A stretch of 55,659 nt of DNA, from positions 1-55,659 of the forward strand of contig JAZLMR010000087.1 of NCBI GenBank assembly GCA_045598785.1, read 5' to 3'. The notes beneath the pieces were generated by a model. That model did no database searches. It had not been told where the DNA came from and saw only the letters and a list, made by a program, of their open reading frames with translations. A program made the position numbers and the translations under genes. Below are positions 1 through 55,659 of this stretch, piece after piece (the first letter of the stretch is position 1; every line of letters starts with the position of its first letter). Origin of the DNA: Kiritimatiellia bacterium. GTDB lineage: Bacteria > Verrucomicrobiota > Kiritimatiellia > RFP12 > UBA1067.

Positions 1-140
1 TGAACGGGACGAAGAATCTGCTCGCCCTGCGTACGCTCTACAAGTCAAACAGGCTTGACGAATTCTTCAACCACCTCGTCGCAGACCTGCCGCAGGTGGC
101 CTGCGCGGCATGATCCTTGCATAAAAATCTCTTTGCACCC
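1..140 (+). mobile_element. Right end of an insertion sequence, ending ...CTCTTTGCACCC at 140
   Basis: The transposase tail is followed 27 bp later by a terminus reading GGGTGCAAAGAG on the minus strand. An ORF with a strong SD is cut at exactly 140/141. Confidence 0.55.
3..113 (+). CDS. C-terminal end of an ISKra4/IS256-superfamily-like transposase (5' part outside window)
   Basis: Translation from nt 3 is NGTKNLLALRTLYKSNRLDEFFNHLVADLPQVACAA*, resembling the G-x-x-x-LLALR-x4-S-x-R-x-D-x-F tail of ISKra4/ISLre2-type transposases. Confidence 0.6.
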   Translation, partial: NGTKNLLALRTLYKSNRLDEFFNHLVADLPQVACAA

Positions 141-176
141 AATTGTGATAGCAAAACTTTTATCCCACTTTTTCAT
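141..176 (-). pseudogene. 5' stub (MKKWDKSFAITI) of a gene interrupted by the IS
   Basis: AAGGAGG SD, then ATG at 176 and 12 codons up to the IS end. Confidence 0.45.
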
Positions 177-505
177 GACTCAACCTCCTTTACCGCGCAC
201 CTCAAACGCCAACATTCCCGCGCAGAAAAGAAGAGTGGCGTGCTCCCAAACACCCACGTCTACTGGAAGGCATCGCCAAACGCCCATTAGAAAACATGAA
301 TGATGAAAACACGCCACTGTGGATTGCTCCACGTAGCGCGAACATCGTATTCCGTCCACATGATAGGCGTATTACGCATAATGGCCGCGACAGGCGATGA
401 TACAGAGTAATCCGTCGGGGGATTGATCGGCTTGCGCCGAACGCAATAAGACCGTTTTTGTGTGAAGCACAGAGGTTTGTTGGGTTTTCCCTGTGTCTCT
501 GTGGG

Positions 506-3500
506 TTAAAAAATAGTTTCTGACTTGGAGACGATTTCACCCAAGCGGGAACCGGGCGAGACCAGTTTGCCCGCCAGCACGTCGGCCTCGGTGAAACTGG
601 CCAGCAAGATCTGCTGCGTCCGCCGACGATCATGATCGTAAATGACATGAATCGTGCCGTCGGCGGCCTGATCGCCGTCAGGATACGAGCATTCGCGCGC
701 ATCGAGCGTCAATCCCCCTTCCCAGGTCTGCCCGTCATCGCGCGAAAGAAAGGCCGTAAGTTCGATGCGCTTGCCGCCAGCCGGGACCCGCAGCGGGCGG
801 TTGCCGTTTTTAACCATCAGCAAGTTGCCGCTTTTAAGCCGCCGCAACAGCATCCGCGCCACCAATTGTCCGAAACTCCGAGGCGCCGCCGGTGCGCTCC
901 AGGTGCAGCCCCGATCCGCCGAACGCGCGACCTTGGTCAGATGCCGGGTGCGGATCGTCGCCAGCAAGTCGCCGTTCGCCAGCTCCACCAGCTGATGCTC
1001 GTCAAATTCCCGCCATTTCGCGGGCAACGAAACCCCGCCGCGACGGGTGAGCGCGCGGCCGTCGGCCGAGGCGTAAAAGACGGCGGAAGTCGCCGCGCCC
1101 CATTCGCTGATCGGGAACAGCCATTCGCCGGAAGCGAGCTGCGTCGGCTTGCACATCATCACGCCCGTCCCCAGCCGCGACGGTGGCGGCAGCGGACCGG
1201 TAGGCTCGTTTTCGGCATCCAGTTCCAGCCGCATCAGCCGGTCTTGCTTCGGGTCCGACTCCACCGTGCCCTTGCGCTCCGTCCAGGTCCAGTGGAGCTT
1301 GCCGCCGATGACCGCCAGCTCGGGATCGAAGGCGCGGCGGCCGCCGATGCCGTCAGGATCGGCCACCAGCACTTCCTTCCATTCGGTTTCATCGGCCGCC
1401 CGCGTCGCCAGCACCACATAGTTGTTTTCGTCTTCGGCCGGCAGCGGCCCCGCATACCAAGTCGCCCACAGCCGACCGTTGACGGGCGAGACCGCAACCG
1501 ACGGAATGCCGGAATGACGACGAAGCCGCCGCGCGTGAAGCGGCTCCGCCCGCGACACCGTCGCCGGCCGTGGCCGCGGCCGGAGGTCGATCTCCAGTTC
1601 GCCGCCGGCGAAAATCTCCGCCGTCGTCACCCACGCCCGGGTCAGCCGCCGACCATTGAGCCGCACCTCGTGAACATAGACATTTTCGGGATCCTCGACC
1701 CCCAAGGCCCGAATCACAAAGCGCTTTGCCTTCGCGTAGCGGTGATTGAAGTTGAGCGCCGTCTCCGCGAAGCACGGCGCGGTCACGATCCACTTGCCGC
1801 TCCCCGGGCAAAGCGGATGGAGGCCAATCGAGCTGAGCAGATACCACGCGCTCATCTGCCCGACGTCGTCGTTTCCGCAAAGGCCCTTCACCCCCGTGCC
1901 GTAGGCGCGCTCGCAAATCCGCCGCGTCCAATAGCCGACGAGATACGGCTTCTCCGAATAGGCATAGAGAAACGGAATCGTATGGCAAGGTTCGTTGGGA
2001 TGGTTATAGGCCGAGTTCCAACCGAAATGCTTCGGCGTCGCGGCAAAAAAGTCATCGAGTTCGCGGGTGAACTTCGCCTTTCCGCCCATCAGCGCCGCCA
2101 ACCCTTCCGGATCGTGCGGGACGAACCACGCCTGCTGATGCGGATTCGACTCGGCGCAACCCTGACCGTAGACTTCGCGCCCTTCCCACTTGATCCGCTC
2201 GCCATTCTCATCCCAGCCGCGCATCCAGCCCACCGTCGCGTCCCAGCAATTGGTATACCATTTCGCCCGGTCTTCATAATAACGCACCTCCTCCGGAGTC
2301 CCGAACCTTTCCGCCAGCCGCGCCATGCACCAGTCGTCGTAGCAATACTCCAAGGTCTTCGACAGCGACCGCCATTCGCGGCAGCACTGATACGCGGCGG
2401 TATTGCCGCGCTTCGCCGATGTGTCCTGCGCCTGCCGGTAGACGAGCGCCGTATCGAAGTCGGTCACGCCCGCCTCGACCGCCGTCGCAATGACGGGAAT
2501 GAGCGGATTGCCGAGCATGCACTCCGACTGACAGCCGAAGAGGTCCCAGACCGGCAAGGTGTCGCGTCGGCCCGAGGTCACGATCTCGCTCATCGACAGA
2601 ATCGTGTCGCGGACGATGTCCGGCCGCACCAGCGTCAAGAGCGGCATTTCGCTTCGAAAGACGTCCCACCCCGAAAAGACCGTACGGCGCGTAAAGTCCC
2701 GTCCGCGGCCAATCGCGCGCGGATCGATGAACGCATGGTAAAGCGCGGTGGCGAAAATCCGCCGCGCCTTCTCGGAGCCGCCCTTGACGTCAATCAGCCG
2801 CAACGCGTCCGTCCATGACTGACGGGCGGCGGCATGCACCGCCTCGAAGTCAAAGGCCGGGATTTCGGCAGTCAAATGGCCACGAGCTTCCGCCAGCGAT
2901 GAAAACGAAATGCCGACTTTCAAGAGAAGCGGCCGTTCCGAGGCCGGAAACTCGGCCACCGCCACCAGATTGGAGCCCGCGCCCGTCGACACCAGCGCCC
3001 CCTTTTCCGCCAGCGCAAAGGCCGCCATCGGCTCCGAGAACTCCGCCCGATAGTAGACCGTATAGTTCACCTTGCCGTCGCCGCGCCCCCAGCCACCGTC
3101 GCGGCAATCGCAGACGATTTCGCCCTCGAAGGCACTTGGACCCACCCGAACGGCGGTCTGCCGCGAAAACGCCAGATGCCGCTGGCGCTGACCGACGCGG
3201 CGGCCGAGATCGACCTCGACGCGGCGCATTTCGCGCTCGGGATAATGAAAGCGCAAGATGCCCGCATGCTCGCTCGCCGACATCTCCGCCCAGATCTGGT
3301 AGCGCTCGAGTTCCACCGCATAATAACCGGCGGCTACCGCTTCGTGGTCGTGCGAATACGACGAGGCCGAGCGTTCGCGGTCCAACTGCCGCGGCCCCGT
3401 GGTCGGCATCACCTGAAAATTGCCCAGGTCGCCATACCAGCCGATGCCGCTCATGTGGGTGAAACTAAAGCCTTCGATCGTCTTATGGGTCGCCGAATAG

Positions 3501-4657
3501 CCGGGGCCGTTGTCACCGCCGGTGATCGTGTCGGGCGAAAGCTGCACCATCCCGAACGGCGTAGTCGCGCCCGGAAAAGTCTTGCCGAGACCGTGCCCGC
3601 CGTGTTCCGAATTCTCCGAATCGGTAACCGTCCCCACCCGCGGATCGATCAGATCCACCGCCGACGGCAGGTCCGCCGTCACCACCAGCACGGCGGTGTT
3701 GGTGCTCGAACCGCTGTAATAGGCGAGGTGATGCCGGCCGCCGGCCGCCACCGCATTGACATTGCCGGCGTCGTAATGCCGTTCCTCGTTGCCGCGCGCC
3801 AGCACTTCAGCCGCCGGCCAGGCCCGGGCGTCCGCCCACACCTCCGAGAGCGTCGCCACCCGCCGTTTCAGCAACTTGCGCCCGCGCTCGTAATAGTAGT
3901 TGAAGACCTTTCCGGAACTACGGTCTAATATCAGGCTGGGCGTGGAGATTCGCGTATCGGCAATATTGGTTTCCTGCCGAGTCCAGGTCTTGCCCCCGTC
4001 GGTCGAGGTCAGCTGCCATTGCGGGCCCTTCGTATCCCGGCGGGCGATCGCAAGGATTCGCCCGTCGCCAAGGGCCACCGCCGAAGGCTCGGTAGGCCAC
4101 TCCGACTTGGCAAGATTCCGCTCAACCACCTGCGACTGCCACGAGCGGCCGCCGTCCGCGCTTACCAGCGTTCCCCAGGAATGGTTGGTGCCGTCGCGAT
4201 AGTCGCCGGCGAACCACAGCGACATCAGCCCCACGCCCTCGACCTCGAAAATGTCCGTCACCTGAATCGGATTCGGATCGAGCGACAAGGTCAGCTGGCG
4301 CTCGAAGCGGATACCGTCGCGCGTGCGATAAAGTTCATGTCGCCGCTGATCCGGCTTCCACCAGCTGCGCACCCAGAAGAGCATGGTGCCGTCGGCCAGC
4401 ACGCCACGGCCGCAGACCGCCTCGCCGACCGTCGGATCGTTGACTACGCAATGTTCCGGCTGCCAGGTGCGGCCGCCGTCCAGCGAAACCCGGGAATAGA
4501 CCCCGCGCTCGCCCTCGACGACTTCGTGCCCGATACCGGAACTGTAGCAGCAGACGAGCCGATCCGCGCCGGCGACGATCATCGGCCAACTGTGATAGGC
4601 GTCAGCGGAGCGAATCACCGTCGGCACCAGTAACGCCAGCAACAGAGAAGGCAACAT
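506..4657 (-). CDS. Secreted tri-modular glycosidase: sialidase-like BNR propeller + GH92 alpha-mannosidase + sialidase-like BNR propeller
   Basis: Signal peptide. Asp-boxes SLDGGRTW, SADGGRSW, STDGGKTW (N-terminal) and SADRGCTW, SRDDGQTW (C-terminal). GH92 motifs PGATTPFGMVQLSPDT, GFSFTHMSG, NHPNEP, GNDDVGQMSAW. Confidence 0.88.
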   Translation of the reverse strand: MLPSLLLALLVPTVIRSADAYHSWPMIVAGADRLVCCYSSGIGHEVVEGERGVYSRVSLDGGRTWQPEHCVVNDPTVGEAVCGRGVLADGTMLFWVRSWWKPDQRRHELYRTRDGIRFERQLTLSLDPNPIQVTDIFEVEGVGLMSLWFAGDYRDGTNHSWGTLVSADGGRSWQSQVVERNLAKSEWPTEPSAVALGDGRILAIARRDTKGPQWQLTSTDGGKTWTRQETNIADTRISTPSLILDRSSGKVFNYYYERGRKLLKRRVATLSEVWADARAWPAAEVLARGNEERHYDAGNVNAVAAGGRHHLAYYSGSSTNTAVLVVTADLPSAVDLIDPRVGTVTDSENSEHGGHGLGKTFPGATTPFGMVQLSPDTITGGDNGPGYSATHKTIEGFSFTHMSGIGWYGDLGNFQVMPTTGPRQLDRERSASSYSHDHEAVAAGYYAVELERYQIWAEMSASEHAGILRFHYPEREMRRVEVDLGRRVGQRQRHLAFSRQTAVRVGPSAFEGEIVCDCRDGGWGRGDGKVNYTVYYRAEFSEPMAAFALAEKGALVSTGAGSNLVAVAEFPASERPLLLKVGISFSSLAEARGHLTAEIPAFDFEAVHAAARQSWTDALRLIDVKGGSEKARRIFATALYHAFIDPRAIGRGRDFTRRTVFSGWDVFRSEMPLLTLVRPDIVRDTILSMSEIVTSGRRDTLPVWDLFGCQSECMLGNPLIPVIATAVEAGVTDFDTALVYRQAQDTSAKRGNTAAYQCCREWRSLSKTLEYCYDDWCMARLAERFGTPEEVRYYEDRAKWYTNCWDATVGWMRGWDENGERIKWEGREVYGQGCAESNPHQQAWFVPHDPEGLAALMGGKAKFTRELDDFFAATPKHFGWNSAYNHPNEPCHTIPFLYAYSEKPYLVGYWTRRICERAYGTGVKGLCGNDDVGQMSAWYLLSSIGLHPLCPGSGKWIVTAPCFAETALNFNHRYAKAKRFVIRALGVEDPENVYVHEVRLNGRRLTRAWVTTAEIFAGGELEIDLRPRPRPATVSRAEPLHARRLRRHSGIPSVAVSPVNGRLWATWYAGPLPAEDENNYVVLATRAADETEWKEVLVADPDGIGGRRAFDPELAVIGGKLHWTWTERKGTVESDPKQDRLMRLELDAENEPTGPLPPPSRLGTGVMMCKPTQLASGEWLFPISEWGAATSAVFYASADGRALTRRGGVSLPAKWREFDEHQLVELANGDLLATIRTRHLTKVARSADRGCTWSAPAAPRSFGQLVARMLLRRLKSGNLLMVKNGNRPLRVPAGGKRIELTAFLSRDDGQTWEGGLTLDARECSYPDGDQAADGTIHVIYDHDRRRTQQILLASFTEADVLAGKLVSPGSRLGEIVSKSETIF

Positions 4658-4671
4658 AAGCTAATTCCCGC

Positions 4672-7080
4672 TTATCGGAGGAACCACACCGTCCCCGCCT
4701 CACGCTTCACCAGATAAAGTGACTTGCCGTCGGCCGAAAGCTCCAGCTCGAACTTAGCGCTGGCGCGATCGGATGTAACCGTCACCGCCCCCATTTCAAT
4801 ACCCGCGGCCGCCGTGGCGATCAGATAGCGTCCGCCATCGGCCACCGACTTGAAAGCCCCCGCCGACTGGACCTGGAACTCAAGTTCCTCACCGAGCTGC
4901 AACTTCCCGGCCGTAGTCAAGCAGGTCGAGCCGTCCTCGGCCAGTTCCGCCGCGTCCACCGCCCAAGTCGACTCCACCGTCAGCGAACCGCAGTTCGCCA
5001 CGGTCGGCAGCCCCGTCAGCTGGAAGAGCCGGTACTGGCTCACGCGGCCGAAGTCAATGCCGGTAAGCGGCGCGAATTCCATCGCCGCAAAGCTCGGCAT
5101 GGAGCCGTTGTCATCGGCCGGCGGGATCACCACCCCCGGGCGAACCACGTCAACGTCCGACACGAGGGCATAGGTGAACAGCGACCCGTCGCCCGGATCG
5201 ACCAGCGCCTCGTAGTCGTCGACCAGCATGGTGTCGTAGCCCGCCTTGTTGACGGCCAGGCCGAAATTGCCCTTCCACTTGCCTTGGGCGGCCGGCGAAT
5301 CGTCGGAGAACCACGAATTGGGCCCGTTGCCCGTAAGTCCGCCGGCATAGACGACATACAAGAACGCATTGGCGCCCGGCTGCAAGGTCGCCGTTCCGTG
5401 GCCGATGTACTTCACCCCGCTGACATTATACTGCTGCTTGAAGACCTCGACATCATTGATCTTCAGCAGCGAAGTGTGGGCCGCGCTGCCGGCAAACGCC
5501 CAGTCGACGGGGGCGTCAGAATTGTTCCAGAGATAACCGCGATAGCAGATCACCGCCCGCGTGTCGCCGTCGGCGACATTGGGGAGCGTCCACAGCGGAT
5601 ATTCGGCGTCATAGGCGCACATCGGCCCCATGGCAATCGAATTGGTCGTAAAGTTCTTGCCGCTGAAGTAATCGGTATAGTCCGGCCGCGTGTTTTTCCG
5701 ATAGGCGAACTGCCCTTCGTAAAGCCCGGCAATCTTCGCCCGGTTGTCGGCATGGAAGCGAACGGTGCCGCCCGCTACCGCCAGGGTCTGGCCGTCGACG
5801 GCGGAATTGTAATCAAGCTCGCCCGCGCCCGACTTCGTCACCGTGCCCTGCCAGGCGCCGATGCCGCCCTGCACCGCGCAGGCCTCGCTGAAATTCGCCG
5901 CCGGCAGCTCGTAGGCCGTCGCCGCCTTCAGATAAAGCGACCCCGCCGTCAGCGACAGCGCGCCGCCATAAGCCGGCATGGCGGTAGGATTCCAAAGATA
6001 GACGTCGATGCCGGCCGCCGCCGTCACCCCGCCCTCAAAGTCATTTTCGGGATGATGCAGATGCAACTGCGCGTTCGTGACCCGGCTGTCGCGAGTCAGC
6101 GTCAAGCCGCCGCCCGAGACCTTGCCCTTGAAATTGACGGCGTTGACCGCCTGGTTGTAGGCGAACTTAAGCGAGGTCGACTCGCCTCCCAGCGTCAAGG
6201 GGCCGCTCCAGGCGTTGATAGTGGTGGCGACTTGATCGGCAGTCAGGTTGGACTTCGCCTGCAGCTTGCCGCCGTCGGCGATTTTAAGCGCCCAGCCGAG
6301 GTCGCCATAGACCGATGACATCTCCAATGTGCCCGTGTCGCCGACTTCGATGACGCCGTCGTCTGTCAGCGCCATTTCTGGATTCATCAGGCTCATCAGC
6401 CCGTCATCCAAGACGATCTTGCCGCCTTGGGAATCGGAGCTGTTCAAATAGGCCAAGATGAAATTCCGCCCCGCATAAGGCTTCAGCGTCAGCACATGGC
6501 CGTTCAAATGAATGTCGGTCGGCGAATTGTTCCAATAGACGTGAAAGTCGTCTTCGACCGCCACCAGCGTATCCGCATTCAAGGTAATGTCATTGCCCAG
6601 CGACGCCTTGTCAAAGGCCCCGCTGCCGCTGTAGACGACCGCGCCGCGCCCGTCGACGCCCGTGCCGCTGATGACAAACGCCTTTTTCGGCATCGTAAAG
6701 CGTTCGCCGTTGCCGACGAACTCCAAGGTCGCCTCCTCGGCGACTTCCACCGCCCCGCCTTTGCCGCTAGTCACATCACCGACCGCCGTCGGCAAGGTGG
6801 CCTGATAAACGCCTTCGGCAATGGTAATGCGCCCTTGATAAGCCGCAAGGTCGGAACTGACCGTCAAGGTGCCGCTGCCGGTCTTGACCAGATCCGTCAC
6901 CGTCGCCCCCAATTTGGCGGGATCGAAAGTCGCAGTTCCCGAATCGACCTTGACCACCAGGACCGTTTGATCGTCATTAAGTTCGCCCGACGTCACCACC
7001 GGATCATCCGCTTGCGCCGAGAAAAGCCCCGTCACCACCAACATCGCCACCAAACTGCGCTTCACCACTGCCAACGCCAT
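4672..7080 (-). CDS. Secreted beta-helix (autotransporter-associated beta-strand repeat) protein with a PA14-like insert
   Basis: Signal peptide; repeats LVKTGSGTLTV and VTKSGAGELDY; YRGYLWN...LLKIND segment; ends EAGTVWFLR with no recognisable beta-barrel. Confidence 0.7.
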   Translation of the reverse strand: MALAVVKRSLVAMLVVTGLFSAQADDPVVTSGELNDDQTVLVVKVDSGTATFDPAKLGATVTDLVKTGSGTLTVSSDLAAYQGRITIAEGVYQATLPTAVGDVTSGKGGAVEVAEEATLEFVGNGERFTMPKKAFVISGTGVDGRGAVVYSGSGAFDKASLGNDITLNADTLVAVEDDFHVYWNNSPTDIHLNGHVLTLKPYAGRNFILAYLNSSDSQGGKIVLDDGLMSLMNPEMALTDDGVIEVGDTGTLEMSSVYGDLGWALKIADGGKLQAKSNLTADQVATTINAWSGPLTLGGESTSLKFAYNQAVNAVNFKGKVSGGGLTLTRDSRVTNAQLHLHHPENDFEGGVTAAAGIDVYLWNPTAMPAYGGALSLTAGSLYLKAATAYELPAANFSEACAVQGGIGAWQGTVTKSGAGELDYNSAVDGQTLAVAGGTVRFHADNRAKIAGLYEGQFAYRKNTRPDYTDYFSGKNFTTNSIAMGPMCAYDAEYPLWTLPNVADGDTRAVICYRGYLWNNSDAPVDWAFAGSAAHTSLLKINDVEVFKQQYNVSGVKYIGHGTATLQPGANAFLYVVYAGGLTGNGPNSWFSDDSPAAQGKWKGNFGLAVNKAGYDTMLVDDYEALVDPGDGSLFTYALVSDVDVVRPGVVIPPADDNGSMPSFAAMEFAPLTGIDFGRVSQYRLFQLTGLPTVANCGSLTVESTWAVDAAELAEDGSTCLTTAGKLQLGEELEFQVQSAGAFKSVADGGRYLIATAAAGIEMGAVTVTSDRASAKFELELSADGKSLYLVKREAGTVWFLR

Positions 7081-7159
7081 AACGAACTCCTTAGAGGGCT
7101 GTTATTTTAGAACCGGGAGATAACTTATACTATTTACCCCCCCCCCTAAAACTCTCGCC

Positions 7160-7189
7160 ATTATATCATCAAGACCGTAAAAGTGTCAA
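7160..7189 (-). promoter_or_regulatory. sigma70-type promoter TTGACA-18 bp-TATAAT (extended -10) for the 802-aa gene
   Basis: tgtcaa at 7184-7189 and attata at 7160-7165 on +, with TGn before the -10. Confidence 0.7.
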
Positions 7190-7294
7190 ATTTCCAAACA
7201 CTACAAGAAAGTGTGGAAAGCACTACCACGACTTCCCGTCTCCGCCGACCGCGAAAACCATAATGAGAATTCGTTGCGGAAATTCTTGGCAGGG

Positions 7295-7330
7295 CGACGG
7301 CCAACGAGCGACGGCCGACGACCGACGACC
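7295..7330. repeat. Heptamer tandem repeat (CGACGGC CAACGAG CGACGGC CGACGAC CGACGAC)
   Basis: 7-bp periodicity read directly in intergenic DNA. Confidence 0.6.
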
Positions 7331-7387
7331 GCGGGCGAGTGGGAAGCGGAGCGCTAGGGCCGCTAAGAAGAAGCGGCGACCAACGAA

Positions 7388-7457
7388 TTTATCCACGGAT
7401 TTCACAGATTTTCACGGATTGAAATCTGTGTTAATCCGTGTCAATCCGTGGACAAAA
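7388..7457. repeat. Imperfect palindrome built from CAC(G/A)GATT units (three per arm)
   Basis: Left arm cacggatt/cacagatt/cacggatt; right arm aatctgtg/aatccgtg/aatccgtg. Confidence 0.75.
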
Positions 7458-7496
7458 CTCAACTACAGCGAGCCGGCCGCGCCAAATCGGTCGCGC

Positions 7497-8174
7497 TCAA
7501 ACGTCAATCTTGATGATCTTGCGAATCAGCAGCCAGCCGAGCACGATCAGCGCGAGCATCAACGCCACCGCCCCGAGCCCGATCGGACTCGTCAAAAACG
7601 GAATCATCAGACCCGGCCGCAGCATCGTCATCGCCACCCCGAGGAAAATCGGCATCAGCGTGACGATAACCCCCTGCATGCGCCCTTGCGCCGTCAGCGA
7701 CTTGACCTTACGCTGGATCTTCTGACGACCGCGGATCGTCTCCGAAATCTTGTCGAAGATCTCCGTGACATTGCCGCCCGTCTTCCGACTCACCAGAATC
7801 GCCGTCGTGACCAGCGTCAGGTCATCGGACCCGACCCGCTCCGACAACGCCTCCAGCGCATCCTCGAAACTCATGCCGATCTTGAGCTGCTGCTGCAGAA
7901 TGGCAAATTCCTCGCTCATCGGGTTCTCGCCCTGCTCGACCACCGCGTCAAAGGCCTGCGCGATCGAAAACCCCGCCCGAAGCGCATTCGACATCGTCGC
8001 CAGCGCTTCCGGCAGCTGGGCGTTGAACCGCTCCCGCCGCTGATTGTCGAGGTAGCGGGCGATCGGACTGGTGCCGCGCTGCCAGCCGGCCCGGATCCGG
8101 ATGCCGGAAGCCACCAGCGCCACCAGTCCCCCGAACGCCAGCGCCCAGAGCGAGACTATCAGCCACTCAATCAC
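7497..8174 (-). CDS. tadB: Tad pilus assembly protein TadB (T2SS-F family)
   Basis: QLPEALATMSNALRAGFSI and TGGNVTEIFDKISETIRGR motifs; TM helices; follows cpaF. Confidence 0.9.
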   Translation of the reverse strand: MIEWLIVSLWALAFGGLVALVASGIRIRAGWQRGTSPIARYLDNQRRERFNAQLPEALATMSNALRAGFSIAQAFDAVVEQGENPMSEEFAILQQQLKIGMSFEDALEALSERVGSDDLTLVTTAILVSRKTGGNVTEIFDKISETIRGRQKIQRKVKSLTAQGRMQGVIVTLMPIFLGVAMTMLRPGLMIPFLTSPIGLGAVALMLALIVLGWLLIRKIIKIDV

Positions 8175-9810
8175 TGAACATCCCCATGTCCACCTTCAGT
8201 CCGCGGCTCTTCGCCTGGTCGATCCAGGTCGGCACCGCGCCCGTCGGCTTCATCGCCCCGAGCACCCGTCCGTGCTCGTCCACTCCCGTCTGCTCAAACG
8301 CAAACAGTTCCTGCATCACGATCTGACTGCCCTCCAGCCCGGTCACCTCGGTGATGGAAGTCACCTTGCGCGAACCGTCGCTCAGCCGCGACTCGTGGAT
8401 GACGATGTCGACCGCGCTCGCAATCTGTTCGCGGATCGCCCGGCTCGGCAAATCCATGCCGCTCATCAGCACCATCGTCTCCAGGCGGGAAATGACGTCG
8501 CGCGGCGAGTTCGCGTGCACGGTCGTGAGCGAACCGTCATGGCCGGTATTCATCGCCTGCAGCATGTCCAGCGACTCGCCGCCACGGCATTCGCCGACGA
8601 TGATGCGGTCGGGTCGCATTCGCAGGCAGTTCTTGACCAGATCGCGAATCGTCACCGCCCCCTTGCCCTCGATGTTCGGCGGCCGGGCTTCGAGCCGCAC
8701 GACATGCGGCTGCTGCAGGCGGAGCTCCGCCGCGTCCTCGACGGTGACGATGCGCTCGGTTTCGGGAATGTAGCCGGAAAGCAGGTTAAGGAGCGTGGTC
8801 TTGCCCGAACCGGTGCCGCCGGCGACGATGATGTTCTTGCGCAGCTCGACACAGAGCCGCATGAAATCGGCCGCGGCCGGCGTCCAGGTGCCGAAGCGGA
8901 TGAAGTCGGCCGGCGACAGCGCGCGTTTGGAAAACTTGCGGATCGTAATCGTCGGCCCGCTCAGCGCCAGCGGCGCGATGATGGCGTTGACGCGACTGCC
9001 GTCCGCGAGCCGGGCGTCCACATACGGCTGCGACTCGTCGATACGCCGGCCAAGCGGCGCGACAATGCGCTCGATCACCGCCAGCACGCTCGCGTCGTCG
9101 GAAAACTGACAGTCCGACAGCTGCAGCTTGCCGCCGCGCTCGACATAGACCCGCTCGGGGCCGTTGACCATGATTTCCGTAACCGTTTCGTCGGCCAGCA
9201 GCTCTTCCAGCGGCCCCAGCCGAAGCGCCTCATTGAAAACGTCCTCTTCCAGCCGCAGCGGATCGATCCCCTCCGGAAGCCGCCCATTGGCGATCACCTC
9301 GTCGATGATCTGGTGTATCCGATCGCGCGCATTGTCCTCCAGCCCCTCACGGTCCACGCCCTGCAGCGTGAGCTTCTTCATGTCCATGCGCTTCAGGAGC
9401 TCGTTCTGAATCTGGGTCTGGACATTGCGCCGGAGATCGCGCAGCGGATCCGGCTCCTCCGCCGGCAGTTCCGGCTCGACCTCCGGCTCCTCCGCCCGGG
9501 GCGGCTCCTCGGCCGCCGGCGCCGCCGGATGCGGACTCACCCGCAGCATGCCCGCGCCGATCTGGACGACCTTGCCGCCGTCCAGCGGCTCGGCCCCCTG
9601 GATCACCTCGCCGTTGACCAGCGTGCCGTTGGCGCTGTGCAGGTCTTCGATGACCACCTGTCCGTCGCGAACCGTCAGGATCGCATGCCGCTCGGAAACC
9701 TCTGGATACGGGAAGCGGATATGGCAGCCTTCGCCGCGCCCGATGAGATAGGTTCCGTCAACGAGCTCGCGCTCGTCTCGGCGGCCGTCAATCAGAGTCG
9801 TAAGCACCAT
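8167..9810 (-). CDS. cpaF: Flp pilus ATPase CpaF/TadA with N-terminal FHA domain
   Basis: FHA motifs IGR, SERHA, SANGT; Walker A GGTGSGKTT; LRMRPDRIIVGECRG; AMNTGHDGSLTTVHAN. Confidence 0.93.
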   Translation of the reverse strand: MVLTTLIDGRRDERELVDGTYLIGRGEGCHIRFPYPEVSERHAILTVRDGQVVIEDLHSANGTLVNGEVIQGAEPLDGGKVVQIGAGMLRVSPHPAAPAAEEPPRAEEPEVEPELPAEEPDPLRDLRRNVQTQIQNELLKRMDMKKLTLQGVDREGLEDNARDRIHQIIDEVIANGRLPEGIDPLRLEEDVFNEALRLGPLEELLADETVTEIMVNGPERVYVERGGKLQLSDCQFSDDASVLAVIERIVAPLGRRIDESQPYVDARLADGSRVNAIIAPLALSGPTITIRKFSKRALSPADFIRFGTWTPAAADFMRLCVELRKNIIVAGGTGSGKTTLLNLLSGYIPETERIVTVEDAAELRLQQPHVVRLEARPPNIEGKGAVTIRDLVKNCLRMRPDRIIVGECRGGESLDMLQAMNTGHDGSLTTVHANSPRDVISRLETMVLMSGMDLPSRAIREQIASAVDIVIHESRLSDGSRKVTSITEVTGLEGSQIVMQELFAFEQTGVDEHGRVLGAMKPTGAVPTWIDQAKSRGLKVDMGMFSD

Positions 9811-9812
9811 AA

Positions 9813-10616
9813 TCAGCGTCCGGTCATTTTCTGCGTCTGTCGCTTGAGGTTGAGCTCTTCGATTTCCGAGCGGATCTTCTCGAAGTCCACCTTGGGCAGC
9901 TCCTTCTCGTAGGAAGTGTCATTGCGATTGCGGAGCGTCAGCACCAGCCGGCCCTTGATCTGCTCGGCAAAGGCCAGCATCTCCGCCTCGCGGGGCGTCA
10001 CCTCCAGCGTCACCGTGGAGTAGGCGCTCGAATCCAGCGCGTTGCCGGCGCGCGACTTGGAAGTGCGCGAACCGGTCGCCAGCACCAGCACGTTCTGAAG
10101 AATCGTGCAGGTGACGAAATTCTTCCTGCCGGCCGAGCCCTCAAAGTCAAAGGTGCCGATCACATCCACATGGTCGTTGGGACGGACCATCGACGACACC
10201 GAAGCCGCGCCCGAGCAGTTGATCGACACCGCGCGCATCTGCCGCTTGATGTCGGCGGAGAGCCCGCGCGACTCGGGATTGCCGCCCTCGACGTCCGCCC
10301 AGAACGCCACCTCGCCCTTGCGGTGCCCGGTGAGCAGCTTGCGCCCGAGAATGTCGTTTAGGCCCTCCTTGGTGATCGCCTGCCCCTGCATGCCGACCTT
10401 CGGCACCTTGCGCTGCAGGAAGTCGGACCGTTCGAGCACCGTGCCCGCGGGGATGTCGTGCTCAAAGCAAAGCACCCAAAGCTCGCCGTAGCGGGCGCGG
10501 ATGGACTCCTTGACCTCGGCGACTTCCGCCTCCTTGGCGGAGAGATAGAACCGCGTCAGCAGCGCGGCCAGCACGCCGGCAACCAAGGCGACGATCAGCA
10601 CGAGCTTGCGTTTCAT
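9813..10616 (-). CDS. cpaB: Flp pilus assembly protein CpaB/RcpC
   Basis: N-terminal TM, SAF-like domain, MRAVSI...VRPNDHVDVI, ILQNVLVLA, VTLEVTPREAE. Confidence 0.9.
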   Translation of the reverse strand: MKRKLVLIVALVAGVLAALLTRFYLSAKEAEVAEVKESIRARYGELWVLCFEHDIPAGTVLERSDFLQRKVPKVGMQGQAITKEGLNDILGRKLLTGHRKGEVAFWADVEGGNPESRGLSADIKRQMRAVSINCSGAASVSSMVRPNDHVDVIGTFDFEGSAGRKNFVTCTILQNVLVLATGSRTSKSRAGNALDSSAYSTVTLEVTPREAEMLAFAEQIKGRLVLTLRNRNDTSYEKELPKVDFEKIRSEIEELNLKRQTQKMTGR

Positions 10617-12379
10617 CAGAACAGCCCCCTCACCTTGCCCGTCTGGACGTCGACGTCAATGCGCCGGTAAGCCGGCGACGCCGAAGTGCCGGGCATCAGC
10701 TTGATTTCGCCGGCGACCGGCACGATCAGCCCCGCGCCGCGATAGACGAGCACGTCCTTGACCGGCATCCGCCAGCCCTTCGGGCGGCCGAGCAGCTTGG
10801 GATCGTGCGACAGCGAATATTGCGTCTTGGCAATGCAAATCGGCAGCTGCGCCAACTCGGGGTCGGCCTGATAACGCGCAAGCTTCTCCAGGGCGAGCGG
10901 CTCGAAGTCGACACCGTCGCCGCCATAGACCTCCTGCACCTGCTTTTCGATCCGCGCCTTGAGCGGCTCGCCGAGGTCGCACAGGAACTCGAACCGGTTG
11001 GGCTCGTCGCAGGCGGCGATGACGGCCTGCGCCAGCTCCAGCGCCCCTTCGCCGCCTTTGAGCCAGTGATCGGAAACCGCAAACCGCGCCCCGGCCGCCT
11101 CCGCCACCTTGCGCACCAGTTCGCGCTCGGCCAGCGTGTCGGTGTAGAAGGCGTTGAGACAGACTACCGGCTGGATGCCGCTGCGGCGGATGATGTCGAT
11201 ATGCGCGAGCAGGTTGTCGCAGCCCTTCTGCAGAAGCTCGAGGTTTTCCGTCGTGTAGACCGGATCGAGCGGCAGCCCCGCCTTGACCGCCGGCGCCCCG
11301 CCGTGCGCCTTGAGCGCGCGCACCGTCGCCACCAGCACCACGGCGTCGGGCTTCAGACCCGAACAGCGGCACTTGATGTTCCAGAACTTCTCATAGCCCA
11401 TGTCGGAAGCGAAGCCGGACTCCGTGACCACATAATCGCCCAGCGCCGAGGCGAGCCGGTCGGCGACCACCGAATTCTGGCCGATCGCGATGTTGGCGAA
11501 CGGCCCCGCGTGCACGAACATCGGCTGACCTTCGATCGACTGCATCAGCGTCGGCTTGATGGCGTTGACCAGCAGCGCGCACATCGCGCCGTCGACCTCC
11601 AGGTCGCGGGTCGTAATCGGCGCGCCGGACTTCGAGTAGGCGACGATGATCCTGGCCAGCCGCGCGCGCAGGTCGGCGAGATCCGAGCTCATCGCCAGAA
11701 TCGCCATCACCTCGGAGGCGACGGTAATGTAAAAGCCGGAACTGCAGGCATAGCCGTCGAGCCTGCCGCCCCTGCCGATCTCGATATTGCGGCGCCCCTG
11801 GGCGCAGAAGTCCATCGCCCAGCGGAACTGAATGCGGTTTTCGTCGATGTCGAGCCGCTTGAGCCCGCGCTCCGCGAGCCAGGCATCGTCATGGTTGCGC
11901 TCGTGCTGCATGCGCGAGTTGAGCGCGACCATCGCGAGATTGTTGGCGTTGGTGATGGCGTCGATGTCGCCGGTCAGCCCGAGCGACAGCGAGGTGAGCG
12001 GAATCACCTGCGCGAGCCCGCCGCCGGCCGCGCTGCCCTTGATGTTGAAGGTCGGGCCGCCGGACGGCTGCCGGACGCAGCCGATCACCTTCTTGCCCAG
12101 TTTGCCCAGCCCCTCGACCAGCCCGAGCGTGGTCGTGGTCTTACCCTCGCCCAGCGCCGTCGGGGTGATCGCGGTGACGTCGATGTACTTGCCCTTCCGG
12201 CCGGCGCCCGTGCGGGCGAGCACCTTGGTGACGTCGACCTTGGCCAGATATTTGCCATAGGCCTCCCATTCGTCGTCCTGAAGCCCCAGTTCCGCAATCA
12301 GTTCGGCCGCGGGCTTCATTCCGGCTTCGGCCGCCTCGGCGACCTGCCAGTCCTTCATCTTCGTCGGATCGAGTTTCAT
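10616..12379 (-). CDS. fhs: Formate--tetrahydrofolate ligase
   Basis: TAITPTALGEGKTTT, KGSAAGGG, HAGPFANIA, VVTESGF, ICIAKTQYSLS. Start moved to MKLDP at 12379, downstream of a purine-rich SD. Confidence 0.95.
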   Translation of the reverse strand: MKLDPTKMKDWQVAEAAEAGMKPAAELIAELGLQDDEWEAYGKYLAKVDVTKVLARTGAGRKGKYIDVTAITPTALGEGKTTTTLGLVEGLGKLGKKVIGCVRQPSGGPTFNIKGSAAGGGLAQVIPLTSLSLGLTGDIDAITNANNLAMVALNSRMQHERNHDDAWLAERGLKRLDIDENRIQFRWAMDFCAQGRRNIEIGRGGRLDGYACSSGFYITVASEVMAILAMSSDLADLRARLARIIVAYSKSGAPITTRDLEVDGAMCALLVNAIKPTLMQSIEGQPMFVHAGPFANIAIGQNSVVADRLASALGDYVVTESGFASDMGYEKFWNIKCRCSGLKPDAVVLVATVRALKAHGGAPAVKAGLPLDPVYTTENLELLQKGCDNLLAHIDIIRRSGIQPVVCLNAFYTDTLAERELVRKVAEAAGARFAVSDHWLKGGEGALELAQAVIAACDEPNRFEFLCDLGEPLKARIEKQVQEVYGGDGVDFEPLALEKLARYQADPELAQLPICIAKTQYSLSHDPKLLGRPKGWRMPVKDVLVYRGAGLIVPVAGEIKLMPGTSASPAYRRIDVDVQTGKVRGLF

Positions 12380-12410
12380 CGCTAGCGATTCCCTTCTCTG
12401 AAATGCATGT

Positions 12411-13712
12411 TTACGAACGCGGCCAGAACTTGTCGGAAAGCTTGGACGGTATGCCAACTTCGGTGCGCTCGAAATTGTCGGCCAGGATCTTCCAGCCGAG
12501 ATCCAGCGCCTGCTCCAGCGGAATGTTGACCGAAAGGTCCATCATGTGCTTTTCAAAGTCGGCGCCGTATTTGAGCAGCTTCTGATCCCACGCCGACATC
12601 TTGAAGCCCATCGACTGCTTTTCAATCGTCTCCTTGTACTGGGCGTAGAGCTTGATCATCGCGTCCATGATCGTGCGATGGTCTTCGCGCGTCGTCTTGT
12701 TGACCTGCTGCTTGAGCCGCGACAGCGAACCGAACGGCTCGATGCGGCCGCCCTTGAGATAGAACTGCCCCTCGGTGATGTAGCCGGTGTTGTCCGGCAC
12801 CGGGTGGGTGACGTCGTCGCCCGGCATCGTCGTCACCGCCAGAATGGTGATGGAGCCCGCGCCGTCGAAGTCGACCGCCTTCTCATAGCGGGCCGCCAGC
12901 TGCGAATAGAGGTCGCCGGGATAGCCGCGGTTGGAGGGGATCTGCTCCATGGTGATCGCGATTTCCTTCATCGCATCGGCAAACGAGGTCATGTCGGTCA
13001 GGAGCACCAGCACGTTCTTGCCTTCCAGCGCGAACTTTTCCGCCACCGCCAACGACACGTCCGGCACCAGCATGCACTCGACCGTCGGATCGGCGGCGGT
13101 GTGAACGAACATCACCGTCTTCGCAAGCGCCCCCGACTGGTCGAGCGTCGAACGGAACTTCAGGTATTCGTCGTATTTAAGCCCCATGCCGCCGATGATG
13201 ATGACATCGGAGTCGGCCTGCAGCGCAATACGCGCCAGCAGTTCGTTGTAGGGCTCGCCCGCCCGGGCGAAAATCGGCAGCTTCTGCGACTTCACCAGCG
13301 AGTTAAAGAGGTCAATCATCGGAATGTTCGTGCGCACCATCTCATGCGGCATGATGCGGCGCGCGGGATTTACCGAAGGCTGGCCGATGGGCGAGGGATT
13401 CTCGTCGATCGCGGGGCCGCCGTCGCGCGGCACGCCCGCGCCGGTGAAGGCCCGGCCGAGCAAGGCCGACGAAAACGGCACTTTCATCGTTTCGCCGAGG
13501 AAGCGCACGCGGGCGGAAGTGTCGACGCCGCGCGCACCGGCAAAGATCTGCAGGGTGACGTTCTCGCCGTCGAGCTTGATGACCTGGGCAAGCGAAGTTC
13601 CCGCCCGCGATTCGACTTCGGCGATTTCGTTGTAGCTGACGCCGGTCGCCCTTAAGGTCGCGACCGAACCGGAAAGCGCGTCAAGCTGGTGATAAACCTT
13701 ATTATTAAACAT
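12411..13712 (-). CDS. ntpB: V/A-type ATP synthase subunit B
   Basis: [54 protein letters not shown]. Confidence 0.93.
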
Positions 13713-13728
13713 ATTGGTGATTATATCA
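13713..13728 (-). promoter_or_regulatory. Extended -10 (TGATATAAT) 7 nt upstream of ATG; probable leaderless promoter
   Basis: Minus strand reads TGATATAAT-caccaat-ATG; no SD. Confidence 0.6.
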
Positions 13729-14145
13729 CAAACTGATTGGCAAAACCAGTTCAGCCAAAGGCTTCATGACGAATTCGCGGCTGCGCGAGCGCGGATGCGG
13801 CAGCGTCAGCTCCGGCTCGTTCAGCCGCAGGCCGCCAAAATCGATGAGATCGAGGTCAATCGTCCGCGGACCGTTCTTCACCGTTCGCACGCGGCCGAGC
13901 TCAGCTTCGATCGCATGCATCCGCCGCGAGAAGTCGTGCACCTCCAGCGCCGTCTCGAACACCGCCACCTGATTGAGGAACTTGAGCGCCGCAAACTCCG
14001 CCGGCACTCCGACCCCTTCGGTCTCCAAAACCGAACTCGCCTTCACGAGCCGCGTCTGCGGCAGAACGGAGAGCGCCGCGAGCGCCCTTTCCAAGTACTC
14101 ACGGCGCGGTTCCAGATTAGAGCCGAGGGCCACGATCGCCCGCAT
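13726..14145 (-). CDS. folK: 2-amino-4-hydroxy-6-hydroxymethyldihydropteridine diphosphokinase
   Basis: [28 protein letters not shown]. Confidence 0.95.
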
Positions 14146-14161
14146 CGAGCGACCTTTCGCC

Positions 14162-15904
14162 TCAGGCCTTCAATTCGGCCTGAAGCTTCGCGAGGAAATC
14201 CTCAAGCTTCATCGCCCCTAGATCGCCTTCGACGCGGGAGCGGACGGAAATCTGCCCCGCCGCCTCGTCCCGCGGGCCGACCACGACCTGATAGGGAACC
14301 TTCATCAGCGTCGCCGCGCGGATCTTGGCGCCGAGCTTCTCGGCCGACTGATCGAGATCGACCAGCAGCCCCGCCGCCCGCAGCGCCGCCTGAATTCGCT
14401 TCGCATAGTCAAGCGCCTTGTCGGAAATCGGCAGGATGCGCACCTGCTCGGGCGCGAGCCACAGCGGGAACGCGCCGGCGTAATGCTCGATCAGGATGCC
14501 GAAGAACCGCTCGATCGACCCCAGCAACGCGCGATGCACCATATAGGGCTGATGGTCCTTGCCGTCGGCGCCGACATAGGTGAGGTTGAAGCGCTCCGGC
14601 AGATTGAAGTCGAACTGCACCGTTCCGAGCTGCCACGGCCGGCCCAGCGCATCCTTGATCTTCATGTCGATCTTCGGGCCGTAGAAGGCGCCGCCACCCT
14701 CGTCGACCTCGTAGGTCATGCCTTCCTGATCGAGCGCATCGCGCAGGGACTGCGTCGCCTGCTCCCAGCGCGCGGGATCGCCGACCGCCTTCTCGGGCTT
14801 GGTCGAGAGAAACGCTTGGATGTCGTGGAAGCCGAACTTGCCCAGCATCTTCTTCGCGAACTCGACCGTGTCCTTGATCTCCTGAACGATCTGCTCGGGC
14901 GTGCAGAAGATGTGTGCGTCATCCTGGGTAAAGCCGCGGACGCGGAACATGCCGTGGCGGACGCCGTCCTTCTCGTAGCGGTAGACCGTGCCGAGCTCGC
15001 AGTAGCGGATCGGCAGATCGCGATACGAGCGCTTCTCGAACTGGTAGCACTGGATGTGGAACGGGCAGTTCATCGGCTTGACGTAGTAGTCCTGGATGTA
15101 CGCGTCGGCGCCCTCGCCTTCCTGCACGTGCATTACCGGGAACATGCCTTCCTTGTAGAAACCGAGATGACCGGAAGTCTCCCAGAGGTTGGACTTGCCG
15201 ACATGCGGCGTGTAGACGACCTCGTAACCGGCCTCGTAGTGCTTCTGCCGCCAGTAGTTCTCGATCGCCACGCGGACCCGGGCACCGCGCGGCAGCCAGT
15301 GCGCCAGCCCCGGCCCCACGGTGTCGTTGATGGTAAAGAGCTTGAGCTGCTTGCCCAGGACGCGGTGATCGCGCTTCTTCGCCTCTTCCTCACGCTCGAC
15401 AATCGCCTTGAGCTCGGCTTCGTCCTTGCCGACAATGCCGTAGACGCGCTGCAGCATCTTGTTGTTCTCGTCGCCGCGGTAATAACTGCCTGCGACCTTG
15501 GTGAGCTTCACCGCCCCGATCTGGGCGGAATGCCCGACATGGGGACCGCGGCACATCTCGACATAGTCGCCGACCGAATAGGTGGAAATCGCGACCCCGT
15601 CGTTGATGACATCCTGCAAACGCTCGAGCTTGTACTTCTGGCCCGCCAGCAGCTGCCGCGCCTCGTCGTCCGAGACCTCCCTGCGGACAAACGGCTCGTC
15701 CAGCGCGATAAGCCGCGCGATTTCCGCCTCGATCTTCGGGAAGTCCTCGGGCGAAATGCGGTGCTCAAGATCGAAATCGTAGTAAAAGCCCTCGTCGGTC
15801 GCCGGACCAATGTCAACCTGTACGCCCTCGAAAAGGTTCATAATCGCGCGCGCCATCAAATGCGCCGCGCTGTGCCGCCGTTGCTGATCAGTGATTTCTG
15901 CCAT
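14162..15904 (-). CDS. thrS: Threonine--tRNA ligase (short form lacking the TGS domain)
   Basis: RHSAAHLMA, CRGPH, RDHRVLG, KPMNCP, RVRGFTQDDAHIFC, GAFYGPKID, HRALLGSIERF. Confidence 0.97.
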   Translation of the reverse strand: MAEITDQQRRHSAAHLMARAIMNLFEGVQVDIGPATDEGFYYDFDLEHRISPEDFPKIEAEIARLIALDEPFVRREVSDDEARQLLAGQKYKLERLQDVINDGVAISTYSVGDYVEMCRGPHVGHSAQIGAVKLTKVAGSYYRGDENNKMLQRVYGIVGKDEAELKAIVEREEEAKKRDHRVLGKQLKLFTINDTVGPGLAHWLPRGARVRVAIENYWRQKHYEAGYEVVYTPHVGKSNLWETSGHLGFYKEGMFPVMHVQEGEGADAYIQDYYVKPMNCPFHIQCYQFEKRSYRDLPIRYCELGTVYRYEKDGVRHGMFRVRGFTQDDAHIFCTPEQIVQEIKDTVEFAKKMLGKFGFHDIQAFLSTKPEKAVGDPARWEQATQSLRDALDQEGMTYEVDEGGGAFYGPKIDMKIKDALGRPWQLGTVQFDFNLPERFNLTYVGADGKDHQPYMVHRALLGSIERFFGILIEHYAGAFPLWLAPEQVRILPISDKALDYAKRIQAALRAAGLLVDLDQSAEKLGAKIRAATLMKVPYQVVVGPRDEAAGQISVRSRVEGDLGAMKLEDFLAKLQAELKA

Positions 15905-15970
15905 GTTGCCCCCTAAATTTTGCCGAATATTATACCATAATGCCCGACATCATGACCGGACAACCGCCGA

Positions 15971-18900
15971 TCAGAAGTCCAGTCGCAGCACCGGGCATTC
16001 GTTGGCCAGGTCGTCGGCAGGCAGATTCAGGATATGCAGCGCCGCGTTCCGGCCGTGGAAGAACTCCCAGGGCGTCACTTCGACCAAGTGCGGATACTCC
16101 TTGCCGTTGTTGAGCAACGTCACCCGCTTCGGCTTCGCCGTCCAGTACTTGGCGACGAAACCGGTGGCGTTCAAGCCGTTGTTGAGATGCAGATAGACCG
16201 AACGCCCGCGCCGCGTGACGTCGCCGAGCTTACGGTCCATAAGCCCGTGCGCCGTCTCGACCCCGCGATACGACTCCCGCACCTTCGCATACCACTCGCC
16301 CACCGCCGCCATCGCCTTCACCGACTCCTCGGGAATCGTGCCGTCGCTCTTCGGCCCGACATTCAGCAAGAAGTTGCACCCGGCCGCCAGGAAGCGGTCG
16401 ATTGACCGCGTCAGATAGCCCTTCGTCCGATAGTCCTCGTTGATGCGATACCCCCAGCTGTGTACGCCCGTCGAGTCGCAAGCCTCGGCAAACTTCCGAA
16501 AGGTGATGTCCTCGCCCTCCGACCGCTCCGGCGTCGAATAGTCGAAATCTTCGCCGTCATCGCGCCAGCCGCGGTTGTTGATCATGATGCCCGACTGCAG
16601 CGAGCGCACGTATTCGTTCATCTCCGGCCGCTCGATGCGGGTGCGAATGTCCCAGAAGAAGCAGCAGATCTCGCCATAGCGGGTCAGCAGCTCGCGAATC
16701 TGCGCGCGCTGGTAGTCGATCAGCCGCTCTAGGTCGGGCTGGTCGCCGGCTTCCAGCGGAATCTGATGCGAGCTCCTGGCGTTGTTGGCAAACGGCGCGT
16801 TCCAGTCGGGATTCGAGTAGTAGAACCCAAGCTTCATGCCGCGCCGCCGGCAGGCCGCCGCCAGCTCGCCGATGAGGTCGCGCTTCGCGGGCGTATTCAT
16901 CACGTTATAGTCGGTCGTCTCCGTCGCCCACATGCAGAAGCCGTCATGATGCTTGGTGGTGATTACGATATATTCGGCCCCGGCGGACTCGGCCACGTCG
17001 ATGAAGTGGTCGGGGTCGAACTTCTCGGCCCGGAACTCCTGCATGTGCCGCTCGTATTCCTTGCGCGGAATCCCCAGCCGCCACTGCTCCTGCTCATGCC
17101 AGCCCGCGACCGAATAGATGCCCCAGTGAATGAACATTCCGAGCCGCCGGTCAAAGAGCTTCCAGCCCTCGATCTTCTCCTTCTCGACCTCAAAGAGCCG
17201 CACCTCGCCCGCCGCAAATTCATAAGTGCGCCGCGCGCCGTCGCCAAAATCGACCTCCAGCGGTCCCGCCTCGCGCGATGCGACCATCACATACCCTTCG
17301 GCCGCCTCGACATAGGCCTTGCCCGGCGCGGTATAGACCCGCCCGCCGGCCGCCTTCACGCGCTCGGCAATGGCCGCGCTCTCCAGGTCCGACGGCGTCG
17401 GATCGTCCACAAAGGCGATTTCCGGATGCGCCGCCTTGACCGCCTGCAGCTTCGCCTGCATTTCCGCCGTCAGCGACTTGCAGCCGACCAGATACACGAG
17501 CTTCACCGGCGGCGGATTCTCCACCAGGTCGGCCAGCAGATAAAGTCCGTAGGTGGTACCCGACCAGATGGCGCCGCGAACGTCCAGAAGCGGCCATTGC
17601 CAAGTGCTGGCAAGCCAGCCGTTGCAGATCAGCGAAGGCTCGTCGACCACGATCGCCACCTCCGGCACATACGGCGACGAGCGCTTCAACATGGCGTCGT
17701 CCAGCCCGTTCAACTCGCGACGGACGTCCCACATGGTCTTGTCCTGATACCAGCCCTGGCCGAACAAATCCATCCACCAGTCGCCATAGCCGCGCAGAAT
17801 GGTCGAAATCGCGTTGCGCTTCAGCGTTTGCCAGGTCTGCCACGCATCGTCATTGGGCTTAAAGGACTTCAAATGGGCCATTTCCCAAATGTCCAGCCGG
17901 TGCGTCCGCTCGTCGACTTCGTTGATCCAGAGGTAGCCCCGGCGGTTGATCGTTTCCGCGGCGCTCAGCGTGGACACGCTGCCGACGGGTCCGCGATCGC
18001 GATAGCTGACCGGCCCCGAAAAGCCGTCGATGACGCCCCGGGCGTGCTTCGTAAGCCAGTCCACGGCAAAATGCCCGGTCTCGCCCGCGCCCGAATCCGG
18101 CGCGCCCAGCTCAAAGCTGTAGCCGTAGAAGAACACCGCGAGCTTGCTGCCGTTCGAGCCGCGCTTGATCGCCTCGCCCATCGACTTGAGCAAGGTCGCG
18201 ATCTCCATCGCGCGAAAGTCCATGTAATCGAGAAGCCGCGCATCTTCGCGCTTCGCCGGATCGAGAATGCCGCCGTTCGGGCGCTCGGTCATGCGGTCTT
18301 CGGCCGTCGGCACTTCCGCCGTCGCCCAGTCGGCGGCGCCCTTCGCCTTCAGGTATTCGCGGAAGGCGTCCCGCGAACCGACGTCATATCCCGACCGATC
18401 CTCGGTCATCGACATCATGTAGTACCATTCGGCGGAATTCTGCCCGCCGACATGCAGCCCGGCGAAGTTCCGGGGATACTTCTCGGTCAGATGCCGGGTG
18501 AGCTTCTCCAGTTGCTGGCACACCTGCTCGCGATAAGGCCGATAGGAAACCGAGGACATGTCGATCGTAAAGCCGCGATGGAACTTCATCTTGGCCTCCG
18601 GGTGTCGCTGCAAGAACCAGTTCGGGGCGTTGCCGATCACCCGCGGCATCAGCATCGCATTGGTGTTGACGGAAATGAGATGATCCATGATCGCGTCAAT
18701 CCGCGCATACCCGCGCTCGTCGCCCGCTTCGTTCCACCAGTCGTCGCATCCCCAGGAAGAGTCCGTCGAGAAAGTGATGAAGTCAACCCCGGCGGCGGCG
18801 GCCAGCCTGGTAGTCTCGCCCAAGGTGTCGCCATACGGAAACGGCAAGCGCTTCAACTCGCCGTCGGCCGCCCGATACTGCGCCTTATAAGTGAAATAAG

Positions 18901-19333
18901 TGCGCACGTGATCGGCCCGAGTCTGAAGCCGGACACGATAGACGTGATCCCTGACGAGCGAGATTCCCCGCAGGGCAAAATGCCGCGTCCGCTCGGACGC
19001 CATCAGCCGATTGGTCGTCGCGGCGGTGACATCGACGAGCTCGGCGTTCAGCCAGTCGATCGGACCTTCGGAAGGATAAACCTCGAAATCAACCTCGGCC
19101 TGATCGGTGGCTTCCACCGCCTTGAACGGCAGCACGAACCAGGTCGGCTTAGGTCCGGCAATGTTCAATAGACACGTGGGCGAGCCATAGAAAAAGCGCG
19201 GCCGCACCGTCTGACCGTTCACCATCAGCCGCGCCCCTTCGGCCGTATCCACCACCTTGACTTCCGAGAGTTCCGCCGCCATTACGCCGGCCGCCAACCC
19301 CGCCCAACTCGCCAAAACCACCAGCTTACGCAT
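15971..19333 (-). CDS. Secreted fusion: GH42-like (clan GH-A) domain + GH29 alpha-L-fucosidase
   Basis: Start moved to MRKLVV at 19333 (AAGGAG SD, signal peptide). C-terminal LGMFIHWGIYS, ITTKHHDGFCMW, FLLNVGPKSDG are GH29 motifs. The N-terminal domain resembles the 29964-32852 protein. Confidence 0.8.
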   Translation of the reverse strand: MRKLVVLASWAGLAAGVMAAELSEVKVVDTAEGARLMVNGQTVRPRFFYGSPTCLLNIAGPKPTWFVLPFKAVEATDQAEVDFEVYPSEGPIDWLNAELVDVTAATTNRLMASERTRHFALRGISLVRDHVYRVRLQTRADHVRTYFTYKAQYRAADGELKRLPFPYGDTLGETTRLAAAAGVDFITFSTDSSWGCDDWWNEAGDERGYARIDAIMDHLISVNTNAMLMPRVIGNAPNWFLQRHPEAKMKFHRGFTIDMSSVSYRPYREQVCQQLEKLTRHLTEKYPRNFAGLHVGGQNSAEWYYMMSMTEDRSGYDVGSRDAFREYLKAKGAADWATAEVPTAEDRMTERPNGGILDPAKREDARLLDYMDFRAMEIATLLKSMGEAIKRGSNGSKLAVFFYGYSFELGAPDSGAGETGHFAVDWLTKHARGVIDGFSGPVSYRDRGPVGSVSTLSAAETINRRGYLWINEVDERTHRLDIWEMAHLKSFKPNDDAWQTWQTLKRNAISTILRGYGDWWMDLFGQGWYQDKTMWDVRRELNGLDDAMLKRSSPYVPEVAIVVDEPSLICNGWLASTWQWPLLDVRGAIWSGTTYGLYLLADLVENPPPVKLVYLVGCKSLTAEMQAKLQAVKAAHPEIAFVDDPTPSDLESAAIAERVKAAGGRVYTAPGKAYVEAAEGYVMVASREAGPLEVDFGDGARRTYEFAAGEVRLFEVEKEKIEGWKLFDRRLGMFIHWGIYSVAGWHEQEQWRLGIPRKEYERHMQEFRAEKFDPDHFIDVAESAGAEYIVITTKHHDGFCMWATETTDYNVMNTPAKRDLIGELAAACRRRGMKLGFYYSNPDWNAPFANNARSSHQIPLEAGDQPDLERLIDYQRAQIRELLTRYGEICCFFWDIRTRIERPEMNEYVRSLQSGIMINNRGWRDDGEDFDYSTPERSEGEDITFRKFAEACDSTGVHSWGYRINEDYRTKGYLTRSIDRFLAAGCNFLLNVGPKSDGTIPEESVKAMAAVGEWYAKVRESYRGVETAHGLMDRKLGDVTRRGRSVYLHLNNGLNATGFVAKYWTAKPKRVTLLNNGKEYPHLVEVTPWEFFHGRNAALHILNLPADDLANECPVLRLDF

Positions 19334-19359
19334 CACTTGCTCCTTTTGAATTGAAATCA

Positions 19360-20106
19360 TTATACCACACCTCCGGCACGCACCCCGTAAACCGTCGACC
19401 CGGAGCCGCTCATCGCCACTTCGCCGAGCCCGCGCGCTTCCAGCTCCCGCAGCGCCGCCGCAATGCCGGGATAGAGCCGCAGCGCCGCCGGCTGCAAGTC
19501 GTTGCGGCCGCGCCCGCGGTCCGATTCGCGGAACTCGCGGTAGACCGCCGGCGTTGAAGCGAAGATCGGCGGCGTCAAAAGCTCGATCGCCTCGGCTTTC
19601 GGAACCGCCCATGCCTCCAGCTCGGCCGCCGTCAGCCGCCGCACCCGCTCGCCGCGCCCTTCCATCAGCACCGGCCCGCCCAGCAGCAGCGCCGGCACGT
19701 CGCTGCCGATTTCGGCGGCCACCGTCAGCAGCTCGGCTTCCGACAGCTGCAGGTCCCAGAACCCGTTCAACATCCGCAGGGTCGCCGCCGCGTCGGCCGA
19801 ACCGCCGCCCAAGCCCGCCCCGGTCGGAATCCGCTTGACCACCGTCAGCCGCGCGGCCGGCACTTGAAAACCAGCGAATTCCGCCAGCCGCCGCGCCGCC
19901 CGGTACACCAGATTCCGCTCCTGGGGAATGCCGTCGCAACCCGCCACCGAAAGCCCGCCGTCGCCGCGCTCGACCAAAATGTCATCGTGCAGATTCACCG
20001 GCAGCACGACGCTCCGAAGCTCATGATAGCCGTCAGGGCGGACTCCCAGCACTTCCAGCGTCCAGTTAATTTTCGCCGATGCGCGGCCAGCCCATTCGCC
20101 CTTCAT
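19360..20106 (-). CDS. ispE: 4-diphosphocytidyl-2-C-methyl-D-erythritol kinase
   Basis: AKINWTL, DGYHEL, KRIPTGAGLGGGSADAA, GSDVP, MSGSGS. Confidence 0.95.
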   Translation of the reverse strand: MKGEWAGRASAKINWTLEVLGVRPDGYHELRSVVLPVNLHDDILVERGDGGLSVAGCDGIPQERNLVYRAARRLAEFAGFQVPAARLTVVKRIPTGAGLGGGSADAAATLRMLNGFWDLQLSEAELLTVAAEIGSDVPALLLGGPVLMEGRGERVRRLTAAELEAWAVPKAEAIELLTPPIFASTPAVYREFRESDRGRGRNDLQPAALRLYPGIAAALRELEARGLGEVAMSGSGSTVYGVRAGGVV

Positions 20107-20113
20107 CGCCACC

Positions 20114-21361
20114 TCAGTTCTTCCGCGGCAACACCATGCCGGCCAGGAGCGAAAACACCAGCGGCAGCAGGCAGAGGTCGAGCACCGCCAGCCGCAGCAC
20201 CTCGGCCGTTTCCACGCACTCGTCCTTGGCCAGCGACTCCAGCGGCGACAGCGAGGAAACGGGGCGCGTCACCTCGGTGGCGAAATTGGTGACGTAAAGC
20301 CCGAGCCGGTCGAGCGGCTTCACATTCAGCTCGTCGGGATACTGGGCGACCACACTCGGGCTCATCTCCCCCATCAGCAGCATCGCGAACGCGACAAACA
20401 GCGCCACCGGCCGGCTGAGCGCAGCCGACAGCAGCAGCCCGAACGACAGCAACACCGCCAGGATCGCCAGCAGCTCGACATACGCCCGCACCAGATTCCA
20501 GCCAAAGGCATCGGCGGGAATCAGCAGGTTAAGGTCGCGCCGCGGCCGCAGCATCAAGTCGGAAACGCCCTCGTTGCGAAAGGTCAGCCTGCCGTCGGCC
20601 GACTCCAGTTCGCCAGCCGCCGTCAGCGGATGCACCACCACCGCCTGGGTGATGTTGCTGATCACGCTCTCGACGCCGCCGAAGCCAAAGGCCCCCCGCA
20701 CTTCCTGCCGCACGTCAAAGTTGTTCGTCAGCCGCAGCCGGACCGATGGCGAAGGAACCGGGCCCGTCACCGGGAACGTCCAGGCCGCCGTCGCGTTGGT
20801 GGCAATGGTCTCGTAATGGTCGACGGCCCGCTGCGTCAGGAGCCGGATCACCGCCTCCTTCTTCGCCTTCTTGACCTCGGCGGGCGTCTCGGGATCCTTC
20901 ATATAGAGCTCGTACATGGCCCGCGCCTCCTCGCGCGGCGACGGCAACACCGGCGACAGCACATGACTGCAGGGAACCGAAAGGTCCATCCGGACGGCCA
21001 GCAGCGCGAACGCCACCGCCAGCACCAGGGCACCGACCGCCAGCAGCGCCAGGATCTTGGCCAGCACGACGCTGAAATACGGCACCGGCCGAATCAGCGT
21101 CAGCTGCAGCCGCCTGGCCGCCCGTTCGCGGGCCAGCGAACCGCTCGCCGACGCCAGCAGCGAAATGACCAGCAGCGCAAACACTCCGCCGAGCGAATAG
21201 TGAATCGTAAGCTCGCGCTGCCCGGCCGCCGTGCCGTCGCCCTTGACCAGATACGGGAAGGCCCACATCCAGACCACGCTGGCCAAGAGCAGCATCGCCA
21301 GCGCCTTCGAGCGCACAAACGCCGTGAACTCAAGCGAGAAAATCCGCCAGAACGAAATCAT
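20114..21361 (-). CDS. ABC-2-type transporter permease with extracytoplasmic domain
   Basis: Multiple TM helices, ERAARRLQLTLIRP motif, next to an ABC ATPase. Start placed at MISFWR. Confidence 0.75.
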   Translation of the reverse strand: MISFWRIFSLEFTAFVRSKALAMLLLASVVWMWAFPYLVKGDGTAAGQRELTIHYSLGGVFALLVISLLASASGSLARERAARRLQLTLIRPVPYFSVVLAKILALLAVGALVLAVAFALLAVRMDLSVPCSHVLSPVLPSPREEARAMYELYMKDPETPAEVKKAKKEAVIRLLTQRAVDHYETIATNATAAWTFPVTGPVPSPSVRLRLTNNFDVRQEVRGAFGFGGVESVISNITQAVVVHPLTAAGELESADGRLTFRNEGVSDLMLRPRRDLNLLIPADAFGWNLVRAYVELLAILAVLLSFGLLLSAALSRPVALFVAFAMLLMGEMSPSVVAQYPDELNVKPLDRLGLYVTNFATEVTRPVSSLSPLESLAKDECVETAEVLRLAVLDLCLLPLVFSLLAGMVLPRKN

Positions 21362-22088
21362 CGGCATCTCCGACTTTGGCGAGGAAGAAATCCTCAAGAC
21401 TCGTGCCCAGCTCGTCCACCCGGCCCTCGGCCACCGAACGCCCGTGATTGACAATCATCACCCGGTCGCACACGTCCTCGGCGTCGGCCAGCAGATGCGA
21501 AGTCATCAGAATCGTCATGCCGCCGCGGGCCAGCGCCTTGATGAGCAGCTTGACCTCCTTGGTGGAAACGGGATCGAGCCCGCTCGTCGGCTCGTCCAGC
21601 ACCAGCAGTTCCGGCTTGCCGATCAGCGACGCGGCCAGCGCCACCCGCCGCGCCATCCCCTTCGAAAAATCGCCCACCGGACGCTTGGCGACCTCGGTCA
21701 GCTGCACCATCTTCAGCAGGGCGGCGACCCGGGCCCGGGCGGTGCGGCGGTCCAGCCCGCACAAGCCCGCATAATAGCCGAGCGTCTCGGCCGCCGTCAT
21801 GAACGGATGCAGATAACTGAGCTCCGGCAGATATCCGAGCCGCTGTCTGGCCGCCAGCGAGCGCGGCGACTGCCCGAAGAGCGAAATCGTGCCCGCACTG
21901 GGCGCAAGGAGCCCCAGCAGCATCTTGATGGTCGTGGACTTCCCGGAACCGTTGGGCCCCAGAAGGCCGAACACTTCGCCGCGTCCGATCGACAGCGAAA
22001 GCCCGTCCACCGCCTTTACCGTCGGCCGCAGCCAGAAATCCCTGAAGGTCTTGGAGACCCCTTCCAGTCTGACAATCGCCTCCGCCAT
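21330..22088 (-). CDS. ABC transporter ATP-binding protein
   Basis: GPNGSGKST, FSKGM, LVLDEPTSGLDP, TSH. Confidence 0.95.
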   Translation of the reverse strand: MAEAIVRLEGVSKTFRDFWLRPTVKAVDGLSLSIGRGEVFGLLGPNGSGKSTTIKMLLGLLAPSAGTISLFGQSPRSLAARQRLGYLPELSYLHPFMTAAETLGYYAGLCGLDRRTARARVAALLKMVQLTEVAKRPVGDFSKGMARRVALAASLIGKPELLVLDEPTSGLDPVSTKEVKLLIKALARGGMTILMTSHLLADAEDVCDRVMIVNHGRSVAEGRVDELGTSLEDFFLAKVGDADDFVLADFLA

Positions 22089-22089
22089 G

Positions 22090-22974
22090 TCAGTCATCCT
22101 TCCTCAACATGAACCCCACGCCCAGCAGCAACCCCGCCGCCAGCGCCGGCACCACTCCCGCCAGCGCGGCCAACCAGTATTCCCAGGGAATCACCTTTTG
22201 ACTCGACAGGGCGTCAGACAAATAGTAATTGCCGATGACCGGCACCGAAACCGCGACGACTGCCGCCATCGCCGAGGCCGCCGCGTTGGCCTTGAACCGC
22301 ACCGACAGCGCCGCGGCGAAGGCCTGCAGCACCACCGTGTAGGCCGCAATCAGCAATGCGCCCGGGAAATACCGAATCGCCGTCGACGGGTTGAAGGCAA
22401 TGGCCGCGCCGCCCGCCAGCACCGAAACGACCAGCGCGCCCACCATCGCGCTGAGCACGAAGCGAAAGCGCCCGAACCGGTTCAGCAGGGCCGCGACGAC
22501 CAGCGGCAGCAGCAGCACCGCGACCCCGGCGGCCAGATGCGGACCGAAAATTCGCGCGATGTCGCCCGTCCGTTGGGCGACGATACCGCCGATCAGCGCT
22601 CCTTCGACGATTACCATAGTGGTCATGAAAATCACCACCGCAAAAAAACCGTACGCCAGCATCGCGCCGATGAACTTCGCCAGGAAAAAACCGCCGCGGG
22701 AGACGGCGTGCGCGAGCGCCATCTGCAGCGTTCCCGACTCGATCTCCCGGCGATAGGAGCGAATGGTCGCAAAGACCGCCAGCACCCCGCCCCCCGTCAG
22801 CAGCGCCGAGAAGCCCGCATCGCGCGCCATCCGGTCGACTTCGCCGAACTGGTGATAGTGGAACGCCGGCGCCATCACCGTCAGCAACAGCGAGGTAAGC
22901 AAAACCAAAAGCGACAGCGGTTCGGACAAGACCTCCAACGCCGTCGCCCGGACGATTGCCGCCCACTTGCGCAT
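22090..22974 (-). CDS. ABC transporter permease
   Basis: TM helices; REIESGTLQMALAHAVSR...FFLAKF motif. Start placed at MRKW. Confidence 0.8.
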   Translation of the reverse strand: MRKWAAIVRATALEVLSEPLSLLVLLTSLLLTVMAPAFHYHQFGEVDRMARDAGFSALLTGGGVLAVFATIRSYRREIESGTLQMALAHAVSRGGFFLAKFIGAMLAYGFFAVVIFMTTMVIVEGALIGGIVAQRTGDIARIFGPHLAAGVAVLLLPLVVAALLNRFGRFRFVLSAMVGALVVSVLAGGAAIAFNPSTAIRYFPGALLIAAYTVVLQAFAAALSVRFKANAAASAMAAVVAVSVPVIGNYYLSDALSSQKVIPWEYWLAALAGVVPALAAGLLLGVGFMLRKDD

Positions 22975-22982
22975 GCCGCAGA

Positions 22983-24197
22983 TCAGAAGTAGGCGATTTG
23001 CGTATTCTGATAGAGGAACCACGCCAAGGCGCCGATCGCCAGACAGGCCGCGACCTGCACCAGCGCCGAAATCGCCCACAGCCACGCGGGGCCATCGCTC
23101 GCCGTCGCCGCCGGCAGCTCGGGCAGTGTCGCCACCGTCGGCATCTCGGGAATGTCCGCCAACTCCGCACCCGCACTTTCCGTCGGCGCCGGCGTCGCCG
23201 CCGTCGGCTGCGGACGCTTGATCCCGAACTTGCCTGACGGCCGAACCGCGCCGCCCGGACGGGCGATCTTCAAGGTCTTGCGCTGCGTAATCGAAGCCGT
23301 GCTCGCAGTAGCCGCCTCGGACGGCTCCGCCAGCTTAGTCTCGGCCTGCGATGCGGGAACTTCCGCTTTCGGCTGCGGCGCCAGAGGCTTCGTCGCCCCG
23401 GGAATCTCGATCGGACGCTTGATCCGAATCGTCTTCATCGGCGCGTTTTCGTTCTTGACCGGCGCGACTCCCATCGCATCCGACAGCGAAATGCGCGCGG
23501 TCTTGTGCTTGGCCGCTTCCTTCTGCGCTTCTGACATCGCCCCTTCGGCAATGATGCCCGTCTTGCGCAGAATCGCCTGCTGAGGAATCTCTTGGGTAAT
23601 GCCCTTGAGCGAATGGGTAATAGTCTTAAGCGCCTCCAGCGGCTTCGGCGCCGGCGCTGCGGGCGCGACCGGATTCAGTTCCGCCACCGGTTCGAGCTTC
23701 ACCTCGGCCGCCGCCGGCTTCAGCTCCGCCACTGCGGGCTCGGGCTTCACCTCGGCCGCCACCGGCTTCAGCTCCGCCACGCTTTCCGGATTCACTTCCG
23801 CAGGGGCTGGCGCCGCCACAGGCTGGGGCGCCGCCGCCTTCGGCTCCTCGGCCGCTTTCGGCACCACTGGCTTCGGCAACACCGGTTTCGGCAACGGCGC
23901 AGCCACCACCGTGGAACCCGGCTTGCGAATCATCGGCTTCGGCGGCAGCTTGAGCCCCGAAGTCGACAGCGTCGCGCCCGGCTTCGGCGGCAACTTGAGC
24001 CCCGCCGTCGACAGCGTCGCCCCCGGCTTCGGCGGCAGCTTGAGCCCCGGCTTCAGCACCGCCGTGCCGCCGGTGCCCGGCTTGCGGATCATCGGCTTTA
24101 AAGTCATCGTCGCCGGCTTCGGCGGCACGGCCGCGACCGGAGCGGCCGCCGGCGGTTCCGCATTCGTTACAGGAGTCATCTCAACTTCTTCTGCCAT
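22983..24197 (-). CDS. Pro/Ala/Lys-rich low-complexity protein with a C-terminal membrane anchor
   Basis: No signal peptide, internal tandem repeats, single C-terminal hydrophobic helix; follows frr. Confidence 0.7.
   Translation of the reverse strand: MAEEVEMTPVTNAEPPAAAPVAAVPPKPATMTLKPMIRKPGTGGTAVLKPGLKLPPKPGATLSTAGLKLPPKPGATLSTSGLKLPPKPMIRKPGSTVVAAPLPKPVLPKPVVPKAAEEPKAAAPQPVAAPAPAEVNPESVAELKPVAAEVKPEPAVAELKPAAAEVKLEPVAELNPVAPAAPAPKPLEALKTITHSLKGITQEIPQQAILRKTGIIAEGAMSEAQKEAAKHKTARISLSDAMGVAPVKNENAPMKTIRIKRPIEIPGATKPLAPQPKAEVPASQAETKLAEPSEAATASTASITQRKTLKIARPGGAVRPSGKFGIKRPQPTAATPAPTESAGAELADIPEMPTVATLPELPAATASDGPAWLWAISALVQVAACLAIGALAWFLYQNTQIAYF
23670..23801. repeat. Coding tandem repeat, about 45-48 bp x3 (AEVKPEPVAELKPVA-like)
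   Basis: Seen in both DNA and protein. Confidence 0.75.
23935..24048. repeat. Coding tandem repeat, 45 bp x about 2.5 (GLKLPPKPGATLST)
   Basis: ggcttcggcggca units start at 23935, 23980 and 24025. Confidence 0.85.
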
Positions 24198-24211
24198 GAT
24201 CGTGATCCTAA

Positions 24212-24775
24212 TTAGACCGCCATTACTTCGGCTTCCTTGGCCTTGAGTTCCGCATCGATCTTCGCGATGCCGTCGTCAGTCGCCTTCTGAACCTTCTCAA
24301 GCCCCGACTTGAGATCGTCTTCCGAAATCTTCTTGTCTTTTTCCAGCTTCTTCAGCGCATCGTTTGCATCGCGACGGACATTGCGCATCGCCACCTTCTG
24401 CGCCTCGGCCTGAGTCTTCGCGGTCTTCACGATCTCCTTGCGCCGCTCTTCGTTCAGCTCCGGCACCGTAATGCGCACGACCTTGCCGTCGCTCTGCGGA
24501 GTGACGCCGATGTTCGCCGCCAGAATCGCCTTCATGATGCCGTCGATCGTCGACGGATCGAACGGGGTGATCTTGATCTGCCGCGGCTCGGGCGTGGAAA
24601 TCGTCGCGATGTTCTTCAGCGGCTGCTTCGAGCCCCAGGCTTCGGCCTGCACGCCGTCGACCATGGCAGGCGAGGCCTTGCCCGTGCGGAGCCCCGCGAA
24701 CTGCGCCTTGAGCGCGTCAAAGCTCTTGGCGATCTTCGAAGTGGTGTCATTAAGTACTGCTGCTACCGTTTCCAT
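24212..24775 (-). CDS. frr: Ribosome recycling factor
   Basis: LRTGKASP, PELNEERRKE, RNVRRDAN; downstream of pyrH. Confidence 0.97.
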   Translation of the reverse strand: METVAAVLNDTTSKIAKSFDALKAQFAGLRTGKASPAMVDGVQAEAWGSKQPLKNIATISTPEPRQIKITPFDPSTIDGIMKAILAANIGVTPQSDGKVVRITVPELNEERRKEIVKTAKTQAEAQKVAMRNVRRDANDALKKLEKDKKISEDDLKSGLEKVQKATDDGIAKIDAELKAKEAEVMAV

Positions 24776-24813
24776 ATTCGGGAATGTCTTTAGTTGTTGT
24801 TTTCGTTTTCAAA

Positions 24814-25542
24814 TCAGCTGACGACGGTGCCCACCGCCTTGCCCTTCACCACCGATTCCAGCGCCCGCGGATCGAAGAAATCGAAAACCACGATCGGGAT
24901 GTTGTTGTCCATGCAAAGCGCGAACGCCGCGGAATCCATAACCTTGAGCCGCTTCTCCAGCGCCGTCTCGTACTTGAGCGAGGCGTACTTCCTGGCCGTC
25001 GGATCCTTCTTGGGGTCGGCGGTGTAGATGCCGTCAACCTTCGTCGCCTTCAATAGCGCCGAAGCCCCGATTTCGCTGGCCTTCAGCGCCGCCGCGGAAT
25101 CAGTGGAAAAATAGGGATTGCCGGTACCGCCGCCGAAGATCACCACGCGGCCCTTCTCGAAGTGCCGCAGCGCCCGCCGCTGAATGAACGGCTCGGCCAA
25201 CTTGGGCATTTCAATGGCCGTCATCACTCGCGTCGGCACGCCGATCGCCTCCAGCGCGTTCATCATCGCCAGCGCATTGATGATCGTCGCCAGCATGCCC
25301 ATCGAATCGCCCGTGACGCGATTGACACCCTTGCCGGCGCCGGTAAGCCCGCGGAAGATGTTGCCGCCGCCGAGCACGATGCCGACTTCGCAACCCATAT
25401 CGTGGATTTTCTTGACCCGCTCGGCCATGAACGCCAGGTTCCGAGGGTCGATGCACTCGCCCGTTTCCCGGTTGCCCAGCACTTCGCCGGACAACTTCAG
25501 GAGAATCCGACGATACTTAAGATTGCCTTTTGCCTTCTTCAC
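24814..25542 (-). CDS. pyrH: UMP kinase
   Basis: RILLKLSGE, GGGNIFRG, GTGNPYFSTDSAAAL, KVMDSAAF. GTG start at 25542 lies 7 nt below TGATACAAT. Confidence 0.96.
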   Translation of the reverse strand: MKKAKGNLKYRRILLKLSGEVLGNRETGECIDPRNLAFMAERVKKIHDMGCEVGIVLGGGNIFRGLTGAGKGVNRVTGDSMGMLATIINALAMMNALEAIGVPTRVMTAIEMPKLAEPFIQRRALRHFEKGRVVIFGGGTGNPYFSTDSAAALKASEIGASALLKATKVDGIYTADPKKDPTARKYASLKYETALEKRLKVMDSAAFALCMDNNIPIVVFDFFDPRALESVVKGKAVGTVVS

Positions 25543-25607
25543 ATTGCTAATTGTATCATTTAAAGGCCGGGTTTGCAAATGGCGCCGGCGGCATCGGGGG
25601 AAATGGC

Positions 25608-26528
25608 CTACTTCAAAAAGAGCACCATTCCCGTCGGTTCGGCCGGATCGCGAGGCAAGTCCTGGTTTAACACCAGCCGAAAGCCGCCGTTCGGATTGTT
25701 CGTGCTGTACGCGGGATTGCCATAATTCGCCCGATTGTCCGACTGCAAATACAACGGTTCGCTGTCATAGGAGCCACCGCGGGCAAACCGCGCCGTATAA
25801 TTCGCCTTGCTACCCACCGGATCCACGCCCTGCAGCACCCCGTTGGGTCGATCCAGACACCATTCCCAGACATTGCCGTGCATATCATAGATTCCCCAGG
25901 CGTTAGGCAGCTTTTCGCCGACCGGGTGCGTGTGATTGTCCGAGTTCTCGCCAAACCATCCCACCTTGGCCAAATCCTCCATAGTGTCACCATTGCAAAA
26001 AGCGGTGGTTGACCCGGCGCGACAGGCATATTCCCACTGCCCCTCCGTGGGCAGATCCAAACCCGGAAGCTGGGCACGGGCGCGCAGCCTGCCGACAAAG
26101 CTTTCGTCATCAACCTCGCTTGAAGTCGGCCAGGTCGCGCCTTTGTTTCTGCCGCGGATGTCATAATAGGAAAAGCGATACATCGGATAGGTATCGCCCA
26201 AACCATCAACGGCCTTGCATACGCTCAAGGCCGAGGTGCCCATCACCAGTTCGCACTGCTTCTGCGTCACTTCGAAAATCCCGACATAAAAGCCCTTGCT
26301 CAATGAATACCGCCCGAGCACATCGCTGCCGGCGGGTACGTATCGCAGCACCAGTTTAGTCGTTTTGTGCGCCTCGGTCCAGCCGCCCGCCGGCACCTCG
26401 TCCAGATAACTGACCTCATAGCGCGTCGCCGCCGCCCCCGGGGTCAGGTCGATGACGCAATATCGCCCTTTTTCCGCCATTGCCGACATGGCTGCCGCCA
26501 CCGCCAGACCCATTAGCAAACTTCTCAT
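25608..26528 (-). CDS. Secreted SUMF1/FGE-sulfatase-family domain protein
   Basis: LPTEGQWEYACRAG, PNAWGIYDMHGNVWEWC, RGGSY, GFRLV; signal peptide from MRSLLM; ends PTGMVLFLK. Confidence 0.88.
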   Translation of the reverse strand: MRSLLMGLAVAAAMSAMAEKGRYCVIDLTPGAAATRYEVSYLDEVPAGGWTEAHKTTKLVLRYVPAGSDVLGRYSLSKGFYVGIFEVTQKQCELVMGTSALSVCKAVDGLGDTYPMYRFSYYDIRGRNKGATWPTSSEVDDESFVGRLRARAQLPGLDLPTEGQWEYACRAGSTTAFCNGDTMEDLAKVGWFGENSDNHTHPVGEKLPNAWGIYDMHGNVWEWCLDRPNGVLQGVDPVGSKANYTARFARGGSYDSEPLYLQSDNRANYGNPAYSTNNPNGGFRLVLNQDLPRDPAEPTGMVLFLK

Positions 26529-26650
26529 ACCGAACTTCCCTTTCTTCCGATTTTCAGTCTGAAAAGATGCGCGAAGGCGCATCTACCGTTTTCAGACTTT
26601 GTGCATTCAATATAACAAAGTTTGAAAACGAATGCAAGCGCTCCTTTTCG

Positions 26651-26659
26651 TGGTATAAT
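26651..26659 (+). promoter_or_regulatory. Extended -10 (TGGTATAAT) for the MATE-condensation gene
   Basis: Exact motif 32 nt upstream of ATG 26692. Confidence 0.6.
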
Positions 26660-26691
26660 AACCTGCAGTTCATTTCCAACCCTTTCATCCT

Positions 26692-29058
26692 ATGACTTAT
26701 CAACCCACAGCATCCGGTCGCCTAGTTCGCTATTTGGGCGCGGCGACGGTTATGGTTTTCGCCGACTACCTGCTGATATTGACCGATTGCATAATCGCCG
26801 GACGCGTTTTGGGCGAGACGGCGCTGGGCGCAATGAACCTGCTGATGCCGATATTCTCGGCCGTCACCTTCCTGTCCTGGCTGCTGGCCTCCGGCACTTC
26901 CAACCTCTACCAGCTCGCCAGCCGCAAACGCGACGAACACGATTGTGCCAGGATCGCCACCCAAGGACTGGTAGCCTCGATACTGCTGGCGCTGGCTGTC
27001 GACGGCATCCTGTATGTCAGCTACGACGCCTACCTCGCCTTCATGGCGCCGAGCGCGGAAATCTGCCGCTATTTTCACCAATATCTGACGTGGTATTTCG
27101 TCACCCTGGCGCTGCAATCAATGGGCCTGACGCTTTTATACCTGGTCTTTGTCCGCGGCAGCCAGCTCGTCTGCATTCAGGCGTATGTAGTCCAGCTGAT
27201 CACCAACATGTTCATGTCTTACTGGCTGTGCGAACGCTTCGGCATCGCCGGAATCTCCCTCGGAACCCTGGCCTCGTTTCTCGCCTGGTTTCTGACCATC
27301 GGCCTCCTGTTGCGCAACAATCCCGCCAGGCCGCCGTTCGCCAGAACCCTGCCCAGCCTCCTGCCGCTTGTCAAGTCGATCAGGTCGGCGCTGGCCGAAT
27401 CCTCCGTCTGGCTCCTGCATGCGCTGATCTTCTTCATCATCGCGAAATACGTCCGCTACTTCTGGGACTCGGAATCACTGGCGGTCTGCGCCGTCGTCTT
27501 CTTCATCATTCGACTGACCATTTTCTTCGGCGGCATCGGCGTGGCCATGCGCCCGCTCGAATCGGCCCTGCGGAACGGCACCGTGAATCCCGCCGAAATC
27601 AGCAGAATCTTTCGCATCGTGACCGCCGCGGCGATGGCGGCGATGGCCTTTGCGGCGGCAATCTTCATCATCGCCCCGGAACCCATGATCGGCGTTTTCG
27701 GCATCGAAACCGTCGAGCTCGTCAACGGCGCCAAGTTCGCCGCGCGCGTCACGGTGGGCGGGCTGGTGCTGTGCGGACTGACGGCGCTGCTGCCGCTGTG
27801 GCGGAGAATGAAGCGGTCGCAGGTCCCCGAAGCCAGGCTCAACTATCTTCAAAACTACATCGTCAGCCGGCTCGAACCGGACTCCCGGTCGCAGATGTTC
27901 AACCTCGCGAAGCTCTTCCGCCTGCGCCGCGGCATCGACCTCAACCGGCTCTCGGCCGCACTGACCGCCGCCGGCGAAGCCCATGCCGCGCTGCGCACGG
28001 TATTTCGCCGCGACGCCGAAGGCGAGCTTGTCCAGCGGCAGGAACTGGCCGCCGGCGCCGTTCGTTGCCCGATCGTAAAAACCACCGAGGCCGAACTGCT
28101 GGGCAACCGGTCCCAGCTGGTGAAGACCTTCAGACTTGAAGGCCGGGACCTCTTCGAAGCCAAGATCTTTGACTGCGGCGACGGCATCGCCTACCTGCTC
28201 TCCAACTTTCACCATCTCATCTGCGACGGCTATTCGTTCCCCCTGATTCTCGCCGATGCCCATCGGGTCTGGAACGGCGAAACCCTGGAAGGCGACGCTT
28301 ATTACGAGGTGCTGGCCCGCCGCGAAGAGCGCGCCGCCCAGCCTATTGCCGTGGCCGGCCGAAACTTCATGCGCGAGCTGCTAAAGGACCGGTCGTTCAC
28401 CACCCTGCCGCCCGACGATTTTCACGGCAATCCCGGCTACGGCGTCATCGAGCTTCCGATTCCGCTGCCGCCGAACTTCGAGGCCGTGCTGGCCACGCGC
28501 CGCGCCACCCGGCACCATCTGTTCCTCGCCGCCGCCGCCTTAGCGCTTAAATGGCTGACCGATGCGGACGACGTGCTCATCGACTGGGTCTTTCACGGAC
28601 GGGTCTCGAAGGACGAGCTCAAGACCGTAGGCGCGTTCATGGTCGACCTGCCGCTCGTATTCGACGGAACCGAAGACCTGACCGCTTCCGACATGGTCGC
28701 GCTCGTGAAACGCGCGACCTTCAACGGCATCAAAAGCGTCAACGTGTTCCGCAATGTGGCCGACTGCAATCCCACCGGGCAGGATCGGCTGACCTTCATC
28801 TATCAGGACGAGTGGGGAGAACTGATGAGCGCCGGTCCCGTCCGCACCGACGGTCCGTTCGCCTGGATGATCGAGGATACGATTCCGCTGACGGCGCCGC
28901 GGGCCGCGACCGAAAACCCCTTCAATGTCGAAATCATGGAGCACCGGGACGCCACGCGGCTTTTCATCGAATACGACACCGGCCGCTACTCCGAGGCGAC
29001 TGCCCGCCGCTACGCCGACCAGTTCCTGCAGGCGCTCAACTGGCTACTTTCCTCCTGA
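26692..29058 (+). CDS. MATE-family transporter fused to an NRPS-type condensation domain
   Basis: N-terminal about 370 aa with MATE signatures (D-x-IIAGRVLGETALGAM, FGIAGISLGTL). C-terminal AHAALRTVF, FHHLICDGYS (HHxxxDG at 28210-28230), HGR...VGAFMVDLPL. Confidence 0.85.
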   Translation: MTYQPTASGRLVRYLGAATVMVFADYLLILTDCIIAGRVLGETALGAMNLLMPIFSAVTFLSWLLASGTSNLYQLASRKRDEHDCARIATQGLVASILLALAVDGILYVSYDAYLAFMAPSAEICRYFHQYLTWYFVTLALQSMGLTLLYLVFVRGSQLVCIQAYVVQLITNMFMSYWLCERFGIAGISLGTLASFLAWFLTIGLLLRNNPARPPFARTLPSLLPLVKSIRSALAESSVWLLHALIFFIIAKYVRYFWDSESLAVCAVVFFIIRLTIFFGGIGVAMRPLESALRNGTVNPAEISRIFRIVTAAAMAAMAFAAAIFIIAPEPMIGVFGIETVELVNGAKFAARVTVGGLVLCGLTALLPLWRRMKRSQVPEARLNYLQNYIVSRLEPDSRSQMFNLAKLFRLRRGIDLNRLSAALTAAGEAHAALRTVFRRDAEGELVQRQELAAGAVRCPIVKTTEAELLGNRSQLVKTFRLEGRDLFEAKIFDCGDGIAYLLSNFHHLICDGYSFPLILADAHRVWNGETLEGDAYYEVLARREERAAQPIAVAGRNFMRELLKDRSFTTLPPDDFHGNPGYGVIELPIPLPPNFEAVLATRRATRHHLFLAAAALALKWLTDADDVLIDWVFHGRVSKDELKTVGAFMVDLPLVFDGTEDLTASDMVALVKRATFNGIKSVNVFRNVADCNPTGQDRLTFIYQDEWGELMSAGPVRTDGPFAWMIEDTIPLTAPRAATENPFNVEIMEHRDATRLFIEYDTGRYSEATARRYADQFLQALNWLLSS

Positions 29059-29240
29059 ACGGCGCCTTTCGCCGCCGTGCTCGGCAAATTGTAATGATAG
29101 TAGTCGTCAAGATCCAGCCCGACGAGATTCGGCAGCTGCCGAAGCAGTTCCATGTCCCGGTCGCGCAGATCCCCTTCCGGCTCGGCGGCCCCGACCGCCA
29201 TCACCGCCGTCAAGGCCATTGTCAGCCACAGTTGCCTCAT
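29010..29240 (-). pseudogene. 76-aa remnant of a secreted protein (signal peptide + LPNLVGLDLDDYY fragment)
   Basis: GGAGGA SD, clear signal peptide, too short for the apparent domain, runs into the end of the convergent gene. Confidence 0.45.
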
Positions 29241-29256
29241 ACTTCCTCCTTTGCCG

Positions 29257-29943
29257 TTAAAACGCGATCGGCGTGATGCCGTGCGTGCGCAAATAGTCGT
29301 TACCAATCCGAAAACAATTGCTCCCGAAGAAGCCGCGCCGCGCCGAAAGCGGCGAAGGATGCGCACACTCGATCACGCAATGCCGTTGACGGTCGATAAA
29401 CGCCCCCTTGCGCTGCGCCTGCGCCCCCCACAAGACGAAGACCAGATGCTCACGCGTTGCGTCCAGATAACGAATCACCGCGTCCGTAAACTGCTCCCAG
29501 CCGCGTCCGCGATGCGAAAGCGGCTGGCCCGCCGCCACGGTCAGCGTGGCATTCAAAAGCAGCACGCCCTGCCGCGCCCATTCGCGCAAGTCCGGAATCC
29601 GCACCTCGCTGCGCTTGAGCTTCGCCGCGTCTGCGCCCGTCGCCTCCGCCTGCAGTTCCTTGGCGATGTTCACCAGCGACGGCGGCACCTTGATTCCCGG
29701 CGGCACGTAAAACGCCAGCCCCTGCGCCTCGCCCGGCTCGTGATAGGGGTCCTGCCCGAGAATCACCAGCTTGACCTCGGTCGGCGCCAGCTGCTCCAGG
29801 GCCGCGAACACCAGTTCCCGCGGCGGATAGACGGTTTCCTCCTTATAGGCAGCCTCGACAAAGGCGGAAAGTCGCGCAAAATACGCCTGAGCGCTTTCTT
29901 TCGCCCACAGGGCCTGCCAACCGGGATTTGCGAGGTGCAACAT
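29257..29943 (-). CDS. ung: Uracil-DNA glycosylase (family 1)
   Basis: ILGQDPYH, PPSLVNI, QGVLLLN, HPSPLSA. Confidence 0.97.
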   Translation of the reverse strand: MLHLANPGWQALWAKESAQAYFARLSAFVEAAYKEETVYPPRELVFAALEQLAPTEVKLVILGQDPYHEPGEAQGLAFYVPPGIKVPPSLVNIAKELQAEATGADAAKLKRSEVRIPDLREWARQGVLLLNATLTVAAGQPLSHRGRGWEQFTDAVIRYLDATREHLVFVLWGAQAQRKGAFIDRQRHCVIECAHPSPLSARRGFFGSNCFRIGNDYLRTHGITPIAF

Positions 29944-29963
29944 GTGCTTACCCCTGTTCCGTT

Positions 29964-32852
29964 TCAGGGCCGCAACAGCCAGGTGCGCGGCAATTCCGAC
30001 TTGAGCTGCACCTGCCCGTCCACCACCGGATAGCGCTCGCCCGAAAAGACATCGGTTACCGTCGACGCCCCGTCGCCATAGCGCACCTCCACCTCGCCCG
30101 CCTGCGAAAGTTTGCCCCGCTGGGCATTGACGCCGTAATGCAGCAGCCCGCCCTTCCCCGAAAAGACCTCCAGCAACTCGCCGTGACGCGCCACATAAAA
30201 GCCGTTTGTCGTCACCGGCGTGCAGCCAGCCGCCGCGAAGATCCGCGCCCAGACCTCCGGCTCGTGCGGCGTCATGCCGAAGAATACCGCCGTCGACCCG
30301 TCGGCCAGCCGCTTTTCCGCCGAAGCCACCGTGCCGTCATCTTGCCAGCGGCTCGTCGCCCGCGCCTCCGAATCGGTCACAAAGAGCCGCGGCGCGTCCA
30401 CAAACTTGTTGGGCGTCTGAAACCGCGAAAGCTTGAGCTCCGGCCCGACCGCCGTAAAGACGCAGGGCTCCCGGCGAATCCCGAACCGAAGCCCCGTCAT
30501 CGCCTCCATTTCCGGCTGACAATAGCCCGTCGGCCCGCGCAAGCCCGGCGCGTAGCACCAGACGGCAGTCGCGCGCTCGCCGCGCGCCTTGCGGGCCGCC
30601 GCGCGAAGTTCCGGCGAAGCTGCCAGCGTATTGAGGAATACGACCGCCCGATACGGATGCGGACTTTTCGCATAGCCGTCGACCGACAGCAAATCCCACG
30701 GATAGCCGCTGAGGTTCAGGGTCTGAAGCGGATAATTGACCAGGTTGTGAACCATCACTTCGGTCAGGTCGCGATCCGCATGGCCGTCGCGCCAGGGCGA
30801 ATCCATGTCGAAGACGACCGCGACTTCGTTCGCCGACTCGTCCGATGCGCCTTGCCGCCAGCGTCGGTGCCATTCGGCCACGCCGGCGCCCATCGTCTCC
30901 AGCGCCTCCGGACAATCGTGCCACCACATTCCGAGCCCGCTCTGGGCCTGCCCGAAGTCCACCGCCTGCCAGCCGAGGCCGGACACCAGCGCATTGGCGA
31001 CGAACTTGCCGAAGGTGGCCCGCGTCTCCGCCGGCGTCCGGCAGCACCACTGCTGCTCGCCGCCGTAGCCGATCGCCGTATGCGGACGCACATCGCCCTC
31101 GACCGAGCAAAACTTGCCATAGCGACGACAAAGCTCGGGCAGGCACCGCGGTATGCCGCAAGTCAGGTTGTAGCCAAGCGAAGTGCAGTAGAAATAATCG
31201 AATTCGGGGCACTGGAGGAGCCGGTCGATGCGCGAAGTGTTCCCTTCCGGCGAATAGGCCAGAATCGTATAGCCGAAATAGGCGCCGGCAAGACAGCCGG
31301 GCAGCGCCGCCTTGATCGACTGCGCGAATTCGATCATGAAACTCTCCAGCTCGCGCGTATAGCAATCGTAATAGTCCGCCACCATCCGGTCCCGCGGATC
31401 CGCGAGGTCCTGAACAAAGAGCCCGCTCCCCATGCGCTCGCGCGCCGCCGGCACGCCAGCCGTCTGGCGAGTCACCGTCGGCACGCCCCAGGCCGCCTGC
31501 AGCGCCGCGTCGGTCGGATACTTCGCCTGCAAGAACCGGCGGAAGGCTTCGGTCATGCGCTTGCCGGTATCCGGCATCTTGTTCGCGCCCGCCGGCATGC
31601 CGTCGCCCGACCCGCCGTAGCCGCAGTGAATCCCGATTATGCGCCGCCCCCACGGCTGCTGCCGCACATAGTCGCCGAACGCCTTCCAGAACCGCCGCTC
31701 CTCGTCGCGATAAAGCCGCGAAGCGAAACTCGGCACGTCGGGATTGCCCGAATAGTCGCCGATGTCCTTGCGCCCGGGCGCCGCGACCGCATAGCCGGCC
31801 AGTTCGTCGGGATGCTTCTCCACCCAGCCGACCGGCATTTGCGCGCCATTGCGGTAATAAAGGAGAAACCGCGCCTCGGGGTCAACCGCCAAGATGCGGC
31901 GAATGCCGCCGTCGAACTGACGGAAATCGTAGGTTCCGTCTTCGGCTTCATATTTTCCGCGAAGGAAACGATCGAGGCCGAAAAGATGAATGCCGCGCTC
32001 GCTGGCGTGCCGGACGATGGCGTCGTTGCGGGCCGACGGCGTCAAGCCGATCTCCATGAACGCATAAGGCGGAATCACCTTGCCATTAGTCTCGATCCCG
32101 GGCAGCCGCCCCGAGAACACCACCTTCGCATTCGGCGAATCCGGCTCCGCCCGCAGCTTCGCCTCGGGAAACGCGCCGCCGCCCGTCCGCAGGAACTCCT
32201 GATAGGCGGCGTATTCCGATTCCGTCGCATATTGCCGCATGACGTCGCTGTAGCGCGCCCAGGGAATCATCGTCGCATCGCCGTTGTCAAAGCCCGGCTG
32301 CCAGTCGGAATCGTCAAAGGCGATTTCGCGCCACCCCGCCGGTTCCGTCGCCGACACCTTGATCTGCTCGGGCGTCGACACCAGCTGTAGCACCTTGCCG
32401 TCTTCGAATTCGACCGCGCCGCGCAAAATAATGCCGCAAGTATGGCTGCGGTCGGGGCGCTTGAGGTTGCGCCGGTAGCCCAGCTTGAAGGCCAGCACGT
32501 TCTTGCCGGGCACGACTCGTTTCGTAATGTCGGCGCCGGTCCCGCGCACATGCCCGCGCATCGACTTGAACTCCGGCCACAAAGTGCAGTTGAGCGGCGT
32601 GCCGTTCAGCCACACGCCCGTGCCGCGCTCGCGAAAGGAATGAAACCACGCCCGACGCACCGGCCGGTCGATCTCAAACGCCAGTCGGGCGCAAACGGAA
32701 GTCGGAAAGTCATCCTCGGGCCCACAGTAAATCCACCGCGCCTCGCTGACGCGATCGGGCACCGGCGCCGGCTGAACGCGCTCCGGCTCGCGCGCGCAAC
32801 CGCTCACTGCCGCCGCCAGTCCCACCAGCATCAAACTCAATCTCCAATTCAT
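29964..32852 (-). CDS. Lipoprotein glycoside hydrolase, GH42-like/beta-galactosidase-like
   Basis: Start MNWRL at 32852 with lipobox AVSG-C. YDFRQFD, PSFAS, IIGIHCGYG, FRRFLQAKY...LQAAWG; trimerization-like C-terminal domain. Confidence 0.7.
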   Translation of the reverse strand: MNWRLSLMLVGLAAAVSGCAREPERVQPAPVPDRVSEARWIYCGPEDDFPTSVCARLAFEIDRPVRRAWFHSFRERGTGVWLNGTPLNCTLWPEFKSMRGHVRGTGADITKRVVPGKNVLAFKLGYRRNLKRPDRSHTCGIILRGAVEFEDGKVLQLVSTPEQIKVSATEPAGWREIAFDDSDWQPGFDNGDATMIPWARYSDVMRQYATESEYAAYQEFLRTGGGAFPEAKLRAEPDSPNAKVVFSGRLPGIETNGKVIPPYAFMEIGLTPSARNDAIVRHASERGIHLFGLDRFLRGKYEAEDGTYDFRQFDGGIRRILAVDPEARFLLYYRNGAQMPVGWVEKHPDELAGYAVAAPGRKDIGDYSGNPDVPSFASRLYRDEERRFWKAFGDYVRQQPWGRRIIGIHCGYGGSGDGMPAGANKMPDTGKRMTEAFRRFLQAKYPTDAALQAAWGVPTVTRQTAGVPAARERMGSGLFVQDLADPRDRMVADYYDCYTRELESFMIEFAQSIKAALPGCLAGAYFGYTILAYSPEGNTSRIDRLLQCPEFDYFYCTSLGYNLTCGIPRCLPELCRRYGKFCSVEGDVRPHTAIGYGGEQQWCCRTPAETRATFGKFVANALVSGLGWQAVDFGQAQSGLGMWWHDCPEALETMGAGVAEWHRRWRQGASDESANEVAVVFDMDSPWRDGHADRDLTEVMVHNLVNYPLQTLNLSGYPWDLLSVDGYAKSPHPYRAVVFLNTLAASPELRAAARKARGERATAVWCYAPGLRGPTGYCQPEMEAMTGLRFGIRREPCVFTAVGPELKLSRFQTPNKFVDAPRLFVTDSEARATSRWQDDGTVASAEKRLADGSTAVFFGMTPHEPEVWARIFAAAGCTPVTTNGFYVARHGELLEVFSGKGGLLHYGVNAQRGKLSQAGEVEVRYGDGASTVTDVFSGERYPVVDGQVQLKSELPRTWLLRP

Positions 32853-32865
32853 GATCTCCGCCTTT

Positions 32866-33270
32866 CTACTCGACTTCCGAAACCCGCTTGCGCATCGCCT
32901 TGACCTCCGACCGCGCGTGCTTGTCCGCCAGCATCTTCTGCTTCTGCCGCCGACTGCGCCGACGCTTCTGCCGCCGCACCTTCTCCCGCGCCTGCCGCGC
33001 CGCCGACTTGCGCCGGTGCTCGCGCTCCAGAATCGACTCCGCCAGCATCCGCCGCGCCAGCCAGCGGTTGTCCTCGCGACTGCGCGATTCGCCGACTTTG
33101 ACCGCGACTCCGCTCGGCTCATGACTGAGCCGCACCACCGACGAGGTCTTGTTGGTCTTCTGACCGCCCGGACCGCCGCCGAGAATGAACGACTCCTCGA
33201 GATCGTCCTCGAAGACCGAGGCCTCGGCCATCAGCGCCTTGATCCTGGCAATCGTCTCCGGGGAAATCAC
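32866..33270 (-). CDS. arfB: Peptidyl-tRNA hydrolase / ribosome rescue factor (ArfB-like, GGQ)
   Basis: GPGGQKTNKTSS, ESRSREDNR, basic C-terminal tail; GTG start overlaps the thiN stop. Confidence 0.85.
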   Translation of the reverse strand: MISPETIARIKALMAEASVFEDDLEESFILGGGPGGQKTNKTSSVVRLSHEPSGVAVKVGESRSREDNRWLARRMLAESILEREHRRKSAARQAREKVRRQKRRRSRRQKQKMLADKHARSEVKAMRKRVSEVE

Positions 33271-33896
33271 CGCTGCTCCTCCGCCTCGGCCAGAAACACG
33301 GAAACGGGGCGCGAGGCCGTCAGCGTCACCCGCGCCGCCTCCGCGCGATTCAAGGTCGCGCAGTAAAGACTGCCGAACTTCATGTCGTCCAGCGGCCACT
33401 CCAACCCCGTCGAGGTCATGCGCGTCTGCGGGTCCGGCGCAAAGATCGAAACGGCCGCACCCCGGCGCACCCGCAGACTCCGCCGGCCCGAAACCGGCAC
33501 GAAGCGCCCGTAGTCGGTCACGATCTCGATCCCGTCGGCAAGCGCGCGAAAGACATTGCCGAGCGTATGATCCTCGCGCTTCCCGGTCGCGCCGAGGATC
33601 ACCAGCTTGCGCCACCCGCGTTCACGGCAGAGGCGAATCGCCTTGGCGAGATCGTTAGTCTCCTGTTCGTCCACGCGAACGACCTCGGCGGTCGCGCGTT
33701 TCCGACCGGGCAGCCGCAAGCTGTCCAAGTCGCCGACAACAACTTCCGGCCAACGGCGGAACCGACGTCGATAGGCATCTGCCGCCCCATCACAGCCCAC
33801 CACCCGCCTGGCCGATGTCAGGAGCCGCCAGGCCTTCCCGCCCGGCCGCGGAAAATCCCCGTTGGCCAAGATGACGGTAAGCGACCGGCCGTTCAT
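33267..33896 (-). CDS. thiN: Thiamine diphosphokinase
   Basis: ILANG, CDGAAD, VGDLDS, QETNDLAKA, GATGKREDHTLGN. Confidence 0.93.
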   Translation of the reverse strand: MNGRSLTVILANGDFPRPGGKAWRLLTSARRVVGCDGAADAYRRRFRRWPEVVVGDLDSLRLPGRKRATAEVVRVDEQETNDLAKAIRLCRERGWRKLVILGATGKREDHTLGNVFRALADGIEIVTDYGRFVPVSGRRSLRVRRGAAVSIFAPDPQTRMTSTGLEWPLDDMKFGSLYCATLNRAEAARVTLTASRPVSVFLAEAEEQR

Positions 33897-34942
33897 TTGA
33901 CCAAACCCCATTCCCGGAGCGGTTCCAACGGCAGCCCCATGATGTTTTCATAACTGCCCGTATAGCTCTCGACGATCAAGTCGCCGGACTCGTCAATGTC
34001 ATAGGCGCCGGCGCGGTCGGTGGGCCGCACCCGCGCGACATATTCGTCGATCAGCTCCGCGCTCAGCGGACGAAACTTCACTTCCGACCTGACGACTTTC
34101 ACTTCCCCGTTATAGGCGACGCCGGTAAAGACCGTGTGCACATTGCCGCTCAGTTCGCGCAAGAACGCCTTCGCCTCCTCAAGATCCTTGGGCTTTCCGT
34201 AAATCCGGTTGTTGAACCACACGATGGTATCGGCCGAAAGCGCCCGCGGCGCCACCCGCCCCTTGCTGAGCGCATTCTCCCGCACCGTGCGCTCGGGGTC
34301 TTCAGGATAGCACACTTCCGCCGCGTCGCTTTTCACGACGGCGAAATCAACGCCATGCTCCGCGAGAATCTTCGCCCGCCGCGGACTGCCGCTCGCCAAG
34401 GTCAGGAAACGCACCGGGCCCTCGCGCAGCACCGTCAGCCGCCCGTCATCCAACTTCACCACCGTCGAGGCGACGCCGCCCGACGAGATGCCGTCATCGA
34501 CAATCAGATCCGCCGCCAGCCCCAGCGCCGCCAGCGCCGCCGGCGCATCGGTCGCGGCGCGTTGCCCGGAAAGATTGGCGCTGGTAACGCGCAGCGCCCC
34601 GCCGCAAGCAGCCAGCAGCCGCCGCGTCCATTCATGAGCCGGCACTCGCACGCCTTCGCCCTGGGCCACCACCGTCAGCGCCCCCGGCCAATACCGCCTG
34701 CCCAACTCGGCGGCCGCCTCGCCGATAAATGGCACCGCGCCTTGCGCGTCGCTCGCCAGCAGCGCAATCGGCTTGTTCAAGTCCCGCGCCTTGGCGGAAT
34801 AAAGCCGGGCGACCGCCGCCGGAAATTTCGGGTGAGCCGCGAGCCCGTAGACCGTATCCGTCGGAATCACGGCGATGCCGCCGTGCATCAGCACCTCGGT
34901 CGCCGTCTTCAGCCCGTCATCCGTCGCCGCCACCATTCTCAT
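33893..34942 (-). CDS. Fusion of threonylcarbamoyl-AMP synthase (TsaC/YrdC) and Maf nucleotide pyrophosphatase
   Basis: IPTDTVYGL, KAR...KPI, WPGALT, TSANLSG (TsaC) joined in frame to LASGSPRR, SADTIV, LSGNVH, AGAY, NIMGLP (Maf). Start at 34942 overlaps the rsmE stop. Confidence 0.9.
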   Translation of the reverse strand: MRMVAATDDGLKTATEVLMHGGIAVIPTDTVYGLAAHPKFPAAVARLYSAKARDLNKPIALLASDAQGAVPFIGEAAAELGRRYWPGALTVVAQGEGVRVPAHEWTRRLLAACGGALRVTSANLSGQRAATDAPAALAALGLAADLIVDDGISSGGVASTVVKLDDGRLTVLREGPVRFLTLASGSPRRAKILAEHGVDFAVVKSDAAEVCYPEDPERTVRENALSKGRVAPRALSADTIVWFNNRIYGKPKDLEEAKAFLRELSGNVHTVFTGVAYNGEVKVVRSEVKFRPLSAELIDEYVARVRPTDRAGAYDIDESGDLIVESYTGSYENIMGLPLEPLREWGLVK

Positions 34943-35682
34943 TGGCAAAAATCCTTCATCAGCTGCGCCAGCAAGGCCACCGTCGCCGTATCCGTCCGCA
35001 AAATCCGCGCTCCGAGCGAATAGCGCAAAAAGCCCTGCGCCGCCAAAAGCCCGACCTCCTCGTCGGTCCAGCCGCCCTCGGGGCCGATGGCCAGCAGCAG
35101 ACGCGCCCCCGCCCGCGCCGATGCCGAGCTTTTGCCGCCATACGGATGTGCGACGATTCGATGCGAATCGGGGAAAAGCGCCGACAGCTCCTCGCGCACG
35201 AACTTGCGGAAATTCCGCCGCGTCTCCAGCTGCGGCAAAGTCGTCGACACGCCGCCCTGCATCAGCCCGTCCACCAGGAGCGGACGATAATTTTCCGGCC
35301 TTAAGAGCGTTGCGCCCCAAAAGTCCTTCTCGACCTTCTTGGCCCCGACCAGAAAAATCCGCCCGACGCCCAAAGTCGCAAGTTGCGGCAACAGCCGCTT
35401 CATCACCCGCGGCCGCGGCGGCGCCAAGATGAGGTCCGCCCAAGTCGGCAGCGCCGTTTCCGAATGCCGGCAGCGAACCGTTATCTTGGTCGTGCCCTCC
35501 GCCGACTCCGGCGCCGTGATTGCCAGGATTTCGCTCGTGCCGATTCGCCCGCCGATTTCCCCAGTCTTGAGAATTTGCCCGACCTCGCCGTGCAACACCT
35601 TCAACACATGCTCCGCGCGATCGCCGCCAAACTCGACAAGGTCCGCGTGGATTTCCGACGAATCGAACAGAATCCGATTCAT
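34939..35682 (-). CDS. rsmE: 16S rRNA m3U1498 methyltransferase
   Basis: HVLKVL, IGPEGGWT, SLGARILRTDTA. Confidence 0.92.
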   Translation of the reverse strand: MNRILFDSSEIHADLVEFGGDRAEHVLKVLHGEVGQILKTGEIGGRIGTSEILAITAPESAEGTTKITVRCRHSETALPTWADLILAPPRPRVMKRLLPQLATLGVGRIFLVGAKKVEKDFWGATLLRPENYRPLLVDGLMQGGVSTTLPQLETRRNFRKFVREELSALFPDSHRIVAHPYGGKSSASARAGARLLLAIGPEGGWTDEEVGLLAAQGFLRYSLGARILRTDTATVALLAQLMKDFCQ

Positions 35683-35683
35683 C

Positions 35684-36340
35684 TCACGACAAAGTGTCGA
35701 GCTGCTTGGTTTCGCCGAAGACGACCAGCCGGTCGTCGGACTCGATGACGTCGGTGGCCTGCGGAATGATCAACTTGCGCGGCAGCTTCGGATCCTGATT
35801 GGCGCGGCGGATGCAAAGGATCGTCACGCCCTTCTTCTTGCGCAAGTCGGCCTCCGCGAGCGTCTTGCCGCGCACGCCGTCCGGCACCTCGATTTCGGCA
35901 ATCGAATAGCCCTCGGAGACTTCCAGAAAATCCACCACGTCGTGATTGGCAATCGCCCGGGCGAGCCGATGGGCGCTGTCCCGGTCGGGATAGACGACCG
36001 AGTCGGCGCCGATGCGCCGCAGGATCTTGCCGTGCAACTCGCTGGTCGCCTTGGCGACAACATTCGGCACGCCCAGCTCCTTGCAATTGGCCGTCGCCAT
36101 CATCGACGCCTCCATATTGGAGCCGATCGCGACCACCACCACGTCGCATTCGCCGAAGCCGGCTTCCTCGAGGACATGCGGCTGCGTGGCGTCGCCTTGA
36201 ATGGCATTGGCGAACTCATTGGCCAGCTGCATGGCCGGACGGTTCCGGTCGATGAGCAGCACCTCGGTTCCCGCGTTCGCCAGCGACTCCGCCAAAGACA
36301 TGCCGAACCGGCCGGCACCGATGATTCCAATCCGTTTCAT
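35684..36340 (-). CDS. ktrA: TrkA/KtrA family K+ uptake regulatory subunit
   Basis: IGAGRFG Rossmann motif, GDAT, IGADSVVYPD, TrkA-C domain. Confidence 0.9.
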   Translation of the reverse strand: MKRIGIIGAGRFGMSLAESLANAGTEVLLIDRNRPAMQLANEFANAIQGDATQPHVLEEAGFGECDVVVVAIGSNMEASMMATANCKELGVPNVVAKATSELHGKILRRIGADSVVYPDRDSAHRLARAIANHDVVDFLEVSEGYSIAEIEVPDGVRGKTLAEADLRKKKGVTILCIRRANQDPKLPRKLIIPQATDVIESDDRLVVFGETKQLDTLS

Positions 36341-36350
36341 GGCCACTATT

Positions 36351-38807
36351 TTACCATAACCTGCGCCCCGAGGCGAGGTGGGGCGCGGCCAATTCTTTAA
36401 CCGACAGCGTTGCGATGCCAGGCTGGAGACCGGCAGCCGTCGCCTTGACCATCAGCTCTCCCGGCGCTCGCCCGACCTCCGCCGTCACCACCAGCCGGCC
36501 GCGAAAGAGCTTCATCGTCGGCCGGACAAACGACTCCAGCGAAGTGGCGTCGCCATTGCAAACCGCCTTGAACCGCCCGGCGCCCTCAACTTGAAACTCC
36601 ACCGCCATCTCCGCCTGCGGACACCAGTTGCCAGCCGCATCCACCGCCTGCACCCGAAAATACGCCAGTTCCGGCATCTCCCCCGGACACGAAACCGCCA
36701 CCGTCGGCACCTCGGGCTCGACTACCAGCCGCACCGGCTCGCCCGCCGTCCGCACCACCGTCTCCGCGACCGCCTGGCCATCCGCATCGAAGGCAACCAC
36801 CTTCAGCTCACCCGGCTCATAGCGAACCTCGTTCCACCGCAGCCGATAGCGATCCAGCCGCGAAGTCCGGTCAAAGGTACGCCGACCTTGCGACTTGCCG
36901 TTCAAAAACAATTCCGCCGCCGGATAGGAAGTGTAGACATAGACCGGCGTCAGCTCCCCTTCGCGCCCCGGCCAAGTCCAATGCGGCAGCACCTGCAAAG
37001 TCGGCGAATCCTTGCGCCAGCGCGCCCGATAAAGATAGGCGCGATCCTTCGGCAGCCCCGCCAAGTCAAAAAGGCCGAAATACGACGAACGCGACGGCCA
37101 ATATTGCTTGTAGGGCGTGGGCTCGCCCAGATAATCCATGCCCGTCCAGACAAATTCGCCGACCACCCAGTCGTGATCATCCTGCATGGCAAAGTCATCA
37201 TCGGGCAGATTCGACCACGAGCCATGCTCAAGGTCATAGGAATTCGACTGCCCGTCCGGGTGCTCGACATCCGCCTTCGCCACCGGCGGAAAATGGTAGC
37301 ACGACCGACTGGAATAGGTCGACGCCGTCTCCCCGCCGAACACCAGCCCTAGCGGCACCTTCGACCGCGTGAATTCGTAGCGCGGCAACCGATAGGTGAG
37401 CGCCGGAATGTCCACCGCCTGCAAAGCCCCCGACGCCAAATAGGCATCCGGGCGGTCAGTCACGAAAGTCACCGGCCGCGACGGATCGAGCCGATGACAG
37501 ACCTCCTGCATTCGCTTGACCATCTCGGCCACATAGTTCGCGTCGTTTTCATGAATCTCGTTGCCAATCGACCACATCACGATCGAAGGATGATTGCGCT
37601 TGGAAACGATGAGATTCGTAAGGTCGCGCTCCCACCACTCGGGGAAATCGCGGGCATAGTCGTTCGGGCACTCCGGCGTCCGCCACATGTCAAAGCTTTC
37701 CGCCATGACCATGAAGCCTTCCTCGTCGCAAATCGCCATCGCGTCTTCCGAGGGCATGTTGTGGGAAGTGCGAATCGCATCCACGCCAATCGACCGGAGG
37801 AGCCGAAGCCGCCGTCGAAACGCCGAGGCATTGAACGCTGCGCCGAGCGGACCTAAGTCATGATGCAGGCAAACGCCGCGGAAATTGCGCTTCTGGCCAT
37901 TCAGCAAAAAGCCCTGCCGCGTCCAGGCGACCGTCCGAATCCCGATCCAGTCCTGACGTTCGTCGACCACCTGCCCATCCTGCCAAAGCCGCGACACCAG
38001 CCGATAGCGCGTCGGCGTCTCGGGCGTCCACAGCTGCGGCGAACCGACCGTCAGCCGGCCGGCGGCCCGGCGGCCGACCACCGGCTGCCGCGCCCCGGCG
38101 ACCGCCTGGCCGGCGGCGGTCAGCAGACTCCACTCCAACTCCAGTTCCCGCCCCGCCGTCGGCCCGTAGACTTCAGTGTCGACCGCCACTTGGGCGCCCT
38201 CGGCTCCGAGACTGACGGTCCGCGCGAATGTGCCCCAGGTTTCGAGCCCCGTCTCGCCGCCGGTAACGAGCCGCACGGGTCGGAACAGCCCCGAGCCCGG
38301 ATACCAACGCGAACTCGAAGGCGGATTGGTGAGGCAGACGAGCACCTCCAGTTCGGTCGCCGGCAGAAAAGAATCGAGCGGAACGCGAAAGGTGTTGTAG
38401 CCATAAGCCCAGCGCCCCGCCTCGCGGCCGTTGACGAACACCACGGGATGATTCATTGCGCCGTCAAACACCAGTTCGGCGTGCCGGGCGTCGGCCGGCA
38501 GCGACAGGCGACGGCGATACCGCCCCGCCCCTACCCAAGGCAAGGCGCCGGTTCGCCCGGTGTGGAAATTCTCCTCCAGCTCGCCGTCCTGCGAGATACG
38601 GGCGACCTGATAGTCGTTGGAAATGTCAAACTCGCCGCCGATGGCCCAATCGTGCGGAATCGTCACCGACTCCCACTTCGAGCCCGATTCGCCGCGCTGG
38701 AACTCCCACCTTTCGGCGAGCCGGATCTCCGCGCCTTGACCGACAAAAGCGGCAGCTGCCGTAACGACAGCCGCGAGCTTACCTGCACTCAGATCTAAAA
38801 TACTCAT
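36351..38807 (-). CDS. GH2 beta-galactosidase family glycoside hydrolase
   Basis: IPHDWAI, RWYPGSGLFR, GVCLHHDLGPLG, IRTSHN, NHPSIVMWSIGNE, GEFVWTGMDYLGEP. Start at the second ATG because the first abuts the -10 box. Confidence 0.93.
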   Translation of the reverse strand: MSILDLSAGKLAAVVTAAAAFVGQGAEIRLAERWEFQRGESGSKWESVTIPHDWAIGGEFDISNDYQVARISQDGELEENFHTGRTGALPWVGAGRYRRRLSLPADARHAELVFDGAMNHPVVFVNGREAGRWAYGYNTFRVPLDSFLPATELEVLVCLTNPPSSSRWYPGSGLFRPVRLVTGGETGLETWGTFARTVSLGAEGAQVAVDTEVYGPTAGRELELEWSLLTAAGQAVAGARQPVVGRRAAGRLTVGSPQLWTPETPTRYRLVSRLWQDGQVVDERQDWIGIRTVAWTRQGFLLNGQKRNFRGVCLHHDLGPLGAAFNASAFRRRLRLLRSIGVDAIRTSHNMPSEDAMAICDEEGFMVMAESFDMWRTPECPNDYARDFPEWWERDLTNLIVSKRNHPSIVMWSIGNEIHENDANYVAEMVKRMQEVCHRLDPSRPVTFVTDRPDAYLASGALQAVDIPALTYRLPRYEFTRSKVPLGLVFGGETASTYSSRSCYHFPPVAKADVEHPDGQSNSYDLEHGSWSNLPDDDFAMQDDHDWVVGEFVWTGMDYLGEPTPYKQYWPSRSSYFGLFDLAGLPKDRAYLYRARWRKDSPTLQVLPHWTWPGREGELTPVYVYTSYPAAELFLNGKSQGRRTFDRTSRLDRYRLRWNEVRYEPGELKVVAFDADGQAVAETVVRTAGEPVRLVVEPEVPTVAVSCPGEMPELAYFRVQAVDAAGNWCPQAEMAVEFQVEGAGRFKAVCNGDATSLESFVRPTMKLFRGRLVVTAEVGRAPGELMVKATAAGLQPGIATLSVKELAAPHLASGRRLW

Positions 38808-38955
38808 TGCCATATTCTAGCAAGTGCCGACAACCGTCAACAAGTCCCCCGAACGGGTGATGGTGCGATCGCTGATGCGCGCACCCTCGCGTCGGGTACG
38901 GTAAATCTCAGCCTTGCGGACATACTCATCCCCAACTTTGCGACAATACCAAAAT

Positions 38956-39192
38956 TTAGCGCCGTCGGAACTTGTCCAGCGAGGTATGCTGCTGGTAGGC
39001 GGCGCTCTTGACCTCGACAGGACAAATCTTGTCGCCTCGCCGAATCAAAAAATCAATTTCCATCCGTTCGACTCCACCCTGCTTCCCGTTCCGCGAATAG
39101 AAGAAGAGCTCGTCGCCGACGGCCGTCAGCGCCTGTGCGACGACATTCTCGGCAACCATGCCCTCGTTGACCGCAAGGCGATCCAGAAACCT
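38956..39192 (-). pseudogene. C-terminal fragment of an AAA-family ATPase with DUF4143-type tail
   Basis: FLDRLAVNEGMVAENVVAQAL...EIDFLI...PVEVKS...SLDKF; no N-terminal ATPase, begins right after the purA stop, premature stop. Confidence 0.7.
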
Positions 39193-39194
39193 CG

Positions 39195-40472
39195 TCAGAT
39201 GTTGATGCGCAAGGTCGTCTCGCGGGCCGGGCCGACAGAGAGAACGCCCAGCTGACCGCCGACGAGGTCGAGAATGCGGTTGATGTAGGCCTTCGCGTTC
39301 TCAGGGAGCGCCGCGTAGTCCGTGATCTTCGAGGTCTCGCACTGCCAGCCGGGCATCTCCTCGTAGACCGGCGTGCAACGCTTCAGAACGTCGAGATCGG
39401 CCGGAAACGTCGTGTAGACGAACCCGTCATCGCGCTTGTAGCCCGTACAGATCTTCACCGTCTCGAAGGTGTCGAGCACATCCAGCTTCGTCATCGCCCA
39501 GTAGTCGATGCCGTTGACGCGCTGCGCGTACTTGGCGACTACCGCGTCAAACCATCCGCAACGCCGCGGACGCCCCGTCGTCGCGCCGAACTCGCCGCCG
39601 CGCTGCCTGAGCGTCTCGCCGTCCGCATCCAGAAGCTCCGTCGGGAACGGGCCTTCGCCGACGCGCGTCGTGTAGAGCTTCAAGACGCCGATCACGCGAT
39701 CAATCGCGCGGGGCGAAACACCCGAACCCGTGCAGGCACCGCCCGCCGTCGGATTGGACGAGGTCACGAAGGGATAAGTGCCGAAGTCGATGTCGAGCAT
39801 CGTCGCCTGCGCCCCCTCGAAGAGAAGCGACTTCTTCGCCTCCAGGTTCTCGTGCAGGAACTGGATCGTGTCCGTCACGTACGGCATCAGCGCCTTCACC
39901 ATCGGGGTGTAGAGCTTCACCATCTCCTCGGCGTCGAGCGTCTGGGCGCCAAGCGCCTTGAGGGTCCGATTCGCTTCCTCGACCTGGTCGCGGACAAGAT
40001 CAAGGAAATTAGGCTTCAAAATGTCACCGACGCGCATGCCGTAGCGCCCGACCTTGGCCGCATACGCCGGCCCGATGCCGCGACCGGTCGTGCCGATCTT
40101 CTTGCCCTCCGGACGCGCGGCCTCCTCGGCCTTGTCGATCGCGCGATGCCACTGCATCACCATCTGCGCCCGTTCGGAAATGTGGAAGCGCCCCTTGAGC
40201 TCAAAGCCCCAGCTCTCGACCTGCTCCAGCTCCTTCATGAGATCGAACGGATCCATCACGACGCCGTTGCCGATCACGCAGTGCTTGCCGTTGTGAAGAA
40301 TGCCCGAAGGCACCAGGTGCAGGACATACTTCTTGTCGCCGACCACCACCGTATGCCCGGCGTTCGAACCGCCCTGGAAACGGACGACGACGTCCGATTC
40401 CTCGGTCAGAAAATCAATGACCTTGCCCTTGCCTTCATCGCCCCACTGGGCGCCAACGAGTACAGTATTCAT
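39195..40472 (-). CDS. purA: Adenylosuccinate synthetase
   Basis: GAQWGDEGKGK, QGGSNAGHT, IGTTGRGIGP, EFGATTGRPRRCGWFD, TKLDVL. Start at MNTVLV. Confidence 0.98.
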   Translation of the reverse strand: MNTVLVGAQWGDEGKGKVIDFLTEESDVVVRFQGGSNAGHTVVVGDKKYVLHLVPSGILHNGKHCVIGNGVVMDPFDLMKELEQVESWGFELKGRFHISERAQMVMQWHRAIDKAEEAARPEGKKIGTTGRGIGPAYAAKVGRYGMRVGDILKPNFLDLVRDQVEEANRTLKALGAQTLDAEEMVKLYTPMVKALMPYVTDTIQFLHENLEAKKSLLFEGAQATMLDIDFGTYPFVTSSNPTAGGACTGSGVSPRAIDRVIGVLKLYTTRVGEGPFPTELLDADGETLRQRGGEFGATTGRPRRCGWFDAVVAKYAQRVNGIDYWAMTKLDVLDTFETVKICTGYKRDDGFVYTTFPADLDVLKRCTPVYEEMPGWQCETSKITDYAALPENAKAYINRILDLVGGQLGVLSVGPARETTLRINI

Positions 40473-40504
40473 AACGGAGAATATTATAGCATAACGAGAA
40501 AGGT

Positions 40505-41413
40505 TCAGGCGCGCGGATGGAAGCGCCGGTGGATCTCGCCGAAGCGCGCGGCGTCGACATGGGTGTAGATCTGCGTGGTGCCGATGTCGGCATGGCCGAG
40601 CAACTCCTGAATCGCCCGGATGTCCGCACCATGCGCCAGCATGTGCGAGGCAAAGCAATGACGCAGCACATGCGGCGAAACCCGCTCCGCGGCAATCCCC
40701 ACCGCCGCCGCCCGCTCGCGAATCACCTTAAAGACGCCCTGCCGGGTAAACGGCCGCCCGAGCCGCGTGACGAAGATGTGCGTCTCGGACAAGTCGCCGC
40801 GCGTAAAGACGATCCGCGCCGAATCGCAATAGGCCGTCAAGGCCCGCCCCGCCGCGCCGCCAATCGGCACCAGCCGCTCCTTGTCCCCCTTGCCCAGAAC
40901 CCGCAGCAGCTCGCCGTCGGCGACCACATCCTCCAGTTTGAGCCCACACGCCTCGCTGACCCGCAATCCGCAGCCGTACATCGTCTCCAGGAGCGCCCGA
41001 TCCCGCCGCGACCGCGGATCGTCCGCGTCGATCGCCTCCAGCATCGCCGCAACTTCCGCCTCGCTCAGCACTCGCGGCAGCGTCCGCGCCTTCTTCGGCG
41101 AATCCAGCAACTCCGTCGGATCGTGCGGCAGCATCCGCCGCTCCTTGAGATAGCGGAAAAACATGCGGATCGCCGCCGTCCGCCGTGCCCGCGTGGAACT
41201 GGCCAGCCCCGACGAACGCTCGGCGGCCAGGAACTCCGCAATGTCCGAACGGGTGACCGCCTGAATTCCCGGACAACCGCAAACGGCCAGAAATTCGGCA
41301 AAAGCCGTCAGGTCGCTACCGTAGCTGACGGCGGTGTTTTCGCTCAGGCGGCGCTCGTAGCGCAACGAATCGACAAAGGCGCCGATCTCAGATTCGAGCA
41401 ATGAAGTCTTCAA
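40505..41413 (-). CDS. xerD: Tyrosine recombinase XerD-type
   Basis: YGCGLRVSE, GKGDKERLVP, PHVLRHCFASH, LLGHADIGTTQIYTHV. Confidence 0.88.
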   Translation of the reverse strand: MKTSLLESEIGAFVDSLRYERRLSENTAVSYGSDLTAFAEFLAVCGCPGIQAVTRSDIAEFLAAERSSGLASSTRARRTAAIRMFFRYLKERRMLPHDPTELLDSPKKARTLPRVLSEAEVAAMLEAIDADDPRSRRDRALLETMYGCGLRVSEACGLKLEDVVADGELLRVLGKGDKERLVPIGGAAGRALTAYCDSARIVFTRGDLSETHIFVTRLGRPFTRQGVFKVIRERAAAVGIAAERVSPHVLRHCFASHMLAHGADIRAIQELLGHADIGTTQIYTHVDAARFGEIHRRFHPRA

Positions 41414-42206
41414 TGAAAGTCGCCATCTTCGGCTTCGCCGCCTCGCCGGCGCGAATGACCTCTTCGTGATTGAGCGTCGAAAGCGCGATTCCCGCCGCCA
41501 GGTTGGAAACGAGCGAAAGACCCGCCACCTTCATACCGCAGGCCCGTGCAAACACGGCCTCGGGCACGGTCGACATGCCGACCACATCCACTCCCTGCGA
41601 CTTGTACGCCCGGATCTCCGCCGGCGTCTCGTAAGCCGGCCCGGTATTGAAGGCATAAACCCCGTCCATCACCCGCAGCCCGAGGCGGTTGGCGCTGGCA
41701 TGCAACAGCTCGGCCAGATGCCGAGTGTAGATTTCGGTCATGTCCGGGAAACGCTCCCCCCACTCGGAACGATGCGCGCCGACCAGCGGACTCGCGCCCG
41801 TCAGGTTGATGTGGTCGCGGATGATCACGAAGTCCCCGGGGCGCAGCGCGGCGTTAATGCCGCCGGACGCATTCGTCAGGAGCAGAGTGCCGCAGCCCAT
41901 GCGCCGCAAGAGCTCGACCGGCAAGACCACCGGCTCCCAGCCGACGCCCTCGTAATAATGACGCCGGCCGCACCAGGCAGCGATCAACTTGCCGCGCCGC
42001 CGATAAAGGATGAATTCGCCGGTATGCCCCTTCACCGTCGACGCGCCAAGCCCGGGAATGTCGGAATACTTCAGCCGCACGATTATCTCGTCCATCGCCA
42101 GCGCCTCGCCCCAGCCGCTGCCGAGCAGAATGCCCAGATCCGGCGGCTGCCGAAAACAGCTGTCGGGGAAATACGCCGCCGCATCATCAAAGAATTTCAT
42201 CTGCAT
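41388..42206 (-). CDS. Purine-nucleoside phosphorylase (trimeric family)
   Basis: ILLGSGWG, GRRHYYEG, LTNASGG, GPAYETPAE, VGMSTVPE, SNLAAG. Confidence 0.93.
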   Translation of the reverse strand: MQMKFFDDAAAYFPDSCFRQPPDLGILLGSGWGEALAMDEIIVRLKYSDIPGLGASTVKGHTGEFILYRRRGKLIAAWCGRRHYYEGVGWEPVVLPVELLRRMGCGTLLLTNASGGINAALRPGDFVIIRDHINLTGASPLVGAHRSEWGERFPDMTEIYTRHLAELLHASANRLGLRVMDGVYAFNTGPAYETPAEIRAYKSQGVDVVGMSTVPEAVFARACGMKVAGLSLVSNLAAGIALSTLNHEEVIRAGEAAKPKMATFIEDFIARI

Positions 42207-43264
42207 GGCCAACACCTCCATTCCGTTCCCGCATACGGGCAGTTCCGCGAGCGCGACGCCAACGCCTCCAGATCCACCGCGCGCAACTCGCCGACCGCCA
42301 CCGTCGTCCGCTTCAGCGACGACGCCTCCAAGCCGTGAATCAGCCGCACAGGCATTTCCGACCAGGCCTTCGCCCAGTCCGCGACCGCCATACCCTCCTC
42401 CTCGACCATGACGCCGTAAGTAATCGGAATCGCAGTCTCAAGCCCGATGATGCCGTTGGCGCTGCCCGCAAAGCCCAGCGACTTCCGGTCCGCCGGATGC
42501 GGCGCGTGGTCGGTCGCAAACATCAGCCGCCCCTCCTTCACCGCCCGCCGGAGTTCCGCCCGGTCCTCGCGATTGCCGAGCGGCGGCGCCATCTTGAAAT
42601 TCGCATCGTCGGCAGTCAAATCGTCGCACGTCAACAGCAAATGATGCGGCGTGGCCTCGGCCGTCACCGGCAGCCCTTCCTGCTGGGCCGAGCGCACCAA
42701 CTCGACGCCCGCCGCGGTGGAAAGATGCTGGATGTGCAGCCGACAGCCGGTCTCGCGGCACAGCGATAGGTCGCGGCGAATGGCCTCGGTCTCAACCGTC
42801 TCGGCGACAATCGGCAATCCCAGCTGCCGCGCCAGCCGGCAGTCGCGAATGACGCCGTCGGTCGCCGTCATCGCGTGCTGCGAGACGACCATGCCCAGCT
42901 TGGCAATGCGGCGCATGGCCGCCTCCATCACCCGGGCGTCCGCGACATAGCTGCCGTCATCGGTAAAGAACGCCGCGCCCGCCGCCGCCAGCGTCTCCAG
43001 TTCCGCCACCTCGCGCCCGAGCCGCCCACGAGTAATGCAGGCCGACGGAAAGATGCGCGGCCCCGGCAACCCCTGCTGGCGTCGGATCCACTCGACTGAA
43101 TCGCCGGCCGGATTCGTATTCGGCATCGTGACCACCGCGGCAAATCCGCCGCGCTCGGCCGCCCGCAGCCCCGAGGCGGTGTCTTCCGCCGCCGGCATTC
43201 CGGGATCGCGGAAATGCACATGCACGTCAATGAAGCCCGGAAACTCGTAGCGCATCGGTTGCAT
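42197..43264 (-). CDS. pyrC: Dihydroorotase
   Basis: PGFIDVHVHFRDPG, MPNTNP, EATPHHL, KMAPPL, ATDHAPH, GIIGLET. Confidence 0.9.
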   Translation of the reverse strand: MQPMRYEFPGFIDVHVHFRDPGMPAAEDTASGLRAAERGGFAAVVTMPNTNPAGDSVEWIRRQQGLPGPRIFPSACITRGRLGREVAELETLAAAGAAFFTDDGSYVADARVMEAAMRRIAKLGMVVSQHAMTATDGVIRDCRLARQLGLPIVAETVETEAIRRDLSLCRETGCRLHIQHLSTAAGVELVRSAQQEGLPVTAEATPHHLLLTCDDLTADDANFKMAPPLGNREDRAELRRAVKEGRLMFATDHAPHPADRKSLGFAGSANGIIGLETAIPITYGVMVEEEGMAVADWAKAWSEMPVRLIHGLEASSLKRTTVAVGELRAVDLEALASRSRNCPYAGTEWRCWPCR

Positions 43265-43276
43265 CAGTCACACTCC

Positions 43277-45472
43277 TTATGCCAGGCAACGGACATTGCC
43301 CGCGAAGTCGGCGACATAAAGCCGGTCGCCGTCCACGGCCGCCGAGGCGAGATACGGTACGCCCGTGAAAATCCACTTCCGCCGCTCGCCGGTCTGCGGA
43401 TCCCAGGCATAGACCGCGCCATCCTGCGCCGTCGCCCAGACGAGATCCCGCCACACGACCGGCACCGAACACAGCGAACGGATCGGCGAATACTTGTAAG
43501 CCGGCAGCGAATAGAGCGCCGGCTCCACGCTCGCCTTCCAGACGATTTCCAGCGTCGACTCGTCCAGGCACACCAGTCCCTCGCTGGCGCTGCCGAAATA
43601 GATGCGCCCGGCATGAAATACCGGCGAGGTAAAGCAGGAGACCGAAAACGGAAACGCCCGCTCCCGCAGAATCTTGCCGGTCTTCGGGTCGGCCTCGAAA
43701 TAGCGGTTGTGACCGGTCAGGATCAATTTGCCGCCGCGATAGACCGGGAAGCCCATGCATTCCAGCCAGGGCTCGGCCAGCCGATGCCGTTCCTGCGCCG
43801 TCGGCGCGTCGCCCAGCCGGTGCGTCCACAGCGTCTTGCCAGTCCGGGCGTCATAGCCGAAAGTCCCGGCCCAGTTGGCCCGGCCGACGATCACCTCGTC
43901 ACAAACGGCACAAGGCGTCGGCGAACCGAGGAAAATGCCGTGGGTGGCATCCGTGCGCCAGACCACCTTCGCCGTCTCCGGGTCGAGGGCGAACAGCGAC
44001 TTGAAGGCGCTGCCGACAAACAACCGGTTGGTGGCCGCGTCATAATTCAGGAACGACTGCGAAAAGCCAGAAGCGCCGCCCCACATCCGCGAACCGGTAT
44101 AGCCGACTTCGTCCCGCGCGTCAAAATGCCAGATCACCCGGCCGGTCTGCGCCTCCAGCGCATAGACCTGCCAGAAGGTGTCGTTCACGAAAACCCGATC
44201 GCCGCGAACGAGCGCCGACGACATCACATCGCCGCGCGTCTTGAAGAACCAGCGCCGCTCGCCAGTTCGCGCATCAAAGGCCCAGAGCCCCGGCGTACAG
44301 GCGCCGGAATAGTCGACCGTCCCCACATAGACATTGCCCGCGCCGATCGCCGGCATCGAATAATAGACATTGCCGCCGCCCGTCTTCGCGAGCCAGCCCC
44401 CGGCCATTGCCGGCGCCGGCGGCTGCCACTGATGTTCAAGATCGAAGACATTGTCGACTTTTTCCACCCGCCCCCGGGCATCGAGGCGCACCACCTGCAG
44501 CGTGGCGTCGTTCTTGTTCGGCGGCGCCGCCGACACAATGGCCAGCCGTCCGTCGTCGGACCGATAGCAATAATTCTGATGGATATGCCCGTGCACCACC
44601 GCCCGCACCTGGCAAAGCGCAGTAACCTCAAAGGGCTCGCGGCTTTCGGTGGTGATGACCGAATGCGAAAATAACTTCCGAAGGTCCCAAAGTCGGGAAT
44701 CGACGCCGCCATGGGTCAGAATCACAACCGGCTGCTGCCTGCGGGCGGCAATCGCGAGGTCGTTGCGCAGCCAGGCGACCACGTCTTCCACCCCGTAGTC
44801 GGGCTTGCCGTCGCCCCATATCATCGGCGTCGCGACGAAATGCGTGCCGCCGGCGTCGAACGAATACCAGCAGGGCCCGAAGGTGTCTTCAAAAATCTGC
44901 TCGGCGCGGACCGGCCCCTTGAGGTCGTGGTTGCCGACGACATAGAAGACCGGGCAGCCGACCGTCTCCGCATTCATCAGCTCGGCGTGCTTGGGCATCC
45001 GCTGGCCGTCAATGTCGCCGGTATGCACCACAAAAGCCGCGCCGGTCTCGGCCGCCAGCGCCTTCGTCTTCGCCACCCAGCGCCGTTCGTCATCCAGCCG
45101 TTTCAGCTGAATCTCACTGTCGCCGATGTGGACGAAGGCGACCTTGCCGGTTCGTGAAGCCGCCCAAGGCTCCAGCGCAAAATCATAGTTCCGGCCGGGG
45201 CCCGCGTACTTGAGATAATGGCGGGCGATTTTCCAGCCGCTCGGCACCGTCACCGAAATGAACCGCGCCCTGGCATTCGCCGGCAACACCCAGGTGCCGT
45301 CAGCTTTCGTTTCCACGCAGTTGATGCCGTCACTGACCACCACGCCCGCCAGCGGTCGACCGCCAGCCGTGACTTTCCCGCCCACCGGCTCCGTCGCCAA
45401 CGCCTCTCCCGAGGCCACCAACACGCCGCCGACCGCAGCCCCGCAAATAAAAGAACGCCGATTAACTTCCAT
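43277..45472 (-). CDS. Tat-exported calcineurin-like metallophosphoesterase + PQQ-type beta-propeller
   Basis: NRRSFI Tat motif from MEVN; HIGD, HTGD, GNHD, HGHIH metal motifs; repeated A-x-D-x-x-TG-x-x-x-W blades. Confidence 0.87.
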   Translation of the reverse strand: MEVNRRSFICGAAVGGVLVASGEALATEPVGGKVTAGGRPLAGVVVSDGINCVETKADGTWVLPANARARFISVTVPSGWKIARHYLKYAGPGRNYDFALEPWAASRTGKVAFVHIGDSEIQLKRLDDERRWVAKTKALAAETGAAFVVHTGDIDGQRMPKHAELMNAETVGCPVFYVVGNHDLKGPVRAEQIFEDTFGPCWYSFDAGGTHFVATPMIWGDGKPDYGVEDVVAWLRNDLAIAARRQQPVVILTHGGVDSRLWDLRKLFSHSVITTESREPFEVTALCQVRAVVHGHIHQNYCYRSDDGRLAIVSAAPPNKNDATLQVVRLDARGRVEKVDNVFDLEHQWQPPAPAMAGGWLAKTGGGNVYYSMPAIGAGNVYVGTVDYSGACTPGLWAFDARTGERRWFFKTRGDVMSSALVRGDRVFVNDTFWQVYALEAQTGRVIWHFDARDEVGYTGSRMWGGASGFSQSFLNYDAATNRLFVGSAFKSLFALDPETAKVVWRTDATHGIFLGSPTPCAVCDEVIVGRANWAGTFGYDARTGKTLWTHRLGDAPTAQERHRLAEPWLECMGFPVYRGGKLILTGHNRYFEADPKTGKILRERAFPFSVSCFTSPVFHAGRIYFGSASEGLVCLDESTLEIVWKASVEPALYSLPAYKYSPIRSLCSVPVVWRDLVWATAQDGAVYAWDPQTGERRKWIFTGVPYLASAAVDGDRLYVADFAGNVRCLA

Positions 45473-45483
45473 GACAAAATATT

Positions 45484-46290
45484 TTACAACAAACCGCAGA
45501 AAAAGACAAAGGCGGAGCGGCTTGCCGCACGTGTCATGCCGGAACATTCGTCGGCATCTGCCGCATTCCCATAAACATATTTCCTATGATAAGCAAGATA
45601 AGCACATTGCTTATCAGAAAGAGGTTGCCGCAGGCGAAGATCAGACGAAAGATTGTAGAGCGAAACCGCCACAGAGGAAAGCTGCGGGGAAAGCAGCATT
45701 GAACCGTCATCGGCGAAAGTGATGAGGCCCTGATCGAAGAGCGCGTCGAGGTGGACGGCCAGAGGGAATCCATTGGCGGGATCGAGGCGTTCGGCATCGG
45801 TGATGGTCGGATCGTGCCAGGGCTTGGCATGGGAGGCGCGGAGCAAGGCGCGGTCAGTGATGCCGGTCACGGCGCAGGCATTGCCCCAAAGGGCGAGCTG
45901 CTTGACCTTGTAGAGATGCTGGCCGAGGCGTGTCTTCACCCGCGCAATCGACTCGGTGATCGGCGTCGCGGGTTCGCCCGGATCGGACGGCAGTTCCGCC
46001 GCCGCGGTGAACATCTTGCCAATCAGCTCAAGATGGTCGGTAATGTCATTCGGCGCATGCGGAACCGAAAGACAATCCTCGACGGCCCATTGCGGGAACG
46101 CCGCGATAAGCCCCGCCTGATTGCGCGAACCACGAAACATGAAATTCTCGCCATCATCCGCAATCGCCACCTGATTCGGTTGGTGAACGCTCGCAAACAC
46201 CGCCACCTCGTCCGTCGGCTGGTTCGGCCCAAGTTCAAAACGGTTGTTGTAAGCCGTCGTCTGGATGATGCCGTAGAGCAAAGCCGTCAT
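45484..46290 (-). CDS. HNH endonuclease (putative restriction/defence nuclease)
   Basis: RLGQ, CAVTG, LRASHAKPW, NGFPL..HLDALFDQGLITF. Confidence 0.85.
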   Translation of the reverse strand: MTALLYGIIQTTAYNNRFELGPNQPTDEVAVFASVHQPNQVAIADDGENFMFRGSRNQAGLIAAFPQWAVEDCLSVPHAPNDITDHLELIGKMFTAAAELPSDPGEPATPITESIARVKTRLGQHLYKVKQLALWGNACAVTGITDRALLRASHAKPWHDPTITDAERLDPANGFPLAVHLDALFDQGLITFADDGSMLLSPQLSSVAVSLYNLSSDLRLRQPLSDKQCAYLAYHRKYVYGNAADADECSGMTRAASRSAFVFFCGLL

Positions 46291-47057
46291 GTCGATTCGC
46301 CTTTCACGGGCATGCCACCATTCGCCCGCAATCCAGCAGCAAGCCGCTTACCTTTGGCTGTCAGACGATATTTCTGCAACCTACTGTTCGGCTTCTCAGG
46401 AATGGTAAATTCAATGATGCCGTCATCCAGCAACACGCGGGCATAACGACGACGAAGATTCTTTGTCTCAACAATGCCAAGTTGTTGTGCCAAATCAACG
46501 CACCCCATTGCTCCGTTCGACAACGCCAACACAATTTGTTCAAACCGATTAAGCGCAACAGCGACGACTGGGGTCACCCTCCCGACTGGGGGCAAGTTTT
46601 TGCCCCCAGTCCTGCCCCCAGTCGTAATCAGACCTTTCAGCGCATCAACCCGAGTTTTCTTTGCCTTACCACCTCTGACTGGGGTCAGGTTTTTGACTGG
46701 GGTCAGGTTCGTGACTGGGGTCACCTTCTCATTGCGCCAGATGATCGTCTTGAAGTCCACATTGTCCGGACAATACTCCGGATCGGGCAAGCCCCACGCG
46801 CGACACTTGTTGATGATATCGCCCGTACCGCTGCCGGACTTCTCAACATAGCTCGTCCACGACATCGCCCGTGCGTCGCAAGACCGAACCTCGTCCAGAT
46901 ACACCTTCTGCGGCGAGCGATTGCACGCCACCGTTTCCTCAAACAGGAATGGATCGAAGAACAGCTTCAATACGCGATCTTTCCGAATCGCCGCCGCAAT
47001 CGCCTTCCGTTCCTTTGAGAACTCTCGCTGTACGCTCGATATGAACACCCGATACAT
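46287..47057 (-). pseudogene. Internally deleted DUF4062 / HATPase-tail / winged-helix protein
   Basis: VFISSVQREF...YLDEVRSCD joined directly to ARAMSWTSYVEKSGSG...; C-terminal FTIPEKPNSRLQKYRLT wHTH. The reading frame is open. Confidence 0.65.
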
Positions 47058-47064
47058 CTTATCG

Positions 47065-47118
47065 ACCTCCGACTCACATTATACCATCAACTCGGAACCT
47101 CGCCGAGAATCCGGTCGC
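47065..47118 (-). repeat. 54-bp promoter+RBS cassette, copy 1
   Basis: 49/54 identical to 50753-50806; contains TGGTATAAT and GGAGGT on the minus strand. Confidence 0.9.
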
Positions 47119-48250
47119 TCAGGCACACGACGCGATACTTGTCAAACTTCGGCAAAGTAAAGCCCCCTTCACCAGCGTTCTCCAGTCCAGCCGTAACGAT
47201 GTCGCCCATCTCATGACAACGTTGATAGAGCTCCTGCTTGGTCGGGAGCCGATCAATCGTCGGGTAAAGCGAGAGGAAGAGCATCCGTCCCTCGGCGCAG
47301 AACTTTTCTTTTTCTCTCGTCGGATGCCAGCGATCGTAGAACCCTTCGGGAGACAAGACGACCCAGCGTCCGCCAGCCGCGGCAATGGCGTTGCCACATT
47401 CTTTTTCCAACGGGCTCATGAAGGTTCCGACTCCCGCACCGCCAGGGCCGATGCGAGCGCAATCTTCGACCATCGCAACCCACTCGCGAGAACCGGGTTT
47501 CGTCGCGCGATGGCCCTTTACGGCCTTTAGAACCGGCAGCTCAAGAATCGCCAAATTGCCATAGGCAAACCACTCGCGCCCGAGAAACGAGACCTTTCGA
47601 ACCTTACCGAAATACTGGCGGTTCTGCTGTCGCAGCCAGGCTCGCTCGGGGTTCTCGCGAATGTAGCGCGTAAACGCCGCGAGCTGGCCGTCTTTCTTCA
47701 CGATCCAATCGTGCCAGTCGCGCTCGAAGATCGGCGGCGGTTTGCCCGACGGAGGAACGTTGCCCGACGGAGCGGGCAACACAACACTCTGATCGTTAGA
47801 CGGCCCGCCCATCATCAGAGTGCTGTCTGGGCGGTTCCGTCCGCCCGACATTCCCTCCACCTCCCAGTAAGCCGCCGTCAGCGCCTTCATCAGCTGGTAA
47901 ACGTACTTGCCGAGCGCCAGCTGATCACCCGTGTCTTTGATGTGGATCAGCAGGTGAATGTGATCGGGCATTACGATGAAACAGTCAATCGGCCAAAGCC
48001 CCCACCACTTCGTATGAAACTCGCGAATCACCCGCGCAAACGCCGTTGCCAGCTCATTGGCAATCAAGTACCGTCTTCGACCTTTCGCGTCTTTCGGCGG
48101 AGCCTTCTCCTTCGTAATCTCGCAAAACGGCCGCAGCCCCTTCACCCGCTTCAGCGTCACCATGTAGAAGTAGGACTTCGTGTAATCGAACCCCTTCAGC
48201 CGCTTCATGGTGGCCTTCGTAAGCTTAATTGTCATCGTTTGCGTTGACAT
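47087..48250 (-). CDS. HUH Y1/RAYT-like transposase fused to a DprA/SLOG-like domain (paralog 1)
   Basis: FDYTKSYFYMVTL, VMPDHIHLL, WHDWIV, YIRENP; C-terminal AYGNLAILELP...EGRMLFLS. Confidence 0.8.
   Translation of the reverse strand: MSTQTMTIKLTKATMKRLKGFDYTKSYFYMVTLKRVKGLRPFCEITKEKAPPKDAKGRRRYLIANELATAFARVIREFHTKWWGLWPIDCFIVMPDHIHLLIHIKDTGDQLALGKYVYQLMKALTAAYWEVEGMSGGRNRPDSTLMMGGPSNDQSVVLPAPSGNVPPSGKPPPIFERDWHDWIVKKDGQLAAFTRYIRENPERAWLRQQNRQYFGKVRKVSFLGREWFAYGNLAILELPVLKAVKGHRATKPGSREWVAMVEDCARIGPGGAGVGTFMSPLEKECGNAIAAAGGRWVVLSPEGFYDRWHPTREKEKFCAEGRMLFLSLYPTIDRLPTKQELYQRCHEMGDIVTAGLENAGEGGFTLPKFDKYRVVCLSDRILGEVPS
47759..47848. repeat. Inverted pair of REP-like hairpins inside the transposase CDS
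   Basis: Copy A 47759-47793 (minus) and copy B 47814-47848 (plus). Confidence 0.8.
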
Positions 48251-48271
48251 GTTGTCTAAACCGCTCTCGCC

Positions 48272-48306
48272 ATCCGAGTGTTGTCCGGGCGGCCCCGTCC
48301 GCCCGG
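48272..48306 (+). repeat. Third REP-like hairpin, upstream of the transposase
   Basis: atccgagtgttgt-ccgggcgg-ccccgt-ccgcccgg. Confidence 0.8.
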
Positions 48307-48317
48307 TGCCGATGTGA

Positions 48318-49037
48318 CTACCGATATTTCATCTGGCTCAGCGTCTGCGCTTCGTAGGCGAGCTTGAAAGCCACCGCCGCGAGCTTGGGCTGTTCGTTTT
48401 CAACAAGCACAAGCGGCTGACGCCGCGAGATCTCAAGATCAACCAGCAGCTGCGCGACGTCAACCGGCCTGAAGATGTCGGGAATCGTCATGAGCGCACC
48501 GGTATCCATGAAGCAATTCCACGACGGATCGCAAAACGGCAAGAGTCCCGTCGCATAGACTTCGCCGCAGCCCTCATGGAAATGCTCGCTACCCGCGACA
48601 TCAACCAAAACCACTTCCTGCTGGGCTAACAGATCGACACACTTTACGCCAAAACCCTTGCGAGACTTGACAGGTCTGAGCAAGGTAAAGCGATAGCGGC
48701 TCATAACCTCGGCGACTTCACGCTTCTCTGCGTCATCAGAAGCGCCATACTTGTCAATGTAATGTCTCCGAGGCGACGGGCCGGCTCGATCATTGAGGAG
48801 CAGCGCGTAGTCGAGGATCAGCGTGTTTTCGGCCTCGTGGTTCTCGCCTTCCTCGTACCCTTCTCGCGGCGTAACGCCATTGTAAAGCCGATGCGCCGCC
48901 GACTTGAGCGCGTCATCGCCCAGCAGCGGCTGCATCACCTCTGCTACTTCGCGTGCCGTCAAGGTCCGCAGTCTGCGATATTCGGTCAGCGCTCTTGCGC
49001 GGTCGTCTTTGTTCTTCATCCATGCTGTACTTGCCAT
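48318..49037 (-). CDS. Hypothetical protein (239 aa)
   Basis: GAAAGGTG SD. The FTLL...GFGVKCVDLL...VLVDVAGS segment recalls the core of SEC-C-associated proteins, but there is no SEC-C motif. Confidence 0.65.
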   Translation of the reverse strand: MASTAWMKNKDDRARALTEYRRLRTLTAREVAEVMQPLLGDDALKSAAHRLYNGVTPREGYEEGENHEAENTLILDYALLLNDRAGPSPRRHYIDKYGASDDAEKREVAEVMSRYRFTLLRPVKSRKGFGVKCVDLLAQQEVVLVDVAGSEHFHEGCGEVYATGLLPFCDPSWNCFMDTGALMTIPDIFRPVDVAQLLVDLEISRRQPLVLVENEQPKLAAVAFKLAYEAQTLSQMKYR

Positions 49038-49146
49038 AACTTCACCTTTCTGTTTCTATAGAGCTTGCACTTCAAATTCATCGGGCACTTCTTTTCTCAT
49101 CTTGACAGCCCCTGCCATCTTCGGGCGCTGGCGCAACAAAGCTACA

Positions 49147-50748
49147 CTATTTCTGTCTTTTCAGCACATTACGGCCCTTCTGCGTAATGAAATAACGCAA
49201 CCGCGAATTGTGAAGCGACAGTCCTGCCTCTGGGACAATCAAGCCTGCTCGAATGGCTGGGTTGATGTAATTTGCACGAAATGTAGGACGATGCACAATT
49301 GACAAGGTCGTACGAAGTGCAGCTGCCGTTTGTGGTCCGTTCATCAGCACATTTAACAATGACAAAACCTGGGGTGGCACTGGGTCGGTCACTGGATCGG
49401 TCACTGGGTCGGTCACCGGGTCACTAACTGGGTCACTAACTGGGTTGGTTACTGGGTCGGTCGGATTCAATTCCCGTACCGTTTCAGCATCTGCCCTTAA
49501 GAACATCTTGTGGATCGGCAGCACGAACGTGAAGAAATCCCGATGCGAATTCGTCTCCAAGACCGGCTTCGGCGATCCGTTTTTCTCCGCCGCGCTCAGG
49601 ATGACCGGATATCCCGTATTACGCGCCTCCGCAAGATCCAGCTCCTTCAGGAACTCGCCTATGCGTCGATTGCGATCACCCTTTGACAGAAGACAGAGGC
49701 GTTTCAGGTCTGCCGTCTTAATTGATCGATCAGGACCAGGGATGCTGGTGATCGTCATTTGCTCAGGCGTGAACGTCACGACAATTGGCTCCGGTTTGCT
49801 GTACGACTTATGATAGACCGCGTTGACCAATGCCTCCTCGACGGCATCATACGGATAATTCCAATGCCGTTCGGCCTTTGCTCGACCCGAGACCTTGAAT
49901 ATCTTCTCCTTGAGAACATAGTTCTTGATGTAGTCCAACGCCGACCGAAGCTGGATGTGCAACGGGCCCTTGAAATACTTCTCGACCATTCCCTGGCCCG
50001 TCGGATCGGGCTTGTCCACGATTTCGATCCACGCATAGCGGAAGAAGTTCTCCGGGTGCGGATTGAAGAACATGAGTCCGACGTTCAACGGCTTGATGAG
50101 CTCTTCCGCACCGCTGACAATGCGCAGCCGCTTCCCCAGCTCCAGCGGGGACATCTCTTCGGCTGCCGGATAAAGCTCGCTCCCCACTTCGCGCAGATAA
50201 TCCGCAATCAGGTTGACCTTCAGATCCGCCACATCCGCCTGCATGTTCGGGCGATCGTCAAACGGCACGTCCCCCGCCATCTCGAAAAGCTCCTTCTCAA
50301 TCAGGCGAGAGGCCCTGACCGTGCTCGCCATCTTGCGGACATAGTACGCCCTTGGAGACTTCCCCTTCTTCAGAATCCGCTCGGGACAGGAATAGGGCCG
50401 CTCACAGCCGCCGGGCGCCCACACGATCAGCAAGGTCTTCCCCAGATATTCAACGGGCTCGACAACCGGCAGGTACAGCGGTTCGATGAGATGGCAAACA
50501 CCCAAGAGTTCCTTCTGGATCTGATCAACCGCCCCCGTCGGCAATCCCTTGACCGGAAACACCGGCTTACCGTCCTTCTCGGCGACGCCCAGGATGATAT
50601 ACCCACCGCCCCAGTTGTCGATGTCATTCGCAAAGGCGCAAAGCGTATGCAGCACCTTCTCAGGATTCCACCCTTCCTTGTACTCGATCCTCGCCCACTC
50701 CACCTTGCGGTGGTTCACGAGATCGTCAATGTTCACTGGTAACGCCAT
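49147..50748 (-). CDS. Schlafen/AlbA_2 + HATPase-like (RecG C-terminal type) + winged-helix protein
   Basis: IEYKEG, LCAFAND, GGYIILGV; YPYDAVEEALVNAVYHKSY; RNRRIGEFLKELDLAE..TG; C-terminal wHTH. Confidence 0.88.
   Translation of the reverse strand: MALPVNIDDLVNHRKVEWARIEYKEGWNPEKVLHTLCAFANDIDNWGGGYIILGVAEKDGKPVFPVKGLPTGAVDQIQKELLGVCHLIEPLYLPVVEPVEYLGKTLLIVWAPGGCERPYSCPERILKKGKSPRAYYVRKMASTVRASRLIEKELFEMAGDVPFDDRPNMQADVADLKVNLIADYLREVGSELYPAAEEMSPLELGKRLRIVSGAEELIKPLNVGLMFFNPHPENFFRYAWIEIVDKPDPTGQGMVEKYFKGPLHIQLRSALDYIKNYVLKEKIFKVSGRAKAERHWNYPYDAVEEALVNAVYHKSYSKPEPIVVTFTPEQMTITSIPGPDRSIKTADLKRLCLLSKGDRNRRIGEFLKELDLAEARNTGYPVILSAAEKNGSPKPVLETNSHRDFFTFVLPIHKMFLRADAETVRELNPTDPVTNPVSDPVSDPVTDPVTDPVTDPVPPQVLSLLNVLMNGPQTAAALRTTLSIVHRPTFRANYINPAIRAGLIVPEAGLSLHNSRLRYFITQKGRNVLKRQK
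49379..49462. repeat. 12-bp coding tandem repeat x7 (TDPV/SDPV)
   Basis: actgggtcggtc-type units. Confidence 0.9.
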
Positions 50749-50752
50749 AATC

Positions 50753-50806
50753 ACCTCCACCTCAAATTATACCATCAACCCGGAACCTCCCCGAGAATCC
50801 GGTCGC
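50753..50806 (-). repeat. 54-bp promoter+RBS cassette, copy 2
   Basis: Near-identical to 47065-47118. Confidence 0.9.
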
Positions 50807-50839
50807 GTGTCTGAACTGTCCCTTAGGCATAATCACCCC

Positions 50840-52027
50840 TCATTCTGCACTACGAATACCAACAGCTGCTCTGGCAAGTGATTCAACCTGAGAAGGCACA
50901 ACGCCCCTGTAGGCGATTTCAATCGCACCTTCGCCCGAAAGCAATTGTGCCAGCCGATTAAGCACGCAGGCATCAAGCCTCGTCATCTTTTTCTCACCGG
51001 GAAGATAAGGCCATCCGACAGGCGCCAGCATCAGCAAATTCCCGGCTGCGCACTGGTCAAAGAGCTTCCCGCCCGGCTTGTAAAGCGGGGAAAAGCCCTT
51101 GTTGGAAAGGGTTATCACCTTGTGTCCCGCCACGAAGGCCCGTCGCGCGATCTCGCGCTCGCCTTCGCTGATGCACGGAGAGACCAAGACCGCGCCATGC
51201 GCCGCCTCGTCCAACAGGGCTTCGCTCGTCGTTCGGAACTCGTCGCTCGCAACACGCGGTTCGCGATCTTTGAGAATCGCCCCCTTGCCGTCACGTTGGT
51301 AGGCGAAGAATCGACGCGAGCATTGCACCTGCAAAATTGACGGGGCCTTCAGCAGATGGTGGTTGCCAATAGCCGAGAAATGCCCAACAACGCCTCCGCC
51401 AAGGTCGACCGGCAGATCGCGCAACACCGTGAACAACTCTGGGTGAGCGCGTTTCTCCCAGAGACGGCGCGGGTTATCCGCAAGATAGGCGAGCTCATGG
51501 TCTATCGCCGCCTTGTCAAAGAGAATCGTATCGACATAACCCTCGGCGAACAGCGGCCCAGGGCTTTTCAGCCCTGGCGCACAGGCCCCTTGCGCCTCGG
51601 CTGAAAAGCCGAGGGTCGCCCAATAGGCCTTGGTGGCCGCGCCCTTGAGACCCCGTATCGCGTAACCAACCGGCTTTTTCATCGACCGTTTGACACGCAA
51701 GACAAGATGAAGATGATCAGGCATCACCTGCACGCCCAGCACTTCAATCTCTGGGCTGAACTCGGGTATGCGCCAGACGAAGCTCTCAACCAACTGCCCG
51801 AGATCGGTCAGCGCCACGAAGGCCCCGCGTCCCTTCTCGTAGCCCAACGACCCCAAAAGGTTTGCCCGCCGATCCGCCAACGTGATCGTGATCTGATAGG
51901 CACCCCGTCCACAGTAATCCCAATTGTGACAACGACGCCCCATCCGATGAACGACATCGCGCATCAACGCGCCCGTGTCATCATCGTAATGCCACCCAGG
52001 TGGTGCAACTGGAACGTCAGCGCTCAT
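50840..52027 (-). CDS. HUH Y1/RAYT-like transposase fused to a DprA/SLOG-like domain (paralog 2)
   Basis: WDYCGRGAYQITI, VMPDHLHLVL, GYVDTIL, YLADNP; C-terminal AIGNHHLL..P...CSR, GAVLVSP, GNLLML, NRLA. Confidence 0.82.
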   Translation of the reverse strand: MSADVPVAPPGWHYDDDTGALMRDVVHRMGRRCHNWDYCGRGAYQITITLADRRANLLGSLGYEKGRGAFVALTDLGQLVESFVWRIPEFSPEIEVLGVQVMPDHLHLVLRVKRSMKKPVGYAIRGLKGAATKAYWATLGFSAEAQGACAPGLKSPGPLFAEGYVDTILFDKAAIDHELAYLADNPRRLWEKRAHPELFTVLRDLPVDLGGGVVGHFSAIGNHHLLKAPSILQVQCSRRFFAYQRDGKGAILKDREPRVASDEFRTTSEALLDEAAHGAVLVSPCISEGEREIARRAFVAGHKVITLSNKGFSPLYKPGGKLFDQCAAGNLLMLAPVGWPYLPGEKKMTRLDACVLNRLAQLLSGEGAIEIAYRGVVPSQVESLARAAVGIRSAE

Positions 52028-52595
52028 CTTTTCTAAACGCCTCCAGCACCATGCGCATCGTGCGGTATTCGCCGAATTCGGCGATTTCCTTTTCTTTGAG
52101 GACGCGGAAGGATTCGGAAGGATAGTCGGGGCCGTAGACGGCGGATGGATCGAGGATGTAGGTCAGCTCTTCCTCGTTAAGCCCGTAGAGCTTGGCATAA
52201 CGGGCGTCAATGGGGATGAAAAACGTCAGCGATTTTCCCGATCCCGTCCCTGTCGTCACCACATAGCTTTTGTTGCTGGCAACAAAAGCCAGGGCATTCA
52301 TCTGGTGCTTGTAAAGCGTAATCGGATTAGGCGCTGGCGGATCATCTTGCTTGCCAACCTGAAAAATTTCCGCCGTTTCCGGTTCCACCGAGCCATCCGC
52401 AACCAACGCATCAATCCGACTACCCTTCTTGTAATTCGGATTAATCTGAATCAACGGATCCGGCCAAAACGTCCCCTTGTCATAAGCTTGCCGAACCACC
52501 GCCGAGATGTCAGCCGAACGAGGATTCGCAAAGTTCGTCGAAAAGCTCCGGTATCTATCCATCAACTTCTTGCGAAAATCAAAAATATCGTTCAT
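52017..52595 (-). pseudogene. Chimera: DEAD/DEAH helicase N-terminus fused to a DNA methylase (type IIG-like) C-terminus
   Basis: WPDPLIQINP, LYKHQ, TTGTGSGKSL then IDARYAKLYGL..EELTYILDP...SFRVLKEKEIAEFGEYRTMRMVLEA. Confidence 0.75.
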
Positions 52596-52725
52596 GCAAA
52601 CTCTCTCATTATTATGAGGCTATTATATCATTTTCAACTATGAAAACCGCAACGCTTCTATCCCATCTATTGTTTAGACCTAATCAACTAAAAGATGTAA
52701 CATGGAGAAACCTGCCGCACAACTG

Positions 52726-52754
52726 AAAAAGGCGGAGCCGTGCGGCCCCGCCTT
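52726..52754 (-). terminator. Rho-independent terminator of the ribosomal protein operon
   Basis: Minus strand AAGGCGGGGCCGCACGGCTCCGCC-TTTTT just after the rplI stop. Confidence 0.8.
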
Positions 52755-52787
52755 CGGTTGCGACCTTCAGTCGCCTGCGCCCCGGGC

Positions 52788-53255
52788 TCAGGCCTGCGGC
52801 GCCTCCTCGTCAAGAATCGTGATCTTGAACGCCACGATGACCCCGTGACCGAGATCGATCTTGGGCTCGTACACGCCGACTTCGCGCAGCGCATCGTCGA
52901 GCTCCAGCTGCGAACGCTCGAGCTTAACCCCGCGGTTGGCTTCGATCGCGGCGAGAATATCGCTGATGCCCACCGAACCATAGAGCTTCTTGCCGTCCGT
53001 CGTGTGCGCGGAGACCGTGAGCTCGAGCTTCTCGAGCTTCTTGGCGAGCTCCAGCGCCGCCTTCTTCTCTTCGGCGGCGCGCGCCGCGCGCTCGGCCTCG
53101 AGCTTTTTCAGCCGACGCTTGGCCGCTTCCGTGGCCACCGCGGCGAGTCCCTTCGGGAAGAGGCAGTTGCGGGCATAGCCGGGGGCGACCTTGACGATCT
53201 CGCCGGCCTTGCCGAGCTTCTTCACGTTATCCATGAGCATGACTTCGATCTGCAT
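52788..53255 (-). CDS. rplI: 50S ribosomal protein bL9
   Basis: LGKAGEIVKVAPGYARN, KLYGSV. Confidence 0.97.
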   Translation of the reverse strand: MQIEVMLMDNVKKLGKAGEIVKVAPGYARNCLFPKGLAAVATEAAKRRLKKLEAERAARAAEEKKAALELAKKLEKLELTVSAHTTDGKKLYGSVGISDILAAIEANRGVKLERSQLELDDALREVGVYEPKIDLGHGVIVAFKITILDEEAPQA

Positions 53256-53274
53256 AAGATGTTCTCCTTTCAGA

Positions 53275-53505
53275 TTAAGCCATGAGGCCCATGTTGCGGG
53301 CGCGCTTGACACCCTGACGGATCTGGCGCTGCTGAGCGCTGGTCACGCCGGTGATGCGCGCGGGCAGGATCTTGCCGTAGTCCGTGATGTAGTACTTGAG
53401 GGTTTCAATGTCGTTCACGTCGATCTGATCGGTCGGACGGAGCGGCGGACGCTTACGGGCGGCGAATTCCTCGCCAGCCGAGCTATTGGATTTCTTGAAA
53501 GCCAT
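53275..53505 (-). CDS. rpsR: 30S ribosomal protein bS18
   Basis: GKILPARITG...QRQIRQGVKRAR. Confidence 0.96.
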   Translation of the reverse strand: MAFKKSNSSAGEEFAARKRPPLRPTDQIDVNDIETLKYYITDYGKILPARITGVTSAQQRQIRQGVKRARNMGLMA

Positions 53506-53524
53506 TTTCGTTTACCTTTTGAGT

Positions 53525-53935
53525 TTAGAATGGAATGTCGTTGTCATCGCCTTCGGTCATGGCCGCGACCGGTTCCGCCGCCTTGGCGCCGCCGTTGAGG
53601 CGGTCGCCCTGAGGCAGGAACTTGATCGTCGACGCCCGGACCTTCAGCTTCTGGTGCTTGACGCCGTCCTTCTCCCAGCTGTCCATCTGAAGCCGCCCCT
53701 CGACGAGAATCGCCCGACCCTTCGTAAGGAACTGCCCGCAAAGCTCGGCAAGCTTGTCCCAGGCGTCGACATCGACGAACACCGGGAAATCCTGCACATT
53801 GCCGTTGCGGTCACGACGGCGCTCGTTGACCGCAAGACCGATGCGGGCGACCTTCATGCCGCTCGTGCCGGTCACGCGGACATCCGGGTCGCGCGTCAAA
53901 TTGCCCATCAGGATGACTTTATTGAAAGACGCCAT
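53525..53935 (-). CDS. ssb: Single-stranded DNA-binding protein
   Basis: NKVILMGNLTRDP, KGRAILVEGRL, DDNDIPF tail. Confidence 0.97.
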   Translation of the reverse strand: MASFNKVILMGNLTRDPDVRVTGTSGMKVARIGLAVNERRRDRNGNVQDFPVFVDVDAWDKLAELCGQFLTKGRAILVEGRLQMDSWEKDGVKHQKLKVRASTIKFLPQGDRLNGGAKAAEPVAAMTEGDDNDIPF

Positions 53936-53953
53936 TTCGGCACCTCACCTTCC

Positions 53954-54343
53954 TTAGGCCTCGACCTTCGCCGCCAGCGCCGCGGCCGCAGCCGCCTCGC
54001 GCTTGGCCTGAGCCTCGGCGCGCTCGGCGCGTTCCTGAGCGATCTTCGCCTCGCGACGATCGTCAACCGCCAGTACCTGCACGCGGAACACCTCTTCGAC
54101 GAGATGATAGCGGTTGGCAAGTTCCTCGAGCTTCGACGGATCGATCTCGAAACGGACCTTCACGTAAACGCCGCTGTCGCGCTTCTTCATCGGACGCGAA
54201 AACGTGCGCTTGCCGAGCGAGACCTTCTCGAGGATGTTGCCGCCGAGCCGCGTCACTTCCGCGAGCGCCTTCTCCAGGTTGGCTTCGAGAGCATCATCCT
54301 TGGCAATGCCGACGAAGATATAAAGAGCATCATACTTCTTCAT
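53954..54343 (-). CDS. rpsF: 30S ribosomal protein bS6
   Basis: MKKYDALYIF, LGKRTFSRPMKK, EEVFR; position before ssb-rpsR. Confidence 0.92.
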   Translation of the reverse strand: MKKYDALYIFVGIAKDDALEANLEKALAEVTRLGGNILEKVSLGKRTFSRPMKKRDSGVYVKVRFEIDPSKLEELANRYHLVEEVFRVQVLAVDDRREAKIAQERAERAEAQAKREAAAAAALAAKVEA

Positions 54344-54358
54344 TGCAGTTCTCCTCAA

Positions 54359-55018
54359 TTACTTCGCAGGCGCCTTTTCGGCTTCCTCTTCCTTGCCCTT
54401 CTTGATCACTTCCGGAGCCTTCTCCTCGGCCGCCGCACCCGGCTGCACCGCCGGCGCGTCATCCGGAGCCTTGACCACCGCCAACGCGAGTTCGCCGCGG
54501 GTCACGACCGTGAACTTGTCGCCGAGCTTGAGATCGCGAACGAAGAGCGTCTGGTCGAGACCGAGACCCGAAACGTCGACGTCGAACTTTTCGGGGATGT
54601 CCGTCGGCAGGCAGTCGATGTCGATCTTACGGAGCGCCTGCTGCAGCACGCCGCCGCCGATCTTCACGCCCACGGCTTCGCCGACGAGATACAGCGGCAC
54701 CGTAATGCGGACCTTTTCGGTCAGCGAGACTTCGCTGAAATCCACGTGAATGGGAGTACCCTTAAGGACGTCGTTCTGCATTTCACGCAGCAGCGCCGGG
54801 ACCTCGGTACCGTTAATATCGAGCGTAACCAGCACCTGCTTGCCAGTGTTGCCACGCATCGCCACCATAAAGGCGTGCTCCGGGAGCTTGATGAGCTCCG
54901 TGCCGCCCTTCTTCATCTTCATCACCGAGCCGGGAATCATCCCCGCGCGGCGCAAACGACGGACCGCGCCCGTACCCTGCTCGGTACGCGCTTCCGCCAT
55001 GAGCTTGATCTGTTCCAT
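54359..55018 (-). CDS. rplY: 50S ribosomal protein bL25 (Ctc-type, long form)
   Basis: RRLRRAGMIPG, PIHVDF, GEAVGVKIGG, DVDVSGL. Confidence 0.95.
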   Translation of the reverse strand: MEQIKLMAEARTEQGTGAVRRLRRAGMIPGSVMKMKKGGTELIKLPEHAFMVAMRGNTGKQVLVTLDINGTEVPALLREMQNDVLKGTPIHVDFSEVSLTEKVRITVPLYLVGEAVGVKIGGGVLQQALRKIDIDCLPTDIPEKFDVDVSGLGLDQTLFVRDLKLGDKFTVVTRGELALAVVKAPDDAPAVQPGAAAEEKAPEVIKKGKEEEAEKAPAK

Positions 55019-55092
55019 TTATTGCCTTTTCTGGTAATTTTCCGCAATACTCTCGCGCACTCGCGCTACACTCTTACGGCTAAAACAAAAAA

Positions 55093-55122
55093 AGTATATC
55101 AAAAAAGGTCACTTTCAGTCAA
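55093..55122 (-). promoter_or_regulatory. Promoter TTGACT-18 bp-TATACT (extended -10) for the rplY operon
   Basis: agtcaa at 55117-55122 and agtata at 55093-55098 on +. Confidence 0.7.
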
Positions 55123-55147
55123 CTACACCGCGACAATCGATACGGCC

Positions 55148-55204
55148 GACGCATTAAAATCGTCTAATCCCCCTTTACGGGGTCTCAGCCGATTTTAATG
55201 CGTC
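55148..55204. repeat. 15-bp perfect inverted repeat (GACGCATTAAAATCG ... CGATTTTAATGCGTC)
   Basis: Arms at 55148-55162 and 55190-55204. Confidence 0.85.
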
Positions 55205-55372
55205 AGAAGTGTTTCAGCAACCAGCAACCAACATTCAGCGTCCAATCCGAACGGTCGGACAGCCGAGCGAAGCGACGCAGCCGAAGGCCGCGCGTCATTC
55301 GCGATCCTGTTGGCCGTACAGGACACCCCAATCGTCCGCGCCCGATTATCTTGTTCTGCTTCGGCATCGAGC

Positions 55373-55659
55373 CTACGCTTCGATTGTCCTGCCCTGCCGA
55401 GCGTGTGCCGTCGCGGTGTTGATGCTCGCTCCAAACATCAGCATCAGTTCGCGCGACTCCGTACGCAATGCTTCGACCGCATTGCCAGGGACAAGCCGAG
55501 ATGCGAAGAGCAGCCATACCCGCGACTCCTTCAGCTCCTTCATCGCGATCTTGAGCTTGTGGACGAAGTCCGCCGGACTTTCGGCCTCCGTCGCCTCCGC
55601 GTAGTTGGCTGCGACGCTCGTCGCCGAGCGGAGCAGCTGGTCACCGATATGCCGACCCG
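55373..55659 (-). CDS. Four-helix-bundle protein (23S rRNA IVP-like family), 5' end outside window
   Basis: Not in the ORF track. Manual translation gives GRHIGDQLLRSATSVAANYAEATEAESPADFVHKLKIAMKELKESRVWL...RTIEA*. Confidence 0.9.
   Translation of the reverse strand, partial: GRHIGDQLLRSATSVAANYAEATEAESPADFVHKLKIAMKELKESRVWLLFASRLVPGNAVEALRTESRELMLMFGASINTATAHARQGRTIEA

Follow-up and report, generated by a model that had tools for sequence, protein, structure and literature searches.

Known condensation (C) domains either belong to an NRPS assembly line or work alone as soluble enzymes. Their fold is V-shaped, two-lobed and chloramphenicol-acetyltransferase-like, a solvent tunnel leading to the His, and the donor used by NRPS C domains is a phosphopantetheinyl thioester on a carrier protein. 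Standard MATE transporters consist of twelve transmembrane (TM) helices in two six-helix lobes and perform cation-coupled substrate efflux.

OaaC of gut Clostridia is, like the fusion protein described here, a gut-anaerobe C domain outside an assembly line; according to the accessible text of the report, this free-standing domain joins ACP-bound fatty acids, provided by a separate ligase, to free small-molecule amines (PMC13310621). Unlike the fusion, OaaC is soluble and homodimeric and its gene adjoins its A and ACP genes, and the same accessible text contains no mention of a membrane or MATE link (PMC13310621). In its design logic the fusion resembles MprF, in which, as far as the accessible portions of the sources go, an N-terminal polytopic translocating domain precedes a C-terminal cytoplasmic acyl/aminoacyl-transferase and the substrate is modified at the inner face and then moved outward (PMC13534887, PMC11980842, PMC4324311). 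MprF has a different membrane domain, a different synthase domain fed by aminoacyl-tRNA and no homology to the fusion, and a Pfam scan of the fusion protein returned neither the MprF flippase nor the aminoacyl-PG synthase domain. The DinF MATEs (PfMATE, 3vvn; B. halodurans DinF, 4lz6/5c6o) are closest to the membrane half of the fusion, which unlike them has ten rather than twelve TM helices and carries an attached enzyme. A literature search found no paper describing a MATE-condensation fusion; the sequence-only reading had not recognised the architecture either.

The fusion gene was found in a Kiritimatiellia bacterium (GCA_045598785.1, contig JAZLMR010000087.1); the whole stretch analysed, positions 1-55,659 of the forward strand, is referred to as the window. 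Its features are listed below, the core motif names (C1-C7) being those that we take to apply from the NRPS literature.

26650..26658, + strand: TGGTATAAT, an extended -10-like string 34 nt 5' of the ATG (read directly)
26692..29058, + strand: whole open reading frame of 788 aa, MATE-derived membrane domain plus condensation domain (Pfam, NCBIfam)
26722..27792, + strand: MATE (DinF-subfamily) domain, residues 11-367 (Pfam, profiles, hydropathy, alignment)
Residues 11-35, 50-68, 85-110, 136-154 and 155-172: predicted TM helices 1-5 of the MATE half (hydropathy)
Residues 188-206, 233-254, 257-282, 303-327 and 349-367: predicted TM helices 6-10 of the MATE half (hydropathy)
27793..27822, + strand: short basic linker LWRRMKRSQV, residues 368-377, between TM10 and the C domain, at the place where long relatives have about 185 residues (TM11-12 and middle domain) (alignment)
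27823..29055, + strand: NRPS-type condensation domain, residues 378-788 (Pfam, phmmer, profile matches)
27838-27858, 27982-28005 and 28300-28326, + strand: C-domain core motifs C1-like, C2 and C4-like
28207..28239, + strand: catalytic motif FHHLICDGYSF, residues 506-516 (invariant among aligned relatives)
28210-28230, + strand: HHxxxDG core, residues 507-513
28627-28656, 28798-28824 and 28912-28935, + strand: C-domain core motifs C5, C6 and C7-like

Homologues cover 97-99% of the query, their alignments beginning near residue 10, which supports the start codon at 26692. As for the putative promoter proposed from the sequence, TGGTATAAT is present within the 109-nt divergent gap between the fusion gene and an FGE-sulfatase-like gene, but a two-hexamer scan across 26400-29400 returned no site and thus no -35/-10 pair. 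The description of this gene as the only intact one on the plus strand is roughly right, as five other plus-strand ORFs have no Pfam match while three overlapping minus-strand frames do (the plus-strand ORFs at 7263-8174 and 52740-53282 lie outside the five settled).

Both halves exceed their Pfam cut-offs, which confirms the reading of the gene as a MATE domain joined to a full C domain with an intact motif. For the membrane half, MatE was matched at E 7.6e-10 (39.1 bits, cut-off 24.9; best stretch residues 19-178), while the NCBIfam MATE models cover residues 20-366 at scores far under their cut-offs (TIGR00797, 26.7 vs 147.4 bits; PRK09575, 46 vs 445). A profile that included the paralogue gave structural-sequence matches with E values of 3e-16 to 1e-13, the best being PfMATE (3vvn/6hfb, about 3e-16), and B. 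halodurans DinF (5c6o/4lz6) was matched as well. The second lobe is shortened, as had been suspected: hydropathy analysis of the sequence predicts ten TM segments instead of twelve, TM11-12 being absent, and in the alignment with longer relatives the window form lacks both TM11-12 and a middle domain of about 110 aa, approximately 185 residues in all. TM11-12 are present in these long relatives and in a paralogue encoded by the window genome. Predicted inside loops carry 16 Lys and Arg residues versus 5 on outside loops, which would place the C domain in the cytoplasm and, on this predicted topology, both ends of the MATE domain as well. Charged and polar residues inside the TM helices, including D25, N172, K252, R274 and R352, are at least 94% conserved, which exceeds what a plain anchor would need. 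The acidic residue of TM1 is present in a ...TDCIIAGRVLG... motif and is presumably the counterpart of PfMATE Asp41. A complex prediction between the MATE half and the C domain gave no answer (score 0.00) and speaks neither for nor against an interface.

The condensation half was matched by Pfam at E 1.1e-35 (123.7 bits, cut-off 30.6; residues 383-675), phmmer aligned the TycC PCP-C structure 2jgp over positions 32-410 of the 418-residue query, and BacC, PvdL and TycC were recovered as profile matches. A profile search of the PDB at E <= 10 returned no chain named OaaC, 12KH possibly lying outside the copy searched. Across all 18 aligned family members, whose identity to the window protein is 49-72%, residues F506, H507, H508, L509, C511, D512 and G513 do not vary, nor do about 170 further columns of the domain, and FHHLICDG (residues 506-513) is also intact in all four genome-derived copies. 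Judged by its motif, the C domain would be catalytically intact. The family has HHxxxDG throughout, whereas the OaaC clade in the accessible text mostly carries (D/H)HxxxD(S/A), with G in only 17%, so that this motif is allowed but atypical for the OaaC/FAA clade (PMC13310621). MatE and Condensation are the only domains detected in the fusion protein, with no adenylation (A) or carrier (T) domain in the same polypeptide.

This C domain is most closely related to the terminal ones of single-module A-T-C enzymes, about 995 aa long, from gut and rumen Clostridia and from Kiritimatiellia. The family C profile scores 575-845 bits within the family and 107-167 bits against the A-T-C terminal C domains, versus at most 114 bits (mostly 35-95) against the best C domain of multimodular NRPSs. 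An end-to-end alignment to an A-T-C protein of the carrier genome G222 gave 25% identity (E 1e-36), and both the A-T-C clade and the fusion family received an SH-aLRT support of 100, separated by a very long branch (3.2 + 3.9 changes per column). By score, pairwise alignment and tree, the fusion C domain thus is sister to the A-T-C C domains, at the level of sequence. They have the HHxxxDG, YY..L..RE and (H/N)GR motifs in common, and A-T-C genes too stand alone amid housekeeping genes; unlike the fusion, A-T-C enzymes have adenylation and carrier domains of their own in cis but lack a membrane domain. The A-T-C family is large (1,002 matches at E <= 0.001 among 7,999 candidates scored), its members are annotated merely as "AMP-binding protein", and no characterisation of it was found in the literature. 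In the adenylation domain of the A-T-C sister from G222, the LgrA Asp that we take to bind the alpha-amino group aligns with a residue other than Asp, which suggests that the clade may use acyl donors. Most plausibly, the terminal C domains of these enzymes pass a thioester-bound acyl group to a free, not carrier-bound, nucleophile.

The family C domain was found in 69 protein clusters (matches below 500 bits or 380 profile positions were left out, namely fragments P0089 and P0090 and the MATE-only P0069). The window's 10TM architecture accounts for 55 of them; six are long forms with 12 TM helices, an extra middle domain and the C domain, and eight have two TM helices or none. These reduced relatives keep two helices (P0061, P0068), a vestigial linker only (P0063-66) or are fully soluble (P0067, P0088, L034), and their C domains are still 66-78% identical to that of the window. 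In the family tree, obtained by a quick IQ-TREE search, the architecture shifts are scattered (eight changes, at least four forced by starred branches), the MATE half having been trimmed to two TM helices or lost at least four times independently; the tree leaves it unsettled whether the long or the 10TM form came first. The MATE and middle-domain scaffold also exists alone, as the paralogue in the window genome, and elsewhere bears another C-terminal domain, which is probably GNAT-like (6 of 10 members, weak matches below the Pfam threshold). Other assemblies have the fusion too, the same 10TM form being present in three further genomes, and selection on it is not relaxed: dN/dS between the window and L011, L012 and L013 is 0.37, 0.34 and 0.48 for the MATE part and 0.19, 0.24 and 0.23 for the C domain. 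Both halves are under purifying selection, the MATE half evolving faster (mean pairwise identity 0.51 vs 0.68), and the fusion is a genuine, conserved two-domain protein and not an assembly accident. A recent event in which a deletion joined two genes of a small NRPS cluster, as once envisaged for this locus, is not supported, the form being old and conserved and having no NRPS cluster around it in five contexts, although the window form does resemble the long form minus its approximately 185 residues.

The explanation that we favour, and to which we would give about an even chance, is that the fusion acts as a membrane-tethered acyltransferase with a thioester donor supplied in trans and a free acceptor, the MATE half handling either the acceptor or the product. 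At the membrane, the protein would probably synthesise or alter a small acylated molecule. In this scheme, for which we infer catalysis, donor type, acceptor and coupling to transport, the DinF-type MATE domain would hold the C domain against the cytoplasmic face of the inner membrane, and the C domain would share its ancestry with the terminal, chain-releasing C domains of gut-anaerobe A-T-C synthetases. As the A and T parts are absent from the fusion, the donor would have to come in trans, with acyl-ACP (AcpP or a tandem ACP) and acyl-CoA as candidates. A small amphiphilic amine or alcohol, or else a lipid head group, located at the membrane, would be the probable acceptor, and the MATE half probably delivers it or removes the acylated product, in an MprF-like order of modification followed by translocation. 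Acylation coupled to export, as proposed by the sequence-only reading, is still the best guess, as a prediction, and its export part is weakened because relatives have lost the MATE half repeatedly; given the conservation of the C domain in these reduced forms, transport cannot be essential to the job of the C domain.

The absence of adenylation and carrier domains from the window, also read from the sequence, was upheld, and the proposed search for partners in the genome yielded no NRPS A-T module or didomain and a single Condensation match; its seven AMP-binding and two PP-binding matches are all on other contigs. Besides AcpP, the genome encodes a second ACP, a tandem one, next to an acyl-AMP ligase (a ligase-dehydrogenase-tandem ACP locus on contig C69), and these ligase and ACP genes could fill the roles of OaaA and OaaACP as given in the accessible text (PMC13310621). 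As a specific partner the C69 locus was rejected, since nearly all relatives within the genus have it (23 of 24), and the fusion is rare. For the favoured explanation, the missing TM11-12 and the lack of a linked donor-supplying partner are points against.

A lesser but appreciable possibility is that the MATE remnant does not transport and serves as an anchor only, tethering a C domain that would acylate a membrane lipid or a lipid-linked envelope precursor. The loss of TM11-12, the graded series of relatives scattered through the tree and the faster evolution of the MATE half all agree with an anchor, but its dN/dS values, its conserved buried charges and the retention of all ten helices in most clusters do not, and the fully soluble forms oppose an obligatory membrane substrate.

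Rather unlikely, and slightly more so than an anchor, is a make-and-export reading, in which the fusion would be a self-sufficient module coupling an ACP-borne fatty acyl group to a free amine and expelling the amide through its own MATE half, the ACP being loaded from diet or host fatty acids by the ligase-ACP locus of the genus. If this were true, the fusion would be the first case of a transporter that incorporates an NRPS condensation domain and a one-gene route to host-active signals of the fatty-acid-amide type in gut Kiritimatiellia, and gut Clostridia would have in their A-T-C family another, unrecognised route to related products.

It seems improbable that the fusion serves detoxification, as an efflux pump with a drug-modifying acyltransferase that would inactivate and expel a toxic amine or alcohol using acyl-CoA, although its distribution is that of an accessory gene. 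Of the 101 genomes sampled from one Kiritimatiellia genus it is carried by 6, and it is absent from those sampled from other genera of the class; all six carriers are incomplete MAGs (the window genome, G000, is 84.7% complete), and among genomes at least 90% complete it occurs in 0 of 25. Sequencing runs matching the window include none of RNA, its parts being present in DNA runs of animal faeces and gut metagenomes only (shares 0.05-0.47), and related metagenome loci amount to one 2.2-kb fragment. A PADLOC search for defence systems gave no match. In all five contexts examined (the window, L011, L012, L013 and L034) the gene or its relative is solitary amid unrelated housekeeping genes, with no A, ACP or NRPS gene adjoining, and the neighbours differ in four of the five. 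The frr-pyrH synteny stops at pyrH in all relatives, and in the two closest ones the FGE gene, the fusion, ung and a GH42-like gene are all absent beyond it, so that no clean insertion boundary can be defined. Such a single-gene unit in varying contexts would suit detoxification, as would a MATE domain closest to the multidrug-type DinF/PfMATE and one pump scaffold paired with two acyltransferase-type domains (the C domain and, by weak matches, the GNAT-like one). Against it, the C domain is NRPS-type and sister to the A-T-C synthetases, not to CAT-like enzymes, and neither mobile-element nor resistance genes were observed next to the fusion. We know of no resistance determinant that combines a pump with an NRPS-type C domain.

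Still more doubtful is a trans-acting release subunit, whose C domain would dock with an NRPS (A-T or larger) from another locus to off-load its product directly at the exporter. Two carriers do have NRPS-type genes, G222 (the A-T-C gene and a 2457-aa ORF) and G285 (ORFs of 807 and 1358 aa), and in the incomplete window genome a partner could be unassembled. However, no NRPS A-T gene was detected with the query used in the other four carriers (G000, G259, G267 and G291, incomplete MAGs), the single Condensation match of G000 comes without an A-T didomain, no NRPS gene ever adjoins the fusion, and no MATE-fused NRPS was found above 1380 aa, the last being weak evidence. A decaying fusion, whether an incipient pseudogene or an artefact of annotation or assembly, would agree with the truncated lobe, the patchy distribution and the absence from the most complete genomes, but is scarcely credible for an intact 788-codon frame with GC and GC3 in line with neighbouring housekeeping genes, the same form in many clusters and other genomes, and purifying selection on both halves.

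Joined to a transporter, a C domain would link thiotemplate chemistry with export, or with substrates in the membrane, in a new way. The natural deletion series (12TM, 10TM, 2TM and soluble) allows the contribution of the membrane half to be tested, and a one-gene system is easy to express and assay. The fusion family also points to the A-T-C enzymes of gut and rumen anaerobes, a large and uncharacterised family. The fatty-acid amides formed by stand-alone C enzymes of gut Clostridia act on host GPCRs, according to the accessible text of the report (PMC13310621), and on this ground the fusion and A-T-C families are candidate, as yet unrecognised, small-molecule producers of the gut.

An unbroken ORF of 788 codons occupies 26692..29058 on the plus strand; its first half matches MatE (39.1 bits, Pfam cut-off 24.9) and its second half Condensation (123.7 bits, cut-off 30.6), while NCBIfam MATE models align residues 20-366 with scores far under their own cut-offs. 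The sequence-only reading of a MATE protein joined to a condensation (C) domain with an intact HHxxxDG motif therefore holds, as both Pfam matches exceed their cut-offs and FHHLICDG stands at residues 506-513. Two features were read directly:

28207-28239, plus strand: catalytic motif FHHLICDGYSF, residues 506-516 of the ORF
26650-26658, plus strand: TGGTATAAT, 34 nt upstream of the ATG

The gene had also been credited with its own promoter; the string TGGTATAAT is indeed present, but a two-hexamer scan of 26400-29400 returned no promoter-like site. GC and GC3 of the fusion equal those of the adjacent frr and pyrH genes. No family support was obtained for the other plus-strand ORFs tested in the window; the overlapping minus-strand frames do have it.

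Hydropathy gives ten TM segments for the membrane half, and K+R residues in the predicted loops number 16 inside vs 5 outside. Because of this bias and the homology to MATE proteins, both termini are predicted to be cytoplasmic, which puts the C domain on the cytoplasmic side. With a profile including paralogues, the best matches of the membrane half are PfMATE and B. halodurans DinF (E 3e-16 to 1e-13), and by sequence similarity it is assigned to the DinF subfamily. The shortening noticed in the second MATE lobe was recovered by alignment with long relatives: the window protein corresponds to these minus about 185 residues, which in the long forms make up TM11, TM12 and, on the cytoplasmic side, a middle domain of some 110 aa marked by 'RDDG...AAGFNRN'. 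Intramembrane polar or charged residues, among them D25, N172, K252, R274 and R352, are at least 94% conserved. The C half spans a whole C domain (TycC 2jgp aligned over 32-410 of 418), in which the core motifs are recognisable.

The fusion is a conserved family and no accident. Searching 5.8 billion proteins gave at least 87 matches at E <= 0.001 among the 8,000 candidates scored, and an automatically labelled Condensation/MatE cluster in the ESM Atlas has 101 members. After removal of fragments, the fusion-type C domain was found in 69 clusters, of which 55 have the window architecture (762-812 aa), six are long forms (955-973 aa) and eight have two TM segments or none. Across an alignment of 18 members, whose identity to the window protein is 49-72%, HHxxxDG and about 170 further C-domain columns are invariant; mean pairwise identity is 0.68 in the C half vs 0.51 in the MATE half. 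The dN/dS values between the window and three genome-derived copies (MATE 0.37/0.34/0.48; C 0.19/0.24/0.23) indicate purifying selection on both halves, less strict on the membrane half.

Fusions were found in genomes of three GTDB species (a Kiritimatiellia MAG, rumen RUG11823 and 'Verrucomicrobia' UBA1727). Of 201 genomes drawn across the class, with the window's genome as the sole member of its genus, that genome alone carried the fusion; three further matches were weak and confined to the MATE part. Within the genus it occurs in 6 of 101 sampled genomes; the 25 with a completeness of 90% or more all lack it. The neighbours are:

Window: FGE-sulfatase-like gene and ung
L011 and L012 (fusion copies in other genomes): chromate transporter
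L013 (a further copy): GFO/IDH oxidoreductase
L034 (soluble relative): lepA

This sparse occurrence and the differing neighbours make the fusion a sporadic, self-contained accessory gene. The frr-pyrH pair is kept in 59 of 61 genus genomes and the match stops at pyrH; neither of the two closest relatives (L056, L057) has the FGE-sulfatase-like gene, the fusion, ung or the GH42-like gene beyond it. At 25579-26691 synteny with all sampled genus relatives breaks exactly at the pyrH end. Elsewhere in the window, three minus-strand genes were recorded:

8167-9810, minus strand: type II/IV secretion ATPase (T2SSE) fused to an FHA domain
22983-24197, minus strand: 404-aa protein extremely rich in Pro/Ala/Lys, with a C-terminal TM helix, repeated 'LKLPPKPGATLS' and 'AELKPxAAEVKPEP' units and no Pfam match
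33893-35443, minus strand: single 516-aa ORF with Sua5/YciO/YrdC (t6A synthesis) and Maf (nucleotide pyrophosphatase) domains

The scaffold of MATE and middle domain combines with the fusion-type C domain in P0051 and P0059, and also exists free of it, in P0070 and in a paralogue of the window's own genome:

Contig C38:14526-16205 (L018:1456-3135), plus strand: 559-aa MATE paralogue, 12 TM, without C domain

This paralogue ends in a cytoplasmic domain (about 110 aa, 'RDDG...GFNRN') without a family assignment. In metagenome proteins P0074-P0085 the scaffold is fused to another C-terminal domain of about 230 aa, tentatively GNAT-like, since Acetyltransf_1 matched weakly in 6 of 10 members and under threshold (best E 0.0069). 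Among C-bearing forms the membrane half shows graded reduction: P0068 retains approximately TM9-10, P0061 TM1 and TM10, and P0063-66 a basic linker alone, while P0067, P0088 and the genome copy L034 are soluble. On a quick IQ-TREE the family's C domains form a single clade (100 SH-aLRT), over which the reduced forms are dispersed (eight changes, at least four forced by well-supported branches); the membrane half has therefore been lost repeatedly. Long forms require three changes, and one long form, P0059, is nested beside the window's subclade; the tree does not show whether the ancestral form was long or short. Because of the repeated loss, an anchor-only role, in which the MATE half merely tethers the C domain, is a serious rival reading.

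As the first reading had stated, adenylation and carrier domains are absent from the window; the seven AMP-binding and two PP-binding matches of its genome (2.06 Mb, 84.7% complete) all lie on other contigs, and the fusion is its sole Condensation match. As a possible donor source, contig C100 has a 488-aa AMP ligase followed, two genes downstream, by a canonical AcpP, and a second candidate is:

Contig C69:406-3834 (L020): 560-aa acyl-AMP/CoA ligase, 304-aa D-2-hydroxyacid dehydrogenase and 133-aa tandem ACP (PP-binding 28.8 bits, cut-off 20.8)

The tandem ACP occurs in 3/3 other fusion genomes, yet 23 of 24 relatives from the genus have it as well, so this row is a core locus of the genus and the ACP an available but unspecific partner. 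A query with A-T-C proteins (single-module synthetases of adenylation, carrier and C domain) found no NRPS-type A-T gene in four of six fusion genomes.

A C-domain profile run against 1.84 billion cluster representatives matched its own family alone, followed by giant NRPSs whose scores sum many domains. Per domain, the fusion family scores 575-845 bits, the terminal C domain of the ~995-aa A-T-C proteins 107-167, and the best C domain of multimodular NRPSs no more than 114 (mostly 35-95). A fusion-bearing genome, G222, gave the first A-T-C protein to be noticed:

L037:216-3197, contig C75, minus strand: A-T-C gene (relatives P0236-P0355)

Its match to the window C domain extends from end to end (25% identity, E 1e-36); its GC3 is that of its genome and its neighbours are housekeeping genes. 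With at least 1,002 matches at E <= 0.001 among 7,999 scored candidates, members of about 993-996 aa in gut and rumen Clostridia and Kiritimatiellia, and no NCBIfam equivalog, this is apparently a large, uncharacterised synthetase family; the few source names (Ruminococcus, Lachnospiraceae, other Clostridia MAGs) are annotated merely as 'AMP-binding protein'. In the A domain, the LgrA Asp that binds the alpha-amino group has no Asp counterpart in the alignment, a hint that the donors are acyl and not aminoacyl groups.

MATE and condensation domain families are each known already, and our literature search found no published description of their fusion. The closest characterised chemistry is that of OaaC, a free-standing C domain of a fatty-acid-amide pathway in gut Clostridia, which differs from the fusion in being soluble, clustered with its own A and ACP genes, and of a clade with another typical motif (PMC13310621). 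The closest design logic is that of the synthase/flippase MprF. Besides the anchor-only role, a detoxification role and service as an off-loading subunit of an NRPS are further, less probable readings. The most economical reading, to which we give roughly even chances, is that of a membrane-tethered, catalytically active C-domain acyltransferase, which would take a thioester donor supplied in trans and a free acceptor, and whose MATE half would handle the acceptor or the product.

Follow-up and report, generated by a model that had tools for sequence, protein, structure and literature searches.

Two genes of the window (the whole 55,659-nt stretch of a Kiritimatiellia genome that was analysed) encode proteins in which a predicted RAYT-like HUH/Y1 nuclease is followed by a predicted DprA-like Rossmann domain, and both genes carry DNA hairpins inserted in frame into their own coding sequences. 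The best explanation we can offer is a RAYT-type enzyme accompanied by its own private hairpins, a self-contained "one-gene REPtron" that would persist as a low-copy selfish passenger; we hold this reading with about as much confidence as doubt.

Domain structure of the two proteins

47087..48250, (-) strand: P0001 gene, 387 aa, predicted RAYT-like HUH/Y1 domain and DprA-like domain
50840..52027, (-) strand: P0002 gene, 395 aa, predicted RAYT-like HUH/Y1 domain and DprA-like domain

The sequence-only reading had described two divergent paralogs of 387 and 395 aa, and open reading frames of these lengths are indeed present at these positions. The proteins are 23% identical over 261 columns (BLASTP, E 2e-12); judging from this alignment, they are distant but real relatives. 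The motifs named in the same reading, MPDHxH and a downstream Tyr-x-x-x-Asn-Pro, occur in both: VMPDHIH (residues 93-99) and Y196-IRE-N200-P201 in P0001, VMPDHLH (residues 101-107) and Y181-LAD-N185-P186 in P0002. The C-terminal pattern GN..LL..P...SR / G.VLVS / V..L..GF / G.LL.L /.R is likewise found in both. Across 42 sequences spanning the P0001-like and P0002-like subfamilies 31 columns are invariant, and H-x-H, Y-x-x-x-N-P, R238, and R358 (P0002 numbering) do not vary.

47612..48208, (-) strand: P0001 HUH/Y1 nuclease domain, about residues 15-213, with H97, H99, Y196, and N200
51431..51940, (-) strand: P0002 HUH/Y1 nuclease domain, about residues 30-199, with H105, H107, Y181, and N185

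Structural alignment of the modelled N-terminal halves gave Z 10.9-12.5 for RAYT and Z 10.7-11.3 for IS608/IS200 TnpA. The P0001 model aligns with 2ec2 (Z 11.3), 2vhg (Z 11.2), and 4er8 (Z 10.9), the P0002 model with 4er8 (Z 12.5) and 2vhg (Z 10.7). For P0002, ISDra2 and IS608 TnpA were also matched in Foldseek (E 2e-6 to 3e-4, probability 1.00), and 2xo6 in a search against PDB profiles (E 1.5e-5). Both proteins miss the cut-offs of Pfam Y1_Tnp (PF01797; 17.6 and 16.8 bits versus 23) and NCBIfam RAYT (NF047646; 35.3 and 25 bits versus 80). The modelled fold and the conserved catalytic residues, including the invariant H-x-H and Tyr, argue that the N-terminal halves are HUH/Y1 (RAYT-like) nucleases, as had been supposed.

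47168..47608, (-) strand: P0001 DprA-like Rossmann domain, about residues 215-361, with R248 and R344
50891..51430, (-) strand: P0002 DprA-like Rossmann domain, residues 200-379, with R238 and R358

The C-terminal halves align best with ShosA (8zva; Z 12.4 for P0001 and 12.1 for P0002), which binds ssDNA in the Shosta system (PMC11961720), followed by the H. pylori and S. pneumoniae DprA structures 4ljk and 3uqz (both Z 10.4 for P0001; 10.4 and 10.0 for P0002) and by 3maj (Z 8.8 and 8.7). The Rossmann core superimposes on the DprA structures with an rmsd of about 3 A over 136-143 residues. Other SLOG members (1rcu, 2iz5, 2nx2, 1weh, 1t35, 5ajt) score Z 5.1-6.3, beneath the DprA clade. From these models we place both C-terminal halves in the SLOG fold, within its DprA type, in line with the earlier proposal and with Foldseek. 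Sequence profiles do not recover the relationship: PF02481 (DprA) matches neither protein at E<=1, DprA is absent among the 19 PDB profile matches (E<=10), and hhalign against DprA gives a probability of just 4%. The sole PF02481 match in the genome carrying the window (G000) is a canonical DprA gene on contig C65, and canonical DprA is encoded in 24 of the 25 genomes searched.

The published ssDNA-binding motifs of DprA are G-S/T/A-R and F/L/Y-x-x-R-N/D (PMC3950713). The invariant R238 (in C-S-R or G-H-R) and R358 (in V-L-N-R or Y-Q-R) appear to lie at the expected places and to fit these motifs; the Gly and Asn/Asp of the motifs are not conserved in the family, and the register of the first arginine is backed by the same hhalign comparison (probability 4%). 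These domains may bind ssDNA.

It had further been suggested that the proteins pass ssDNA to recombination. The structural alignments cover residues 9/10-162/170 of H. pylori DprA and 70-236 of 283 in the S. pneumoniae protein, where they end at 228-236, and both proteins finish about 15-30 residues past the DprA-aligned part. The alignments stop before Pro183, Leu196, and Phe205, the H. pylori dimer interface (183-205), and the RecA-contact residues of pneumococcal DprA partly overlap the dimerisation surface (PMC3950713); the suggestion finds no support in the models.

Hairpins in and around the genes

47755..47852, (-) strand: P0001 in-frame hairpin cluster, residues 134-166, in the loop separating the HuH and Tyr helices
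48271..48305, (-) strand: P0001 hairpin element, second copy, 21 nt ahead of the start codon
51553..51619, (-) strand: P0002 in-frame REPIN-like hairpin doublet, residues 137-159, inverted repeat I2

Of the three stem-loops that make up the P0001 cluster, the first and the third are inverted copies that have diverged from each other (inverted repeat I3). The linker DNA folds with -29.7 kcal/mol (z -5.39), which none of 200 shuffles equals, and residues 136-167 of the model have pLDDT < 50. The upstream element, with an 8-bp stem, a 6-nt loop, and a 16-nt tail (fold z -2.28), is 86% identical over 35 nt to positions 47813-47847; two copies of the element in total are present in the 2.06-Mb genome G000. 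The P0002 doublet comprises two perfect stem-loops with an 8-bp perfect stem and mutually reverse-complementary 12-nt cores (fold z -4.37, again equalled by 0 of 200 shuffles), and pLDDT falls below 50 at residues 146-151. It is unique in G000, no copy being found there outside the gene.

Perfect hairpins of 8-11 bp recur across the family, both at the ends of the gene and, without breaking the reading frame, in two surface loops. The linker between HuH and Tyr contains a perfect stem of at least 8 bp in 51 of 93 distinct genes, as compared with 145 of 2162 (6.7%) windows of the same length from the same genes. Such stems are present in 49 of the 64 linkers with a length of 75 nt or more and in 2 of the 29 shorter ones; since the linkers of 42 of the 93 genes lack an 8-bp hairpin, it is dispensable for the protein. 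On P0002 numbering the hairpins fall at residues 130-160 (69) and 200-220 (32), and a further 27 lie upstream and 35 downstream of the 93 genes, at a distance of up to 150 nt. For 19 of 71 genes a further copy of the linker element was found at E<1e-3, nearly always inside the gene or at most 150 nt away.

The hairpin stems covary in two sets, both small. Among five sequences all 40 cells are paired and four of eight pairs changed on both sides, a score reached by 0 of 500 shuffles; among six sequences 95.8% of cells are paired and two of the eight pairs differ at both positions (3 of 500 shuffles). Palindromes can also keep their symmetry by templated repair without selection, and the hairpins are present in the mRNA as well, where a role at the RNA level is possible.

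Unlike the dispersed REPs, the hairpins are private to each gene. All 13 sites of one hairpin in a 3.0-Mb genome (G103) lie within 1.5 kb of its own gene, and the Hallella and Prevotella genomes (G041, G042) contain 1-2 sites each. Genome-wide dispersal in the manner of REPs was not found in G000, G103, G041, or G042. The genomes used are metagenome bins (completeness of G000: 84.7%, 111 contigs), so that the assemblies may miss some gene copies and dispersed repeats. In another genome, G043, unrelated genes contain additional, imperfect matches. The idea that the proteins cut at their own hairpins stands in one part: the genes do carry hairpins of their own, both in the window and in the family. 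Hairpin recognition and cleavage by P0001- and P0002-type enzymes would be expected of their class. The perfect in-frame and gene-end hairpins of HUH-DprA-like genes are new here.

We propose that the RAYT-type (TnpA-Y1 class) HUH/tyrosine enzyme would nick and rejoin ssDNA at a hairpin and that the fused, shortened DprA-type Rossmann domain would grip the adjacent single strand. Each gene lineage would possess its own private, co-evolving hairpin, with some copies just beyond the ends of the gene and others inserted in frame into two disordered loops on the protein surface. The enzyme may recognise its hairpins while the locus is single-stranded during replication or transcription, and cutting and rejoining in cis may have raised their local number, to which the tandem 29-nt arrays and the in-frame copies would be due. 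The module would endure at low copy number as a selfish passenger, lodged chiefly in variable regions and within immune operons.

Comparison with known systems

The RAYT/TnpA-REP proteins (E. coli YafM, 4ER8; TnpA-Y1 class 2 in PMC6006769) have the HUH/Y1 fold (Z 10.9-12.5) and the D-H-u-H and Y-x-x-x-N-P motifs in common with the family. They also resemble it in their single copy per genome, divergent paralogues, and patchy distribution, and at some loci in hairpins by the gene, here putatively cognate. Subclass 2.4 as defined there has REP insertions in frame between HuH and Y, the arrangement seen here. However, the family proteins are about twice as large, with a roughly 180-aa DprA-like domain past the Tyr helix that holds a second in-frame insertion hot spot. 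Their hairpins are locus-private, whereas RAYT repeats are dispersed in many copies, and their motifs and length match none of the 12 subclasses tabulated in PMC6006769. As to the repeats that flank RAYT genes, P0001 has its copy 21 nt upstream, P0002 has none outside, and the 93 genes of the family have the 27 upstream and 35 downstream hairpins given above. Y1 nucleases with extra C-terminal domains were already described by Quentin et al. 2018 (PMC6006769). The earlier label of an undescribed system may apply to the fusion of HUH and DprA-like domains, which our literature searches did not find in print, and not to Y1 C-terminal extensions or in-frame REPs, which are known from that source.

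The IS200/IS605 TnpA proteins (IS608, ISDra2) share the fold and the catalytic set, and action on ssDNA hairpins would be expected in the family as well. In contrast to them, the family lacks multiple identical copies, tnpB, and conserved subterminal ends, and has Asn four residues past the Tyr instead of Gln, the motif given for subclass 1.1 TnpA being Y---Q (PMC6006769). ShosA of the ShosTA anti-phage system (8ZVA), the best C-terminal structural match, is a DprA-like ssDNA binder outside transformation (PMC11961720). A SAM domain stands in front of ShosA where a nuclease stands here, and Pfam and PADLOC revealed no ShosT phosphoribosyltransferase neighbour in the window. With DprA/Smf (PF02481; 4LJK, 3UQZ, 3MAJ) the family shares the Rossmann core (Z 8.7-10.4), and its invariant arginines appear to lie at the positions of the two ssDNA motifs. 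It differs from DprA/Smf in escaping Pfam and PDB sequence profiles, in having no SAM domain, and in that the last third of the DprA domain, including the dimer interface, is not covered by the models.

The phiX174 gene A and pT181 RepC proteins are HUH replication initiators with the nick site inside their own gene. The likeness is that of an HUH enzyme with its recognised site, here a predicted one, embedded in its own coding sequence; but those sites are origins of autonomous replicons, and here there was no sign of a replicon, plasmid, or phage setting.

Distribution and genomic neighbourhoods

At least 803 family representatives were collected at E<=1e-30, and the nearest Atlas cluster has 5029 members. 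The family is found in gut Kiritimatiellae, Lentisphaerae, and Bacteroidales, has no Pfam family, and is annotated as "hypothetical". P0001 and P0002 have one match each in G000. P0002-like genes are present in 32 and P0001-like genes in 15 of 41 relatives, with several divergent paralogues per genome, some of them pseudogenes with internal stops. One homologue belongs to a cultured strain, Hallella absiana (L077).

At one locus (L015) a P0002-like gene is flanked by a DrmMI-like methylase on one side and an HNH nuclease on the other. Of these two, the window retains the last 64 aa of the methylase (97% identity) and a counterpart of the HNH nuclease (52%). At several loci the gene is situated between hsdS and hsdR, and type I R-M genes are near 8 of 61 PVC loci. 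Homology "units" with sharp ends were considered as evidence of transposition and rejected, their context being identical (hsdS end, hsdR start). At three loci (L026, L028, L031) the gene is inside a type I-C cas operon, adjoining cas1 or cas4. The 116 adjacent genes include five HsdR, four HsdS, four Cas1, and three mad5. HUH genes are 78% identical where the adjoining hsdR are 97% identical, and thus diverge faster.

Such frequent placement in immune operons is as compatible with a role useful to the host as with selfishness. The proteins might be defence accessories, immune effectors or sensors riding in R-M, DISARM-like, and CRISPR operons, that attack or cap the single-stranded intermediates of phage and plasmid replication. 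ssDNA would then be sensed by the DprA-like domain, as it is by ShosA, and the private hairpins would act as cis decoys or autoregulators. The island of the window, with its HNH_2, AlbA_2/Schlafen-like, and DUF4062 proteins and a DruE/DrmD-like helicase fragment, agrees with such a role, as does the rapid divergence of the HUH genes. Nevertheless, no PADLOC model matches P0001 or P0002, no conserved partner gene was found across 66 loci, and none of the 19 Bacteroidales loci or the 53 metagenome loci has type I R-M genes nearby; in Hallella the gene is flanked by leucine-biosynthesis genes and phosphoglucomutase. The position in the cas operon varies by genome (between cas7 and cas4, or between cas4 and cas1), as expected of insertions and not of a fixed operon member. 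Mobile elements, too, accumulate in defence islands, and a nuclease with recognised hairpins in its own gene would target itself. We give the accessory role a limited but real probability; the biological role may be that of a selfish module or of a defence accessory.

An autonomous IS200/IS605-like insertion sequence, in which the gene and its flanking hairpins excise and insert as a single-stranded circle with the DprA-like domain aiding strand capture, seems unlikely to us. It would account for the Y1 transposase fold and catalytic residues, the patchy distribution with paralogues and pseudogenes, the differing insertion points in related cas operons, and the occurrence of the same gene (84-97% nucleotide identity) between differing flanks. 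The flanking hairpins of the 93 genes would suit it also; at some loci the same sequence stands on both sides, as arrays (L035) or as copies 28 nt from each gene end (L088). However, each gene has a single match in G000, and within-genome copies elsewhere are divergent rather than identical. In several operons the stop and start codons overlap with the next gene, leaving no space for an outside right end. As the sequence-only reading had noted, tnpB and typical IS ends are missing among the neighbours, and distant copies have no conserved non-coding ends. No family match was found in 72,556 plasmids and 50,697 phages, a single one was found in 2.9 million viral contigs, and public contigs yielded no solid excision junction.

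The island of the window

47065..47118, (-) strand: 54-nt repeat copy 1, the promoter-like leader of the next downstream gene, with TGGTATAAT followed by GGAGGT
50753..50806, (-) strand: 54-nt repeat copy 2, preceding the AlbA_2-like gene
47087..47167, (-) strand: non-native C-terminal tail and stop codon of P0001, readthrough into the 54-nt repeat

Both genes lie in a decayed DISARM-like island, next to an AlbA_2/Schlafen-like protein, a 239-aa protein of unknown function, a DUF4062 chimera, an HNH_2 nuclease, and a helicase fragment (DruE/DrmD-like). The last approximately 25 residues of P0001 (about 362-387) are absent from its homologues, which end near residues 352-363, have pLDDT < 50, and run into the 54-nt repeat; the native 3' end of P0001 has therefore been replaced. 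The two copies of the repeat, the only ones in G000, are 91% identical. The repeat is neither a hairpin (fold z 0.23 for copy 1, z 0.19 for copy 2) nor a part of the nuclease module.

The last alternative, that the nuclease cuts its own hairpins and the DprA-like domain passes the strand to RecA, driving cassette exchange in the island, is very improbable: the mosaic island with its repeat before two unrelated genes, the replaced P0001 end, chimeric ORFs, what may be a three-gene indel of 2850 bp in a relative, and a pair of loci (L018, L065) whose flanks are 88-94% and HUH genes about 53% identical would agree with it, but the hairpins occur nowhere else in G000, the indel and repeat boundaries (46306/49157; 47065-47118; 50753-50806) lie away from them and do not fold, the DprA dimer-interface part is not covered by either model, and canonical DprA is encoded elsewhere in the genome, so that the cassette shuffling once proposed for this island finds no support.

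Implications

HUH/Y1 enzymes drive IS200/IS605 elements and REP/REPIN populations and are used as tools for covalent protein-DNA tagging. The family described here would add a large unnamed branch, in which the HUH/Y1 enzyme comes with a putative ssDNA binder of the DprA type and with private hairpins evolving alongside the gene. It may offer many naturally orthogonal enzyme-hairpin pairs for testing and, as all copies lie within 1.5 kb, a clean system for studying how RAYT-type enzymes copy their sites; the homologue in cultured H. absiana makes it testable at the bench. A link between ssDNA processing and the restriction and CRISPR operons of gut Kiritimatiellae is possible. We find it rather doubtful that these orthogonal nuclease-hairpin modules live specifically in DNA-targeting immune operons (hsdS/hsdR, DISARM-like methylase/HNH, cas4/cas1), whether as a compact ssDNA mobile element or as an ssDNA-processing accessory. 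If the former were true, addictive immune operons would be used as safe havens; if the latter, the modules would feed or guard these systems, for instance by providing ssDNA substrates for CRISPR adaptation genes.

Domain architecture

Two genes of the window, both on the minus strand, are considered here:

47087-48250, minus strand: P0001, ORF of 387 aa
50840-52027, minus strand: P0002, ORF of 395 aa

Both products contain VMPDH(I/L)H, then Y-x-x-x-N-P, then 170-190 further residues; the two ORFs carry the motifs and the C-terminal pattern that the sequence-only reading had described. They are distant relatives (23% identity over 261 columns, E 2e-12). Curated models match weakly and only in the nuclease half: Pfam Y1_Tnp scores 17.6 and 16.8 bits, below its cut-off of 23, and the NCBIfam model 'REP-associated tyrosine transposase', whose cut-off is 80, gives 35.3 and 25 bits. 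PADLOC gave no match to either protein.

P0002 was modelled with AlphaFold2 from a 42-sequence alignment (mean pLDDT 86.8), and P0001 was modelled separately (pLDDT 81.5). When the P0002 model was compared with the PDB by Foldseek, its first half matched the ISDra2, IS608, and IS200 transposases and the E. coli RAYT, and its second half ShosA and the DprA proteins of H. pylori, S. pneumoniae, and R. palustris. A second structural aligner, independent of Foldseek and applied to both models, agrees with it.

Structural alignment of the P0002 model
N-terminal half: RAYT 4er8, Z 12.5
Residues 200-379: ShosA 8zva, Z 12.1
Residues 200-378: DprA 4ljk, Z 10.4
Residues 200-379: DprA 3uqz, Z 10.0
Residues 200-379: DprA 3maj, Z 8.7
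C-terminal half: other SLOG proteins 1rcu, 2iz5, and 2nx2, Z about 5

For the P0001 model the respective values are 12.4 for ShosA, 11.2-11.3 for TnpA, 10.9 for RAYT, and 8.8-10.4 for DprA. Since the matches agree for the two models, the architecture proposed from the sequence, a RAYT-like HUH nuclease followed by a DprA-like domain, is right for both genes. A profile search of PDB sequences retrieved Y1 transposases only, with no DprA among the 19 matches at E<=10. The homodimer prediction (score 0.00 against a mark of 0.42) is evidence neither way.

Columns invariant in both subfamilies (42-sequence alignment, P0002 numbering) include H105, H107, Y181, N185, P186, R188, R238, G278, S287, E290, G311, F312, and R358, and realignment with P0001 first yields an identical set. 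The ssDNA-binding motifs described for H. pylori DprA are 'G-S/T/A-R' in the loop beta3-alpha3 and 'F/L/Y-x-x-R-N/D' in helix alpha6 (PMC3950713). The invariant R238 (C-S-R in P0002, G-H-R in P0001) appears to sit at the place of the former, and R358 (L-N-R in P0002, Y-Q-R in P0001) at that of the latter. An hhalign match to the DprA of the clade (48 columns, probability 4%, E 0.01), pairing 'FSAIGN..LL..P..QVQCSR' with 'LYVRGD..L..P.VAVVGTR', was relied on solely for the register of the first motif.

The sequence-only reading had also supposed that ssDNA is passed on to recombination. The dimer interface of H. pylori DprA is reported to involve Pro183, Leu196, and Phe205, and the RecA contacts of pneumococcal DprA to overlap partly with dimerisation (PMC3950713). 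Because the P0001 and P0002 models align only to residues 9/10-162/170 of H. pylori DprA, the region needed for a hand-over to RecA is not evident in either of them. A canonical DprA is encoded elsewhere in the genome of the window (G000, contig C65), and one was also found in 24 of the 25 genomes that were searched for it.

Quentin, Siguier, Chandler and Fichant (2018) split the Y1 enzymes into 12 subclasses and describe their patchy distribution, the distant relationship of copies within a genome, and subclass-specific, 'large C-terminal domains' of unknown role (PMC6006769). None of the subclasses tabulated there fits, the longest averaging 325 aa with N-H-Y-H, versus 350-400 aa and D-H-[LI]-H here. 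The word 'Rossmann' is absent from the text of that paper, whose supplements may bear on the C-terminal domains. Our literature searches found no paper on a Y1/RAYT-DprA fusion.

Hairpins within the reading frame

The main new result of the analysis is the hairpins. In both genes, strongly folding DNA lies in the linker, a disordered loop between the post-HuH helix and the Tyr helix, and 0 of 200 shuffles fold as well in each case:

47755-47852, minus strand: in-frame hairpin cluster of P0001, three stem-loops, fold z -5.39
48271-48305, minus strand: second copy of the first P0001 hairpin, 16-nt tail included, 86% identity, 21 nt upstream of the start codon
51545-51625, minus strand: in-frame doublet of P0002, two perfect stem-loops, fold z -4.37

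The 12-nt cores of the P0002 doublet are mutually reverse complementary, that is, REPIN-like. Across 93 distinct genes of the family, 51 contain a linker hairpin (perfect stem of at least 8 bp, loop of 3-8), including 49 of the 64 linkers of at least 75 nt and two of the 29 shorter ones; in the control, 145 of 2162 same-length windows elsewhere in the same genes (6.7%) contain one. Projected onto P0002, 69 of the hairpins fall at residues 130-160 and 32 at residues 200-220, the two main peaks; minor ones lie near 60 and 240. Within 150 nt outside these 93 genes there are 27 more upstream and 35 downstream. A further copy of the linker element was detected at E<1e-3 in 19 of 71 genes, in loci up to 17 kb, and almost all such copies are intragenic or no more than 150 nt from a gene end. 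Most extreme is L035:7785-9353, the locus of one relative, where 13 sites of one 20-nt hairpin lie in and around a single family gene, in tandem 29-nt units on both flanks and in three loops.

The stems differ across lineages yet remain perfect. One covariation set comprises five homologous genes: 40 of 40 cells are paired and four of eight pairs changed on both sides, a score reached by 0 of 500 shuffles, with slid controls pairing at no more than 45%. In a second set, of six genes, 95.8% of cells are paired with two of eight double changes (3 of 500 shuffles), and some of the changes in this set are synonymous on both arms. The sets are small, and repair can also keep palindromes symmetric.

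The hairpins are further private to the gene, unlike REP/REPIN populations. The elements of the window have no further copy in the 2.06 Mb of G000. In a 3.0-Mb genome, the 13 sites of the L035 hairpin all cluster at the gene, inside a stretch of 1.5 kb, and there are no others. Each genome with the Hallella/Prevotella hairpin has 1-2 sites of it, and in three genomes another hairpin occurs at the gene, likewise with 1-2 sites. Extra matches of the last one in a 5.2-Mb genome (G043) are attributed to chance, being few, imperfect, and in unrelated genes that are not paralogues. A REP search (blastn-short, window positions 45000-53500 against G000) found a 54-nt repeat alone, and Rfam and tRNA scans of the window found nothing. 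By the published passage on Y1 enzymes, in-frame hairpins as such are an already known RAYT trait (PMC6006769).

The reading that we favour, giving it about an even chance, is a RAYT-type enzyme acting in cis. It would cut and rejoin DNA at its own private hairpins, its DprA-type domain would grip ssDNA, and its biological role would be that of a low-copy selfish module.

Genomic context

No conserved partner gene was found across 66 loci. Part of the copies in the PVC clade lie within immune operons. In several loci the family gene is located between hsdS and hsdR of type I systems; type I genes are nearby in eight of 61 PVC loci and in none of the 19 Bacteroidales or the 53 metagenome loci. 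Three loci place it in type I-C-like cas operons:

L031:7073-12486: family gene at the cas7-cas4 junction
L026:7309-11915: family gene at the cas4-cas1 junction
L028:7929-10185: family gene in the operon

CRISPR arrays of 17 and 19 repeats are situated downstream in L031 and L026. In locus L015, the family gene is flanked by genes for a DrmMI-like methylase and an HNH nuclease, and a DrmD/DpdE-like helicase is encoded upstream of it. Among 116 immediately adjacent genes there are five HsdR, four HsdS, four Cas1, and three mad5. Other copies have housekeeping surroundings, for instance the Hallella copy between leucine-biosynthesis genes and phosphoglucomutase. A function as a defence accessory is conceivable, if rather unlikely.

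In one subfamily, a 257-aa protein without a Pfam family is encoded 13-23 nt upstream of the family gene, with the end of hsdS on one side of the pair and the start of hsdR on the other:

L050:1484-2257, 257-aa protein
L054:3913-4686, 257-aa protein
L048:755-1528, 257-aa protein
L037:5798-6550, 257-aa protein

A 239-aa ORF upstream of P0001 was considered as a partner and rejected, being unrelated to the 257-aa protein and not found beside other family members. In locus L119 (G071:C104), hsdR is 66% identical to that of locus L041 and the preceding family gene only 34% identical to its counterpart. The comparison with L113-L118 contains two hsdR genes at 63% without a family gene within 1.5 kb upstream. 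This pattern suggests that the gene was replaced, or that it entered one and the same junction independently.

Signs of transposition

In being private, the hairpins resemble the two ends of an IS200-type element, except that many of their copies lie within the reading frame. Several loci (L036/L069; L050/L054/L048/L037) appear as 'mobile units' with sharp homology ends; these were rejected as proof of transposition, because the ends lie in the conserved end of hsdS and start of hsdR. Further, 72,556 plasmids and 50,697 phages contain zero family matches, and 2.9 million viral contigs contain one. A true insertion sequence is improbable.

Contig joints from 47827 to 48270 and from 48306 back to 47857 were considered as excision and are read instead as the repeat aligning to its other copy, because their short side (36-37 letters) equals the repeat length, with other letters between. 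None of the public sequencing runs, all contigs, contains more than 17% of the sampled words.

The island in the window

The ORF 52017-52595 (minus strand, 192 aa) is a chimera: residues 1-132 match the N-terminus of a DruE/DrmD-type helicase, and residues 129-192 are the C-terminal end (last 64 aa) of the 1310-aa DrmMI-like methylase of L015, at 97% identity. It looks as if a DISARM-like system had been destroyed here by a large deletion. In loci L015 and L128 the P0002-like gene is followed by an HNH gene, to which the one at 45484-46290 is 52% identical. P0002 thus sits in the remnants of a DISARM-like locus. About 4.5 kb intervenes between P0002 and the HNH gene, comprising an AlbA_2-like gene, the 239-aa ORF, P0001, and a DUF4062 chimera. 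A direct repeat, 91% identical and with only two copies in G000, is also present:

47065-47118: 54-nt direct repeat, first copy
50753-50806: 54-nt direct repeat, second copy

It precedes the two genes following the nucleases; apart from the repeat, these two genes are nearly unrelated (32% identical over 65 aa). An extended -10-like TGGTATAAT and GGAGGT in the repeat lie just before both genes, and the repeat does not fold. It looks like a shared promoter/leader, or an operator.

No sign was seen of the cassette shuffling by the nucleases that had been suggested for this island, since none of these junctions coincides with a hairpin of either nuclease. A RecA-mediated cassette shuffler is highly improbable.

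Several other features of the island were observed. The 256-aa product of 46287-47057 (minus strand) looks stitched from DUF4062 (residues 3-61), an HATPase_c_4 fragment (62-105), and Fic-like_C (173-233). In one contig of run X1, 46306 is connected to 49157 and the intervening 2850 bases are missing; the joint is weak (side of 24, 40 other letters between) and may come from a relative that lacks the 239-aa ORF, P0001, and the DUF4062 chimera and has the AlbA_2-like gene directly beside the HNH gene. Tandem 12-nt and 18-nt repeats at 49367-49462 and 46566-46727 encode DPVT and TPV(T/K)NL linkers of two AlbA_2/Fic-like_C proteins. At 52788-55018 (minus strand), the island appears by eye to border on a ribosomal-protein/ssb cluster, whose translations resemble L9, S18, SSB, S6, and L25.

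Size and distribution of the family

Word-based searches yielded 2280 relatives among 8000 scored candidates for P0002 and 1112 among 4988 for P0001, all without a Pfam family; those with names are called 'hypothetical protein' and once 'REP element-mobilizing transposase RayT'. A profile search of 1.84 billion representatives found 803 matches at E<=1e-30, 6405 at E<=1e-10, and 19073 at E<=0.001, the weaker of which must include ordinary Y1 enzymes. Neighbours in the ESM Atlas are 'hypothetical protein' clusters, the biggest with 5029 members.

The scan of species-representative genomes gave 261 relatives, and the 80 kept come from Kiritimatiellae, Verrucomicrobia-labelled bins, Lentisphaerae/Victivallales, a Planctomycetaceae bin, Prevotella, Hallella absiana, and Muribaculaceae. 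G000 (2.06 Mb in 111 contigs, 84.7% complete) has one match for each gene. A P0002-like match at E<=1e-5 is present in 32 of the 41 genomes from the genus and order, as many as eight divergent matches occurring in a single genome. P0001-like matches at E<=1e-20 are present in 15, and internal stops interrupt a few of them. The Hallella absiana carrier is a cultured strain. The family is abundant and unnamed, and it can be tested in a cultured strain.

Follow-up and report, generated by a model that had tools for sequence, protein, structure and literature searches.

Among domesticated transposases that live with repeats of their own, REP/RAYT pairs are the best known; they have been studied mostly in Proteobacteria and Cyanobacteria, with GTAG-footed repeats. 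In the systems described from Proteobacteria (E. coli TnpAREP, Pseudomonas REPIN-RAYT), short GC-rich hairpins with a conserved 5' foot flank a low-copy gene for a Y1 HUH/Tyr enzyme that carries a Y...NP motif. These hairpins form inverted doublets, their subtype is specific to the gene or paralog, and some genomes contain dispersed copies (PMC6006769, PMC5581495). The survey of Quentin et al. (2018) gives Y---NP as the class 2 signature of TnpA-Y1, admits atypical structures without GTAG in subclasses 2.6 and 3, and states that no REPs accompany the Y1 subclasses that have a large C-terminal domain (PMC6006769). It also reports REPs in frame inside tnpAREP genes, for subclass 2.4, which corresponds to Bertels group 4 and occurs in Cyanobacteria and Bacteroidetes. 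Enzymes of this subclass (median 194 aa) carry NH[IFV]H, WQ and YIxNNP motifs and are paired with a GT[AG]G or 'double foot' REP; their insertions lie between beta3 and alphaC and form a stretch of very variable length and sequence, for which short DNA repeats are named as the source (PMC6006769). In the IS200/IS605 family, small hairpins on single-stranded DNA act as recognition elements (PMC6006769). Rickettsia palindromic elements and intragenic REPs are described as in-frame insertions that leave the host genes open (PMC3733652).

The locus analyzed here lies in a stretch of 55,659 nucleotides from a Kiritimatiellia bacterium, hence termed the window. We propose, with a probability of about 0.7, that it is a REPtron-like unit, in which the gene of a tyrosine HUH nuclease from a TnpA-Y1/RAYT-like clade is accompanied by its own class of REP-like hairpins. 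The class is defined by a GAGTGYTGY foot, a GC stem of 8 bp whose sequence is free, and a YYCCGT loop; one hairpin lies directly upstream of the gene, and two form a REPIN-like doublet within it with their feet facing each other. The features of the proteobacterial systems listed above are common to this locus and its relatives, including hairpins within about 1 kb of the gene (one upstream copy here; in relatives, four upstream and three at the 3' end). The differences are in the foot, since the canonical 5' GT[AG]G is absent both here and from the feet of the relatives, in a loop whose sequence is conserved, in small copy numbers (three here and no more than 17 scored matches in any relative), and in an enzyme that is more than twice as long, has a large C-terminal domain and carries the most constant hairpin copies inside its own gene. 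The proposal of the initial annotation that this is a different REP class therefore holds, and a non-GTAG class tied to the 387-aa enzyme is supported by sequence comparison. It is a new hairpin class of an already known repeat and enzyme pairing.

The enzyme is encoded on the minus strand (47087..48250); many of its relatives begin at the equivalent of Met15. It matches the REP_Tyr_transpos family NF047646 over residues 57-213 (E 9.7e-9, 35 bits, cut-off 80) and PF01797 (E 0.0042, 17.6 bits, cut-off 23), and thus stays under the curated cut-offs of both NCBIfam and Pfam. The HUH motif MPDHIHLL (47948..47971, minus strand, codons 94-101) has M94, P95, D96, H97, H99, L100 and L101 invariant. 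In the motif FTRYIRENP (47648..47674, minus strand, codons 193-201), Tyr196 is presumed to be catalytic; R195, Y196, I197, E199 and N200 are invariant, and P201 is kept in at least 90% of the 27 aligned relatives, all of which have both motifs invariant or nearly so. A profile of the protein alignment (A1) compared with solved structures by sequence matched only ISDra2 and related TnpA proteins (E 0.18-0.55). The best of these matches was ISDra2 TnpA at E 0.18, where MPDHIHLL aligns with MPDHVHLL; a short relative (P0094) gave no match at E<=10. The protein collection holds 1112 relatives of the 387-aa protein.

The C-terminal domain of about 150 aa (47171..47608, minus strand, approximately residues 215-360) has dense invariant columns and belongs to no named family, with no Pfam family detected in any of 27 members. 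By eye the domain resembles DprA (PF02481), and this likeness was not supported: hhalign of A1 against seven DprA domains had a DprA-like register and a non-significant E of 0.65 (probability 0.1%), and a second alignment (A7) against the same seven domains had an E of 0.33, with an Atlas lead of 0.77 only. Neither this protein nor the 395-aa paralog described below had a match in PADLOC or PHROGs. We did not find the TnpA-Y1/RAYT-like clade classified in print.

All three hairpin copies are 35 nt long and share a 13-nt foot, an 8-bp GC stem, imperfect in B, and the YYCCGT loop. Copy A (47759-47793, minus strand, sense to the gene) has the foot ATCAGAGTGTTGT, the stem GTTGCCCG/CGGGCAAC and the loop CTCCGT, and encodes the peptide DQSVVLPAPSGN. 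Copy B (47814-47848, plus strand, antisense to the gene, peptide SGGRNRPDSTLM) has the foot ATCAGAGTGCTGT, the loop TTCCGT and the stem (C)TGGGCGG/CCGCCCG(A), which is lengthened past a 1-nt bulge, so that it consists of 6 bp, the bulge and 4 bp that use TGT of the foot. Copy C (48272-48306, plus strand; foot ATCCGAGTGTTGT, stem CCGGGCGG/CCGCCCGG, loop CCCCGT) is intergenic. It occupies the 67-nt gap between the start of the 387-aa frame and the stop of the upstream open reading frame at 48318; it precedes the ATG at 48250 by 22 nt and is 12 nt from that stop. When folded as single-stranded DNA, each copy forms the described hairpin, at -9.4 kcal/mol (z -3.3) for A, -10.3 (z -3.3) for B and -11.2 (z -3.8) for C.

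The three copies were confirmed at these positions and strands, and the foot ATCMGAGTGYTGT occurs without mismatches nowhere else in the window. Even with up to one mismatch it has only three occurrences in the entire assembly of 2,059,518 bases. A scan of the assembly for a perfect 6-bp stem with a YYCCGT loop gave five matches, namely A, B, C and two without the foot. The covariance model of the hairpin, R2, recovered A (E 8.6e-8), C (E 9.1e-8) and B (E 2.5e-6) and nothing beyond them at E<=1 among the 150 of 2792 first-look candidates that were scored. A chance origin of the three copies was rejected on the foot, stem-loop and R2 scans. Rfam yielded no family, only chance matches of palindrome type far below the cut-off. 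The initial annotation had described a conserved foot and loop with a stem that changes and still pairs. This stands for A against C, where five of eight stem positions differ and all five are compensated; B lacks a clean 8-bp stem. Because the stems of B and C are almost identical, covariation inside the window is limited to A versus B/C.

Copies A and B make up an inverted doublet of 90 nt, whose in-frame position falls between the HUH motif and the catalytic Tyr. Their inward-facing feet are separated by a 20-nt spacer (47794..47813). As initially proposed, the doublet is translated within the frame 47087..48250 (minus strand), the reverse complement of B as MSGGRNRPDSTLMM and A as DQSVVLPAPSGNV. 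It lies in a variable loop that leads from the helix after the HUH motif to the W/Tyr half of the catalytic core. Judged from the sequence pattern, the insertion site appears to be at alphaC:beta4, after the helix following HuH. An in-gene repeat is thus common to this family and subclass 2.4, whereas the site appears to differ (after alphaC, not before), and the enzyme here has DH[IL]H, W(H)DW and YIRENP motifs, 387 aa and a non-GTAG foot. The folded doublet (47756-47851, minus strand, 96 nt) reaches -29.7 kcal/mol (z -5.4), a value attained by none of 200 shuffles. In this fold both feet pair with each other, which produces three stacked hairpins as in a REPIN. A partial tandem copy of the 3' half of A (47742..47756, 18-nt period, 87% identity to 47760-47774) adds PSGNVP-PSGKPP to the protein, and the relatives have one to three repeated PAPSGN units each.

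The linker region is more variable than its surroundings: against a related locus (L003) the coding flanks are 94% identical and the linker only 71%. At the orthologous B position we found three different stems, all fully paired, so that whole stems are swapped among close relatives. No sequencing run contained more than 0.17 of the sampled words. A comparison with four runs (X1, X2, X19 and X20) at 85% likeness gave contigs of relatives only; depth is low over 47752-47845, and single-contig joints omit 72-258 nt around the doublet. These gaps were rejected as evidence of excision or transcription, since at 85% likeness they are alleles of other organisms.

We applied R2 to 80 loci encoding relatives of the enzyme and to 101 genomes of the same order. 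Further copies were found in 14 of the 80 loci, 33 matches in total, and in gene-free contigs of three genomes (see below). All 14 loci are of the Kiritimatiellae type with at least 47% identity, and no match was found among the loci of Bacteroidales or Firmicutes relatives within the 80. The matches concentrate at the gene: 23 fall in the loop between HUH and Tyr, four within 200 nt upstream and three at the 3' end, leaving one elsewhere in the gene and two far away. Ten loci have two loop matches, and in all ten the antisense copy precedes the sense copy; the gene loci of the genomes G029, G044, G095 and G009 likewise have the doublet arrangement.

In the alignment of 24 matches (A4), 91.9% of the cells are paired and five of the eight pairs change on both sides (44 cells), with the reservation that this alignment was fitted to the R2 model and so favours pairing. 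Slid controls had 34-47% of cells paired. None of 500 shuffles reached the observed percentage of paired cells, the number of cells changed on both sides or the covariation score. The count of pairs with two-sided changes and the count of pair types were reached by 442 and 168 of the 500 shuffles, respectively, and therefore do not discriminate. The hairpin family is real: its stem covaries, its foot and loop are constant, and it accompanies the gene family across genomes.

Co-occurrence of the hairpin with the transposase, suggested as a check in the initial annotation, was observed among the 101 genomes. Fifteen have both, three the hairpin only, 19 the gene only and 64 neither, giving an odds ratio of 16.8 for genomes that are related and not independent. 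The three genomes with the hairpin only all have weak matches (E 0.003-0.007). The 19 of 34 gene-bearing genomes without an R2 match were obtained with strict filters and 65 candidates scored per genome; with the filters off, R2 matches appeared in three of 12 such gene loci. Perfect hairpins of other classes occupy the same loop in seven of these 12 loci. The feet of relatives read GAGTKTTGY, GCGTTTTGC or TAAGCGTGGTGC. The density of perfect hairpins with 8 bp or more is 2.61 per kb in the HUH-to-Tyr intervals and 0.32 per kb outside them (39 in 14.9 kb and 103 in 326 kb), and 23 of 57 intervals have at least one. The gene of the genome G097 has one doublet on either side. For a second paralog in G029, eight matches of a subtype peculiar to it (foot GAGTCTTGC, loop YCCCAT) lie in and around the gene, with a hairpin array upstream.

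The repeats could be a feature of the protein, namely a low-complexity linker kept for its peptide, with incidental palindromy. The peptide units do recur in the loop and in the N- and C-terminal extensions of relatives, and the A-type copies keep both the stem and the peptide VLPAPSGN in seven of seven aligned loci. However, copy C and many copies of the relatives are non-coding, and the hairpins run in either orientation and also in other frames; one and the same hairpin of G044 is read as GRTGPATQNS in one open reading frame and as AGRGRPHNTLI in the gene. Moreover, changes in the stem alter the peptide and keep the pairing. A linker kept for its peptide would leave no pairing beyond what the codons impose, and the compensation at five of eight pairs contradicts this. 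We consider this explanation scarcely credible.

The genome contains one close copy and one paralog, 23% identical, with a separate hairpin pair. The paralog (50840..52027, minus strand, 395 aa) has the HUH motif MPDHLHLV, the Tyr motif YLADNP and the same C-terminal domain; 2279 relatives of it were found in the protein collection. Its inverted hairpin pair (51558..51614) lies in the same protein loop and encodes the peptide LGFSAEAQGACAPGLKSPGP. Read on the coding strand, that is the minus strand, hairpin 1 (51595-51614) is CCTCGGCT/TTTC/AGCCGAGG and hairpin 2 (51558-51577) is CCAGGGCT/GAAA/AGCCCTGG. For the 71-nt stretch the folding energy is -27.2 kcal/mol (z -4.9), and this hairpin class has two copies in the assembly and no other.

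Gene-free contigs that carry copies with unique flanks number six in G029, seven in G009 and at least seven in G097. These counts are lower bounds because all the genomes are metagenome bins and scoring was limited to 65 candidates in each. The six dispersed copies of G029 all lie within long open frames of GC-rich DNA that may be coding; Pfam matches put them beside recognised domains and not within them. In G044 a second doublet, built from the same two stems, is found at a distance of 11.5 kb from the gene. Copies also sit in frame within unrelated SNF2-like and Eco57I-like open reading frames of G044, and these copies are comparable to Rickettsia palindromic elements. To our knowledge, those elements have not been reported at a conserved site in the gene of their own presumed mobilising enzyme. 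Dispersed copies of G009 and G097 are most similar to the gene-linked copies of their own genome, and those of G029 are equally near the copies of G044. Concerted evolution was considered from this likeness and set aside as too weakly indicated, with two of three genomes only. The genome of the window has three copies in total, all at the gene, and its assembly is 85% complete, repeats being prone to loss from metagenome bins; as it holds no dispersed copy, there is no sign of activity in it.

An alternative is that the hairpins are cis-acting elements of the gene and not mobile repeats. The protein or a host factor would bind them on the gene's DNA or mRNA and so control its expression, much as with the inhibitory hairpins of IS200. 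It would account for the restriction of the three copies to the gene, for the place and orientation of the doublet kept in all ten loci with two loop matches, for the different hairpin pair that the 23%-identical paralog keeps in the same loop, and for the other hairpin classes found there in seven of 12 further loci. Yet the copies on gene-free contigs of G029, G009 and G097 and those in the unrelated frames of G044 are unlinked to expression of the gene, and no hairpin includes a T-run or overlaps a recognisable ribosome-binding site. A cis-acting role as the explanation is therefore unlikely in our view; it can be compatible with a REPtron-like unit.

The gene and its flanking hairpins might also be read as an autonomous insertion sequence of IS200/IS605 type, with the hairpins as subterminal left and right ends. 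The Y1 HUH core is common to both, hairpins stand on either side of the gene in G097 and G029, and the direct repeats B and C, separated by 458 nt, enclose the HUH half of the gene. In contrast, IS200/IS605 TnpA proteins (IS608, ISDra2) have a Y...Q motif and about 150 aa, many near-identical copies and often an adjacent tnpB, none of which is seen here. The genomes hold one to three divergent copies, none identical, and the Tyr motif is Y...NP, the class 2/TnpAREP signature, rather than the Y...Q of IS200 (PMC6006769). The 387-aa length with a large extra domain, the position of the most constant hairpins in the gene and not at the ends, and dispersed copies that are units of about 35 nt without the gene also speak against an insertion sequence, which we regard as very improbable.

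Under the REPtron-like reading, the hairpins are the candidate substrate of the enzyme, as judged from their association and from other Y1 enzymes. By analogy with E. coli TnpAREP and IS200/IS605 TnpA, a hairpin would extrude on single-stranded DNA, and the protein would recognise the shape of the stem and the sequences of foot and loop. The metal bound at the HUH motif and Tyr196 would then cut near the foot, and rejoining would move or copy the REP or the doublet. In-gene copies would persist because the site is a surface loop, the length (90 nt) is a multiple of three, and the frames are open: GC-rich hairpins of such kind are open in five or six of six reading frames, and copy A has no stop in five of six. 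In the genome of the window the family is reduced to the copies at the gene, three in all.

The in-gene place and orientation of the doublet are constant, copies are dispersed in some relatives, and the stems at the B position are swapped. We speculate that the doublet could be a maintained working part of the enzyme family and not a tolerated passenger, the gene carrying a master copy of the substrate, although we hold this to be rather doubtful. It is suggested by the two paralogous lineages, 23% identical, and the many sub-clades that have a doublet of their own class in the same loop; insertions at an alphaC:beta4-like site in other subclasses are described near the REP-recognising region (PMC6006769). 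If true, recombination could not part the enzyme from its repeat, and the peptide encoded by the repeat could change in step with repeat specificity, or cutting at the internal copy could limit enzyme dosage.

In-frame REPs themselves are known, and the variant is new by its foot, its loop site and its enzyme clade with a large C-terminal domain. It adds to the REP/RAYT systems a large clade of gut Kiritimatiellae with a non-GTAG hairpin, a conserved loop and an extra C-terminal domain, and sets a long Y1 form with hairpins against the survey's statement that such forms have no REPs (PMC6006769). The hairpins offer short, well-defined oligonucleotides as candidate substrates for first biochemistry. 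A fixed, substrate-like doublet in the catalytic core, together with stem swapping, would make this family a compact system for studying how an enzyme and its repeat are matched.

The three 35-nt REP-like hairpins reported in the initial annotation are real and are located at 47759-47793 (copy A, minus strand), 47814-47848 (copy B, plus strand) and 48272-48306 (copy C, plus strand). Exact matches to the 13-nt foot, ATCMGAGTGYTGT, in the window are these three copies only, and the whole assembly (2,059,518 bases in 111 contigs, 62% G+C, 85% completeness) contains three occurrences at up to one mismatch. Perfect 6-bp stems around YYCCGT form five hairpins in the assembly, namely A, B, C and two without the foot. 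The folding energies of A, B and C as single-stranded DNA are -9.4, -10.3 and -11.2 kcal/mol (z -3.3 to -3.8). The stem of B, previously described as a clean 8-bp helix, consists of 6 bp, a bulge and 4 bp. The covariation proposed for the stems is present in the window between A and B/C, which differ at five of eight positions, all compensated; it is limited to this comparison because B and C have nearly the same stem. The genome gives no indication of current activity.

Copies A and B form an inverted doublet inside a 387-aa ORF, 47087..48250(-). Its product weakly matches the IS200-like Y1 model (PF01797, E 0.0042) and, over residues 57-213, the NCBI model of REP-associated tyrosine transposases (E 9.7e-9, 35 bits versus a cut-off of 80). 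The protein collection contains 1112 relatives (E<=0.001), and the named ones belong to Kiritimatiellae. An alignment of 27 relatives has the HUH motif MPDH(I/L)HLL (94-101) and the Tyr motif RYI.EN(P) (195-201) invariant or nearly so, and the last part of the protein, about 150 residues, is likewise highly conserved as a C-terminal block. This C-terminal domain (window 47171-47608, residues ~215-360) is common to the paralog and Bacteroidales relatives and matches no family in Pfam, NCBIfam, PHROG or PADLOC; an alignment to DprA had a plausible register but no significance, leaving a DprA-like identity unsupported. The surrounding region, 45484-50760, has the appearance of a variable or defence-type island with an HNH endonuclease (45484..46290), a DUF4062/Fic-like_C protein (46287..47057) and a 537-aa Schlafen AlbA_2/HATPase_c_4 protein (49147..50760) with PADLOC matches to pAgo-associated models. 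The latter two proteins have short tandem peptide repeats, DPVT/DPVS near 49380-49450 and NLTPV in the 256-aa protein.

The alignment of relatives is broken by a stretch of very variable length between the post-HUH helix (LGKYVYQLMKAL) and the strand IFERDWHDWIV, and A and B map exactly to this stretch. Judged by the sequence pattern, the loop probably lies at alphaC:beta4. The in-frame translations are SGGRNRPDSTLM for the reverse complement of B and DQSVVLPAPSGN for A. Relatives repeat the same peptide units in this stretch, and in certain N- and C-terminal extensions as well, the appearance expected if copies of a DNA repeat are translated. Survival in frame has small requirements, since the doublet measures 90 nt and the hairpins are open in 5 (A), 5 (B) and 6 (C) of the six frames. 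Partial units of 18 nt, corresponding to the 3' half of A, lie beside the hairpin at 47742-47756, occur one to three times in tandem in relatives and encode PAPSGN-type peptide repeats; an intergenic locus of another genome of the order (G009, locus L090) carries a tandem array of them. The arrangement suggests slippage at the hairpin as their source.

Further copies of the family were sought in 80 loci encoding relatives (481 kb in total), taken from a scan with one genome per species, using a covariance model built on 10 copies (R1) and a second built on 24 matches (R2). R2 has 33 matches (E<=0.05) in 14 of the 80 loci. All 14 encode Kiritimatiellae-type relatives with at least 47% identity, and the Bacteroidales and Firmicutes relatives among the 80 have no match. 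Most matches (23) fall in the HUH-to-Tyr stretch by gene coordinates, followed by up to 200 nt upstream (4), the 3' end of the match (3), elsewhere in the gene (1) and far away (2). Ten loci have two matches in the stretch, and in each of them an antisense copy precedes a sense copy with the feet facing each other, the arrangement seen in the window; these loci are not all independent, since L013 and L014 share one bin and the G095 locus equals L005 in the aligned region. The family has a constant foot, GAGTGYTGY, and a constant loop, YYCCGT, and its stem sequence is free. In the 24-match alignment, whose fitting to the model favours pairing, 91.9% of cells are paired, and two-sided changes affect five of eight pairs (44 cells). 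None of 500 shuffles attained the observed percentage of pairing, the number of two-sided-change cells or the covariation score, and sliding the partner by 1-3 columns gave 34-47% pairing. The counts of two-sided-change pairs and of pair types do not discriminate, as 442 and 168 of the 500 shuffles, respectively, attain them.

The predicted association of the hairpin with the transposase gene was borne out in 101 genomes from the same order, including the window's own (R2 E<=0.01; protein E<=1e-20; strict filters, 65 hairpin candidates scored per genome). The hairpin is found in 18 genomes, the protein in 34 and both in 15, an odds ratio of 16.8 in a set where kin genomes are not independent; the three hairpin-only genomes all have weak matches (E 0.003-0.007). 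Doublets flank the G097 gene on both sides. One paralog in G029 has a doublet in the loop plus two copies upstream, and a second has eight matches to a subtype particular to it, with foot GAGTCTTGC and a YCCCAT or CACCAT loop. Gene-free contigs carry hairpins too, six in G029, seven in G009 and at least seven in G097. The G029 copies have only a 30-35 nt unit in common and their flanks are unique; five G009 copies share a unit of ~90 nt, with tandem partial units at one locus; the G097 copies are situated among other GC-rich hairpins. G044 has a second doublet 11.5 kb from the in-gene one, with both stems in common. It lies (L107, contig C2, 3410-3483) in frame within a 1018-aa SNF2/helicase-like ORF, and a single copy (8328-8367 of the same contig) is in frame within a 1618-aa Eco57I-like methylase ORF; these in-frame copies resemble the in-frame palindromic elements of Rickettsia. 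Public sequencing runs yielded only contigs of relatives.

The same protein loop harbors other hairpin classes. The 395-aa paralog, 50840..52027(-), is 23% identical to the 387-aa protein and carries there two inverted copies of another 8-bp hairpin (51558-51614), with loops TTTC and GAAA that are reverse complements and stems that differ at two compensated pairs. The assembly has two copies of this class, both in the paralog loop, which is hypervariable also among the paralog's 2279 relatives. Among 12 gene loci fetched from genomes without an R2 match, R2 with filters off matched three, and in seven the loop contains perfect hairpins that belong to other classes. A further class, GTTGCG(G)C / RGAC / G(C)CGCAAC, was seen in the HUH-to-Tyr loop of relatives without an R2 match (L124, L125, L131 and L133, genes of G015, G071, G080 and G073), again as an inverted pair where two are present. 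In 57 HUH-to-Tyr intervals from 56 sources with both motifs located, the density of perfect hairpins of 8 bp or more is 2.61 per kb (39 in 14.9 kb) versus 0.32 outside (103 in 326 kb); at least one is present in 23 of the intervals.

The anatomy of the hairpins and their association with the gene are observed directly, and comparison with relatives lends good support to the initial interpretation as a non-GTAG REP class that would be the substrate of the enzyme. By analogy with other Y1 enzymes, the hairpin would extrude on single-stranded DNA, recognition would depend on the shape of the stem and on the sequence of the foot and loop, and an HUH-bound metal and Tyr196 would carry out the cleavage. 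In the TnpA-Y1 classification of Quentin et al. 2018 (PMC6006769), subclass 2.4 has NH[IFV]H and YIxNNP motifs, ~194 aa, GT[AG]G feet and an insertion between beta3 and alphaC, and those subclasses that have a large C-terminal domain are stated to lack an association with REPs. Di Nocera et al. 2013 (PMC3733652) describe REPs within genes and REP-decorated REPtrons in species without REP families. Kiritimatiell* combined with 'tyrosine transposase' returned one unrelated paper only in a full-text search, and among the 10 papers listed of 925 that contain any two of TnpAREP, 'inserted within' and 'reading frame', only Quentin et al. has 'TnpAREP'. The phenomenon of in-frame REPs inside their own gene is already known; these searches found no published account of the clade, hairpin class or insertion site.

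Comparison of the window with locus L003 gives lower identity in the stretch (71%) than in its coding flanks (94%). All seven loci compared retain the stem of A. At the orthologous B position the window has GGGCGG, four loci have AATGGCCG and two have GTGGCCGG; these three stems are unrelated to one another, and each is fully paired. The pattern at B is more consistent with substitution of one family member for another than with gradual compensatory change. The order-wide protein search, all lengths counted, gave nine matches with one or two in-frame stops (for example in G057:C48, G092, G080, G022, G010, G052:C51 and G029:C162), and several other genes match as two pieces with the break at the hairpin loop (e.g. 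G009:C5, G036, G055:C79 and G099). The hairpin loop may be the site where these genes decay or grow.
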